From Octopus vulgaris (taxonomy: Eukaryota): a stretch of 64,000 nt of DNA. The notes below the pieces were generated by a model. That model was not told the DNA's origin and made no database searches. It saw nothing but the letters and a program-made list of their open reading frames with translations. The translations under genes and the position numbers were made by a program. Location of the stretch: assembly GCA_951406725.2 (NCBI GenBank), contig OX597828.1:59086001-59150000 (forward strand), given 5' to 3'. Every line of letters starts with the position of its first letter. Within the stretch, counting starts at the first letter, position 1. Positions 1 to 64,000 of the stretch are shown here, in pieces.

Positions 1-12
1 TGAGCTAATTTC

Positions 13-327
13 CAATTTATAATTTCAGTTGAGGCAATAGCAGCAGAAAACTTAGATCATATCAACGTTTTATACATATTTTTATATCTGTTTGTATATC
101 TATTTATGTATTTATATATCTATAATGCCAACGTATTTTTAAAAATATTTTTAAATATTAAATATTTATATGTTCATGTACTTGTGTGTTTTAGTGCTGT
201 ATTATCTGGAACTTTATATTGATTTATTAATGTCCAATGAAAGTGCACATATATATTGAATATTCTATTGGATAATAGGTCATATTCCTCTAGTTTTCTG
301 CTGCTATTGGCTCCATTGAAATCATAA

Positions 328-331
<4 letters not shown>
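13..331. repeat. Element with ~41-bp diverged terminal inverted repeats next to (TA)n
   Basis: 13-53 matches the reverse complement of 291-331. Confidence 0.55.
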
Positions 332-417
<86 letters not shown>

Positions 418-423
418 TGTATG

Positions 424-454
<31 letters not shown>

Positions 455-668
455 TAACAACAACAATTTAATAAATAAAACATATGCATACATACATACA
501 TATATGTACATACTTACATCTACATGTAAATATACAAGCATATATATATGAGTACAGGACACCACAAATAAACGTAGAACACAACGAGAAACGAAAACAT
601 AAAACCAAATAAGGAAACGGACTGTTTTTAACAATGAAAAAACAGAGTACAAGACAAACAACACAAGG

Positions 669-757
669 ACGCCAACCCTGAAGGGGAGCTGGGGCTTCGT
701 AGATGAATTCTCCTGGTTGACGACGGAGGGCATGACCCAGCCAACGCAGACGTCTCG
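669..757 (-). mobile_element. Short RTE RT fragment
   Basis: Reverse strand reads RRLRWLGHALRRQPGEFIYEA. Confidence 0.6.
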
Positions 758-1344
758 TTAGGATGACTCATGATTGCGAGATTGTGGGTTCAATCCACAG
801 ACTGGGCATTGCGTTGTGTTCTTGAGCAAAAGCACTTCATTTCACATTGCTCTTCTGTGATCATCTCGGTATCTGACATGTGGCACATGGTGCACCTGTA
901 CAGGTAACGTCGATTTGATGGAGGGAGTGAGCTGATGTTTACACAAACATTTGATCACTATAAACGAATCATGTGTGTGGTGGTTCAACAAGAAATTGCC
1001 GAACCCTCATACATCATCTAATGACAGGAGAGTCCATGATATTTATATGTATTGAGAAAAAGGAGGCAGTCAGAATTTAGGATAATTCTTTATTAGCACT
1101 TTCATTAACAAGACAGAATCAAAATGGTAAAAACAGAACGTTTCATTGTTCATCTATAGGAATCAGATGTGTTTTGGTTTGTTTTGAAGAGGAGAAAAAT
1201 ATTTTTGTATTTTTGGAAAAAGGAGAAAGAAAAGCAAAGAGGGGGGGTGTGTGAGAAAATAGAGAGATTTCAGGACAATCAAGAAAGAGGAAAAAAATAA
1301 AGGGTAGAGAAAGGATAAATAAAGAGACAATTAGATAGACAGAG

Positions 1345-1575
1345 AAAGAGAGAGAGGGGGTTCTTTTCAATCTGATGTAGTCAACCCATTGAAATTACAT
1401 TACAAAGCATTTTCCTTTGTTCCTTTTTTTTTTCACAAGGGCTTTTGTTTATTTACAAATATGTTGACAGGTAAAAAATGAGAAAGGAAAGAGGAGGAAG
1501 AAAAAGGAAAAAAGAAAGAAAGGAAAATGCTTTGTAATGAAATTTCAATGGGTTGACTACATCAGATTGAAAAGA

Positions 1576-1590
<15 letters not shown>
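1345..1590. repeat. Inverted repeat (~85-bp arms) abutting a (CT)n(TA)n microsatellite
   Basis: GGGTTCTTTTCAATCTGATGTAGTCAACCCATTGAAATT... is mirrored at ~1510-1580. Confidence 0.75.
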
Positions 1591-1649
<59 letters not shown>

Positions 1650-1923
1650 TGATGATGATGATATATATGAGGAGACCCTCTTCGGTCATGAATGACCATG
1701 GGATTGCACCTAGAAAGTTACCCTCCAAGGCACAAGTCTAAGGCAAGGTTGTTTGTGAAAGGCCAGCAGTCGCCCATGCATACCGACCTCCCCTCTCCAC
1801 ACCACTGATGTTATCCAAGGGAAAGGTAAGGGCCAATACAGTTTGGCACCAGTGACATTGCAACTCATTTCTACAGCTGAGTGAACTGGAGCAATGTGAA
1901 ATAAAGTGTCTTGCTCAAAAAAC

Positions 1924-2154
1924 ACAACACACAGCCCGGTCCATGAATCAAACTCACAACCTCACGATTGCAAGCTCGATGCCCTAACCACTGGGATTTT
2001 TTCAGTTTCTGTCTACCAAATCCACTCACTAGGTTTTGGTCAGCCCTAGTGAGTGGATTTGGTAGACAGAAACTGAAAAAATCCCAGTGGTTAGGGCATC
2101 GAGCTTGCAATCGTGAGGTTGTGAGTTCGATTCATGGACCGGGCTGTGTGTTGT
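1924..2154. repeat. Near-perfect 110-bp-arm palindrome built from SINE fragments
   Basis: Arms 1924-2033 / 2045-2154, 11-nt loop, single mismatch A1950/C2128. Confidence 0.9.
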
Positions 2155-3004
2155 AGACAGAAACTGGCACCTGTGCAGTGGCATGTAAAACTCCAATTAC
2201 ACTCTCTGAGTGGTTTGCGTTAGGAAGGGCATCCAGCCCTAGAAACCATGACTGACCAGTCTTGAGTCTGGTGCAGCCCCTCAGTTTACAATCTCTGGTC
2301 AAACCTGATGCATGCCAGCATGGACAATGGATGTTAAATGATGATGATGATGATGATGACATCATTGGAATCTCAAAGCTATGAGATAATGCATGATTAA
2401 TTCCAAATGATGTGAATAAATAAACATTATAATCTGAATGCTATAGGGTTAAATTGGAACATCTCTGCCTGGTCTCTTTCAATAGCAAAAATTCAATCAT
2501 TATAATAATCTAAGAAACAGACTTGGTCATTATAATTCCTAAGCTTGTGCATACAATAATTCTGGAATGCCAATTTCCTTTCGCTCTGCGTATCTTTGTT
2601 GCAGAATATTAGTGATAGAATTGTTGACATTTTCTAGTACTGAATTCCTTGTTGTTTTTATCAGCACTCCATATATGGCATTGCAGTCTTTCTGGAACTG
2701 GTAACATTATCAGGTCTCTGGATTGCGTCAGATATTTACTTACTATTTAGTGCAGTTAGTGAAACAGTTATTCTAATATCTGCTGACACGCCTCTCAAAT
2801 ATTGACATTACACTGAATCTCTTACAAACGACAAATACCACAAGAGACTTCATTAACATACTCCATTTAAAACTGTTAGTTTTACATTGTCATAGCTTCA
2901 CTTCTGTTTAAAAAGTGACACAACCTCTCTCCAAATTTTTCAGCTGTGTTGAGATATCGTAACTTATGGTATTTTCTATGGCCAATGTTTTTGAAAACCT
3001 CCAT

Positions 3005-3235
3005 ATATAAATGTGGACTATGGGCTATTGTATATGATATCATATACATGTGGATAGTGGGCAACTGTATATAAATATTATATACATACAGACAAGAGAA
3101 AATGTATTTGATATCATATACATGTGGACAGTGGGCAAGTATATATGATATTGTATACATGTAGTACGAGTAAGTGTATATAGTGTCATATGCAAGTGGA
3201 CTGTAGGAAAATGTATATATCATTATATATATATG
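3005..3235. repeat. Degenerate ~37-bp minisatellite, ~6 units
   Basis: ATATACATGTGGA.AGTGGGCAA..GTATAT recurring near 3012, 3049, 3123 and 3196. Confidence 0.6.
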
Positions 3236-3864
3236 CAGCACGGAATTTTGTCAGTGAACAGGTCGCGGTCTCAAAGCGATGAAAATCTTTTGACAAATTA
3301 AATTTAAATCAAGTGAATCTAACGGTTTTTGTGTGTTTCTTAAATGGCTTATAAACACCTTCCACGCTGCAATTGTTTTTGTTATATATTTATATATTTA
3401 TACATAAAGATCAATTAGAGTCATTTTGTGAAGGTTGCTGATCCTTGTGTCTATGAATATATCAGTATATGTATAAAGAGACATCATGTCAATTAATTTG
3501 ATGGGAAGTTGTTTTGCACTGTTTTTTATTGCTTGCAATTTGTACGTGAAAGTGATTTAAAGTCATGTTGTTGTATAGCCACTGGTCAACCTTGCTCTAG
3601 TAGACCAATCAATGTCTGGTAGTATTTCAGCCATGATGAGTTGGTTATGGCTAGTGTTCCAGACATGATCACCTCATCTGTTTCTCAAATATTGTATTTA
3701 GGGCCATGTTATTCTATGTGTTCTCCCTTTCTGAGACAATAGGTCATGAGGAAGATTTAACTTTTTTCAATACCAACCTGCCTGAAACTGGCTTCAGTTC
3801 AATGATACAAATTCCGTGTTAAAGTGATGCAAATTAAAGTCTTCCATCAGAATTTCATGTTAAT

Positions 3865-4087
3865 AGGTGGCGAGCTGGCAGAAGCGTTAGCACGTCGAAT
3901 GAAATGCTTAGCAGTTTTTCATCTGCCCGTTACGTTCTGAGTTCAAATTCCGCCAATGTCGACTTTGCCTTTCATCCTTTCAGGGTCGATAAATTAAGTA
4001 CCAGTTACACACTGGGGTCGGTGTAATCGACTTAATCCGTTTGTCTGTCCCTTCTGTGTGTAGCCCCTTGTGGGCAGTAAAGAAATA
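3865..4087 (+). mobile_element. tRNA-derived SINE with Meta/MESC-like core; other copies 26350-26582, 27588-27820, 29333-29560, 48607-48843, 50452-50686 (-) and 51270-51475 (+)
   Basis: A/B box-like head, core GCCTTTCATCCTTTCGGGGTCGATAAA..AGTACCAG, 16-bp TSD AGAATTTCATGTTAAT at 3849 and 4088. TSDs also flank the 26350, 48607 and 50452 copies. Confidence 0.85.
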
Positions 4088-4620
4088 AGAATTTCATGTT
4101 AATTTATATTCTAGACACCAGCTTAATAATAACAAAGTTATGTAATTAAATTGTTTTCAAAATTGATTGAAACAAAGGCAGGATATTTAAACATGAATCT
4201 GGTAACAAAAAGGTTAACTCTTCTTTCTGACATAAAGGATACTTTGTTGGTTCCATGTAGCCATGTTTATTGTGTACAAATGGACAAAGGTAGGATTGTG
4301 TCTCTTCTTACTTTCATAACATCCGTTGGATGGCATAAACACATTGATGAATTAGGTTAAGTGATGATGATTGTATTTATTCAAGTAGCTGTCATATACA
4401 AGAAGGAGCTGTTTTGTTGTTATTTGTTAGCCATTAAGTATTTGTTGTATTGTAGTAGATGTGGTTGGGGTGCTAAAAGTGAAGGAAACAAGTGTATTGT
4501 TTTGTTAAACTTAAAACTTTTTGTTCAGTTTTATATTAAAATGAATTTCCTTTGTTCATTCAACATTGAATAGGTTAGCACCAATTCGAGTGATTGTTAA
4601 GCTCCAACATCCTATTATAT

Positions 4621-4675
<55 letters not shown>

Positions 4676-4678
<3 letters not shown>

Positions 4679-5232
4679 AATTCCAAGAAAGTTAGAGGTT
4701 GTGAATCCAACCCACTAAGGGATAATATCTATCCAATATACTGCTGGTAGAATACCCAATTATTAATACGTGTTTTTATTGCATTGCAATTACATTACGG
4801 AGTGTAATAAATGAGTGAGGGTAAAGAGTTATTTTACCATTAATTTATAGAGCAATAAGAAGATGGAAGGGGATCAATAAGTGGTATTCATCAACTTTTA
4901 GACATTATATTATGTCTATTTATATGTTTACTAAAATGACAATTATAACAATATGAATACATGTATGACATATGCTTTACATATATAATATATAAAAATA
5001 TCAGTAATTATTAAAATATATAACATACAGGATCCCAATTCTATTCCTGTATGTTATATATTTTAATAATTACTGGTATCTTTATATATTATATATGTAA
5101 AGCATAATATGTTATACATGTATGTATATTGTTATAACTGCCGTTTTAGTAAATAAATAAATAAATCGACATAATATAATGTCTAAAAGTTGATGAACCA
5201 CCTATTATTGATCCCCTCCAATTTCTTATTGC
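4676..5232. repeat. (TA)n-embedded fold-back element with ~180-bp inverted arms (4852-5032 / 5045-5232)
   Basis: Direct reading of diverged reverse-complement arms around a ~12-nt loop. Confidence 0.75.
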
Positions 5233-5240
5233 ATATATAT

Positions 5241-5641
5241 TAGAGACAGGTATTCTCTGTATAGAATACACTTCGTAGTGCTCAAGAGATTTAAACTTGA
5301 GCAGGCAGAGGAGTAAATGTAAGGAAAAGCAAGTCGTGATACAAAAAATATTAAATACATTTAATACAAAAAATGTTCTTTTCCGTCATTAAACTCCATT
5401 CTGTCATCCCAAATGTATAATTCTTCTCTGAGATGGAGGCTGGTGTCTACTGATAATCGAATCAAGTTACAATCATTATTTTGGACCAGAAACAGCTGCC
5501 GGACTCATAAAACTCTTACTTAACCCCTTTAATTCCTGACATTATTTCTATTTTGTGTAAGTCAGACCTTCTTATATATAAACATATGTACATTTTTTGT
5601 ATATTGACTTGCCTAACTTGCTTGTCCTTACATCTATTCCT
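5241..5641 (+). mobile_element. Penelope-type short element with decayed hammerhead (5425-5503) and inverted ends
   Basis: TCT-CTGA(-)GA...CTGGT...ACCA-GAAA-CAGCTG-CC-GGA. 5309-5352 is an inverted match to 5590-5641. TA-flanked. Confidence 0.45.
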
Positions 5642-6206
5642 ATATATATATATATATATATCATCATCATCATCATCGTTTAGCGTCCGTTTTCCATGCT
5701 AGCATGGGTTATATATATATATCATCATCATCGTTTAATGTTTGCTTTCCATACTAGCATGGGTTGGACGATTTCACTGAGGACTGGTGAACCAGATGTC
5801 TGCACCAGGCTCCAATCTTGATCTGGCAGAGTTTCTACTGCTGGATGCCCTTCCTAACGCCAACCACTCCAAGAGTGTAGTGGGTGCTTTTACGTGCCAC
5901 CGGCACGAGGGCCGGTCAGGCAGTATTGGCCAATCTCAAATGGTGTTTTTTTACATGCCACCTGCACAGGAGCCAGTCCAGCAGCACTGGCACCGATCAT
6001 GCTCGAATGGTGCTTTTTACATGCCACTGGCACGGAAGCCAGTTAGCTGTTTAGTTTTTTAACTGAGTAAGTATCAGCCTTGTTTTCCTTTTTTGACTGT
6101 AGAAGCCAGTGGTCTGTGCTTAGATGGCATGAATTCTTTAGGATACCAATGTTTAGTGTTTCAAATGAGAGTAATATTTCCATCTTGTGTTTTTTTGTCT
6201 TTGTAG

Positions 6207-6315
6207 AATGTCTTTCACTGATGACTGGTTTGAAGAAAACATTCTGATTAAATGGAATAATATCCTGGAAAAACAAGAATACATTGAGTTTCTGTTGCAG
6301 AAAATTTATCTGAAG
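6207..6315 (+). CDS. Tudor-domain protein, coding exon 1 (ATG at 6208; MSFTDDWFEENILIKWNNILEKQEYIEFLLQKIYLK)
   Basis: Pyrimidine tract + tag acceptor at 6205-6206, AAG|gtaact donor. Ends phase 0, matching the next exon. Confidence 0.7.
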
Positions 6316-6529
6316 GTAACTCGTACACAATCATGCATGCCTGTACACACATGCATGCACGTACGCAAGCATGCACAGATTGAGAGAGAAGAGAGTGAAG
6401 GAGTGAGAGAGAAGTAGAGAGAGAGAATGGAAGAGAGAAAGAGAGAGAAAGGAATTTTCACTAGTTCCCTCCAAGTCTGAAATATCTTGTGACACTCCAC
6501 AAAAGTAAAAATACCCATTAGCTGCTTAA

Positions 6530-6750
6530 CCCCTCCGTTACCAACCCGGCTGAAACTGGCTCTGGCTCTTTAATATACATGTCTTGTTTCCATAAGTTTT
6601 GAATTAAAATCTTCCACCAAACCTTAATCTCAATTTATGTTCCTAACACTAGTTGAATGATAACAAAGTTATTTTATTAAATTCTTTGTTATATTTAAAG
6701 TAACTGAAAGAAACACAGAGCATCTCAAAATAAATAGAGTAACGAAAGGG
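6530..6750. mobile_element. piggyBac-like MITE
   Basis: TTAA-CCC...GGG-TTAA, closely similar to 46598-46811. Confidence 0.85.
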
Positions 6751-9370
6751 TTAACCCTTTCACTACCAACCCACTCGAGATTGCCTTGCCCTGGATACAA
6801 GCTTCCTGTTTTAACCCTTTATCTTTCACATTTTTGTGCCAAAATTAATGCTTTTTTATTCACATTGTTTTGAATTAATCATGCATTATGTTGTTGCTAT
6901 GCAATTTTGATGAGGTAACTGTTAAGTTTTAGAATGATATTGTAGGGTTGGTGTCAGAGGACAGATCTGGCCAGTTTGAGCATAAAACAAACAGAATACT
7001 TCGGCTGGATATGTTAAAATAACATAAAATCTCCCATCAGAATTTTATTGTAATTTTTGCTCCAAGCATCAACTTACTAACATCCTTTTCTTTTCTAGGC
7101 ACAAGGCCTGAAAATTTGGGGAAGGGGGCCAGTTGATTAGATCGACCCCAGTACACGACTGGTACTTAATTTATCGACCCCGAAGGGATGAAAGGCAGTT
7201 GACCTCAGCGGAATTTGAACTCAGAACGTAAAGACAGACGAAATACCGCTAACGTTTCTGCCAGCTTGTCACCTTCAACTTATTATCATCATCATTTAAC
7301 ATCCACTTTCCATACTGGAATGGGTTGGCCAGGGAGCTGCACCAGGTTCCAATCTGATTTGGCATGGTTTCTACAGCTGGATGCCCTTCCTAGCATCAAC
7401 TACTCCAAGAGTGTAATGGGTGCTTTTAAATGCCATTGACATGATGCTGGCAATGGCCATGACTTCAACTCTCATTTTACTTGGTTTGACAAGTCTTCTT
7501 AGCACTGCATCACCAAAGGTCTCACTCACTCGTCATTACTTCTATGAGGCCCAAAATTTGAAAGATCATGCTGCTGGCAGCAGCCACGACTATGCTTTCA
7601 TGGGACTCATTTACATGCCACTCACATCCCGTGTCTTCTTGGGTCTACCTCTTCTACAAGTTTCATTGTTATTTTTTATTAAATTTTTCATTATTTTAAA
7701 AATTAACAGAAATGAAGTCAATGTATTTTTATGAGAAATATGAGAATGAAACGGTTATGGTTGAGTAAAGGAAGGTTTACTGGATCTTGTAGAGAATTAA
7801 ACCTGTCAGTTATCATCACCACCACCACCACCACCACCTTCTTCTTCTTCTTCTTCTTCTTCTTCTTTCCATGCTAGCATGGGTAAAGTGGTTTGATTGG
7901 AGCTGGTATACTGGAGAGCAAAACTAAGTTCCAGTCTGTTTTCTCTCTTCGTCTCTATGGTTGAATGTCCTTCCTAATGAAAAACCACTTCACAGAGTAT
8001 ACTGGGTGCCTCTTATGTGCCACTGGCTTGGGTGTCCTCTACAATCAATGGCACAGCCGCCTTCATGACTACAATTTCACATGGCTTGACATGTCTTCTC
8101 AAGCACAGCAAACTGCCATAGATTTCAGTCTCTTGTCATTGTCTCCATGACACTCCTTTATATCTGTATATATATATAAACCTGAAGAAGGAACAAGGAA
8201 CATGTATTCAGTGTTCAAATTTGCCTTTCTTTTGGTCAGATTAATTTACTCTTTTTCTTAAATACATCCTGTCTTATTTTGTAAATTGCCCCAATCAATT
8301 GCTTAGCTACTTTTTCTTATCTTCCATTCCTACTAACCCCAAATGTAAATAAGTTTTATACCTCTTATCCCACTGCTGTCATTCTTCTTACGGTCTGGAA
8401 TTACAATTCATTGTTTTTTTTTGCCATTTCTCTTGATGGTATTTTCCTGCTACTATTGATAATGTCAGTGGTGGTGGTATATTCCTCAACACATATATTA
8501 TTACTGCTAGAATCCCTAACACAACAATCATTAACCTATTACTGCTGCTGCTGCTGCTATTACTACTACTAACTAACTAACTAATTAGCAAACCTTTCTG
8601 CTATTGGCACAAAGCCTGAAATTTTTGGGAAGAGTGCTTGTCAATTACATTGACCCCCCCCCACCCACCCCCCAATGTTCAAATGGTACTTATTTTATTA
8701 ACCTCAAATGTTCTGAGTTCAAATTTCACCAAGGTTGACTTTGCCTTTCATTCTTTCGGGGGTCAATAAAATAAGTACCAGTTGTGCACTGGGGTTGGTG
8801 TAATCAATTCCCCACCCGCAGCACCACCACCAAAAAACAATTGCTGGCTTTGTGCTAAAATTTGAAACCAAAATTAATATTAAATGCGGAGTGTAATCTA
8901 ACTGATTCCACCCCTCTGTCCACCCTCTGTCCGAGTGCCTGTCTTTGTGCTTATGTTAGAAATTATCTTTGTTATCCTGTCTCTTGTGTTTTGAGTTCAA
9001 ATCAGACCAGGATCGATTGGCTTTTGTGGGAGTCAGCAAAATCACTACCAGTTATGTACACTGTGTGTGTGTGTGTGTGTGTGAGTGTGCTTGTGTTTAT
9101 GCATGTATGCGTGTGTGTGTATGTATCTGTTAAATATTTGTGTTCTTGTGATAATGTTAGAAATCACTAATGTTGTAAACACACCAATTGTTATATTCAT
9201 CAGTAGCACTGGTAATGCCCTAATTTGGTCAAAAGTTAATCCTCTAACTTTAGGTAATCATGCAAAATGAATGATTAATCCCTTCTTGTAATTTATAATA
9301 CTTTATTTCAAACATTTTTCATATTGTTTTTTTTTCTATTGTTTTATTTGTTTTCTTTTTCTTTTCGAAG

Positions 9371-9482
9371 AATCCTGGGGACAATCCATCAGCTTCCACA
9401 AGTATTTATAAAGAAGTTTTAAGCAATCTAGATGGATGTTACAATTGCCTTGTTGCTGTTATTAAGGTTTTGAAAAATTCAG
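9371..9482 (+). CDS. Tudor-domain protein, exon 2 (NPGDNPSASTSIYKEVLSNLDGCYNCLVAVIKVLKNS)
   Basis: Long T-rich tract + aag acceptor, CAG|gtgaga donor, open frame, phase 0 to 1. Confidence 0.75.
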
Positions 9483-11369
9483 GTGAGAATTTTGAATAAG
9501 AAAATAATTTATTTTCTTGCCAGATTTTCTTTTTGTATTTTTAAAAGAATGGAAAAGATGATGTTTCCATACATTTGGACATTTTCTTGTTTATCTAAAA
9601 GTGTGTTCAGTTTTCTGTCCCTCATCATCATCGTTTAATGTCCATTTTCTTGCTGGCATCAGTTGGCCAGCTGCAGAGATGCTGCTCAGGCTCCCTGTCT
9701 GTCTGTTTTGGAAATGGTTTCTTTGGCTGCACACCTTTCCTAATGCCAACCACTTTACAGAGTGTACTGAGTACTTTTATGTAGCACTGGCATGGGTACT
9801 TTTTGCGTAGCACCAGTGCCCATGAGTCCAGAAGAAGGATGTAGAGGAGATGCCTGTATGCAATGACAACCACATTTTTACTTAGCTTGTGATGTCTTAG
9901 AAGTCTCAGTCCTTTGTCATTCTTTCCCACCAAGATCTTAGGATCTCCCTCAATACATAAACTAACCTCTCATTACTTGGCAGAAAACCCAGCTCCCTCA
10001 ATACTACTCCCCACTCAGTTGAGGGGAGGGGGGGCCTTCTCTTGCAAATTACTTAGTAGCCTCACTGCTGCTGGTGCTTTGTAAAAAGCACCTGATACAT
10101 TCTGTAAAATGGTTAGCATTAGGAAAGGTATCCAAATGTAGAAACCAGGCCAATGCAGACAGTAGCATTTGGCGCAATCTTCTGACTTGCCAGCTCCAGT
10201 CAAGATGATGTCCAAACCTAGACAGCAGCACATAGAATCATTGCTTTTACAATAAGTAATGCATCTTATTCTCTTGCCATATACTATTGGGCATTCACCT
10301 AAATTTGGTAATGCTTTATATATGCCTGTTCTTACTGAAAAAATATTTTAATAGTTATTGTATATTTTGCAGATGTGAGTTGATGATATTCATTGTTCTT
10401 TTGCCTGTCTACATCCTCTCTTTTAGTTGTAATAATTGTCAGTTTGGTTTGTCCCAACTCTGCCTTACTATCTCTTCTACTATTTCTACATAGATATCAG
10501 CATTTTGAAATGTATTTGGCCTGTTGTAGAATGGATATAGAGATGCAAAATCCATCTGACTCATGCAAACATGGAAAAATAGACGTTAAAACAATGATGA
10601 TGATTTTTATTTTGTCTTTTACTTGTTTCAGTCATTAGACCATGCCCATGCTGGAGCACTGCTTTGAAGGATTTAGTTGAACAAATTGGCACCAATACAT
10701 ATATTTTTTGCTAAGCTTGGTACTTATTCTATAGGTCATTTTTAGCTGAACCACTAAATTATAGGGATGTAAACAAACCATCACCACTGTCAAGTAGTGG
10801 TGGGGGACAAACGCATGCACAGAAACAAACGCACAATATACATATAGGCACACAAACAGAGATACATGCACGCATGTGCTCACACACACACACACACACG
10901 CACATATTAATACAGGCTTCCTTCTATTTCCATCTACCATATCTACTCACAAGGCTACGGTTGGCCTGAGGCTATAGAAAACATTTGCCCAAGGTACCAT
11001 GCAGCTGTACTGAACCTGGAACCATGTGATTGGGAAGCAAGGTGCTTACTACACAACCATATGAAGATGAAGATGAAGATGATGATGATGACAATCCACT
11101 TTAGACTTTCTGACTTTGTGGCATCACATAGAACTATTTCGCTTTTTGTATTTGGTTTGCAAGATTGTTAACGTAAACTTGTTATGTTGAAACAGATTTT
11201 GTTGTAATATTTATCCCCACATAAAAATGTGGATGTTCTGTTAGAACAAATTATACTCCAGTAGATACTCTATTGGTTTTGTCTGGTGGAATTTGCAGTG
11301 CCTGTGACCTTTGTTGCTGTTGGTTACCCTTTGGTCATCTCTAACTGAGCTGACTATGACTACTCTCTC

Positions 11370-11738
11370 TTTTTTACTTGTTTCAGTCATGTGACTGTGG
11401 CCATGCTGGAGCACCGCCTTTAGTCGAGCAAATCGACCCCAGGACTTATTCTTTGGAAGCCTAGTACTTATTCTATCGGTCTCTTTTGCCGAACCGCTAA
11501 GTTACAGGGACGTAAACACACCAGCATCAGTTGTCAAGCGATGTTGGGGGATAGACACACACACACACACACATATGCATATATACGACGGGCTTCTTTC
11601 AGTTTCCATCTACCAAATCCACTCGCAAGGCTTTGGTTGGCCCGAGGCTATAGTAGAAGACACTTGCCCAAGGTGCCATGCAGTGGGACTGAACCCGGAA
11701 CCATGTGGTTGGTAAGCAAGCTACTTACCACACAGCCT
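11370..11738 (-). mobile_element. CORE-like tRNA SINE with internal (TA)/(TG) microsatellite; other copies ~10615-11060, 26821-27320, 28290-28685, 37393-37935, 38655-39005 (-) and 19890-20810, 34330-36430 (+, interrupted)
   Basis: Head GTGGCTGTGTGGTAAG...GGTTCAGTCCC, core GCACCTTGGGCAAGTGTCTT, tail CAAGTAAAAGAG, repeated many times in the window. Confidence 0.85.
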
Positions 11739-13322
11739 CACCATCATCTTCTTTCTAAGTATCAGGGACTACTTTGTTTCATGTTCTTGCTATTTCTGGA
11801 ACAGGAGAGTATGATTTGAAAGCGATTTAGCTATTACTTCCAGCAAGTTGAATGACTGTGCAGAGGTCTCCTGTTGCCTTGTATAAGCCTAATATGAAGA
11901 ACAACGGAATTCATACTTATGTTCCTTTTCCTTGCTCACATAGATTAATGTTTATAGCGGGATATCTACTTTCTGTTTATATGCTATTTCATTTATTTAT
12001 ATAAAGTAAGCATTGTATGCTGTAAACACACGGACTTCATGCATTGGCTCATACACTTGTGTATCTGAAAAGAGCTGCATATACATATGCATACACATAT
12101 TTTCCGTTTACACAAGAATTAACTGAGAATTTCTGAAAAAAAATTTGATTGGAAATACTCCAGTTTGTTTCGGCTTAACAGCATGAAATTCAACCTCGAT
12201 TATGACTGTGAAAATATGAGTAATATATTTTTTAATGTTGGTTGATGAAATAATCAATAGTCATGAGGGGTCCACGGTTGTGTTTTTCTATTGGTTTTGT
12301 CTGGTGGAATTCAAAGTGCCTGTGACCTTTGCAGATCCTCCAAGACTGCTACAGAATGGTTAATGTCTCTCTTAAACTGTTGCAAGTTGACAGCAGCAGA
12401 AAAAAAACAAAAAAACATGGGAAAGGAGAGAAATTCCATTGTTCTAATGTTTCTGGGTGAAATGACTGGGTGAGGGTGTTCATGTAGGTCATGGATGGGA
12501 TGAATAGAATGTGGGGGAAGAGTGGGTTGGGGGAAGTAGTATGAGAACAGCTGGTTCCAAAGACTTTCAATCACTGTTGTAATGGCAGAAAAAGGCTGAG
12601 TAATGAGACCAGACATATGTGGGTCAGAGACTGGAGTGCGTTGGTATATAACTGGAGTGCGTTGGTATATAACTTGATGCCTTTTATTAGGATAGGGTCT
12701 AGGATGTCATGGTATGTGTAGCAGCAGTAGCAGCAGCATCTCAATATCTCATATATGAGAGGAGTGTTACATTGTGTAGATGCTTAGTAGTTGTTGGTGT
12801 CTGAAGTGTTTTGTGGATTTTTTGAAAAGGAAGGCCATTGTTTGTCTGTAGTTTTTGCTGCGTTGAGGATGTGCGATTACAACTAGAGATCTTCAGTCAT
12901 GGTGAGGCTCGAGTATTTACAGCAACCTTGAGGGTTCTAGTTGCAAGTTGTGTTTTTTTCATTTGTAGAAAAACGGTTGATTTATTGCTTTCTTGATATC
13001 TGTAGTAATTATGTTTTTATATTGTTGAAGGAGCCGAGATTGGCAATGAAACATTGTAGTGTTTTCAAGGCTTTTGTTCATTAGTCAGTACATGATTGGC
13101 ATGAAGTGTCTAGGCTGAAAGTGGATTACACTTGGGTTTGGCAGGTTCAGCTGAAAAAGGTGAGGTGGGCATTGTCAATAGCAAGGAAGTTGTTGGTGTA
13201 TATAAAAATAAGCAAAGTTAAGGTTAGTTCAAATATGTTTGTGACATATTTCAACTATTAAAAGGAAAATTTATTACAGTTACCATTGAAAAAATTTTTT
13301 TTATGATGGACTAATATTTCAG

Positions 13323-13360
<38 letters not shown>

Positions 13361-13363
<3 letters not shown>

Positions 13364-13658
13364 GGTAAGATACATATATATTGGTAAAAACGGTAAGATA
13401 ACAAAAGAAAGAAAAGACCTCAATATTATGTAAATAGAGGAATTTATCTGTAAATATAATATGTGACAATTATTCGGTAGCCAAGATAAAACTCTAAGTT
13501 TCGGATGCTGAGGTGGAAATCCACACCACCATCTCTTCCGGCCATTGGAAAAATGTGATGATTTCCAAAGAGATGGTGGTGTGGATTTCCACCTCGGCAT
13601 CCAAAACTCAGTTTTATCTTGCCTACCGAATAATTGTCACATATTATATTTACAGATA
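13361..13658. repeat. (TA)n-embedded fold-back element (arms 13445-13537 / 13568-13658) with degenerate hammerhead-like motif
   Basis: ~92-bp inverted arms. The - strand reads CCGGAAGA-GATG...CATC-C-GAAA-CTTAGAGT. Confidence 0.7.
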
Positions 13659-13678
13659 TATATATATATATACATATA

Positions 13679-13892
13679 ATTTTAAAATAGGATAAAATCT
13701 TTTTAAGAATTTATCAAAAACCTCATAAGGGAAAAATCCATCAATTTTTCTCTTAAATATATTTATTTATATTGAGCGCATTACTATACATAAATCTGTA
13801 CATAAATGCCATATGCTAGGAGGGACTCTTAAAGACTTTAAGAGTGCCCCCTAGCATGTGACATTTATGTATAGTAATGCCCTCAATATAAA
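13679..13892. repeat. (TA)n-embedded fold-back element (arms ~13766-13834 / 13836-13892)
   Basis: Hairpin centred on CTTAAAG-A-CTTTAAG. Confidence 0.65.
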
Positions 13893-14128
13893 TATATATA
13901 TATATATTTATGAGGAAAAGAGGGGATCAACACAGAACCTCAGGGAATACCAGAATTGAGAGGGTGTGCATCAGAGACAGCTCCATCAGTTATGCTGTGT
14001 TGTGCAATCTGTGAGGAAGACTGTGATCCTAAAGATAATAGACAGACTGAGCCCACAGATGAACAATTCTGGATATTTGCATGTGAGATGTGGCCAAATA
14101 CTTTGATGATATCTTGTGTAACAACATA

Positions 14129-14670
14129 TTGGGTTGTCCGGAAAGTTCATGCCGATTTATAGTAGCTTACCTTTCGACTTATTTTAGAACATGGTTGAGT
14201 TCATAAAATAGGATTTCACTACACCTCCATTTAGAGCACAGTTTAAGCTATCTTTTCATAAAAGAAGGTTTATGTTCCTATAACCTGTGTTAATTCTGTA
14301 ACCCTTTAAAATGGATGATAAGAAAGTTCATTTTCAGCACTTGATGCTTTGGGAACCAGACAAAAATTGCTGCAGCTCGGCTGGGATGTGTTACCCCACC
14401 ATCCATATTCACCAGATATTGCTCCTTCGGATTTCCACTTATTCAGGTCTCTGCAGAATAGTTTTAATGGTAAAAATTTCAATTCCTTGGATGACGTAAA
14501 AATATACCTTGATGAATTCTTTGTCATGAAACCACCTCAATTCTGGGAAGAGGGTATTTTCAAGTTAAAGGAAAGATGGAGACGCATTGTGCAACAAAAT
14601 GGTTTATATTTGGTTGATTAAAAATGTAATGGCAAGTATTTATTGACCTTTTTCTTTCTGGACAACCCAA
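14129..14670 (+). mobile_element. Internally deleted mariner transposon
   Basis: TA-flanked TIRs TTGGGTTGTCC(G/A)GAAAG. Transposase N-terminus MDDKKVHF fused to C-terminus GWDVLPHHPYSPDIAPSDFHLFRSLQN. Confidence 0.92.
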
Positions 14671-14753
14671 TAGTTTACACCAATTTTCTTGATGGTGAGA
14701 TCTCACTGGAAAGGGATATTGAGTAGATCTAGGTTCATGAAAACAGTTCATTA

Positions 14754-14786
<33 letters not shown>

Positions 14787-15135
14787 AGTCATAGTGTTTA
14801 AAAAGCTAGAAGTTAATGATTGCCTTTTTTATCAACTTACTCTAATAAATGGCTAACCTAGAAAAAAGGCTATTTTAAAAGAAAATATGGTTCCTGAATT
14901 TGTTGTTTTAACCCCAGGTTGTTCCTGATTAAGCAGGTCTATGATCAAAAGTATGACCATTATGTCTTCTTTTTCAGGCACAATATACCTTGGATTATAC
15001 TATCTATTATAATTTTTTCCTTCTTGAGAATAATAGTATGTATTAGAGGGATCTTCAACTACTATTTCTGATAGGATTAACCACATTGTTTCTCAAGTAT
15101 TACTGTAGAACAAAGATCAACGCAAATTATTTATA

Positions 15136-15346
15136 GTTGTATTTAGGAATGGTCATTTTGCCAGTTTAGCCAATAAAAACACCCGCACTATATATTTGGT
15201 GTTACTTTGCTTCAGCGTTATTTATTTTTTACATTAATCTTAATCTTATTGGCTAAACTGGCAAAATGACCATTCCTAAATACAACAGCATATGTTTCAA
15301 CACACGATTTCACATCAAGAATCTTGCAAAACAAATATATAAACAT
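15136..15346. mobile_element. Short retro-inserted element with a 41-bp perfect inverted repeat and a 13-bp target-site duplication
   Basis: Arms 15136-15176 / 15246-15286. AAATTATTTATAG at 15124-15136 and 15347-15359. Confidence 0.7.
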
Positions 15347-15873
15347 AAATTATTTATAGGTTTATGGTATAGTCACAGATATGCTGAGGTATTGTTCACC
15401 TGTCTTTAAAAAATGCTAAAATGTAAAAAAGAACAATAGAAACAGAATTATCGTTAAATTTTAGTTTATTCACCATTAGAAAAAACTAAAATCTAAATTC
15501 ACCCAACATATGGAAGCAGCTGTTCTGTTCTCATCAGGGGCTGTTGTACAAAACCTATGCTACCAGTAGAAAGGATGGAAAATCTCGTGTAAAACTAGTT
15601 GTGTGATCCAGACAGGAAATATCGATCTTCCTTTCAAATCATTGGTTTTTAAAGTAGAAATGGAAAAAGAATACAAAATATAATTTTAACTCTTGAAACT
15701 ATAAAATATGTAGGTATGTAGAAAGCATTTAAGACAAGTTCTGAGAATTGGTTAAAGTAAATGAGATGCAAATAAGAATCAAGAAGTGATGCCTCATTTA
15801 TAAGTTAAAGTAGGAGAATGTCATGTCAAGTTCATGCCAGGATGATAATTTGTTAATGAAATTTTCTTTCCAG

Positions 15874-16321
15874 TTGATGCTTCTAAAACAAAAGATGAGG
15901 GAAGTACAGATAACAAAAATGAACACCACACAAGTCTTTCTGAAAGTGACCCGTCCATTGATTTAATTTCCCAGACTTCTGCTCAGTTTACTAGCGAGAG
16001 TGCATCTGAATATAAGCCTCAGTCACAGTGTGAACTTCAATCTGAGCCTGATGACTTATTACAAAAGCTGGACCTTGTCTCTGTGGAGTATCCTACAAAA
16101 TCTGATACCTTGACTAATTCAATTAAAGAGGTAGCCCCTTCATTGCATTGTGGAAACTCCTTCAAAGAAGAAAACTATGGATTGGGACCAGACTTGGAAG
16201 AACTGACCCTTTCTTCTACAGTGAAAGTGTCCGTTTGCATTGTTATGTCACCTTATTGTTTCTGGGTGCAACTTACAGACATTGCCGAAAGCAACCTGAT
16301 TCAGTTAGCAAAGGACATAAG
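15874..16321 (+). CDS. Tudor-domain protein, exon 3 (S/E-rich linker then start of extended Tudor 1: VSVCIVMSPYCFWVQL)
   Basis: ttttctttccag acceptor, 448-nt open frame, AG|gtttgt donor, phase 1 to 2. The 'V..V.SP..FWVQ' motif is typical of eTudor N-terminal strands. Confidence 0.88.
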
Positions 16322-16567
16322 GTTTGTTATGTATTGTCTTTCTTTTTAAAAAGTTACTCTCATAAAGACAATATCTTAACCAATTGAAGGCCAAAGCTAA
16401 TCCTTTTCTTGCTAATTCTTTTCTGAAGCCAAAGAGTTCATGGAACTAGAGCTTCTCCCCAATTTCTATTAACCCATCCTTGCGTTGTTATCTTTTTGTT
16501 TTCTTATTTGGATTAACTTTATATATATATATAGCATGGAAAACGGACGCTAAATGATGATGATATA

Positions 16568-16610
<43 letters not shown>

Positions 16611-16619
16611 ACACACATA

Positions 16620-17223
16620 TCATAAATAAGGGCAAAAGAAAAAATTTCTGATGCCAAATATGCCGAAAAATTGGACATATCATCCATTAACCATATAATT
16701 TTTTCACAATACGCACGCTACTCGAAAAAAGGTCGACAGAAATTTCTAAAAAATTCCATTATTATCATATCAGACCAATTTCAGGGTTAGCTCATAACAG
16801 CCCTCCCTTCGTCAGTGATACATGTGGCAAAAGAAATAAATGAGATACTTACTCATACCCATGGAAGAAGCAAACACTAAGTCATGAGCACAATTAAGTA
16901 CCCCAAATACATCCAAAATAGAAATACTCCAGCCCATTCAAGACATGTGCGATTTGAACTGAGGCCCTCACAGAGTGAGGGAGTCCGGAAGTGAACGCTT
17001 AAACTTATATCTATCTAATGTAGGATAAAATGTTTTTCAAAAAAAAATTCTTTTTGAAAAAAATTTTATCAATGGCCAGCATATTAAAAAATACCTTTAA
17101 AGGTTAAATTTATAAATTTATAAATTTAACCTTTAAAGGTATTTTTTAATATGCTGGCCATTAATAAAATTTTTTCGAAAATAATTTTTTTTGAAAAAAA
17201 TTTTATCCTACATTAGATATAAG
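16620..17223 (-). mobile_element. Penelope-type non-autonomous element with hammerhead and terminal spacerless palindrome (17004-17223)
   Basis: Between (TA)n tracts, hammerhead at 16766-16822, ~110-bp arms centred between 17116 and 17117. Confidence 0.6.
16766..16822 (-). ncRNA. Minimal type I hammerhead-like motif
   Basis: TATCA-CTGACGA-AGGG[18 nt]CCCT-GAAA-TTG-GTC-TGATA. Intact core, stems I and II pair, GUC triplet, stem III ATTGGT (likely from the ACCGGT palindrome). Confidence 0.7.
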
Positions 17224-18120
17224 AAATGTATACAGACATATATATATATATATGCGACAGGCTTCTTTCTGTTTCTGTCTACCCAATCCACTCACAAGGC
17301 TTTGGTTGGCCCGAGGCTATAGTATGCCCAAGGTGCCATGCAGTGGGAATGAACCTGGAACCATGTAGTTGGTAAGCAAGCTACTTAACGCACACCCACT
17401 CCTGCGCCTAAAAAATGACAGACGAAATACCGCTGAGCATTTCGCCCGGCACACTAACATTTCTGCCAGCTCACTACCTGCCCACAAAGTCCTCACAAAT
17501 ATTGGTTGATCTACAGTTGTTGAAACTCAACATCAGTTACACCCAGTTTGGAAGGTGTTGCAAAGACCATTGGCACATTTTTTTATTTTATTCATTTCAT
17601 ATATTTATGTACATAAAACTGTTATTTCTGTTTGCGGTAGAATATAGATTGTCAGGAACACGTTTCCTCTTTCTGTCCCTCTCAGCCCTCTTAGCAGTGA
17701 ATTTAGTTAGAGAAAGTTTAGTATAAGCAGCATCATCATCATCATTTTAATGTCCACTTTTCCATGAGTTGGATAGAATTTTTTGAAATGAATTTTCTAC
17801 ACCCATATGCCCTTCCTGTCACCAATCTTACCCAAGTAAGCTAATATTTCCCTATGATCTGATATGTTTCCAATCATAGAAGACTGGAAACAAACAATAT
17901 TGTCTGTATAGTAGTGACACTCATTTGCAACTTTCATGTGATGTCAAGGCAAAGTGACAGTAACACATACAAATACATAACCATGTACTTACATTTTTGT
18001 GTGTGTACATATATATATATATATATAAGGAGAGTTTACGAAAAAAACAACAAAAGATGAAAACAGGTGGTGTACAAAACAAACAGATGTATTAGTATAA
18101 TGCTCAGAAATAGAAAAAGT

Positions 18121-18156
18121 CTTTTACGTTTCGAGCCTATGCTCTTCTGCAGAAAG
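18121..18156 (-). ncRNA. Minimal hammerhead-like motif with non-canonical core in element 18027-18215
   Basis: CTTT-CTGCAGA-AGAGCATAGGCTC-GAAA-CG-TA-AAAG. Confidence 0.5.
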
Positions 18157-18218
18157 GGACACAGAAAACAAGGAGAGAAAAAAATGTATGTAGTGGCTTA
18201 CGATCTATCATGGCAATA

Positions 18219-18245
18219 CTATATATATATATATACACACACACA

Positions 18246-18326
<81 letters not shown>

Positions 18327-18564
18327 ATATGTATGTATATATATATGTATGTATGTATGTATGTATATATATATGTATATATATATGTATGTATGTATAT
18401 ATGTATGTATATATATATGTATGTATGTATGTATGTATATATATATGTATATATATATGTATGTATGTATGTATGTATATATATATGTATGTATGTATGT
18501 ATGTATATATATATGTATGTATATATATATGTATGTATATATATATATATATATATATGTATAT
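18219..18564. repeat. Compound (TA)/(CA)/(TATG) microsatellite
   Basis: Direct reading. It is the source of several spurious ORFs. Confidence 0.95.
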
Positions 18565-18904
18565 AGTGCCGCCTTACTGGCACGTGAACAAAACATACGA
18601 GCGAGGTCATTGCCAGTGCTGCTGGACTGACTTCTGTGCAGGTGGCATGTAAAAAACACCATTTTGAGTGTGGCCGTTGCCAGTACCACCAGACTGGCCC
18701 TCATGCCGGTGGCATATAAAAGCACCCACTACACTCTCGGAGTGGTTGGTGTTAGGAAGGGCATCCAGCTGTAGAAAGACTGCCAAATCAAGATTTGGAG
18801 CCTGGTGCAGCCATCTGGTTTTCCAGACCTCAGTCAACTCGTCCAACCCATGCTAGCATGGAAAGCAAACGTTAAATGATGATGATATATATATATATTG
18901 GTTG

Positions 18905-19205
18905 AGGGGACATGGTTTAGGGCTAGGGTATTGCACTTGCAATCTAGTGATCATGATTTCAATTCCTAGACCTGGTGGTGTGTTGTGTTCTTGAGCAAAA
19001 TAATTCATCTCACATTGCTCTGCAGTCACTTTGACACTGGATACGCGGTACACAGTATACCTGTTTAGACAACTTTGATTTGATGGAGAGAGTGAGCTAA
19101 TGTGTGGCCTGAACAACATTTGACCACTCGAAACAAATCATTTGTGCAGGTCATTCAGCAAAAGTTGAATGCTCATATGCTGTTTTCGGCGGGAGAGTCC
19201 ATCAC
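18905..19205 (+). mobile_element. tRNA-derived SINE; sister copy 758-1040, related head at 1670-1993 (-)
   Basis: Shared GTTGTGTTCTTGAGCAAAA..CTTCAT.TCACATTGCTC and GGAGAGTCCAT ends. Confidence 0.75.
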
Positions 19206-19430
19206 ATGCACACATATGTATGTATGTATGATGGACTTCTTTCAGTTTCTGTCTACCATATCCACTCACAAGGCTTTGGTCAGCCTAGGGCTATGATAGA
19301 AGACACTTGCTTTAGACTATGTGGCTGGAAATCAAACTTCTTACCACACAGCTATACCTGTGCTTTATATGTATAGAATTTTGTATTATATGTTTTGTAA
19401 CTGTACTTATAATATGTTTTTTTTATACAG

Positions 19431-19561
19431 TGAGCACATATCATCAGAAAATTGTCGAAGGATCAGACAACCGTTTGTTGGAATGAAATGCTTGGCACCA
19501 TATAGTGATGGATTTTTTTACAGAGCTAAAATTGTAAATATTTGTAAACCCAATAAAGAAG
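19431..19561 (+). CDS. Tudor-domain protein, exon 4 (VGMKCLAPYSDGFFYRAKIVNI)
   Basis: ttttatacag acceptor, G|gtaagt donor, phase 2 to 1. Tudor core motif G..C.A.Y.DG..YRA.I. Confidence 0.92.
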
Positions 19562-19658
19562 GTAAGTTACATTCTCTTTTTTCTTGATATGTCCACTGCA
19601 TTCTTGCTGCTAATACGAAACATCATGGAAGGGAATATATTTTTCAAATAAAAAATAT

Positions 19659-19877
19659 ATGATGGAGTGCTTAAAAGTTCCTGGTTTTGTGTTTTTGTGT
19701 AAAAGAAAATACTGGAGAGTCAGTTAATTATGATTTTATTCAACATATTTCTTTTCTCAGATTTACACATTCATTGCAGTGGGTGTTTTTCTTAGCACTG
19801 TAAAAGAACTTGGAAGGTTGGTCTTCCAACCAGGCCTTTCATGATACCATTAAAGCTAGGAACTTTTTAGCACCTCT
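19659..19877. mobile_element. Mariner-derived MITE (sister copy at 42161-42362)
   Basis: TIR-like TA(C/T)GA..G..TGC..AAAAGT.CCTGG ends, with internal similarity to 42161-42362 in reverse. Confidence 0.6.
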
Positions 19878-20057
19878 CTTTTTTTTATATGCGTGACTGA
19901 GGTAAGAAATTTGCTTCCCAACCATATGCTTCCAACTGCAGTCCCATTGTGTAGTACCTTGGGCAAGTGTCTTCTCCCCTAGCCTCAGGCTGACCAAAGC
20001 CTAGTGAGTGGATTTGGTAGATGGAATCTGAAAGAAGCCCAGTGTGTGTACCGCCAT

Positions 20058-20592
20058 GACCGACCAGTCCGTCGGGTGTCCATTTGACACCGCTGGTCAC
20101 AGCACGCTGGCCACTCCTCTCTGGATCGCGCCTTTCTCATCCACGTGATCCCAATGGTCCTCCTGAAATCATAACTCCACCATCGTGGAAGCCTTCCGGG
20201 TGGTCGTTTCCGCTTGCACGGGTACCACTTGACAACTGCGCGGGTCCACCGATTATCGGTGAGCCGGGCGATGTGTCCAGCCCATCTAAACTTGCTGCGT
20301 GTATACTCTGCGATGATATCCCCCACACCAGACTTCTTTCTGATGACCTCGCTACTGATGTGCTCTCTCAACGAGATACCAAGCATTGACCTTTCCATGG
20401 CTCTTTGAGCCGTTACCAGTCTTTGCTCTTCTCTCTTTGTTGTAGCCCATGTTTCTCTACTATACAATATTGCAGGTAGAACTTTATTATTGATGAGGTT
20501 GGCACGGGTGGTCCTGTCCAATCTTCCCTTGAGCACATCCCTTATGCCATTAAACGCCTTCCATCCAGCCCTTACTCTCCATGAGATCTCCT
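20058..20592 (-). mobile_element. RTE LINE 3' fragment of a different family, inserted into a SINE
   Basis: EISWRVRAGWKAF...LPAILY..ETW...QRAMERSMLG...KFRWAGHIAR..DNRWT. Confidence 0.88.
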
Positions 20593-21463
20593 TTTTGGTG
20601 TGTATCTTTGTGTCTGTGTTTGTCTCCCACAACTGCTTTACAACCAGTGTTGATTTGCTTACGTTCTTGTAATTTAGGAGTTTGGCAAAAGAGACCAATT
20701 GAATAAGTACCAGGCTACAAGAAATAAGGATCAGAGTTGATTCATTTGACAAAAATTCTTCAAGGCAGTGCCCCAGCATGGCCGTAGTTTAATGACAAAC
20801 AAATACAAATTGAGACATGCAATATCAGTGTCTATGTACAACAGAGTGTAAGTGTCTTGAGAGAAAAATTGGGTATACGAAGCATCAGGTGTAGTGTGCA
20901 AGAGAGGGACCTGTGTTGTTAGGGTCACTTGATGCATATGGATGAGGACAGCTGCATAAAGAAGTACTGATCTCTAACTCTGGAGGGAACCTGTAGAAGA
21001 AGTTGACCTAGGAAGGTGTGGGATGAAGTGGTGAAGTATGATCTTTGGAGTTTGGCTCTCATGGAGGTGATGACAAGACCATTGGTGATTTGCTGTGCTT
21101 GAGAAGACACATCAAGCAAAGTGAAGCCATAATTGGAACCAGTGCCGGTGACATGTAAAAGACATCAAGTACACTCTGTGGAGTGGTTGGCATTAGGAAG
21201 GATATCGAGCCATAGAAACTAAGCCAAACCAGACTGGAACCTGGTGCAGCTCTCTGGCTTACCAGTTTCAGCCAAACCATCTAACCCATGTTAGCATGGA
21301 GAATGGACACTAAATGATCATGATGAAATGAGAAAAAAAATAATGAATCAAATATTATTTGGAGAAAATGCAATAAAGAAAGAAAGTTTACACATAACAA
21401 GAATAATTTTCAGTGTGTATGTATAGGCATGGCTGTCTGGTAAGACGCTTGCTTTGAAACCAT

Positions 21464-22370
21464 ATGAATATAAAATTAGCCAGAATTGTTGAAAATAGTA
21501 ATAATAATAATAATAATTATAATGATGATGATGATGACAACAACAACAGCAACAACAATAATAATAAAAATAATAGCAATAATAATAATTATATTAATAA
21601 TAATAATAATGATAGTACTGTTATCTATAACTTAAACCCCCAAAATGAAAATAGTAGTATTGAGAATGATGGGGTGAATAGAAGGAACAGTGGTAGCACT
21701 TCTAATAAAAACATTATGGACTATAGTCCCAGTATATATATATATGGGCATGGAAACTACTTGTATGCCTGATGTTGCAGAGGCAATTTTATATGATAAT
21801 ACAATTGAAGTGGAGTTAGAAAATAACAGATGTGAACATAACATACTTGATAATGTAATTATTAATAGCGAAAATATTAGCAATAAGAATATAATTGAAA
21901 TCTTAATAATACTAATATTAATAATAATAATTCTCCTAGTTGCAATTGTAGAGTTAAATCCCACTGTCCATTATTAGGCCAATGTCTTACTCAGAACATA
22001 GTATATAAATGCACAATAATAACTACAACTAATAATTATATTTACTTCGGTTGTTCGATTAATTTGAAACAGTGCATATACAATCATGTGTCGTCCTTTA
22101 AACTTAAACATTAGGTGAATTGTATGTCATCATCCAGTAAGATTTGGGAACTGAAAGAAAGTGGAATTGGGTTTAACCTCAAATGGGAAATAATAAGAAA
22201 AGCTCAGCCTTATAGAAATAGCAGATATGGGTGTGAGCTTTACTCAATGGAAACATGAAATTTTTAAGCATAAAGATAATGGCAACCTGATTAATAATTG
22301 ATTAGACCTTAGGGTATCATGTGTACATAGTGCCACCCATACCTTCAAATATTTTAGAAAGTAGCACTTT
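21464..22370 (+). pseudogene. Decayed Penelope-like element: Asn-rich linker + GIY-YIG endonuclease
   Basis: From 21941 reads CNCRVKSHCPLLGQCLTQNIVYKCTI...YIYFGCSINLKQCIYNHVSSFKLKH*...KIWELKE...FNLKWEIIRKAQPY...CEL, the PLE GIY-YIG signature, with stops. Confidence 0.82.
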
Positions 22371-22664
22371 ATTGATCTTGGGTTTTAAAACCTATAATGT
22401 ACCTCTTAATTTAAAATCAGTGCATAGGTAGCATGCCCTACAGCATTAATTTTCCTTTAGTTAATACTGGGTATCAGTGATTATAGACACAAGCTAATTA
22501 AGTAAATAAACAATTTTTAGTTTTAAATACTTGAATTATTACACATTTTCTATAAATCTTCTCTATTGAAGTTACTAAGTTGTATATATACTTCATGATT
22601 TTAGGGATTAAGCCATGAGTGCTTTACACCACCAGCAGGATCGGTCTTAACACTTCTGCTGTGG

Positions 22665-23945
22665 GTACAGGTCTTTTTGAGTACAGCCAGGCACCATGCA
22701 TCTTGGTCATTTGTCATCCTGCCTGATGAAAACTAGCCTCATTCCTTTCTAACCTTTGCAGGTCCTCTGCATTCAGGGCCCATGTCTCACTACCATGTAG
22801 AATTACTGTCCGTGTACATGCATAATACAATCTTCCTTTCACTCAGAGGGGAAAACTTTCTGTGGTCAACAAAAGTAACAGCTCTCTAAATTTCCTCCAT
22901 CCTATTCTTATTTTAGCTATCACACTCTCTGTGCATCCTCCCCCACCACTAATTTGGTCCTCTAGGTAGCAGAAATTATATACTACCTTTAACGAGCCAC
23001 CAATGCATTTGCGAAAATCAATTTCCTGAGTCTCTAAGGTTTTTATGGACCCTGTGCATCTTCCAAATATAGAAACTACCTTCTCTGATAACTTTCCACT
23101 TAACCCACTGCACACCCAGGTACACCATATGGAGTTTCTGCTTACAGTTTTCCTACAAATTGGACAGAGCTACCTACCTGAGGAGTGTAGGGTCCTGTCA
23201 GTTTTCTTATTTATTAGGACCTTAGTCTTTGTTAAGTTAACCTTAACGCCCTTAAATTCCAGGTTTTGTTTCCACACCTGGAATTTTTCATCAAGCTCTG
23301 ATATAGAATCTGCTATGGGGGCCAAATCATTAGCATATATTAGTTCCCAGGGGCTGCCAGTCTTGTTTTTCTTTGTTATGGCCTGGAGGATAATGGTAAA
23401 AAGGAAAGGACTAAGGACTGAGCCTTGATGAACCCCTACCTGTTCACCAAATTCTTTGCTGTAATTGTGGTTAACTCTCATCTTACTGACAGCATCTTTG
23501 CACATAGTCTGTACAGCTTTCACCAGCCACTCATCTATCCCTAGCCTCTTCAGAACTCACCATATCACACAGCGGGGCACTCTATCGAAGGTTTTCTGTA
23601 GATTAACAAATGCTAGGTATAAGGGTTTATTCTTAGCTAAGTACTTCTCTTAGTGTTGCCTGACTATGAAAATAGCATTGGTAGTGCTTCTTCCAAAGAC
23701 AAAACTGAACTACATTTCGTCTAGCCTAATTCTGCTCTTAATTAATCGAGCAATAACTCTCTCTGTAACTTTCTTCACCTGGTCCAAGAGTTTGAACCCT
23801 CTATAATTGCTTCTATCTAATGCATCACCCCTACCCTTGTAACAACTAACAATTACGCTGCTACGCCAGTATCTGTATGTATATTACCTTCCTGAATGAC
23901 CTGATTAACTTTGCAGGTGACTACCCCATATCCTGCCTTACTAGA
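22665..23945 (-). mobile_element. Decayed RTE LINE of the same family
   Basis: ORF pieces GVHQGSVLSPFLF, ELIYANDL, IRIGWRKFRELL, with frameshifts. Confidence 0.88.
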
Positions 23946-24654
23946 TATTACTAATGTAAGATTTTTTTTTAATACTATAAAAAAAGTTAAATTTTATTTT
24001 TCCGTGGACAGTGGTATATTGGTTCCTGCTTATTATAATTAACAAAACAGAAGAAACAAAACAAAATGTCTGTAGTTGAAGACATTAATGAAACATAAAT
24101 TTATATTCTTAATGATATTCCAATTAAGATATGAGGTGTAAAATTGAGCTTGTCATGTTGGATCTGTAAGAGTAAACAGGAAGGTAAGAGTGTACTTACA
24201 AAGTGTAAGTGGTTTCGGTGTCGATAATTTTCACATAACAATGAACCAGTTGAAACATTACTTGGCCTACTTTATTCAAATTATAATCATCATCATTACT
24301 GTTTAATGTCTATGGTCTATGCTAGCACAGGTAGAACAATCTGACAGGATGTGACAGGTTCAAAGATAAAATCATGCACCAGTATCTGCTTTGGCATTGT
24401 TTTTGTGGTTGGACGGTCTTTCTAATATTGACCACTTGACTACTTGTATTGGGTACTTTTTACATGGCACTCACACTAGTGAGACTGAAGATCCCCTTCA
24501 GACTGAGTGGAACTACAGGAAAGAGGGAGGTGGGTTTATGCTATGAGATGGGTTGGTGGTGGTGGTAGTGGTGAAAATGAAACAATTATATAGACACTAT
24601 GTAGTAGGCAAAATATACTGTAATATAATAAGGATACTGTAATATAATAAGGAC

Positions 24655-24982
24655 ATGCCGGTGGCATGTAGGAGGCACCATTCGAGCGTGATCATTACCA
24701 GCGTCGCCTTACTGGCACCTGTGCCGTTGGCATGTGTAAAAAATTCAAGCGAGGTCATTGCCAGGACCACCTGACTGGCCCCCGTGCCGGTGGCACATAA
24801 AAGCACCCACTACACTCTCGGAGTGGTTGGCATTAGGAAGGGCATCCAGCTGTAGAAACTCTGCCAAATCAAGATTGGAGCCTGGTGCAGCCGTCTGGTT
24901 CGCCAGCCCACAGTCAAACCGTCCAACCCATGCTAGCATGGAAAGCGGACGTTAAATGATGATGATGATGATGATGATGATC
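24655..24982 (+). mobile_element. RTE 3'-UTR-only insertion; similar copies at 2165-2360, 18585-18885, 33950-34180, 40495-40690, 47905-48305, 61215-61505 (+) and 5660-6045, 45335-45760 (-)
   Basis: Match the 3' UTR of the 34538 LINE and end in (GAT)n. Confidence 0.85.
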
Positions 24983-25656
24983 ATTGCAGTACTGTTCTTA
25001 TGAAATATGACACTATATATAACCCTATATCATAGATTAATATCTTTGTATGTAATTGTTATTGCAAGAAACCTATCCAGAAAGAACAGGTTTGTTGTTG
25101 GGAAAGAGCTGTACAGCTACTTACATAATAGAAGAAAAAGTTGGGAGTGGCTATAATAGGAGCATTTCCTGTACAGTAACAAACCTATTCTCTCCAAACC
25201 TTTCCTTCTCACTAACCTCTCATCCAACAGCATAAAGCTAACAAGTAAAACTGCAAACAGGATTATATCCTGTTTCATAATATTTACATTTTATTTGAAA
25301 TTAGATTATTTCTACTTTTCCTGGTTGAAATGATTATGAATCTTTATGCATTAAAAACATTGTGTCTAATATTCATCCGGACTCTCCTGCCTCATAGGAC
25401 CAGGCCATCATTGTGGCTTCTGTGGTGAGTTGGTCCTTTTACAGGGTAGGGGCACTGTTCCTGCACTCAACCTTTCTTCTTTATCAGCTTGGTTTAGGAT
25501 AGGCTATGGTGGGGTTAGATATCATTCAAAAGGTAAATAATTGTTAGGAAAGGGCTTTGATAATTGCTCATTGTTGTAAATTTGTGACCCTTGAAAACAA
25601 AGACAAATTTTAACCCTTTTGCATTCAGATTATTCTGTCAAATGTAAAACTTATTA

Positions 25657-26169
25657 CCGTAAATCCTTGAGTATAATCCACATTTTCCCCCCAAAATTTA
25701 AGGGTCAAAATCCCTAGTGCATACTGTATACAAGGTTAAAAATGAAAATTATTTTCTAAGCAATGTCTGAGTCTCTATTAGCTCTCCGGCAATGTTTATT
25801 CAGACGCATTTTGTGATGTCGGGCGCGAAAATACCTTAAGCTAAGCCTTAAAGCAATGAAGTCATAAAAGAATCATCCATAACTTTCAATAAGCAACATT
25901 TATTAAACGTTATTACTATTATTTCTTTATTTTCTGCAAACAAAATGCACAAAAAAAGCTACACGTTTGCATTATGTAATATATACAATAATAATAAAGG
26001 ACGTTAGTGTATACATTTTTACAAACCAAGGACGTTATATAGACCTCCTTGACTCAAGTTAGAGATGAGGTGCGTATTATACACAAGGTTTAGGTTTTTC
26101 AGAGGTACAGCCACCTAAAAGTCCCATGTGTATTATACTCAAGGGCGGACTATACTTGAGGATTTACAG
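25657..26169. mobile_element. TA-target MITE (TIR CCGTAAATCCTYGAGTATA) nested in a TTAA-target MITE 25614-26342
   Basis: TA duplication, long TIRs, host MITE continues on both sides. Confidence 0.85.
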
Positions 26170-27110
26170 TAATTCATATTGTTTTGAACTAATCAAGCAT
26201 TATCTTGTTACTTTGAGATTTTTGTAATTGTTTACTTTTAGAATGACATTATTGGGTAAACGGGATAGGCCAGATCTGGCCAGTTTGTACATAACTCATG
26301 TAGATAAACCAGCTGGATATGGATGGTTTAAATGCTAAAGGATTAAATACCTATTTCTTTACTACCCACAAGGGGCTACACACAGAGGGGACAAACAAGG
26401 ACAGACAAACTGATTAAGTCGATTACATCGACCCCCGTACGTAACTGGTAGTTAATTTATCGATCCCGAAAGGATGAAAGGCAAAGTCGACCTCGGTGGA
26501 ATTTGAACTCAGAACATAATGGCTGACAAAATACCACTAATCATTTCGCCCAGCATGCTAACGTTTCTGCCAGCTCGCCGCCTAAAGGATTAAATATCAT
26601 TAAACTTTCACTTTAAGAATAATCAATCAAATAGCAATTTCATATAAAAATATCTATGTAATGATATTTTTCATAGGTGTCCTATTTTATCAAAAAGTAT
26701 CACAGGAATACAATTACTCGATTACAGTATATTTCTTCTTCCTGTTAAACAACTTCTGTCTGGTGCGGAATAGTTAGTAACCCATAAGCTGCATTAGGTT
26801 CTACCACAGTTTGCAATTGCTCTCTTTTACTTGTTTCAGTCATTTGACTGTGGCCATGCTGGAGCACCGCCTTTAGTCGAGCAAATTGACCCCAAGACTT
26901 ATTCTTTGTAAGCCTAGTACTTATTCTACCGGTCTCTTTTGCCAAACTGCTAAGTTACGGGGACGGAAACACACCAGCATCAGTTGTCAAGTGATGTTGG
27001 GGGGACAAACACAGACACACAAACACATGCACACACATACATCATCATCATCATCATCATCGTTTAACGTCCACTTTCCATGCTAGCATGGGTTGGACCA
27101 AGCATGGGTT

Positions 27111-27155
<45 letters not shown>

Positions 27156-28488
27156 TACGACGGGCTTCTTTCAGTTTCCATCTACCAAATCCACCCACAA
27201 GGCTTTGGTCGGCCCGAGGCTATTGTAAATGACACTTGCCCAAGGTGTCACACAGTGGGACTGAACCCGGAACCATGTGGTTCGTAAGCAAGCTACTTAC
27301 CACACAGCCACTTCTATACCTATGCACTGTTAATCTGTATTGATACTATATTTTGATGGTATCATCAGAAAACCGCCACAGCAGTTGATAATACATAGCC
27401 CCATTGTTGTAATCAGTGTTTCTAATGTTTTATAGTAGTAACCTGTTGTATAATTGTGATAGAACATTCAAATATAACGTCACTTCATCTCTTAGCATTT
27501 AAACTGGCAATATCCAGCCCAAATATTCAACCTGTTTTATGCTCAAACTGATTAGATTTGGTCTCTTACACCTACCCTACAAGATCATATTTCTTTGCTA
27601 CCCATAAGGGGCTAAACACGGAGGGGACAAACAAGGACAGACAAACGGATTAAGTCAATTACATTGACCCCCCAATGTGTAACTGGTAGTTAATTTATCG
27701 ACCCCGAAAGGATGAAAAGCAAAGTTGACCTTGGCGGGATTTGAACTCAGATCGTAACGGCAGACGAAATACGGCTACGCATTTCACCCGGCGTGCTAAC
27801 GTTTCTGCCAGCTCGCCGCCTTGTTATTTTAAATATAGCTCAGTAAAATCCCTGTCTTCCACACATACAAGCTTGTCCTTTCAGGTGCTGGTGTCACTTA
27901 AAAAGCACCTGTGCCATTGTTGCATAAACACACCCATAACTGTGACACATAAAAATCACTCAGCACACTCTTAAGTGGTTGGTGTTAGGAAGGACACCCA
28001 GTTGTAAAATCCATGCCACAACAGACAGCTGGGGTCCAGACATCCCCACTGCTAGCCAGCTCCTTGCCAAATCATCCAACCTATGTTAGCATGGAGACTG
28101 GTTATTAAACAAGGATGATGATGATGTTAAAATCTCAAAGCTACGAGATGATTCATAATTAATTCAAGCCTATGTGAATGAATAAATGTTACATTTGACA
28201 AAAAATGTGAATTTCATTAACTACCAAAATTTTACTTGCCTGTAAATATAGTTTGGGATTGTGATTTAAATATATTTAATTTTAATGCTCTTTTACTCTT
28301 TTACTTGTTTCAGTCATTTGACTGTGGCCATGCTGGAGCACCGCCTTTAGTCGAGCAAATTGACCCCAGGACTTATTCTTTGTAAGCCTAGTACTTGTTC
28401 TATCGGTCTCTTTTTCCGAACTACTAAGTTATAGGGATGTAAACACACCAGCATTGGTTGTCAAGCGATGTTGGGGGGATAAACACAG

Positions 28489-28521
<33 letters not shown>

Positions 28522-29753
28522 CGATTGGCGTCTTTAAGCTTGTGTCTGTCAAATCCACTCGCAAGGCTTTGGTGGGCCCGAGGCTATAGTAGAAGATACT
28601 TGCCAAGGTGCCATGCTGTGGGACTGAACCCGGAACCATGTGGTTGGTAAGCAAGCTACTTATCACACAGCCACTCCTACGCCTATATGAAAAAAAAAAT
28701 CAATAATATATTCATTTGTTTCCTTTAAAATAAACTGTGCAGAAATCAATTTAATGAAGTTCACAAATTTACATAAGTTCATGTGCTATGAGAAGGAATT
28801 TGAATATTTAGGTGTGGACCATTTGTTGAGTAAAAGAAAATCAGATGATTTGGACAGTATAAGTTTGAAGACTGTATCAAAAAGAGAGAGATAACCAAAC
28901 AATTATACTATTTTGTCGGTCACACAAAGACCAAATTTTTTGCTTAGTTCAGGGATCTTATTCTTGATCTCTGTGACCATTTTCTCAATGACTGCATCAC
29001 TGCCACCCTATCACCAATGAAAAATAACTTGCTTTCACTAAGTTTCACTCTATATTGGGATACCCTTCAACAAGTGTTATTTAACTCTTTAGCGTTTAAA
29101 CCAATCATATCCAGCCCAAATATCCTACTTATTTTCTTTTCAAACCAACCAGTTTTCACCTCCCACACTTATGTTACAATGTCATTCTAAAAATAAACAA
29201 TTGCATCATCAAGTTTTTGAAGCTATGAGTTAATGCATATCTAATTCAACCCATTATGAATAAGTAGGATTTACATTTGACTGAATAATTTGAATGTTAA
29301 ATCACCTTTGACATCTCTCTTTTTACCATTATCTATTTCTTTACTACCCACAAGGGGCTAAACATAGAGGGGACAAACAAGGACAGACAAATGGATTAAG
29401 TCGATTACATCGACCCCAGTGCGTAACTGGTACTTAGTTTATTGACCCCGAAAGGATGAAAGGCAAAGTCGACCTCGGCGGAATTTGAACTCAGATCGTA
29501 ACGGCAGACAAACTACCGCTAGGCATTTCGCCCGTAGTGCTAACGTTTCTGCCAGCTCATACTAAAGTTTCTGCCCAATCTTTCTGTTGTTTTCATGGCT
29601 ATACTGTGTTTGAAATATTACTTTCTTGTCACTAATACATTTATTAATCTTTGAATTAAAGCGAGAGTAACAACAGCTGCATCTCTACCTTGTTAATGTT
29701 GGTAAATGTCTTCAAAATTTTAATTATTTCCTGATCTTAATTCACTTTTCCAG

Positions 29754-29893
29754 ATCCCTGTAAGCTGACCAAAGTAAATGTTCTCTATGTCGACTATGGC
29801 AACACTGAAGTTGTTTCAAGTGAATGTCTGCAAGAATTGCCCTACTCTCTAAGTCAACTGCCATGTCAAGCAATCTGTTGTTCCTTAGCAAAT
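29754..29893 (+). CDS. Tudor-domain protein, exon 5 (KVNVLYVDYGNTEVVSSECLQELPSTLSQLPCQAICCSLAN)
   Basis: cttttccag acceptor, AAT|gtatgt donor, phase 1 to 0. Tudor signature V.YVDYGN.E and LP.QA..C.L. Confidence 0.93.
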
Positions 29894-29945
29894 GTATGTT
29901 TCTAAATTAATTACCATTTTATATTATCTAACAATAACGATTTTA

Positions 29946-30482
29946 TTGGGTTGTCCGGAACGTTCGTGCTGATTTTTAAAGGAAAGAAAAAAAGGTCAAT
30001 AAATATTTCTCATTGCATTTTTAATCATTCAAATATGAACCATTTTGTTGCACAATGCATCTCCATCTTTTCTTTAACTTGAAAATACCCTCTTCCCAGA
30101 ATTGAGGTGGTTTCATGGCAAAGAATTTATCAAGGTATCTTTTTATGTCATCCAAGGAATTGAAATTTTTTACCATTAAGACTATTTAGCAGAGACCTGA
30201 ATAAGTGGAAATCCGAAGGAGCAATATCTGGTGAATATGGAGGGTGGGGTAACACATCCCAGCCAACATCAGTTGCCGAAAATGAACTTTCTTATCTTCC
30301 ATTTTAAAGGGTTACAAAATTAACACAGGTAATAGGAACAAACCTTCTTCCACGAAAAGATAACTTAAACTGTGCTCTAAATGGAGGTGTAGTCAAATCC
30401 TATTTTATGGTCTCTGCCAAGTTCTAAAATAAGTCGAAAGGTAAGCTACTATAAATCGGCAAGAACTTTCTGGACAACCCAA
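29946..30482 (-). mobile_element. Second internally deleted mariner copy of the same family
   Basis: Reverse-complement homologue of 14129-14670, TA-flanked TIRs, slightly different deletion junction. Confidence 0.92.
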
Positions 30483-31465
30483 TACTTATGTTGTTCTTGT
30501 ATTTGTACCAATCAGGCATCACTATTGTCATTGTCATCATCATTACCATCATCATCATCATCATCATTTCAATGTTTTCTTTTTCATGCTTGCATGGGTC
30601 AGATGGAATTTGTTGAAGTGGATTTTTTTACAGCTAAATGCTCTTCCTGATGCCAACCCTCGCCTATTTCCAATGAAGGTGGTTTATCCCCATGACCAGA
30701 CTTTGCTTTCACAGAAGACTGGAAACAAAAGGACACTGCTTGCATGACAGTGACTTTTGTTTACAACTATCACATGAAGTCAAAGCAAGGAGGCATTAAC
30801 AGATAGACACACACACACACACACACATGTATATTGTCTTCATCATCATCATCATCGTTTAACATCTGCCTTCCATGCTGGCATGGGTTGGAGGGTTTGA
30901 CAGGAGCCAGCCAGGTAGCAGACTACACCAGGCTACTGTATCTGTTTTGGTATTGTTTTTATAACTGGATGCCCTTCCTAACTCCGACCACCAGGGGGTG
31001 TTGATCTCTAATTGTAGAGGGAACATGTAGAAAGTGTAGATCCAAGAAGATGTGGAATGAAGTGGTGAGAAAGGATCTACGGATGTTAGGACTCATAGAA
31101 GGGAAGACAGAAGGACTCTTGGCGGTTTGCTGTGCTAACAAAAGCATGTCAAGCTATGTAAATGCATGGTTACTCTTGCATACAAACTCATCCGTTGCAA
31201 CCATCTTCAGCTGAGCATCTCTAATCTTGCAGGCTTGTAAGTGCTGGTGTCACATAAAAAGCACTCACTCCAGTGCTGCATAAAATTACCAAGTACATGC
31301 TGTAAAGTGGGTAGTATTAGGAAGGGCACCCAGCCATAGAAACCATGCCGAAACAGACATAGAGCCTGAACAGTCCTTTAGCTGAACAGTCCTGTCAAAC
31401 TGTCAAAGCCATGCCAGCATTGGAAAGAAATATTAAATGATGATGATGATATATGTGTGTGTGTG

Positions 31466-31500
<35 letters not shown>

Positions 31501-32381
31501 TGTTGTGTCTGGGGAGAGTAATTTTCTTTTTGTGCCTTATAATTTAACACACCCACTGGTAAAATTTCCACTTATTCCTTATTTTTATTTTCCTAACATT
31601 TTCGTTGCGTTTTGCTACTTTTAGTAGCTGACTATAATGTAATTATGCCAGTCATTGGAGATTACACCTTCCTTTCCATAACTATATTTCTTTTGTAGAC
31701 CATCCTTGTTAATTAAAAGCACTGTAAAAGAGAAAAGATAAAACAAAATCTTCCAGAAAGTGGGGATTGTTTAGGATGACAATGAAAATACCTTACAGTT
31801 ATATACATACAGAAAATGCTTAAATGTTTGAGCTACAGCTGAGACTAAGCAAGAAAACTAGAAGAACCATCAGAGCCCCTAACTTCTTCATATATTTGCA
31901 TTCAGTGTCTTTACTCTAAGAGTTTGGCTCGCATAGCTCAACAGTAGTTCATTTACCTTCTCAAAAGGGTTAAGAAACTTAGCTATAGAAATGGCAGCAT
32001 AATATTAGCAGAAGCTACTGAATGACAAGTAAATTTTTTTTCTCAGAGCTGTTAACAGTAGGTTGATATGAATTCTGTATATTAGTGAGATTATTTTGTA
32101 TGCTTACATAATACATATAGGTACACACATACACATAATTTGTGTTGCTGTGCCAAGTAACAACTAAACAATTATCTTGTGGAGATTAAAGAGCAAATTA
32201 AAAAACAAAAGTAAAAATAAATTCCACTAATTTGAGAGAGAGAGAGAGAGAGTTACTTGGTAAGTGATATATGTTTTGGGTCCTATCATTGGACCCTTTG
32301 ATTTGTTTCTGTCTCAAACTGATGCTTATAACGACATATTATTATATATATTTTACATACATTTTTTGTTTTTAATTGCAG

Positions 32382-33688
32382 ATTGCTCCTGTTGATATTA
32401 AGAATGATTGGTCAATAAACATCTCTGACATTTTTCAGAAATTAGTGTCATATTCAGTTCTGTTGTGTATTCCCAAAATTTCCTGTACAGATGGTTTGCC
32501 ACATTTAGTCCATTTGTACCCAATTGACTTCCCCAGTGCTTCCGCTTTGCAGCTCTACAGCATCAGTTTACAGCTGATCTCTAAAAATTGTGCTGTATAC
32601 ATCCCTATTTCTGAGCAAATTAATTTAATATGTAACATTCTGAAAACCTGGGTTCTATTCAATCAACAGCCATTGTTAGATTCCACTGAGGAGGACAGCA
32701 TTTCTGTGACTTCTTACAGGAAAGATGATACCACGAAAAAACAATATTATGATGGAAATATAAACCAACAAATTAGATCTGCATTTACTAAACGAATGGA
32801 GTGTTCTACAATTTATGAAGAGCCTTCTGAGGAATTTGAAGAAGAGAACTGTTTAAGTGTTAATGTTGCCGGTCAGTGTGAACATTCCACTTCTCAAACA
32901 AGTCCTGAAAAATTGAATTATCAAATAAGTTCCGAAATGTCTAATTGTCAAACAAAATCGAAAATATGCAATTCTCAGACAAGTCCTGAAAAATCTCTGT
33001 CTGACTCATCAACACTTCCATGCACTAATGTAACAACTGATAACAAAGAAGGTACATTGGAAAGTTGTTCTAGTGAACCTTTACCAAAACAATTCCAAAC
33101 CACTGACACATCTATCAAAAAATGCAACACAATCAGCTCAGATACTGAGAAAATACACGAAGTTGTATTTTCATATGTTTCAACTCCTTCTGATTTCTAT
33201 GTTTATGTAATAAACTCTGCAACTATTGAGAGGCTTGCAGATCTTGTCCAAAGTCTTAATGAAAAGTTCTTGAGCCTAAAACCAACTGAACTCTTAGAAC
33301 TCTCTGAAACCTTGAAAATTGAGATCAATTCTTTATGCTGTTGTTATGACAAAACTGACCAATCTTACCATCGAGGCATTATTATTGACTTCAAATCTGC
33401 TCAGAAACCAAATAAAATGTCTGTTAAGGTTTTCTACATGGATTATGGATATATTGCCTGGATTTCAAGAAAGCACATTTACCCCTTGAATATAGCTTAT
33501 AAAAAGTTTCCTGCATTAGCTGTGCATTGTACATTGGCTAGAATATGTCCTGTTGGTCAAAAGCCACATCCTAGCGATACATACATCTGGCCAGAAAAGG
33601 CCAAGAAAGCATTCAAGAAAAATATCAACTTCAAAGATTCTTATGTCATGAAGATTGTATCTGGAAATCTGCCATCAACATCATTTAG
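32382..33688 (+). CDS. Tudor-domain protein, exon 6 (end of eTudor 1, S/T-rich linker, extended Tudor 2)
   Basis: 1307-nt open frame within ORF 32376..33692, ttgcag acceptor, AG|gtaaaa donor, phase 0 to 2. Motifs VVFSYVSTPSDFYVY, YHRGII, VFYMDYG, FPALAVHCTLARICP, WPEKAKKAF. Confidence 0.93.
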
Positions 33689-34485
33689 GTAAAAGAATTA
33701 ACCACTTTCACTCATTTGTCATTACCACCATCACTATCATCACTTTTATATCTGTTTTTTTTCTTTCAGGCTTGCATAGCTTTGTCTTTACAGTCTTTCA
33801 ACACTTGTATCCCTTCCTCATCTTCTTTGTGAGGGTCAACAATCTTTGATCTGCCCTTACCATTTCTACATTTGCTTCTTACAGTCCTTCTCTTTCTCAT
33901 TTTCTTTCCAGTTGGATCATCTACCACTTCTTCAACCAACTATCATTATAGGTACGTGGCCGATGCCAGTGCCACCTTGACTGGCCTCTGTGCCAGTGGC
34001 ATGTAAAAAGCACCCACTACACTCATGGAGTGGTTGGCATTAGGAAGGACATCCAGCTGTAGAAACACTGCCAGATCAGACTGGAGCCTGGTGCAGCCTT
34101 CTGGCTTCCCAGACCCCGGTCGAACCGTCCAACCCATGCTAGCATGGAAAGCGGACGTTAAACAATGATGATGATGATGATTGCATCACCATATCAGCAC
34201 AGTTTATCTGATTCCTACTTTACTCATTTTTCTTTCAGCTCACCTGCACCTCGTTAGTTTACATAATCTAACATTACACAGCCAATAGAGTATGCTCACT
34301 TCATTGTTTTACATTCTCAGTTCATTCTCTGGCACAGACATGGGTGTGTGGTAAGAAACTTGCTTCCCAACCACATAGTTCCAGGTTCAGTCCCACTGCA
34401 TGGCACCTTGGAGAAATTTCTTAGCATTGGGTTAACCAAAGCCTTGTCAGTGGTTTTGGTACATGGAAACTGAAATAAGCCTATG

Positions 34486-34530
<45 letters not shown>

Positions 34531-34537
34531 TATATAT

Positions 34538-36212
34538 GCGTGCCATGTACAGGGACGCTGTTAGTAAGGTGAGGGTTGGCAACGAGTACAGTGAAGAATT
34601 CTGGGTGGAGGTTGGGGTCCACCAAGGCTCAGTCCTCAGCCCCCTCCTATTTATCATAGTCCTCCAGGCAATAACGGAGGAATTCAAGACAGGATGCCCC
34701 TGGGAGCTCCTCTATGCTGATGACCTTGCTCTAATTGCTGAATCGCTATCAGAACTCGAGGAGAAGTTTCAGGTGTGGAAGCAAGGATTAGAATCGAAGG
34801 GCCTTAGAGTCAATCTAGCTAAAACCAAAGTTCTAATAAGTAGGAAGGTAGACAAATCACAAACGCCTTCAGGTAGATGGCCCTGCTCGATCTGTAGAAA
34901 AGGCGTAGGTAGGAACTCTATAAGATGCACCAAGTGTAAGCTATGGACACATAAAAGGTGCAGCAATGTCAAAGGAAGGCTAACTAGGAATATAGCTTTT
35001 GTATGTGGCAGATGCTCGGGAGCACTAAACACTGAAAATGCGCAGAGACCATCTTCCGCCACATTCCAGGGAGAAAAACTAGAAATAGTTGATAGTTTAC
35101 GTTACCTAGGTGATCAAGTCAGTAGCGGGGATGGGTCTGCCAAAAGCGTAACTGCTAGAGTAAGAATAGCCTGGGCAAAGTTCAGAGAGCTCTTACCTCT
35201 GCTGGTGACAAAAGGCCTCTCGCTCAGAGTAAAAGGCAGACTGTATGATGCATGTGTACGAACAGCCATGCTACATGGCAGTGAAACATGGGCTGTGACT
35301 GCTGAAGATATGCGTAAGCTCGCAAGAAATAAAGCCAGTATGCTCCGATGGATGTGTAATGTCAGTGTTCAGACCCGACAGAGTGTAAGTGCCTTGAGAG
35401 AAAAGTTGGACCTAAGAAGCATCAGATGTGGTGTGCAAGAGAGACATCTACGCTGGTATGGACACGTGGTAAGAATGGATGAAGATAGTTGTTTGAAAAA
35501 GTGCCACACCCTAGCGGTTGAGGGAACCTATGGAAGAGGTAGACCCAGGAAAACCTGGGACGAGGTGGTGAAACACGACCTTCGCTCTTTAGGTCTCACC
35601 GAGGAAATGACCAGAGACTGAGACCATTGGAAGTATGCTGTGCGTGAGAAGACCCGGCAGGACAAGTGAGGCCACAACACGTGGCCCCTACCTGGGACAT
35701 AGTCAGTCCACCTGTGCATACCTTCCTTCTTGGGACACATAACTCTACTTGTGAAGACCTGTTGAGGCAAGTGAAAATCAAAGAATCAAATCAAAATCGA
35801 AATCGATCAACATCAATGGAATTTGTAGTTTTTGGTACCAGTGCCGGTGGCACATAAGAGAGCCATCCGAATGTGGCCGTAGCCAGCACTGCATCGACTG
35901 GCCTCCATGCTGGTGGCACGTAATAAATACCATTCGATCGTGGCCGTGCCAGCCTCGCCTGGCCTCTGTGCCTGTGGCACATAAAAAACACCATCCGAGC
36001 ATGGCTGTTCGCCAGCCTCGTCTGGCACCTGTGTCGGTGGCACGTAAAAAGCACCCACTACACTCACGGAGTGGTTGGCGTTAGGAAGGGCATCCAGCTG
36101 TCGAAACACTGCCAGATCTGACTGGCCTGGTGCAGCCTTCGGGCTTCCCAGACTCCAGTTGAACCGTCCAACTTATGCCAGCATAGAAAGTGGACGTTAA
36201 ACGATGATGAGG
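34538..36212 (+). mobile_element. 5'-truncated RTE-clade LINE (RT C-half with PHD-like Cys/His insert, 3' UTR, (GAT)n tail)
   Basis: GVHQGSVLSPLLF, LLYADD, CSICRKGVGRNSIRCTKCKLWTHKRC, RLRWYGHV-like motifs. Premature TGA at 35619. Inserted in the (TA)n of a SINE. Confidence 0.93.
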
Positions 36213-36735
36213 ATATATATATATATATTAATCTTGCTATATATGTGTGTGTGTGCATGTTGATGTGTTTACATCCCCATAACTTAGCAGTTTGGCGTAA
36301 GAGAGCAATAGAATAAGTACTAGGCTTAAAAAAAAAAGTCCTGTGGTCAACTTGTTCAACTAAAACCCTTCAAGGCAGTGCTTCAACATAGTCATAGTCA
36401 AACGACTGAAACAAGTAAAAGATAAAAGATAACTGCTCATGTTTCTCTACTTTGGTAGCGTACACTTTGTACATATGCATCTTAGAATCTACTCTTCATT
36501 TCAAGAGTTATCTTTTGCTATCAATGTAGGCAATGACTTCTTGTCCCCATTCTCATTATCATGTTTTCACAATACTTAATTCACATAAGTAATAAATTAT
36601 TAAGTGTTACTCAAGAAGACCTGTCCCCCACAACAGAAGTGTTAAGGCCACAACTTCTGGTGAACAAGATTGGCCTGCAAGAGTACTGTGTCAGTGTCAC
36701 ATAAAAGCGATTGTGCTGGTGGCACATTAAGAGCA

Positions 36736-37045
36736 GTGGAGGCACATGGCTTAGTGGTTAGAGCAGCGGACTCGCGGTCAAGGGACCGTGGGTTCGAATT
36801 TCAGACTGGACGATATGTGTGTTTATGAGCGAAACACCTAAGCTCTACGCGGCCCCGGCAGAAGGTAATGGCAAAACTTCTGCTGACTCTTTCGCTACAA
36901 CTTTCTCTCACTCTTTTCTCCTGCAGCTTGCAGCTCACCTGCGATGGACTGGTGTCCTGTCCAGGTGGGGAACCTATACGTCAAGAAACCAGGAAACTGG
37001 CCCTTATGAGCCAGGCATGGCTTGAGAAGGAACAAACAACAAACA
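36736..37045 (+). mobile_element. tRNA-derived SINE with (AAAC)n tail
   Basis: TGGCTTAGTGG A box, GGTTCGAAT B box, 12-bp TSD ACATTAAGAGCA at 36724 and 37046. Confidence 0.85.
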
Positions 37046-37627
37046 ACATTAAGAGCACCCAGTACACACTGTAAAGTGTTTGGCATTAGGAAGGACATCC
37101 ATAGAAACTAAACCAAATTTAAACCGGGTCCTAGTGCAGCTCCTCAGCTTACCAAACTATGTTGGCAGGGAAAATGTATGTCAAAGGATGATGATGATGA
37201 TGATGCTGATGATGATTCTATGTAGCTTAATGAGTATTAGCAATAATTGATTTCATTTAGTGCTCTTGCTGCTAATTACTCCCGTGCATTAATTGCTTAA
37301 AGAGTCTAATTCTTTGTTAGTTATTTTGTGATTCCACCACAATTTCTACGCATCGTACTCAGTTTGCATTTCAAAGATATGTATAAGTATTCTTTTATTC
37401 TTTTACTTGTCTCAGTCGTTTGACTATGGCCATGCTGGAGCACTGCCTTTAGTCGAACCAACTGACCCCAGTTTGTAAGCCTGGTACTTATTTTATTGGT
37501 TGATTTTGCTGAACTGCTAAGTTATAGGGACGTAAACACACCAACATTGGTTGTCAAGTAATGGTGGGGGGATGACAAACACAGACACACAAATACATAC
37601 ACAGACACACACACACACACTCACACC

Positions 37628-37658
<31 letters not shown>

Positions 37659-37745
37659 AGAGTTTATGAAAAAAACAAAAGACAAAGATAGGTGGTGTAC
37701 AAAACAAACAGATGTATTAGTATAACACTCAGGAATAGAAAAAGT

Positions 37746-37781
37746 CTTTTACGTTTCAAGCCTACGCTCTTCTACAGAAAG
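37746..37781 (-). ncRNA. Minimal hammerhead-like motif, second copy of the 18027 family (element 37656-37812)
   Basis: CTTT-CTGTAGA-AGAGCGTAGGCTT-GAAA-CG-TA-AAAG. Flanks are closely similar to 18027-18185. Confidence 0.5.
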
Positions 37782-37929
37782 GGACACAGAAAAAACAAGG
37801 AGAGAAAAAAAATGTGTGTATATATATATGATGGGCTTCTTTCAGTTTCCGTCTACAAAATCCACTCACAATGCTTTGGTTGGCCCAAGGCTACAATAGA
37901 AGATGTTTGCCGAAGGTGTCACACGGTGG

Positions 37930-38445
37930 GACTGTTGCCAGACATTGGGTCTTCCAGCAGTCACCTTCTTGGCCCAGGGAAGCACTACCTCCTCCAGGCA
38001 CTTGATGTAGGCCTCCATGGGAAGATGAGGCTATGTGGGAAGATGAATGGAGGTATAACGTTGCCACCACTAGTGATCACTCCAAATACCATGATGTTGA
38101 CTGGATGTTTGATTTTTATCGCTCTCGGTACATGTTTTGGGGACACAGCAAGCCAATGGTTGTTCTGTGTGTTCACCATCTGATCCTGGCTGAAATTTTT
38201 CTCATCTGAGAACTATGTTCGGTTAATATACTTTTCATGTGTATGTGTGTGGCCTTCATAGTGTGGGTGTGTGGCCTTTCCTCTTGCTCTTGATGGCTTA
38301 AGATAAAAATTGGCCCTTTCTCATCTTGTATGAGGAATATTGAATGTCTTCATGTAGTACCTTGCTTGATAAGAAACTCAGATACTCCCACATACATGGT
38401 GATGGACCTGATTGTCAATCATGCTCTGGATCTCACTAACAAATC
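37930..38445 (-). mobile_element. Tc1/mariner-superfamily (maT/DD37D-like) transposase fragment
   Basis: FSDEK-like start then NTQNNHWLA...KHPVNIMVFGVITSGGNVIPPFIF. Confidence 0.7.
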
Positions 38446-39170
38446 CAGGTTCTAATCTGATTTGGTAAGGTTTCTACAGCTGGATGCCCTTCCTAATGCC
38501 AACCACTCTGAGAGTGTAGTGGGTGTCTTTTATGTGCCACCGGCATGAGTGCCACTGACACTGGCATTGGCCACAATTATGGTCTCACTTGGTTTGATAG
38601 GTCAACACAAATATGGTATATGTATATATATGTATATATATACGTGTGTATGTTTTATTTGTTTCAGTCATTTGACTGTGGCAATACTGGTGCACTGCCT
38701 TTAGTCAATCAAATTGATCCTAGGGCTTATCCCTTGTAAGCCTAGTACTTATTCTATCAGCTCTTTTGCTGAACTGCTAAGTTATGGGGACGTAAACACT
38801 CCAAATTCAGTTATCAAGCGATGCCGGGGGCACAAACACAGGCACACAAACATATACATATATACAACGGGGTTCTTTCAGTTTCTGTCTCCCAAATCCA
38901 CTCACAAGGCTTTGGTCACAACACACTTGCCCATGGTACCATGCTGTGGGACTGAACCTGGAATCATGTGATTGGTAAGCAAGCTCCTTACCACACAGCC
39001 CCTCCTAAATAAATATGTAATGAGTTCTATGCTTTCATGCCTTGAGCACATGACTGAAATATTTACCACTGAAGAGAAAATCAAATTTACTTAAATCAAA
39101 TTACTTTACCTGTAAACTTGTTGTTTAAAAGCTATTAAAATAGTCCTGTTTATTTCTTTTTGTGCTGTAG

Positions 39171-39316
39171 TTTTCAACAATATCTGAGTCCACCATTACA
39201 AGTTTTGATTGCAACGTTGAGTGATAAGAAAACAGAAAGTGCCCAGAATGCAGAAATCTGTATCAACTATGAAATGGTTCGATTGAACCATGCAACACTT
39301 ACAGAGAAGTCTGCAG
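39171..39316 (+). CDS. Tudor-domain protein, exon 7 (PPLQVLIATL...EICINYEMVRLNHATL)
   Basis: ttctttttgtgctgtag acceptor, CAG|gtaggg donor, phase 2 to 1. The 'IN..LV..G/N.A' motif marks an eTudor C-terminal helix. Confidence 0.85.
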
Positions 39317-39469
39317 GTAGGGTGTCAAATGCTATGTTTTGCTACTTACAGATTGTCTCATGTATGTACTGCTGTTCATATGCAAACCCTCTCACTCACT
39401 CATACATACTCACATACGCACACACACACACATGCATGCACACACACACATGCATGCATGCACACACAC

Positions 39470-39765
39470 ATCATTATCTATGGAGGTCCTGCTGCTGGAT
39501 GCCTGTATCCCTGGAGATTACATCAGGGTAGGAAAGTGTGCACCCTCTGGTATCGTGAGCAGATGGCTTCCAGAGGAGAAGAGTAGAAATTACCTTGTTT
39601 TCAGCTCTACAACAATGTCCAGCAAACTGGACTCTTCTACCTTTCACAAGAGATGATACAGGTGGTAATTTCTTCCCATATATTTGTACTTTGGTTGGAT
39701 GACGCTTCCATGAGAGATTTTGAGCTCTCATGAGGAGGTGAGTGTAAGTGTGTTGTAGGAACATT
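39470..39765 (-). mobile_element. RTE-like RT C-terminal fragment (third family)
   Basis: LLMRAQNLSWKRHPT..QIYG.LPPVS..VKGRRVQFAGHC.R. Confidence 0.7.
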
Positions 39766-40867
39766 CACACATACCACATACACAAATAAATGTCTCACTG
39801 ATCATACAAGCATCTTTTACTGCATATCTTTTACCATTTATCTTCTACCTGTTTCAGTCATTGGACTGTTGCCATGCCGGGGCACTGCCTTGAAGGGTCA
39901 CAGCTTTGGAGGGTCACTGCCTTGAAGGGTCACTGCTTTGAAGCATCTACTACTGTAGCTTCTGGTGGACAATACCATCATATGGCATAAGCAGTGCCAT
40001 TATAAGGCATAGGCACACTGTGCAGTTAATCAGGGGCCTCCTAGGTCTAGGGGCTCAATTCTGATCTATGTGTACTGTGGATTGCTGTCTAAAACTAAAT
40101 ACTATTGATGTTGCTGTACTGATTTACTCAGGGGCTTATGATGCTGCTAAGATGGCTCTGCTTGTAGGTGAAATCGGTAGAAGGGAACTGTATGAAAGCC
40201 TATGTGTGTGTATCATCATCAACATCATCATCATCATCATCATCATCATTTAACATCTGTTTTCCATGCTGGCATGGGTCGAAATTTTGACAGGAGCTGG
40301 CAACCCAGAGGACTGCACCATGCTCCAGTTGTCTGCTTAGGCATGGTTCTTACAGCTGGATGCCCTTCCAAATGTCAGCCATTTTTACAGTGTGGACTGG
40401 ATGCTTTTTATGCGGCACCATTTATCACCATCATCATCATTGTCATTTTGCTGTCTACTTTTCAAACCTTGCATGGGACAGATGAAATTTTAGGCAGGTG
40501 GCACGTAAAAAGCACCCACTACACTCTCGGAGTGGTTGGCATTAGGAAGGGCATCCAGCTGTAGAAACTCTGCCAAATCAAGATTGGAGCCTGGTGCAGC
40601 CATCTGGTTCGCCTGTCCTCGATTCAAATCGTCCAACCCATGCTAGCATGGAAAGCAGACGTTAAACGATGATGTTGATGATGATGATGATATCTATACA
40701 CACATATATTCATATACATACATACATACATGCAGAAACAAGCATTACAACTTATTTTCTCATTCATAAGATATGTAATAAGGCCTACCTGTTATTGGAT
40801 TTCTCTTCGTTAATCTAGACCTGTATTTGCTGAGTTGTCTTTCTTATACCATTTTATTTCTTTATAG

Positions 40868-40972
40868 AACTGGAACTGCTCAACTGGGATCCAATGTCTG
40901 TAGATTATACCTCACGGCGGAATCGGTATGAAATTAATGTTGATGATGCTCAGATTGCCACACAAGGATTCA
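40868..40972 (+). CDS. Tudor-domain protein, exon 8 (ELELLNWDPMSVDYTSRRNRYEINVDDAQIATQGF); gene continues beyond
   Basis: ttctttatag acceptor, A|gtaagt donor, open frame, phase 1 to 1. Confidence 0.8.
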
Positions 40973-41133
40973 GTAAGTTCATAATTAATTAGTTCCTTTC
41001 CTTTATTCTCTCTCATATTTTCATTTATAATTACAGCCAAAACTCTGTCTTTACTAGATTTTTTTCAGGATTTATTTTGTGTTGGAAGCTACATTAATCC
41101 TAGTAACAGTTTCAGCAACAATATATTTTTATA

Positions 41134-41490
41134 TCGCAGATGCTAGAATAAGAATACCCTGGACAGAGTTCAGAGAGCTCCTACCTCTGCTGGTAACAAA
41201 GGGCCCCTCTCTCAGAGTTAGAAGTAGACTGTATGATGCATGTGCATGAACAGCCATGCTACATGGCAGTGAAACATGGGTTGTGACTGCTGAGGACATG
41301 CATAAGCTTGCAAGAAATGAAGCCAGTATGCTCCGCTGGATGTGTAATGTCAGTGTGCATACATGACAGAGTGTAAGCGCCCTGAGAGAAAAGTTGGATT
41401 TAAGAAGCATCAGATGTGGTGTGCAAGAGAGACGACTGCGGTGGTATGGTCATGTGTTGCAAATGAATGAGGACAGCTGTGTGAAAAGTG
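41134..41490 (+). mobile_element. RTE LINE internal fragment
   Basis: Closely similar to 35153-35505. Confidence 0.85.
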
Positions 41491-41990
41491 GCACAAATGT
41501 TGCTGTGCAGCAGTAGCAGATGAATTCAGTTTGCATCCATTATCCTGCAACTCTAGCATGGTCTGATTTCCCATGACACACCCCTCTGAATGACATAATC
41601 AGGAGGGTCTTTATGCGGCTGGCTTCCCGTCTCAACTTGAGTCAGCAGGTCTTGGCCACAGGAATGGTAAGCACCATGGTGGAATAATCATCTTCCCATT
41701 CCAGGGAGGCAGATCTCTATTCTGGGACATGATATGCAGCGACATGTTATGCAGCTCCAACCTTGCAGCATTGACTGCAAACCCGGGGGCTTGGTTGGTC
41801 ACTATCAGTTTGTGCCAGTTACCGTTGAAATGTCAGGTGTTCTAGGACACTATACTACCGATTTCTTCTGCAAAATAGGGATAACAGTGAACTGTCAGAG
41901 AAATAAGCCCCACGAGGTGGAGTGCCTGTCGCAGAGAATGTGCTGGCCATTCTCCATGTCAACACCAACATGGTCAATACAACACAGCAC
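41491..41990 (+). pseudogene. Decayed restriction-like endonuclease domain of a CRE/NeSL-type non-LTR retrotransposon
   Basis: Reads P*H..LNDIIRR/..AAGFPSQLESAGL...NGK..GGI.IFPFQGGRSLFWD..C.D...YQFVPVTVE.SGV.G, matching the RH..LN...EP.GL...DGKRPDG....P...G..L.WD motif. Confidence 0.65.
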
Positions 41991-44401
41991 AGCTGAGCAC
42001 TCCACTTGTTCTGGGATATGTGACCCATTGCCTCCCCCTCCATCTTCTGCTGTTTTACTTCAACCCTCTCTTTTCTTTTTCTTTCCTTTTCTTATCTCTC
42101 TTTTTTACTGGTTTTTGTTTTTGTTTATGTAATTAAATATTATAAATAAAATGCAGCACTTACGAGGGGATGCAGAAAAGTCCCTGGCTTTAAGGGTTTT
42201 GCAAAAGGCCTGATTGGAGGCCCAACATTCTGAGATCTTTTATAAGGCTTAGAAAAACTGAAGGACATTGTAATAAGTGTGTGAATCTGAGAGTGGAATA
42301 TGGTGAATAAAATCATAATTAAGCGATCCTCCTGTATGGGGGAACTTTTCAGCAATCCCTCAGACATCATCAAAAGATTGGCCAACTAACAGACCATTTT
42401 ATTTCTGCTTAATAATGCTCAAAATTTGGAAACAGAATGCATCATTAAGAAATCTTTGAGAAGAATTGACACACAAAACTTCTGTGATAAAGCTTTTCAT
42501 AGTTAAGTGATAGCATCTGTTAATTATTCTATCAGTTTCATATCAGTTTCAAGGACACAAATAATTTTGGGACGAGAATGTTTATTCATTTTATGGTTAT
42601 CATAAATAACTTCCTGAATCCAATGTCAGTTTGTGTTTATGAGATATAGTTTAATAATTATCATCATCATCATCATCATTTAACATCTGCCTTCCATGTT
42701 GGCATGGGGTGGATGGTTTGACAGGAGCCACTTCCTTCAACACGACACCCTACTCAGTTGAGTGGGTGTCTCTCTCTTGTGAATTATTTGGTAATCTGAC
42801 TGGTGCTGGTGCCACATAAAAGCACTCAGTATACTCTCTCATGTGACTGGCATCAGGAAGAGCATCCAGCTGTAAAAATCATGCCAAAGCAGTGGAGCTT
42901 GGCTCAGTCTACTGGCCCAACAACTCCTGTTGAACCATCCAACCCATGCCAGCATGGAAAATGGATCTTAAATGACGGTGATGATATTGAGCCTATTTTG
43001 CTGGGGCACCGCATTTATGAGTTTTAGTTGAACAACTTGACCCCAGCACTTATTTTTCTTTTTAAAGTTCAGTATACTATCTAACTCTATATGCTGAACT
43101 GCTAAATTGCAGAGACATAAACAAACCAACGTTGGTTGTCAAGCTTTGGTGGATGGCAAACCCAGTCATGTTAATAGCCTGCTCCAGTAAGTTTTGCACA
43201 AACCATATTGGCCTAGAAAAATGGAAATATTATTGATGATGATGATGATGACAGCAACGGCGGCACAGCTGCCATTGTTGTCATTGTCATTTTCGTCATC
43301 ACATTTGCATCCATATTTCCATGCTAGTAAGGCCTGGACAAAACATATTGAGGCAGACTTTATAACATGCCTATGGCAGCAGCAGTGCATGATGATGATG
43401 ATGATGATTCTGTCTTTCTTTTACATCCTCAACTCCCAGTGTTATCGCATCATATATCATCATCATCATCATCATCATCGTTTAACGTCCAGTTTCCATT
43501 AAACGATATGTCATAGGATGTGTCATATAATATATGACATATCCTAAGTATCTAAACCTGACTCACCCCAACCACCTCTAAGTCTGGCTACGGCCAATAT
43601 CTTCCAGGAGGAAGGAGAGAGAACAAAAATTAAGCCCAGTTCTGGATTAGTTCTTTATTTATTAACCATGAAAGGGATGAAAACTAAAGTCTATCTTGCT
43701 TGGGTTTGAACTCAGAAACTGGAATGATTGCTTCAAAGTACTCTATCAACTCTGCCAACTCACCTAATTCACACACACACACACACACATGTGGATATAT
43801 CTCTCGTATTTGTGTCTGACATGCATGCATGTGTGTGTATGTTGTCACTGTGTGCGTTTGCGTTAGTCGCCATCTGGTGGACATTGTCTACATCCCTCAT
43901 AAACATTAAAGTGTGGAAACGTGGCGTGGGGAAACGTGAAATAAATAGCTTACTTGTAAACAAGTAAGGGTTGGCATTGTCAAGGTCATCTGGCCATAGA
44001 ACACTACCTCAGTAAGCCTTGTCCAACCCACCTACCCACCTACGAGGGAAGAAACTGCATATAAAAATGATGTCATTGATGATGATGACGATGATGATGA
44101 TATGTGTCTCTTTCTCTCACACTCTCTCTCTTTCATACATGTACACACATTTAGAGCTTTCTTTATTTAACAGTCTTGCCTTTATTTTCTCTCACTTGCA
44201 TTCATATAGAACGTTATATAAAGGACACACTCATTAATGTCTTTTTAAAATTACTTTCCCTCTCTCTCTCTCTCTACCACCCACATACTAACCTAAAGAG
44301 ATAACAAACTACAACTTGAAAATCAATGCAAATAACAATATTGGTGTTCATGGGTAAATAATGGTTTTGTGTATGTGTGTGTGTGTATATGTGTGTGTGT
44401 G

Positions 44402-44438
<37 letters not shown>

Positions 44439-44542
44439 CTCTTACGCTCATGCATATATACATACATACACATGTACATACATTTATACATATATATGGA
44501 TAACTGATATAAGTGTATATATATATATATATATATATATGT

Positions 44543-44582
<40 letters not shown>

Positions 44583-45333
44583 ATATATGGTTATTTTTAT
44601 ATATACAATTTATGTTAATATATGTAGTATATATTCTCTTTAGCTCATCTTCACACCAACATATATATATATATTGGTGTGAAGATGGGTTAAAGAGAAT
44701 ATCAATAAATACCATTATGGTGAATGGCAATTGTTCCACCACCAACGCATGCCTACTTAACCATATGAGTGGGCAGTGGTTGTAGGAGTGAGCAGTGATG
44801 CTGGTGGTTGTGGATCACAATAGAATATATTAATGGTGGAGTGGTTTGAGAAAGAAATAGACAATATGGCCTTGTGAGAGTAATGACAGTCATATGCGGA
44901 AGATAGTAATATTAAAAAAAGTAGGATAAAAACAGTGGTGATGGCCATGTTGCAAGTTGTTATTTAACTTCAGTCAGCTCTCACTGAGCAGATCTTTGAT
45001 CAACAGTATACAAGCTGTGACCATCCTTGTTTTATTTTTCATGCTTAATGTTTCAAATGCATCATTCCGTTATTTGATATGATAAGATGTATTTTCTCGA
45101 GGGTGATTTGCCTGCTATTTCAACCAAGTTAAGTGACCATGTACAGCTATGGTTCCCAACCTTTTTTACTGCCAAGAGCCTTTATAATTTGAATGAATTT
45201 ATTCATAATTCTGAAGCTTTATGGAAGGTCTGTCTATTCAGCAAGCCCATTTTTGTAGATCTCAGCAAACTAACTTACTCAGCCTCATCTCTTTCATCAT
45301 CATTATCGTCATCATTGCCACTTCAACCACTGC

Positions 45334-45366
<33 letters not shown>

Positions 45367-46252
45367 TGTTTAACGTCCGCGTTCCATGCTAGCATGGGTT
45401 GGATGATTTGAATGAGGTTTGGCGAACCAGATGGCTGCACCAGACTCCAATCTTGATCTGGCAGAGTTTCTAAGGCTGGATGCACTTCCTAACACCAAGC
45501 ACTCCGAGAGTGTAGTGGGTGCTTTTTACGGGCCACCGGCATGAGGGCCAGTCAGGTGGTACTGGCAACGGCCACGCTCAAATGGTGCTTTTTATGTGCC
45601 ACCTGCACAGGAGCCAGTCCAGTGGCACTGGCAACAACCTTGCTCAAATGTTTTTTCACGTACCACCAGCACAAGTGCCAGTAAGGCGACGCTGGTAACA
45701 ATCACACTTGAATGGTGTTTTTAACGTGCCATCGGCTCGGAGGCCAGCTTGTTGCTCTGGCAACATTCTCACTCATCATTTAATATCTGTTCTCTCTGCT
45801 GGTATGGGTTGGATGGTTTGACAAGACCTGGCAAGCCAGAGGGCTACACCAGTTGTCTGTTTTGGCATGGTTTCTACAGGTGGATGCCCTTCCTAATGCC
45901 AACCACTTTACAGAGTGTACTGGGTGCTTTTACACGGCACCAGTACCCACGGGGATCATGTACATTTAAATAAATTGTAATAATAAACAAAAAAAATAAT
46001 TTCTTTTCCAATCCGTCTGTTACGATATTTCTGTTGAAATATACTGCCTTTGTTTCAGTTACAAAGAGTTGAATAAAACTTTGTTATTGCTAAACTGGTG
46101 TCTGGGACATCAATTGACATTGATTTTTGGAAGGTTTCAATTTAGATCACAATTTAAAACAGGAAGTGTTTTTTTTTCTTAGAATCAGGGCTGGTATTAA
46201 AAAGGTCAGTAAATCAGTTGATGTTATTTTGATCAAAAAGTAGCTTCAGTTA

Positions 46253-46995
46253 CCGTAAATCCTCAAGTATAGTCCGTCCTTGAGTATAATACACAGGGGA
46301 TTTTTAGGGGGTTGTACCTCTGAAAAACCTAAACCTTGTGTATAATATGCACCCCTTCTCTAACTTGAGTCGTGCGTAATTAAGCCAGCAGCACCTAGTC
46401 GAACAAACACTTCTGCGCATGCATAATACAACAATGATGATGTTCTTAACTGTTATATGGGAATGTAAATATGTTTGCAAATTGTTTTTTTGTTACATGT
46501 TATTCTGTGTTCTGAATACTTTTATTTTGATAAATGTTGCTTACTACAAGTTATGGATGATTCTTTTATGCCTTTATTGCTTTAAAGCTTAGCTTAACCC
46601 TTTCATTACCAACCCGGCTGAAACTAGCTCTGAGTACAAATGACTTGTTTTTATAAGTTTTGAATTAAAATCTTCCACCAAACTTTAGTCACAATTTATG
46701 TTCCTAACACTAGCTGAATGATAACTAAGTTATTTTACTAAATTCCTTGTTATATTTAAAGAAATTGAAAGAAACACAGAACATCTCAAAATAAATATGG
46801 TAACGAAAGGGTTAATGTATTTTCGTACCCGACATCACAAAATGCATCTGAATAAACATTGCCGGACAGCAAATAGAAACTCGGACATTGCTTAGAAAAT
46901 AATTCTCATTTTTAACCTCGTATATAGTATTCACTAAGGATTTTGATCTTTAAATTTTTGGAATAAAATGCGGATTATACTCGAGGATTTATGGT
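46253..46995. mobile_element. Second copy of the same TA-target MITE (opposite orientation) carrying a piggyBac-like insertion
   Basis: Reverse-complement homologue of 25657-26169. Confidence 0.85.
46598..46811. mobile_element. piggyBac-like MITE (TTAA TSD, CCC...GGG ends)
   Basis: TTAA at 46594 and 46812. The empty site is seen in the 25657 copy. A sister copy lies at 6530-6750. Confidence 0.88.
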
Positions 46996-49351
46996 ATTTC
47001 AAATTTCAGTGAAAATCATCCAACAGCTAACTACTTAATGATATTATGTATAAAGTTATAACTTTAGCATTACTAGATCTATTATATCTGCTTATTTAGC
47101 AAAGTAAGATACTCAGTATTTTGTGGAGTGATTGATCTCTTTTCTTTTCAATTACATTTTTACAACAAGCTCTCATCTGCTTTTATTGATGTGGTGGTGG
47201 TGGTGGGGTGTCACCAACATCCATTTGTGCGCTGCTCGTATGTTTAATCTGTTTACTTACCTTGTCAGTTCTTTACTTTTTATTTCAAAACCCACCTCCA
47301 AAGCTGTATGAGAGAATAGTTTGTAATGTGTGTATGTGTGGGGGTGTAATGTATATACACATCCATCCACTCACTCACTCCCTCTCACCCCCCCCAGGTG
47401 TGTATGTGTCTGTATATACGTGTGTGTATTATATATTTGTGTGTGTATATATATATATATATGTATGTATACATACACACACACTCTCACATGCACATGT
47501 GAATATTTACAGATGTGTTTGGGAATGTCCACACACACACACACACACACACACATTTCATACAAATGAATTTATATCAACATCAATATTTTCTTGTTTC
47601 CTTGAATCCTAATTAATGTCTCATCCTTGTTGTCTTTGTTATCATCCACACCTCTTATTATCATTATCATCGTTATTATTATTATTATTATTATTATTAT
47701 TTAATGATCTTCCATTTGGCTTGGTGTGTATTCTATTTGGTTTAATGTATAGGTCTCAGTGGTTTCTCATTCAATAACACTTCAAAAGTAGCTGTTTCTA
47801 TTCAGTAAATTATAAATCAAACTATTATATCTTCCATCTCCCAGCTTGCTTAATCTATGATTTATTATAATCTTCAATTCTGTTTTTCTTTGGCTGAGTT
47901 CTCTTTGAGCTTTGGGCCTCACAGAAGCAAAGGGGCTGAGTTCCTTTCAAGTGTTGAGCCTCACGTAGGCAGAGTGGCTGAGCTCCTTTTGAACGTTGGG
48001 CCTCACAGAGGCAATGACTGAGAACTTTGGCATTATATCATGCTTGAGAAGACTGATCAAGCCAAGCAAAATCTCAGTTGTGGCAGATACTGGTGTTGTA
48101 CAAATGGCATCCATGCCTGTGGCATGTAAAAGCACCTGTTACACTCACGGAGTGGTTGGCATTAGGAAGGGCATCCGGCCATAGAAAACCATACTAATTC
48201 AGACTGGAGTCTGGTGCAGCCTCCCAGCTTACCAACCCTGGTCAAACCATCCAACCCATGACAGCATGGACAACAGATCTTAAATGATGATGATGATAAT
48301 GATGATTTCTATTTGAAAAGTAGACGAGACCTTAGTTTAAATACAAGCAATATTTTTTTCGAGCAGAGGACTTTATTAGATGTTATTCATCATAAATTGA
48401 ACCTCATCACTAAAACAATAATTTAACATACTTCATACCCATCCATACCACTTCTCTTTTATTCATCTTCCTCTAATTTTAGAGTCCATCCTGTCTCATA
48501 TTCACCACCATTCTCTTTCTTTTTCAACTGGGGTAACCATGTTTCTTCCTTACAGCCGTTTCTGTCCTTCAAACATAACTCTCATCACCTGGAATAAAGA
48601 TACTTCTTTATTTCTTGATTGCCCACAAAGGGCTAAACATAGAGGGGACTAACAAGGACAGACAGGGATTAAGTCGATCACATCGACCCCAGTGTGTAAC
48701 TGGTACTTAATTTATTGACCCTGAAAGGATGAAAGGCAAAGTCGACCTCGGCGGAATTTGAACTCAGAACGTAATGGCAGATGAAATACCATTAGGCATT
48801 TCACCCAGCATGCTAACATTTCTGCCAGCTCCTCACCGCCTTAAATAAAGATACTTCCTTCACTACTACTCCCCTACTCTGTTGAGGGGGTTTTGCTTTG
48901 CGTGTTACTCCATCACCTCATGAGTGTTGATGCCACATAAAAAGCACCCAGTTCACTCTGTGAAGTGGTTGGCATGAGGAAGGGCACCCAGTTGAAACAG
49001 AATGAAGGTTGACACAGTCCTTTAGTTCATCTGCTCTTGTTGTACCATCCAAGCCATCCCAAGATGGAAAATGGTTGTTTGGTCTTAAATCAGTTGTAAT
49101 CAAGTGGATTTAAGTTCAAGGTAAACCAGTTGTAATTATTCCTTCTTATTTCCAGACATTGCATGTCTCAGACTATATTCTCCAGTGCATCTGTCCTTTT
49201 CCTCTTACAACAGAATAATATGATTTGAAGGTGAAAGGTCACTGAACCTGCTACTCTTTAACAGGTTCAGTAACCACATAAAGGCTACCATGTTGATATT
49301 ATTGTGTGTTTTGGTTCAATACTTTACTCTTGATTGTAAACATGAAGTATT

Positions 49352-49389
<38 letters not shown>

Positions 49390-49787
49390 TATAGCTGTGA
49401 TCATATTTGGTTGTAAACATAAAAAAGTTGGTGGCGATGGTACCCTCACCCCACCATTATCATCATTATCATTTCACAGCTGTTTGAAAATATAAAATTA
49501 ACTGCTCTATTTACCTGTCTGTCTATTAATTTGCCTTCCTACTCGACTCATCATACCAGCCATGCCTATCTCAACTTATTTACACACAATATATTCAGGT
49601 TAACTTTAGAATTCATAGCTCATCATAATTAGTTTTAGAAGTTTTTTTTTTCTTTTTACCCTTTCATTATAATATTTTAAATATCAGTGAAATAGATGTG
49701 TAAATTAAATGCCAGGTTATTAATTTATTGGTATATAATGTGGTTTGGTATATAAAGTGGTTTTACGGTTTATGCAACTTGAGAATT

Positions 49788-49994
49788 CTATCCAAACAGT
49801 CTCTCACTGACCCCTTTTCTCCACTTGAAGTCGAAATTTGTATCCAGCTCCTGATATTCTGTATATTTGTAATCATAGCCTTTTGAAGAATCGAGATATA
49901 TTTTGCCAAAACATGATTCCATAAAAAGCTCAGTGCTTTTAACTGAAGATATTGCTAATAGGCTTTCCACCAAGAACAAGAAAATGAAAAAAGT
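49788..49994 (-). CDS. Candidate small antisense gene, terminal exon (TFFIFLFLVESLLA...FDFKWRKGVSERLFG*)
   Basis: cattgtttcctacag acceptor, 68 codons + TAG, non-repetitive sequence, AATAAA on - strand at 49729-49724. Confidence 0.55.
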   Translation of the reverse strand, partial: TFFIFLFLVESLLAISSVKSTELFMESCFGKIYLDSSKGYDYKYTEYQELDTNFDFKWRKGVSERLFG

Positions 49995-50103
49995 CTGTAG
50001 GAAACAATGACTTTTATTAGAATTAATATCTTATGATTGACCAAGAATGGATATGGTTTTCAAAACCGATACCTAATCAGCTTCATGTTTCACTGATACA
50101 TAC

Positions 50104-50229
50104 CAAGCTGCTAAATTTTTTCAAGTGAAAGAAAAAATAGTTCCATGCTATGCAGGTTGAATTAAGTTGGTTATGGATGGAGATGGTCAGTTCATCTAAG
50201 TTTGATGGGTGACCTGCAGCATTGCTCAT
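50104..50229 (-). CDS. Candidate small antisense gene, exon 1 (MSNAAGHPSNLDELTISIHNQLNSTCIAWNYFFFHLKKFSSL)
   Basis: ATG at 50229, 42 open codons, TTG|gtatgt donor, phase 0 joining the 49994 acceptor over a 109-nt intron. Confidence 0.45.
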
Positions 50230-50938
50230 GAAAAGCAATGTTTTATTTTCAAGGTTTTTAGCTTGACAATACTTTTAACAGCTGGGCTGAAACACAAAGT
50301 ACAATAATCTTGAAACACTCCTGATGATAGCCTCTGTTATATTTGATTGCCATTAAAAAGCAAGACTAGATTCAGAGTATCCTTTCATTACTCCTGGTGT
50401 CTTAGAATGATAAATAACTAGTGACTTTGGAGATCTTCTGAAACATTACCTATTTCTTTACTACCCACAAGGGGCTAAACACAGAGGGGACAAATAAAGA
50501 CAGACAGACGGATTAAGTCGATTATATCGACTCCAGTGTGTAACTGGTACTTAATTTATCGACCCTGAAAGGATGAAAGGCAAAGTCGACCTCGGCAGAA
50601 TTTGAACTCAGAACGTAACAGCAGATGAAATACGGCTACGCATTTCGCCCGATGTGCTAACCACTCTGCCAGCTCGCTGCCATCAACTTCTGAAACATTA
50701 CCACCAAATAGGAGAGTTATGTGAGATGTAGCAGTCTTGAAACTAAGTGCTGTTTTTCTTTAGAAATGTGCATTTATTCCCAAAGCAGGGCTGTCACTTC
50801 TACATTAAAATAGTATTATGGTGTATGTCACCTTTCATAAATAATATGTTTCATTAAAACTGCTGCAGTTACTTTTGACATCTTTCAAACTCTCCTGTTA
50901 CCTGTAGGTGATGCAATTTTGATCAGTGTGTGAAATTT

Positions 50939-50993
<55 letters not shown>

Positions 50994-51212
50994 TAACATG
51001 ATGGGCTTTCATACATTTTTGTCTCTTAAATTCACTCACAAGGCATTGATCAGCTCAGAGCTATGGTGAAAGACACTTACCCAAGGTGCCATGCAGTGAG
51101 ATTGAACTCATAAACCACACAGTTGCTAAGCAAGCTTCCGAACCGCACAGCCATGCCAAAGCCTATATACACAAACAAACAGACAGACAGACACACACAC
51201 ACATGCATGCGT

Positions 51213-51244
<32 letters not shown>

Positions 51245-52021
51245 TCATTATTATATTCAAAATTAAAGCGGTTAGCTGGCAGAGTCGTTAGCACACTGGG
51301 CAAAATGTTTAGCAGTATTCCATCTGTCTTTATGTTCTGAGTTCAAATTCTGCCAAAGTCGACTTTGCCTTTCATCCTTTTGGAGTCAATAAAATAAGTA
51401 CCAGTTAAGCACTAGGGGGTAATCAGCTTACCCCCTTTCCTGAACTTGCTGGCCTTGTGCCAAAATCTGAAACCACTATTATATTTCAGATTCACTACTT
51501 CTATCATGTTATCAGTTTTTCTTCTTTTTAAAGTACATTTACAGTCAAATGTTTCTTCTTAGCAATGGTAGCAAGCCCTGGTTGCATTTAACATTTTTTA
51601 AAACAATCTTGTCTTTTATTGAGAAAGAAAAGTCCATTCTTTTGTTAACCATTTAGTAATTTACATGCAATCTTTGCACAGCATATAACACACACACATA
51701 AAATAATATATATAGAACAAATTACATTATCTCAATATCATTCTTTATTGATATTAGATGGGAAGTTATAAAAAATTTCTCAGCTTTCGTTTAACCCTTT
51801 TACTATACAAATCAAATGTTTTCTGTAATAATACTTTTGATTTCTATTGTAGTAGACTAAATGTAAGGTGAGAAAGTTTTTTTTTTGCCATGTCTTCCAT
51901 TTTTATGGAGATAATGAATAACAGCAATCAACATAATGTCTGAGATTTTTTTAGCTTTTTTTATTGTGCAAAAATCATGTGCATGTTATGAGCTTCTTTC
52001 TTGAGCAAGAATAAATAAGTA

Positions 52022-52937
52022 TTGAGTTATTCCATAAATAATGCGTTTTTTTTTAATACTTCTTTTATCTCTCAAAATTAAAATAAACAAAGTTCTTTTC
52101 TAATCTAAAATATACTCTCCTTCATTTTTTACAATGTTCTTCCATCTATCTGGTAGACTTGCAAGGCCCCTCTTCTAAAATTCACTTGTCCTCATGACGA
52201 AAAATACTCCTCCAGTACTGTTCTGATCTCATCTACAGAATTCATATTTTTTCCGTCTAAATTATTTTGAAGACTGGAATAAATGATAATCAGATGGAGC
52301 AATATCCAGCGAATATGGTGGGTGGGGCGTCGTTTCCCATTCAAACTGTTCCAGCCTTTGGAATGTCATCAAAATTAAAGCCAGGTATTATCCTGATGGA
52401 AGAACACCTTTCGTCTCGAAACCAAAAATGGTTGTTTTTCTTCTAACGCAGGTGCCAATGAATGGTTGAATGACCAAATCGAAGCTTCTCTGCTAGTTAC
52501 TCAACAGTTATGATGGGATTTTGTTCCAACAGAGTTTTGCAAGATGTCCTTGTTGAGCTCTGTAGATTTTCCAAGATGAGGCTGATCTTCTAAGCTGTAG
52601 TTTCTGGCTCAGAATTTCTGGAACCACCATTGACACTGGCTTACGCTTATCTCATACACTGCATTAATATTCCTCACACTTTCTGTTGAGTTGTTGCCTT
52701 TATTGAACTCATGAAAGAAAATATACTCCTGAATATACTCCTTTGTTGCTTCCATTATAACTTTGAAAATATAACTGTTTAAATCAAACTACACTCTTCA
52801 AAACTTGCATTAAGAATAAGGACAGGGTAAAATTACTACCTGCTTTAATAACACGTTGATGCAGGTAGTTTATCCCATCCTTCTCCAACTTTTAGTTTAT
52901 GCAATTGAAAAAATGCATTATTTATGAGATAACCCAA
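52022..52937 (-). mobile_element. Decayed mariner of another family
   Basis: TIRs TTGAGTTATTCCATAAATAATGC / GCATTATTTATGAGATAACCCAA. The - strand encodes FFHQDN and PHPPYS.DIAPSDYHLF.SLQN motifs. Confidence 0.85.
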
Positions 52938-53835
52938 TAAATAAGTAAATCTGGTGTGGCTGTGTGGTAACAAGTTTTCTTCCCAACCACAAGGATCTGT
53001 GTTCAGTCTCACCTTGTGGCATCTTGGGCAAGTGTCTTCTATTGTAACCTTAGGCCAACCAAAGCCTTGTGAGTGGATTTGCTCTGTGTGTGCATGCGTG
53101 TGTGTGAGCAAGTGAGCAAATTTCTATCCTTGTGATCAGAACTTCTTTTATGATAGGTCTAAGTGACCTGAGTTCACCTCAGTCAGGCCTTGGATAACAA
53201 CTACTGTAGAACTTCTGTGTGAAAGATCAATCTGCTAAATATAGCCATCAAAACTCATAAATCACTCACTACTTCTTTCAAAGGTGGCGGGTGATACCTT
53301 AGTAAATTCACAAAACCAAGTGTTTAGCTGTCATGAAGGGCTTATTCAAACCAGAAATAATCAACCAAATTTCTCTTAAACTAGACATTGAACTGTATCA
53401 AATATGAAGCATACATTAGAGTAATTAGCCTATGTTATATGCAAAAGATAGATGAAAGACCTTATGCCGCAAGACATATCCTTCTATCAAATGATAGTTA
53501 TATATCAAAACTTCCATGCTTCCTAAAATCTGCCAACAGTACACCTGATGGCTTGATTTTTCTTAGATGTTGTACACCTGAGCACTGTATACAGTAATTC
53601 CCCACCATATCATGGTTCACATATCACGCAATCAGTACATTGTGGCTCACCTATTGTGCACTCAGTACATCGCAGATTTTTCTGGCTAATATATGTAAAT
53701 TTATATTGCGGATTCCCCAGTATATTACTGGTTTCTGAGGCTGATAGGTATTTTATATATTTTTAGATTTTATTGTCTTTTTTGTTTCTTGAAGTTAATT
53801 TATTTGATGTGATTCTTGTTCTTGGGTTGACAATA

Positions 53836-53943
53836 TTTACAGCACTTAGGTTTCTCAAGCAGTCATCCACCTAAGTGCTAATGAGGCCCGACACAGCTTA
53901 ACTTTGGTAATCAGACAAAATCTGGTGTTTCCAACATGATATG

Positions 53944-53948
<5 letters not shown>
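53836..53948 (-). pseudogene. Decayed 5S rRNA copy (5S pseudogene or SINE3 head)
   Basis: Reverse complement ATGGCCATATCATGTTGGAAACACCAGATTTTGTCTGATTACCAAAGTTAAGC..GTCGGGCC..TTAGCACTTAGGTGGATGACTGCTTGAGAAACCTAAGTGCTGTA is colinear with the invertebrate 5S rRNA consensus, mostly transition changes. Confidence 0.85.
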
Positions 53949-53987
<39 letters not shown>

Positions 53988-54020
53988 TGCACACACACAC
54001 ATATACATAATCATCATTAT

Positions 54021-54073
<53 letters not shown>

Positions 54074-54360
54074 TACACATATGTACATATACATACATGC
54101 ACACATTCACACACATACTTAGGTATACATATGTATAAACACCCAAGCATCTATTGAAGTGTTAAGGTTACATTATATGGGTGTGTGCATGTGTGTATAT
54201 CTACATACACACACATGCATACGTGCATGTACATATATATATGTATTCATAGGTACAGGCTAATGTAGCCTCCATCTGTGCACATACACACACAAACAAA
54301 CACGTACATATATGTACAGCCATCCTTCCATCCATGCATGTATATATCCATCCATCTATC

Positions 54361-54396
<36 letters not shown>

Positions 54397-55180
54397 CATA
54401 CATGTACATACAAAAGCTGTTACTTCTCTGTTGCTATTCCCAGTAGCTGCTGGCCAGCCAGCACTATTATTAATAATGTTATTGTTACTGCTACTGACTG
54501 CCTCCTACAGAGTGGCTACATTACACACATTGTAACATTGTACACTAATTGACCATAAGGAGAGTCGTTAACTAAGGAAATAGACTTGCTCCACATTATT
54601 AATTGTTTCTTACTTTCACTTTGAAATTACACAGTTTACGTTATCTGAAGAAGGAGTGTTATTGCTTGTTGCTGTTGTAGGTGGATATTGTCTTTTCAAA
54701 TTGTTAATAAGGACATTGTTTTAAAAAGTAGTGATTTTTGTACCCCATGTAATGATAGGACCTGAATGTGGGGTCGTTGGATCAGAAATGTTAAAGAAAT
54801 GGATAACTTTTTACTCTATCACTTTTCCACAGTATTTGTTCATTTAATATTACTTTTGATTTTGTTGTCTTGTGTTGCATCTGTGTAATTATTGTATATA
54901 TAAATGCAAGTGTTTGTTTATCTAAACCATTGTTTGTTTATTTATACCAGTGTTTGTGTACTGATATACATACATATATGATTTGTTTATCGTGATCAAA
55001 TACATGTGTTGTACATTAGCTGACTCTCTTCCTCCATCAAAATCAATGTTACCTGAACAGGTGCACAGCGCACCACCTGTCAGGTGTTGAAGTGATTGCA
55101 GAGCAACTCGAAATGAAATGTTAGGCAAAAGTTGAACACTCAAACATCATTTTTGTTGGGAGAGTCCATCATATATATAT

Positions 55181-55430
55181 CAATAATAATAAAGGGTAAA
55201 ATTAATTAATTAACTAGTAATTAATATTTCCCTCAAGTAGAATTCGACATGAAAAAGGACCATTTTTTGGTAAACTTAAGCAATATTTTATAATTATGAT
55301 TCGGGTTCAGCAAAGATTTGCTTTACCACATACCGAAGTTTTAGATTCTTTGGCTGCTATTTCTAAACTTCGGTATGTGGTAAAGCAAATCTTTGCTGAA
55401 TGCTAATTATAATTATACTCGTAATTATAA

Positions 55431-55436
<6 letters not shown>
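55181..55436. repeat. (TA)n-embedded fold-back element related to the 59392-60564 family
   Basis: Arms 55306-55345 / 55362-55400. Shares GTAGAATTCG, CATACCGAA and (inverted) TAGAAATAGCAG.CAA motifs with 59817-60020. Confidence 0.65.
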
Positions 55437-55469
<33 letters not shown>

Positions 55470-57281
55470 TATATGTGTATATGTTTGTGTGTATGTATGT
55501 TTGTATGTGTCACTATTCTAGCCTAGCACTGTAATTTCTGTCAGGGACACATTGTACTTCTGCCCATTACTCTCCAACAAGAATCATCTTAGTGATTTTA
55601 CTTTGCATATGATTTCAACGTCTGCCGGTCTTAACCATTACTTCTGCTTTTATGCACAACTGAAATTCTTGCATCTATCTGCATTGTAGGCAGTAAAACC
55701 TTTTATTCTGCCAAACAAAATAAATGACTGCAGTTTTTGTTTCTATTTATTTAGGTCTGTTTGCATTTTGCCCCTTTTAAACTTGTCTTGAGATTTATAA
55801 AAAAAAAAAAGAGAAAGGGTTGAAAAATAGGAAAGAAATAAAAAGAGAAAAATTACTGGTTTAGATAAATGTTTTTGAGTTATTTGCACAAATGCTGAAA
55901 TATACATATATATTTTTTTTCAGCTCATTTATATCAGTTCATTTCTATTTAAATATTATTTAATTAAAACGATAAAAGTTTGAATTATTTTCATTTTTAC
56001 ATAAACAGCATGTGCATAAACACACATATAACCAAAATAAACACACATGCACATATGAATACACATTGTCTCTGTCTTTCTCTCTCTCACACACACAAAT
56101 TGAGATAAAAATCCAGTTTGAAATATGAAAGAGAAAAGAAACGAACTAGAAGGTATGTTACATCCAAGCTCGCAATTAAACACATTAAATGCTACATCTG
56201 TTACCTGATATTTATTGACAGGTAAAAGTAATTACTTCTATCTCACTCTCTCTTAACCGATAAGTCAACTTTCTCAATTTTCTGTTCGGAAAAATTTGTA
56301 ACACATACTTCTATAATTTCATGTCAACAGCCTTAATTAAGTTGTTAACTGTAATTGAAAGAAAATATTAAAATACAATAGAAAAGTTTATAGAAATAAA
56401 ATAATAAAAAGTAAAATGAATGAGTTTAATAAAAACAAAAAAACAGTAAGAAAACAATAGTAGTTTCTATATAAAGTGGTGAGTGCCATAGCAGGATAAT
56501 TAGGGGATAGCCTCTTGTCCTACATTCTGTGGAAAGCAACCCTAACTTTCAATAAGCCTGATATACAAGGTGTGGATTTCCACTAGCTGAACAATGAACC
56601 AGCTAACAACCAACCAGCGAGTGTCTTTAATTCTGTGGCTCATCTCTTCCTATTTCATTGGCTGCTCCTCCTGACCAACAACTGGCACTACCCAATAAAT
56701 TATGTCACCTTTATACTGAGCAACTAGTATTATTTCAGTGAAATGCCTCACCTTACACTATACCTGGATATTCTAACAAGAAAACATTTGGATAATTATT
56801 TGTTATTATTTTTCACTTGCCTTATCTGAACATTTTTGCAAAGTGGATATATTTTTTGGTTGGTGGCCTTGTATCCTTTTATTTTTACTGTTACAAATTT
56901 TTTTTTTTTAATGCATTGCATTTTTCAAAATTATTTTCATATAAAAACTATTTATCTTTCTTTCTTTTCTCCTTATTTCACAATTTTATCTCATTTTTGT
57001 TTGTCTTTTTCTTTCTTCATATTCAATTACTCTCTTATTTCTTTTTTTTCCATTTTTGTCTCTTATTTTATCTCTATTCTTTCTTTGTTTTTGTCATATT
57101 GACTATATCACTTCATCAATTTCTATTCATTGTCCGCCTGTCTTTCTCTCCACTTCTTTTCCACACTTTCTACTTCTTGGTTTATTGAGTTTTCCAAAAA
57201 CATTTAGTCAGTATTTTGAGTCACATCAACTTATGTTTTACTTGTCCACCCCAGTATTGGCTTGATATGAATCCTATACAT

Positions 57282-57649
57282 CAGTGATTCCTAATGTGGG
57301 GCATACACCCCCACAGGGGCTTGGAAAAATTATGATGGAGTGTGGGATACAAATTCTTTTCTTTTTTTTTTAGTGTGACATAGAATTATGAAAATCTTTT
57401 TTTCACCGCAAACATACCACCCCCAAACTCAGTCTAGCCAAACCAATCCCTCCAGCGAAGCATATTGTGTGAAGACTGTTTGTTACAGTATAGTGGTAGT
57501 CTAACGCTCTAGTGTGGATATTTCTTTAAGGAAAGTATATAATAATGAAATATTAAAAATAAAGTCGTTTTTTTCCAACCACCGGTGGGGCATATATTTT
57601 TCTGGAAAATTATTGTGGGGTGTTGGAGAAAATTGGTTGGAAAACACTG
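57282..57649. mobile_element. hAT-like MITE
   Basis: CAGTG...CACTG termini, imperfect 8-bp TSD ctatacat/ctgtatat. Confidence 0.5.
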
Positions 57650-59088
57650 CTGTATATCTTTTAATTACATTGTGTTCTAATCAGGTTTTAGTGTCTTTGA
57701 TGGGATCCCTTCAGAGTATTGCCCTTTGTGGAATCCCTCTCCCAGGCTGGTCTTAGCTACCAAAAATCTTGGCTGCCACTATGGGATCAAAGTAAAGGCA
57801 ATCCATATTTAGTTCACATATGTATATATATGCAATGAAAAAACAGTTCTGAGTTATGCTGATACAGTTTGAATGTGTCTAGGTAGTAGTTTTTGTTTAT
57901 TTGTGAATGAATATGTATGTATTGCTTATAGGTTTATTTGTGTTAGTTCAGATGTGACTTCTGGGGCTGCAGGGATGTTAGTGGTGTCGTTTTTGTAGTA
58001 AAAAAAATTATTTATATTAGTAATTTTAGTCGATAAAGTAGTTTGTTGTGAATGTAGTATATGTGTTGTGGATTTTGTTAGCGTTGTGAGTTGTATGTTT
58101 AATGTGAGAACACGTTTTGTTGTATAACATGTGATGTTGGTGTCCTGTTGTGGTTTGGGTTGCAGTATTTCAGATGGTTTCTAGTTGATATTTATGATGT
58201 AATTGATGCCAAGCTAATAGACGAATTTTCTAACATAGATTGCTTAATGCTTTTGTATGCTGTGAGTACTTTAACCTATTGAATCCTTCATATGCTTTCA
58301 CTTGAGTATTTTTTTATGAGTTCAGTTTATATAAGTTTAGTGGTGATTGTAAAGCTTGTAGCCTATACAAGATTGTGGTGCCAGATGGTACTCCGACTGT
58401 TTGCAAATCAATATCAAAATTCTACCTGCCTCCGTCTCCTGCATCTTTTTGTTTTGGATTTGCTCCAGCTTGGGTGGTGGTAATACTGCTTTCACAGGGC
58501 AGTGGCTGAGGAAGGAAGGATTGCTTACTAAGTTGTGGCTCATCATCATCGTTTCCAGTCTTTGTGATTTGCAGTTATCTTGTCACCAACTACCTGCATT
58601 CTGATAACTGACTTCATATGTATTTCTGTCATTAAAGGAACATGGGTGCCATCCATATCTCACATATGACACATTTTCAAGCAGTACACTTGCATTGTCA
58701 CCTCTCCTGCTTAAATTAGTTGATGTGATGGAGACTGACAGAAACCCGTTGGACATTATATATATATATATATATATATATATAGGTTTGTCTGCATGTG
58801 TGCTTGTGTGTGTGAGCACATCTGTGTGTGTGCATGTCTTTGTGCCTGTATTTGTCCCCTACTCTATGACAACTGATGTTGGTGTGTTTATGTCCTTGTA
58901 AGTTAATGGTTCAGCAAAAGAGACTGATAAACTAAGTAGCAGGTTTAAAAAAAAATATTATAAGTACTGGGGTTGATTCACTTGACTAAAAGTTTTTGAA
59001 GTTAGTGCTCCAGTATGGCCACAATCTAAAAATTGAAACAAGATATAAGAAAGAAAAAAATATATCTATATCCCACCCACTCTCTCTC

Positions 59089-59173
<85 letters not shown>

Positions 59174-59215
59174 ATTTTCCTTTTTTGTCCTCCCTTTTTG
59201 GACTTTTTTTTCTAT

Positions 59216-59250
59216 ATTTTTGACGAAGAGCTCCGCTCGAAACGTTAAAT
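59216..59250 (+). ncRNA. Minimal type I hammerhead-like motif (C3U variant or decayed) in short element 59170-59342
   Basis: ATTT-TTGACGA-AGAGCTCCGCTC-GAAA-CG-TT-AAAT, with palindromic stem III AACGTT. Confidence 0.55.
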
Positions 59251-59348
59251 CCTCTTTCTTTCCTTTCCTGACTGTCTAATAACACCGTACTTGTTCCATG
59301 TCCTCGCATTGTTGTGTTTTCTCTTTGTTCCTGTTTGGATTATCTATA

Positions 59349-59387
<39 letters not shown>

Positions 59388-59506
59388 ATATATAGCAGTC
59401 AAGAATGCTTATTTCTATCAAAGTTGGACTCCGGGCATGACAGACCCTGTAATTCACATATGCAAAACAGAAGGAATAGATAACGAATACGAAGTCTGGC
59501 GGTTAT

Positions 59507-59617
59507 CTGTGAACATCATGTTTCTGGATTATAAACATATTGAATATATATTCCATATATTTTTGATATATATTTAATATATATTGCATATATATTTCAC
59601 ATCCTTCTTCAGCACAG
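59507..59617 (-). ncRNA. Second copy of the same hammerhead-like motif
   Basis: Reverse complement of 60148-60258. Confidence 0.65.
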
Positions 59618-60147
59618 CTTTCCATTGAAAAAGATTTATCATAGATTTATCAAATGCTACGTACCTCAAACCTTCTGACCATGCGACATCAAAATATTTG
59701 AAGAAAGTGAGCAAAGGCTAAACCTACATAGACGTTTGAATTCATAAATCTTCCCTCCAAAATTTTGCCATGCGCATTACAGTTAGGTTGTCAAAGGGAG
59801 TGAAAAATCCAAATAGTAATATAATGATAAGAGTAAATAATTTCTATAAAGGCTTTTAAAAAACCCCAATTATTTACTGGTAGAATTCGGTATGTAAATA
59901 TAGCCGATTACCGGCAGGAACTTCTGTAAAGTTCAGTATATATATTGTATATAAGAAAAAGGGACAGGCAAAACAGGTTGCTTGACCGCATACCGAAAAA
60001 ATAGAAATAGCAGTCAAGAATGCTTATTTCTATCAAAGTTGGACTCCGGGCATGACAGACCCTGTAATTCACATATGCAAAACAGAAGGAATAGATAACG
60101 AATACGAAGTCTGGCGGTTATCTGTGAACATCATGTTTCTGGATTAG

Positions 60148-60258
60148 CTGTGCTGAAGAAGGATGTGAAATATATATGCAATATATATTAAATATATATC
60201 AAAAATATATGGAATATATATTCAATATGTTTATAATCCAGAAACATGATGTTCACAG
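60148..60258 (+). ncRNA. Type I hammerhead-like ribozyme with long AT-rich stem II insert
   Basis: CTGTG-CTGAAGA-AGGAT[~70 nt]ATCCA-GAAA-CATGATG-TT-CACAG. Stem I CTGTG/CACAG, stem III ACAT/ATGT, predicted GUU cleavage after 60253. Confidence 0.65.
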
Positions 60259-60564
60259 ATAACCGCCAGACTTCGTATTCGTTATCTATTCCTTCTGTTT
60301 TGCATATGTGAATTACAGGGTCTGTCATGCCCGGAGTCCAACTTTGATAGAAATAAGCATTCTTGACTGCTATTTCTATTTTTTCGGTATGCGGTCAAGC
60401 AACCTGTTTTGCCTGTCCCTTTTTCTTATATACAATATATATACTGAACTTTACAGAAGTTCCTGCCGGTAATCGGCTATATTTACATACCGAATTCTAC
60501 CAGTAAATAATTGGGGTTTTTTTAAAAGCCTTTATAGAAATTATTTACTCTTATCATTATATTA

Positions 60565-60600
<36 letters not shown>

Positions 60601-60684
60601 CTCAGAACTTTTTCTGACAAAGAACAAGTTCAAAACATCACACCCTGTCTTTTTCCTACCTTAAACCACTTTTTCTGAGTGTCA

Positions 60685-60755
<71 letters not shown>

Positions 60756-60816
60756 TACATGTAAATGTTGAATGATGAAATGAGTGCTCAACACCGCTTT
60801 GGTGAATATATAATTC

Positions 60817-61121
60817 CTTTATTTGTGAATTAAGGCTACCATTGGTTTTATGCTAAGAAAAGTAGGAAAATATCCTAGTGTCCTAATAATTTTTCAAGCT
60901 GATCACATGGAGAAACATGTTTGCCTCCATTTTGAATAACAGTCTCGCTTCATTCATTGGATTTCTCGTATACTGTTTTATTTATGCGAATTTACAAGAA
61001 ATCCTGTGAATGAAGCAACACTGTTTTCTCCATGTGATTAGCTTTGAAACATTAAGACACTAGGATGTTTTCATGTTTTTCTTAACATGAAACCAATGGT
61101 AGCCTTAATTCATAAATAAAG
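60817..61121. repeat. Diverged fold-back/MITE-like hairpin (~140-bp arms)
   Basis: CTTTATTTGTGAATTAAGGCTACCATTGGTT... is mirrored at 61080-61121. Confidence 0.7.
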
Positions 61122-61993
61122 AAAAAATATATGTACACACACACACACACAGACACACATAAACAGACACATACACACACAGACACACATGCACACACAC
61201 ACACATATATATCCGTATGTGGTCAATGCCAGCACCACCTTGACTGGCCTCTGTGCCGGTGGCACGTAAAAAGCACTAACCGATCGTGGTTGTTGCCAGC
61301 CTCCCCTGGCACCTGTGCTGGTGGCACGTAAAAAGCACCCACTACACTCCTGGAGTGGTTGGCGTTAGGAAGGGCATACAGTTGTAGAAACACTGCCAGA
61401 TCAGACTGGAGCCTGGTGCAGCCTTCTGGCTTCCCAGACCCCAGTTGAACCGTCCAACCCATGCTAGCATGGAAAACGGACGTTAAACGATGATGATGAT
61501 GATATATATAGACTGATAGATGATTATAACAGCTGTTTTAATAAACAGCCCTGTTCTCTTACCATTGAATACTGTTTTGACCTTGTCTTTGCCTATATAC
61601 ATTATGTGAATATGTGTGTGTTTCATTAAATGCGTAATTGTGTTCTAGTTTTATCTTTTACATTCTACATTTTATGCAATTTCCTATTGGTATTTTACAT
61701 CTTGTTTGGAACTATAAAGTTCCCAACTTTATTTTCACCATTTCCAAACCTTCAGAGTCTCATTTTCAAAGAATTGAATATGTTTAGCTTCTTATCTTGT
61801 CTCTTCCACCCCTAGCTCTTGCAGCCTAACACCATTTTGTCATCTCTCTCTCTCCTCCCACTGCCAGCTGTATCATTGCAATCCTGCTACTCCGCCTTTT
61901 ACACTCTCTTGATCTCCCCGCTCTTTTACCCTGTCTAATCCTTTCTACTATTCCACTTACATTCACCTTGTATCTTGTGGGTATGCCCTAGCA

Positions 61994-62639
61994 CTTCTTC
62001 TTCTTCTCCTTCTCCTTCTTCTTTTTCTTCTTCTTCTCCTTCTCCTTCTTCTTCTTCTTCTTCTTCTTCTCCTCCTTCTCCTTCTTCTTCTTCTTCTTCT
62101 CCTTCTCCTTCTTCTTCTCCTCCTCCTCCTCCTTCTTCTTCTTCTTCTCCTCCTTCTTCTTCTTCTCCTCCTCCTCCTTCTTCTTCTCCTCCTCCTTCTT
62201 CTCCTTCTTCTTCTTCTTCTTCTTCTTCTCCTCCTTCTTCTCCTCCTTCTTCTTCTTCTCCTCCTTCTTCTTCTTCTCCTCCTTCTTCTTCTTCTTCTTC
62301 TTCTTCTCCTCCTTCTCCTTCTTCTTCTTCTTCTTCTTCTTCTCCTTCTCCTTCTTCTTCTCCTCCTCCTCCTCCTTCTTCTTCTCCTCCTTCTTCTTCT
62401 TCTCCTCCTCCTCCTTCTTCTTCTCCTCCTCCTTCTTCTCCTCCTCCTTCTTCTCCTTATTCTTCTTCTTCTTCTTCTCCTCCTCCTTCTTCTTCTCCTC
62501 CTTCTTCTTCTCCTCCTTCTTCTTCTTCTCCTCCTTCTTCTTCTTCTTCTTCTTCTCCTCCTCCTCGTTCTTCTTCTTCTCCTTCTCCTCCTCCTCCTTC
62601 TTCTTCTTCTTCTTCTCCTTCTCCTTCTTCTTCTTCTCT
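61994..62639. repeat. ~645-bp (TTC/CTC)n polypyrimidine array
   Basis: Almost pure C/T on the + strand (only 2 purines seen), with an internal higher-order duplication. Confidence 0.95.
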
Positions 62640-64000
62640 ATCGATTAGCCATGTATTCTCTACAGCAAGACACCTGTTTCTGTCCTATCATAGTGTAATG
62701 TCTCATCACCTAGCATGCAGCCACTTCTTTTAATACCATTCCCCCATCTCAGTCGAGGGGGTCTTTGCCAGGCAAGTTATTTGGTGACCTTGTCAGTGCA
62801 GGTTCCACATAAAAAACATCCTCTGTACATTCTGGGCAGTGGTTGCTATTAGGAAGAGCATCCAGCTGTAGAGACCGTGCCAAAGCCAACACTAGGGCTT
62901 GGTCCTGTCCTCTAGCCCACCATCTCTTTTTAAACTGTCCAACCTATTCCAGCATGGAAAACAGACGTGAAATAATGATGATGATGACAATGATGGTGAT
63001 GATGATGATGGCCTTTGATGTCTGTGTGTTGTTTGCATGGTTATTTTAACATTGTATAGCAATATTGGTATGGCCTCCATGGCTGATCTCCAATTTCTCT
63101 GATGAATTCTACAAAGTATGTAAGTGTTATCTTCCAATATTTTGTTTTGTTGTTAATGCATGGTGAGCCTACTAAAGTGTTGTACTAGTATGTCCAAAAT
63201 AACAGTGAGAGTCCTGAAGTCTGCTATTTCCACTTCTATAATCGAATTTATGGATTACATTGGTCATTTGTAGTTATTAATAAGGAGGCTTTGATTTTGG
63301 TGTTTTGTAGTATATCATTACTTTAAGTTTGTGGTCAAGTGTAAAGCATTTTATGTTCTGTTTTATGAGGTTTTTGATTATATGTTCACCTGGTTCATAG
63401 TTTTCATGCATTTGATTTACATAATAAATTTTATGTGTGCTCTGTGTATTTTTATTAGGTGTATTCTCTAAGATATTTGTTATATTTATATTTGAATTCT
63501 TCTCTAGCTCAGTCTACAAGTCTGGTGGAATATCGCTTGTTAACTAACACTAGTTTATTCTGCAGATTTCTTTCTCTGGTGCCTTGTTTGTGGAAAAGAA
63601 TATAAGTGCTTTTCTAAGAAGTGATTTTCCCATGGGCATCTTATAGTTAGTGTATGGGTATTCATTCTCTCTCTGCAGATAATTGCATTTCTTGAATTTT
63701 CTGGTGTAAACCAATGTAGTATATTTATTACATTGGACATACTAGTACAACACTCATTCATTGGCTTACCATGCATTTACAAGAAGGAAATTGCAATACT
63801 TTATATTACGCATCACAAAACAAAGTTAAATAGAAACATACTAGAGAATAACATCTACGTACTCTACAATATTCCTTGTAGAGTCCTGAAATAAACACGC
63901 ACACAAAAGGTTCTTTCACTTTCACTCTCTCATATTCATTCACAAAGCTCTGGTTAACTCAGGCTAGAGCAAAAATTACTTGTCCAAAGTACTGGAAAGT

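Follow-up and report, generated by a model that had tools for sequence, protein, structure and literature searches.

A young 615-nt hammerhead-bearing insertion in Octopus vulgaris, probably pasted into a TA microsatellite by an autonomous Penelope-like enzyme

The stretch of Octopus vulgaris DNA analysed here (64,000 nt, hereafter the window) carries one insertion from a young family of 615-nt hammerhead-bearing units. An autonomous Penelope-like element probably inserted it, through its reverse transcriptase (RT)-endonuclease, into a TA microsatellite. Judged from its sequence, the family appears to be an animal non-LTR retrozyme by every feature tested and behaves as a non-autonomous Penelope-like element. 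Elements of this class have been described before, and the window copy is one of their ordinary products.

Layout of the insertion

The insertion consists of two arms that diverge head-to-head from position 60146. Unit positions are numbered from the predicted ribozyme cut, position 1 (M1) being the first base 3' of it, which is window position 60126 on the minus strand. The features are as follows.

59344..59391, no strand: left flank, (TCTA)n and a short TA run
59392..60146, minus strand: long arm, 755 nt, covering unit 596-615, 1-615 and 1-120 (locus L070)
59507..59617, minus strand: type I hammerhead copy 2, identical to copy 1, predicted cut 59512/59511
59512..60126, minus strand: one complete 615-nt unit, cut site to cut site
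60122..60146, minus strand: 3' half of a third hammerhead, without CUGAAGA and without the 5' stem I strand
60146..60564, plus strand: short inverted arm, 419 nt, covering unit 508-615 and 1-310
60148..60258, plus strand: type I hammerhead copy 1, with 3-bp stem III and GUU, predicted cut 60253/60254
60166..60221, plus strand: 11-nt minisatellite of 5.1 copies, which forms most of the helix II insert
60380..60493, plus strand: conserved 3' RNA domain, helix UUCGGUAUG/CAUACCGAA around small hairpins, with the proximal end site
60444..60564, plus strand: "tail" of ~118 nt, from the proximal end site (unit ~190) to the distal one (unit ~308)
60558..60598, no strand: right flank, (TA)21, the presumed target

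An earlier note, made from the sequence alone, had described a 615-nt direct-repeat period, and this was confirmed: 59392-59531 is identical to 60007-60146 across exactly 140 nt. Because the repeat is partial, the minus arm amounts to 1.23 units and is not a dimer. The inverted copy of ~420 nt with one homopolymer indel was also recovered, as the 419 nt of 60146-60564, which match 59619-59392 and 60146-59817 and differ by a single homopolymer indel at about 60517-60523. The short arm stops at the distal fixed 3' end of the family, and the 3' end of the long arm blends into the TA/TCTA flank, this left end (M120) being one of three such ends among 80 mapped loci. The placement of the unit in (TA)n stands for the right flank, (TA)21, but not for the left flank, which is (TCTA)n with a short TA run. 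The 615-nt unit has 33% GC and a longest stop-free frame of 69 aa, and the window copy carries 0 private substitutions.

In read-through RNA of this locus, the half hammerhead at 60122..60146 is predicted to pair with copy 1, and the plus-strand ribozyme is predicted to be buried inside the inverted duplex. Since each strand holds one whole ribozyme, the window locus cannot release a monomer in cis, contrary to the suggestion that it may yield a 615-nt monomer. The window copy is likely a dead-end insertion.

Several other repeats lie nearby. A Penelope-type repeat remnant at window 59170-59343 (plus strand) carries a minimal hammerhead-like arrangement of UUGACGA, a bulged A, a GAGC/GCUC stem and GAAACG, and shows 78% identity over 192 nt to a stretch of locus L087; the element studied here is inserted in the microsatellite downstream of this remnant, and locus L048 is preceded by a similar flank. 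An older inverted repeat at 60806-61132, with 82-nt arms that are 87% complementary and 163 nt apart, directly follows a (TA)n run and may be another Penelope-type remnant. At 61220-61510 there is a high-copy SINE-like repeat of ~280 nt; the window holds more than 10 of its relatives, which are 70-93% identical. On the minus strand at window ~16815 there is another hammerhead-like motif, made up of CUGACGA, an AGGG/CCCU helix II, GAAA and GUC.

The hammerhead ribozyme

The proposed type I hammerhead fold is borne out at 60148-60258 (plus strand), its core being intact and its stems being predicted to form. In copy 1, stem I pairs CUGUG (60148-60152) with CACAG (60254-60258), CUGAAGA occupies 60153-60159, A60160 faces A60240, GAAA lies at 60241-60244, stem III spans 60244-60252 and GUU lies at 60251-60253. 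The A/A apposition at the base of stem II and the insert of ~70 nt were both found as described (A60160/A60240; 71 nt); the minus-strand copy 2 (59617-59507) is absent from the earlier note. The pair G10.1-C11.1 directly before GAAA is missing, so that either an A stands opposite an A or an extra A precedes G12. Helix III, ACAUGAUGU, is self-complementary at 8 of its 9 positions, and the corresponding helices of sister families are the perfect palindromes CGCG, CGCGCG or CAUG.

The helix II "expansion" is an 11-nt minisatellite. A long helix II is not peculiar to this family: the helix II region measures 54-56 nt in sister families and 59 nt in an unrelated hammerhead at locus L079. This last locus (L079:90-574) is an inverted pair in its own right, with a type I hammerhead and a palindromic CGAUCG stem III. 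An Rfam search returned 40 matches with no hammerhead among them at E<=10, only microsatellite-driven matches of miRNA type, which is expected given the 81-nt helix II region. The active ribozyme fold is predicted to cost 0.9 kcal/mol in a circle. The RNA 60130-60280, put forward earlier as an assay construct, is predicted to block itself, its first 17 nt pairing over GAAA and stem III.

A young, non-autonomous family

The genome searched (G000) comprises 2.80 Gb in 227 contigs. Searching it with the unit gave 196 matches among the 40 scored of 1354 candidates, and full units are 95-100% identical. Both copy number and tandem arrays, which the earlier note had proposed to look for, are evident: exact genome-wide matches number 464 for an 18-nt motif that includes the cut site and 480 for a motif just past it (reversed control 0 for each), and arrays elsewhere reach 13 units. 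The first 100 listed motif matches fall in 52 loci, from which a family size of ~240 loci is extrapolated. Eighty loci were mapped, consisting of the 40 best unit matches, which are biased towards long copies, and 40 of the 44 further loci on the motif list. Units measure 615-618 or 644 nt, the shorter type being without a 26-nt hairpin. Private substitutions number 203 in 68,490 nt (0.30%), and the family is young. At least two intact ribozymes in the same orientation were present at 8 of the 40 motif-picked loci and at 24 of the 40 unit-picked ones; an example of a natural dimer is G000:C4:46546631-46547862.

In the long arrays L037, L038 and L031, unit variants recur in blocks, which means that DNA duplication can lengthen and homogenise arrays. 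These visible block duplications rule out long arrays as proof of rolling-circle copying. The 13-unit array L037 (G000:C1:120155384-120163475) includes four units with a G5-to-A core change, spread by block duplication.

No RT or endonuclease (EN) frame joined to the unit was found in the 80 mapped loci, the ORF scan covering 20 of them. A tblastn search over 120 loci gave three matches, at L063 and at L129 and L167, which overlap each other, all of them separate neighbouring elements or overlapping fetches. The description of a recently active, non-autonomous hammerhead-bearing element is supported by these data, namely the youth of the family, its ~240 loci and the absence of a joined ORF in 80 loci.

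Older sister families with units of ~565-600 nt (L142, L211, the L124-type family Z and the L148-type family Y) have the ribozyme and the 3' domain in common with it. Family Y (L148/L151-L180) is a retrozyme family with a canonical ribozyme, and family Z (L124/L181-L210) combines A·A with GUC. A 15-nt 3' motif common to the sister families has 1724 exact genome matches, compared with 5 for its control. In four runs whose RNA nature was guessed and which came without a silent-stretch control, contigs cover most of the unit and not the window junction; such contigs cannot show ends, strand or circles and count neither for nor against expression. A loose end at high depth in these contigs was traced to one genomic sister-family remnant, with no upstream ORF visible by eye.

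No paper on the 615-nt family was found in the literature, and supplements or repeat libraries may hold it. One octopus repeat annotation reports recently active Penelope-like families, the word ribozyme being absent from its accessible part (PMC13282606). For one squid genome, 235 hammerheads have been counted (PMC6962438), and cephalopod terms are absent from the searched portion of the supplements of PMC4209133.

Insertion footprint

Of the 80 loci, 69 are bordered by a TA/TCTA repeat at both ends, 10 at one end and 1 at neither, and these TA microsatellite flanks would mask any large target-site duplications. Adjacent opposite arms are head-to-head in 62 of 64 cases, with gaps mostly of -6 to +5. 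The 124 arm 5' ends are spread across the entire unit, and 2 of them fall at the cut site, against 2.6 expected; as there is no pile-up there, cleaved linear RNA left no trace. The start of the inverted block at the hammerhead, to which the earlier note had drawn attention, is a matter of chance for the same reason of scatter, since arm 5' ends show no excess at the ribozyme start (2 of 124 at unit 500-515, 3.2 expected). Unit 596-610, an interval picked post hoc, holds 8 of the 124 ends against 3.0 expected (P=0.012). This mild excess, 5-19 nt past the cut and including the window long arm, possibly reflects stalling at helix II/III.

The 3' ends are fixed. Among 140 outer 3' ends, 68 are distal (M296-320), 31 are proximal (M186-192) and 41 lie elsewhere; of these last, 11 jump back over a short distance to the proximal motif and three continue as far as the distal motif. 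The distal site was used twice in 0 of 60 two-ended loci by script and in one (L038) on inspection, compared with 12.5 in shuffles. Families Y and Z possess the same two 3' ends, ~100 nt apart. L1-style twin priming, in which the end of the first arm would set the second start, was not seen: the second end stays near 190 regardless of the length of the first arm.

The direct/inverted arrangement of Penelope type invoked by the earlier note is supported by 62 head-to-head junctions, a one-sided tail and TA flanks. The Penelope pattern comprises partial tandems, an inverted arm and a one-sided tail, according to the accessible part of PMC8557442. Two internal initiation sites, combined with nicking of both strands, give it a biochemical explanation (PMC11167929). 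The family footprint matches the two initiation sites and one-sided tail of the purified Penelope enzyme (PMC11167929).

The 3' RNA domain and folding of the unit

The proximal end site, at unit ~190 (window ~60443), lies in the conserved 3' domain. A multiloop closed by the helix UUCGGUAUG/CAUACCGAA recurs in 13 full rows, drawn from five families, and in one further partial row. The helix is maintained via G·U changes; among 19 consensus pairs, two-sided change affects 2, with a covariation term (+0.81) that is mildly unfavourable. In the predicted fold, the proximal end is inside the multiloop, and a hairpin precedes the unpaired stretch that holds the distal end. The domain may be the enzyme-binding site.

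Compared with shuffles, the predicted fold of the unit reaches z scores of -8.3 as a linear molecule, -6.1 as a circle and -4.3 without the ribozyme part. The comparison sequences gave -6.1 for Y, -2.6 for Z and -2.8 for the antisense strand, and the flanks gave +0.6, +2.5 and -2.5. Variants common to at least three loci break 2 of 16 sites, as opposed to 58 of 136 for private variants (p=0.028); selection on structure across subfamilies was significant in one of six comparisons.

The template RNA

At 12 loci, opposite arms of the same locus carry the same state at 28 of the 29 informative positions, the markers being linked so that the real sample is the 12 loci. When arm pairing was shuffled, agreement in the uncollapsed set was 0.16 (maximum 0.52), and tandem units of a single arm agree in 51 of 54 cases. 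One cut site is crossed by 79 of the 100 arms that have a fixed end, and two cut sites are crossed by 33 of them. Taken together, the agreement between arms and the crossing of cut sites imply that both arms were copied from one type of RNA over more than one unit length; this RNA would be either circular or a multimer left uncut. Snap-back copying, with one arm serving as template for the other, is ruled out at 14 of 55 simple loci, the window locus included, where neither arm contains the other; the other 41 are compatible with it. Arm-to-arm gene conversion could also equalise the arms.

Private variants favour the circle. Fourteen of them, at 10 loci, occur in all covering units (six in all tandem units of one arm, eight in both arms), as against 83 found in one unit and 21 in some. 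Unit-specific variants of the arrays L031, L037 and L038 are absent from the other 39 loci, which also favours the circle, as does the strong predicted self-pairing of the unit as a closed monomer. Against the circle stand the single significant result among six structure comparisons, the DNA-level growth of the 7-13-unit arrays and the purified Penelope system (PAc), in which ribozyme cleavage is dispensable and uncut RNA is the main substrate (PMC11167929). Additionally, 8 of 9 Xenopus dimers were without in vitro cleavage, according to the accessible part of 10.64898/2026.07.22.740005. That a ligated monomer circle is the usual template is close to an even call, and an uncut multimer is a less probable but serious candidate.

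Variation and evolution of the ribozyme

Eighteen ribozyme variants were aligned out of 27 listed types. Nine were set aside: six mutants of the main type, each found at one locus, a copy with a short loop and two unrelated matches. The stem covariation that the earlier note had named as a check is present across older sister families, where compensatory stem I changes are found. Two-sided changes occur at 4 of 5 stem I pairs across the 18 variants (GC/AU 12/6, UA/CG 14/3), counts that are inflated by related rows pre-filtered for three paired bases beside the core; the two outer stem I pairs lie outside this filter, yet covary. The covariation score was reached by 0 of 500 shuffles.

Family Y (L155 type) is canonical, having G10.1-C11.1 and, in most cases, GUC. 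In family Z, 12 of the 14 variants listed combine A·A with GUC, and the window family has A·A with GUU, with zero change at those positions across 40 loci. The A·A state is kept in the 615/644-nt, L142 and L124 families. Core positions show private changes only, except one change at two loci, and the loop II insert holds the subfamily changes. A·A and GUU are lineage states that kept amplifying, and most simply they would derive from the canonical form, a direction read without a tree. GUU is a weaker cleavage site than GUC. In the window family G10.1-C11.1 is absent, and since this pair is highly conserved in Penelope hammerheads (PMC4209133, accessible part), the ribozyme is likely to have reduced activity. 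Data on GUU or A·A were not found in the accessible parts of PMC1636495 or PMC2837043.

A candidate partner enzyme

The genome also contains a young, intact 781-codon RT + GIY-YIG family with a CxxxxCxxC linker (frame at, e.g., G000:C5:1041939-1044281), whose 8 copies are 96-99.8% identical. Its copies end in (TA)n at two sites ~40 nt apart, with 14 proximal ends, 11 with tail and one other (n=26). Its linker and target would make it Neptune-type in the sense of the accessible part of PMC8557442, an assignment made without a tree. On age and target alone, it is a candidate driver of the 615-nt units. The loci concerned (L212-L220, e.g. G000:C5:1040581-1045272) have an upstream frame of at most 479 codons overlapping the 781-codon frame, a 3' region of ~1 kb, a tail of ~40 nt and a hammerhead-like motif that has the U3-A8 variant of the core and a palindrome, ACAUGU.

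By blastn, tblastn and shuffle-controlled alignment, no terminal sequence common to the unit and 50 endonuclease loci was found, adjacent sister elements excepted; the GIY-YIG family search had scored 150 of 6136 candidates. Likewise, a tblastn search of four unit types with 137 peptides taken from 50 Penelope loci gave no match. A likeness between the end motifs of the unit and those of the 781-codon family was not significant and was dropped (P=0.14 to 0.997).

Comparison with known elements

As far as the accessible parts of the cited studies go, the family resembles animal non-LTR retrozymes (PMC7229834; 10.64898/2026.07.22.740005) in its tandem units, which are non-coding, low in GC and each furnished with one type I hammerhead, its dispersed monomers to multimers, its strongly self-paired unit and the Penelope-like elements alongside it. 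Its units of 615/618/644 nt compare with 170-400 nt for tested retrozyme circles and fall within the 51-972 bp of the 2026 survey. Unlike the animal retrozymes described there, it has an A·A closing pair, a GUU site and an 81-nt helix II region; the axolotl retrozyme HHR_Amex2 has a U·U mismatch at the helix II base and still cleaves (PMC7229834). Circles and cleavage, the defining marks of a working retrozyme, have been demonstrated for animal retrozymes in these two sources, whereas the window family is known here from sequence alone. No description of head-to-head arms or of two fixed ends was found in the available portions of either.

The family shares with endonuclease-bearing Penelope-like elements, as described in the accessible parts of PMC8557442, PMC11167929 and PMC4209133, partial tandems, an inverted 5'-truncated arm and a tail at one end. 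As with Neptune-type (TA)n targeting, the target is AT-rich, and the hammerhead lies upstream of two internal initiation sites. In contrast to autonomous Penelope-like elements, the family has no RT or GIY-YIG frame. Its tail measures ~118 nt, and ~100 nt in its sisters, against the 30-40 nt given for Penelope-like elements in the portions available. Its ends join (TA)n via TAT/ATA microhomology, whereas PAc initiates without homology (PMC11167929). As set out in the accessible part of PMC4209133, metazoan Penelope minimal hammerheads possess the G10.1-C11.1 pair that the window hammerhead lacks, and both have a palindromic helix III that permits a dimer. The Chlamys elements (MRC1, Chlamydomonas) are likewise non-autonomous Penelope derivatives, with pLTRs and multi-copy head-to-tail insertions; in the account accessible in PMC8557442 they are mostly without canonical hammerheads, use (CA)n/(C)n targets and show 3' likeness to autonomous partners. 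The window family differs in carrying a hammerhead and in having no partner matched.

Proposed mechanism and alternative explanations

The following sequence of events would account for the footprint. Multi-unit loci would be transcribed, and the enzyme would bind the folded domain 125-310 nt past the cut site and nick both (TA)n strands. Priming by one nicked end would then start at the distal site (~308), and priming by the other at the proximal site (~190) or upstream of it. The two primed ends would follow the same RNA path over more than a unit length, their products being joined 5' to 5'. The circle would arise by slow or protein-assisted cleavage of the attenuated ribozyme at loci with at least two consecutive ribozymes, and the longest arrays would be extended further through DNA-level duplication. 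A more specific version is tentative and, as a whole, rather unlikely: the enzyme would hold one 615-nt circle via a conserved, telomerase-RNA-like folded domain, the two nicked strands would get separate starts ~118 nt apart and would both run round that circle, and the hammerhead, tuned down, would keep the circle closed.

The best-surviving alternative is that the ribozyme is vestigial and the template an uncut linear multimer from long arrays, so that the family would be a SINE-like parasite of Penelope without a circle, rather than a functional retrozyme. We regard this as somewhat doubtful, yet well worth weighing; it departs from the preferred explanation at the template step only, and the chances assigned to the two overlap. 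It would fit the fixation of the non-canonical A·A + GUU, the use of chiefly uncut RNA by PAc (PMC11167929) and arm 5' ends that do not stop at the cut site, and the arrays of 7-13 units with their DNA-level block duplications are possible sources. However, the unit-specific variants of L031, L037 and L038 are missing from the other 39 loci, and the private variants shared by all units, six in one arm and eight in both arms, also speak against it. So do the confinement of core changes to private ones (one at two loci excepted), with subfamily changes sitting in the loop II insert, and the persistence of A·A in the 615/644-nt, L142 and L124 families.

Satellite-like spread at the DNA level, in which the hammerhead would simply be carried along while the repeat multiplied by unequal exchange, extrachromosomal circles or rolling circle of Helitron type, is improbable. 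The block duplications in head-to-tail arrays are what it would produce, but target-primed reverse transcription is indicated by the fixed 3' and scattered 5' ends, the strict asymmetry of distal and proximal ends, the head-to-head arms and the dispersed TA targets. We rate slightly lower still the chance that the copies are pLTRs, the 5'-truncated ends of an autonomous Penelope-like element missed by the search. Truncation at the 5' end is usual among Penelope copies, as stated in the accessible part of PMC8557442, and the endonuclease search scored only part of its candidates; against this, the upstream neighbour of a unit is another unit, up to 13 times, and never an ORF, these closed junctions between units contradicting the idea, and the Penelope peptides gave zero tblastn matches to the unit types. 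Least probable of all is an assembly artefact, a worry raised by the earlier note and by arms identical save for one homopolymer indel, which at the family level is answered by 62 head-to-head junctions with differing breakpoints in 80 loci and by a contig from an independent run (X5) carrying another opposite-strand joint of the family.

Implications

For animal retrozymes, the mobilising enzyme and copying from a circle have so far been argued from co-occurrence and phylogeny. The insertion footprint of the 615-nt family ties retrozyme mobilisation to the question of what the hammerhead does in Penelope-like elements. The model of insertion by an autonomous Penelope-like enzyme predicts cDNA starts ~308 and ~190 nt past the cut, one per strand, on a 615-nt RNA, and a young, intact candidate enzyme shares the genome with the family. 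If the reading is true, the canonical and attenuated ribozymes of the sister families would constitute a natural experiment on the role of the hammerhead in Penelope retrotransposition.
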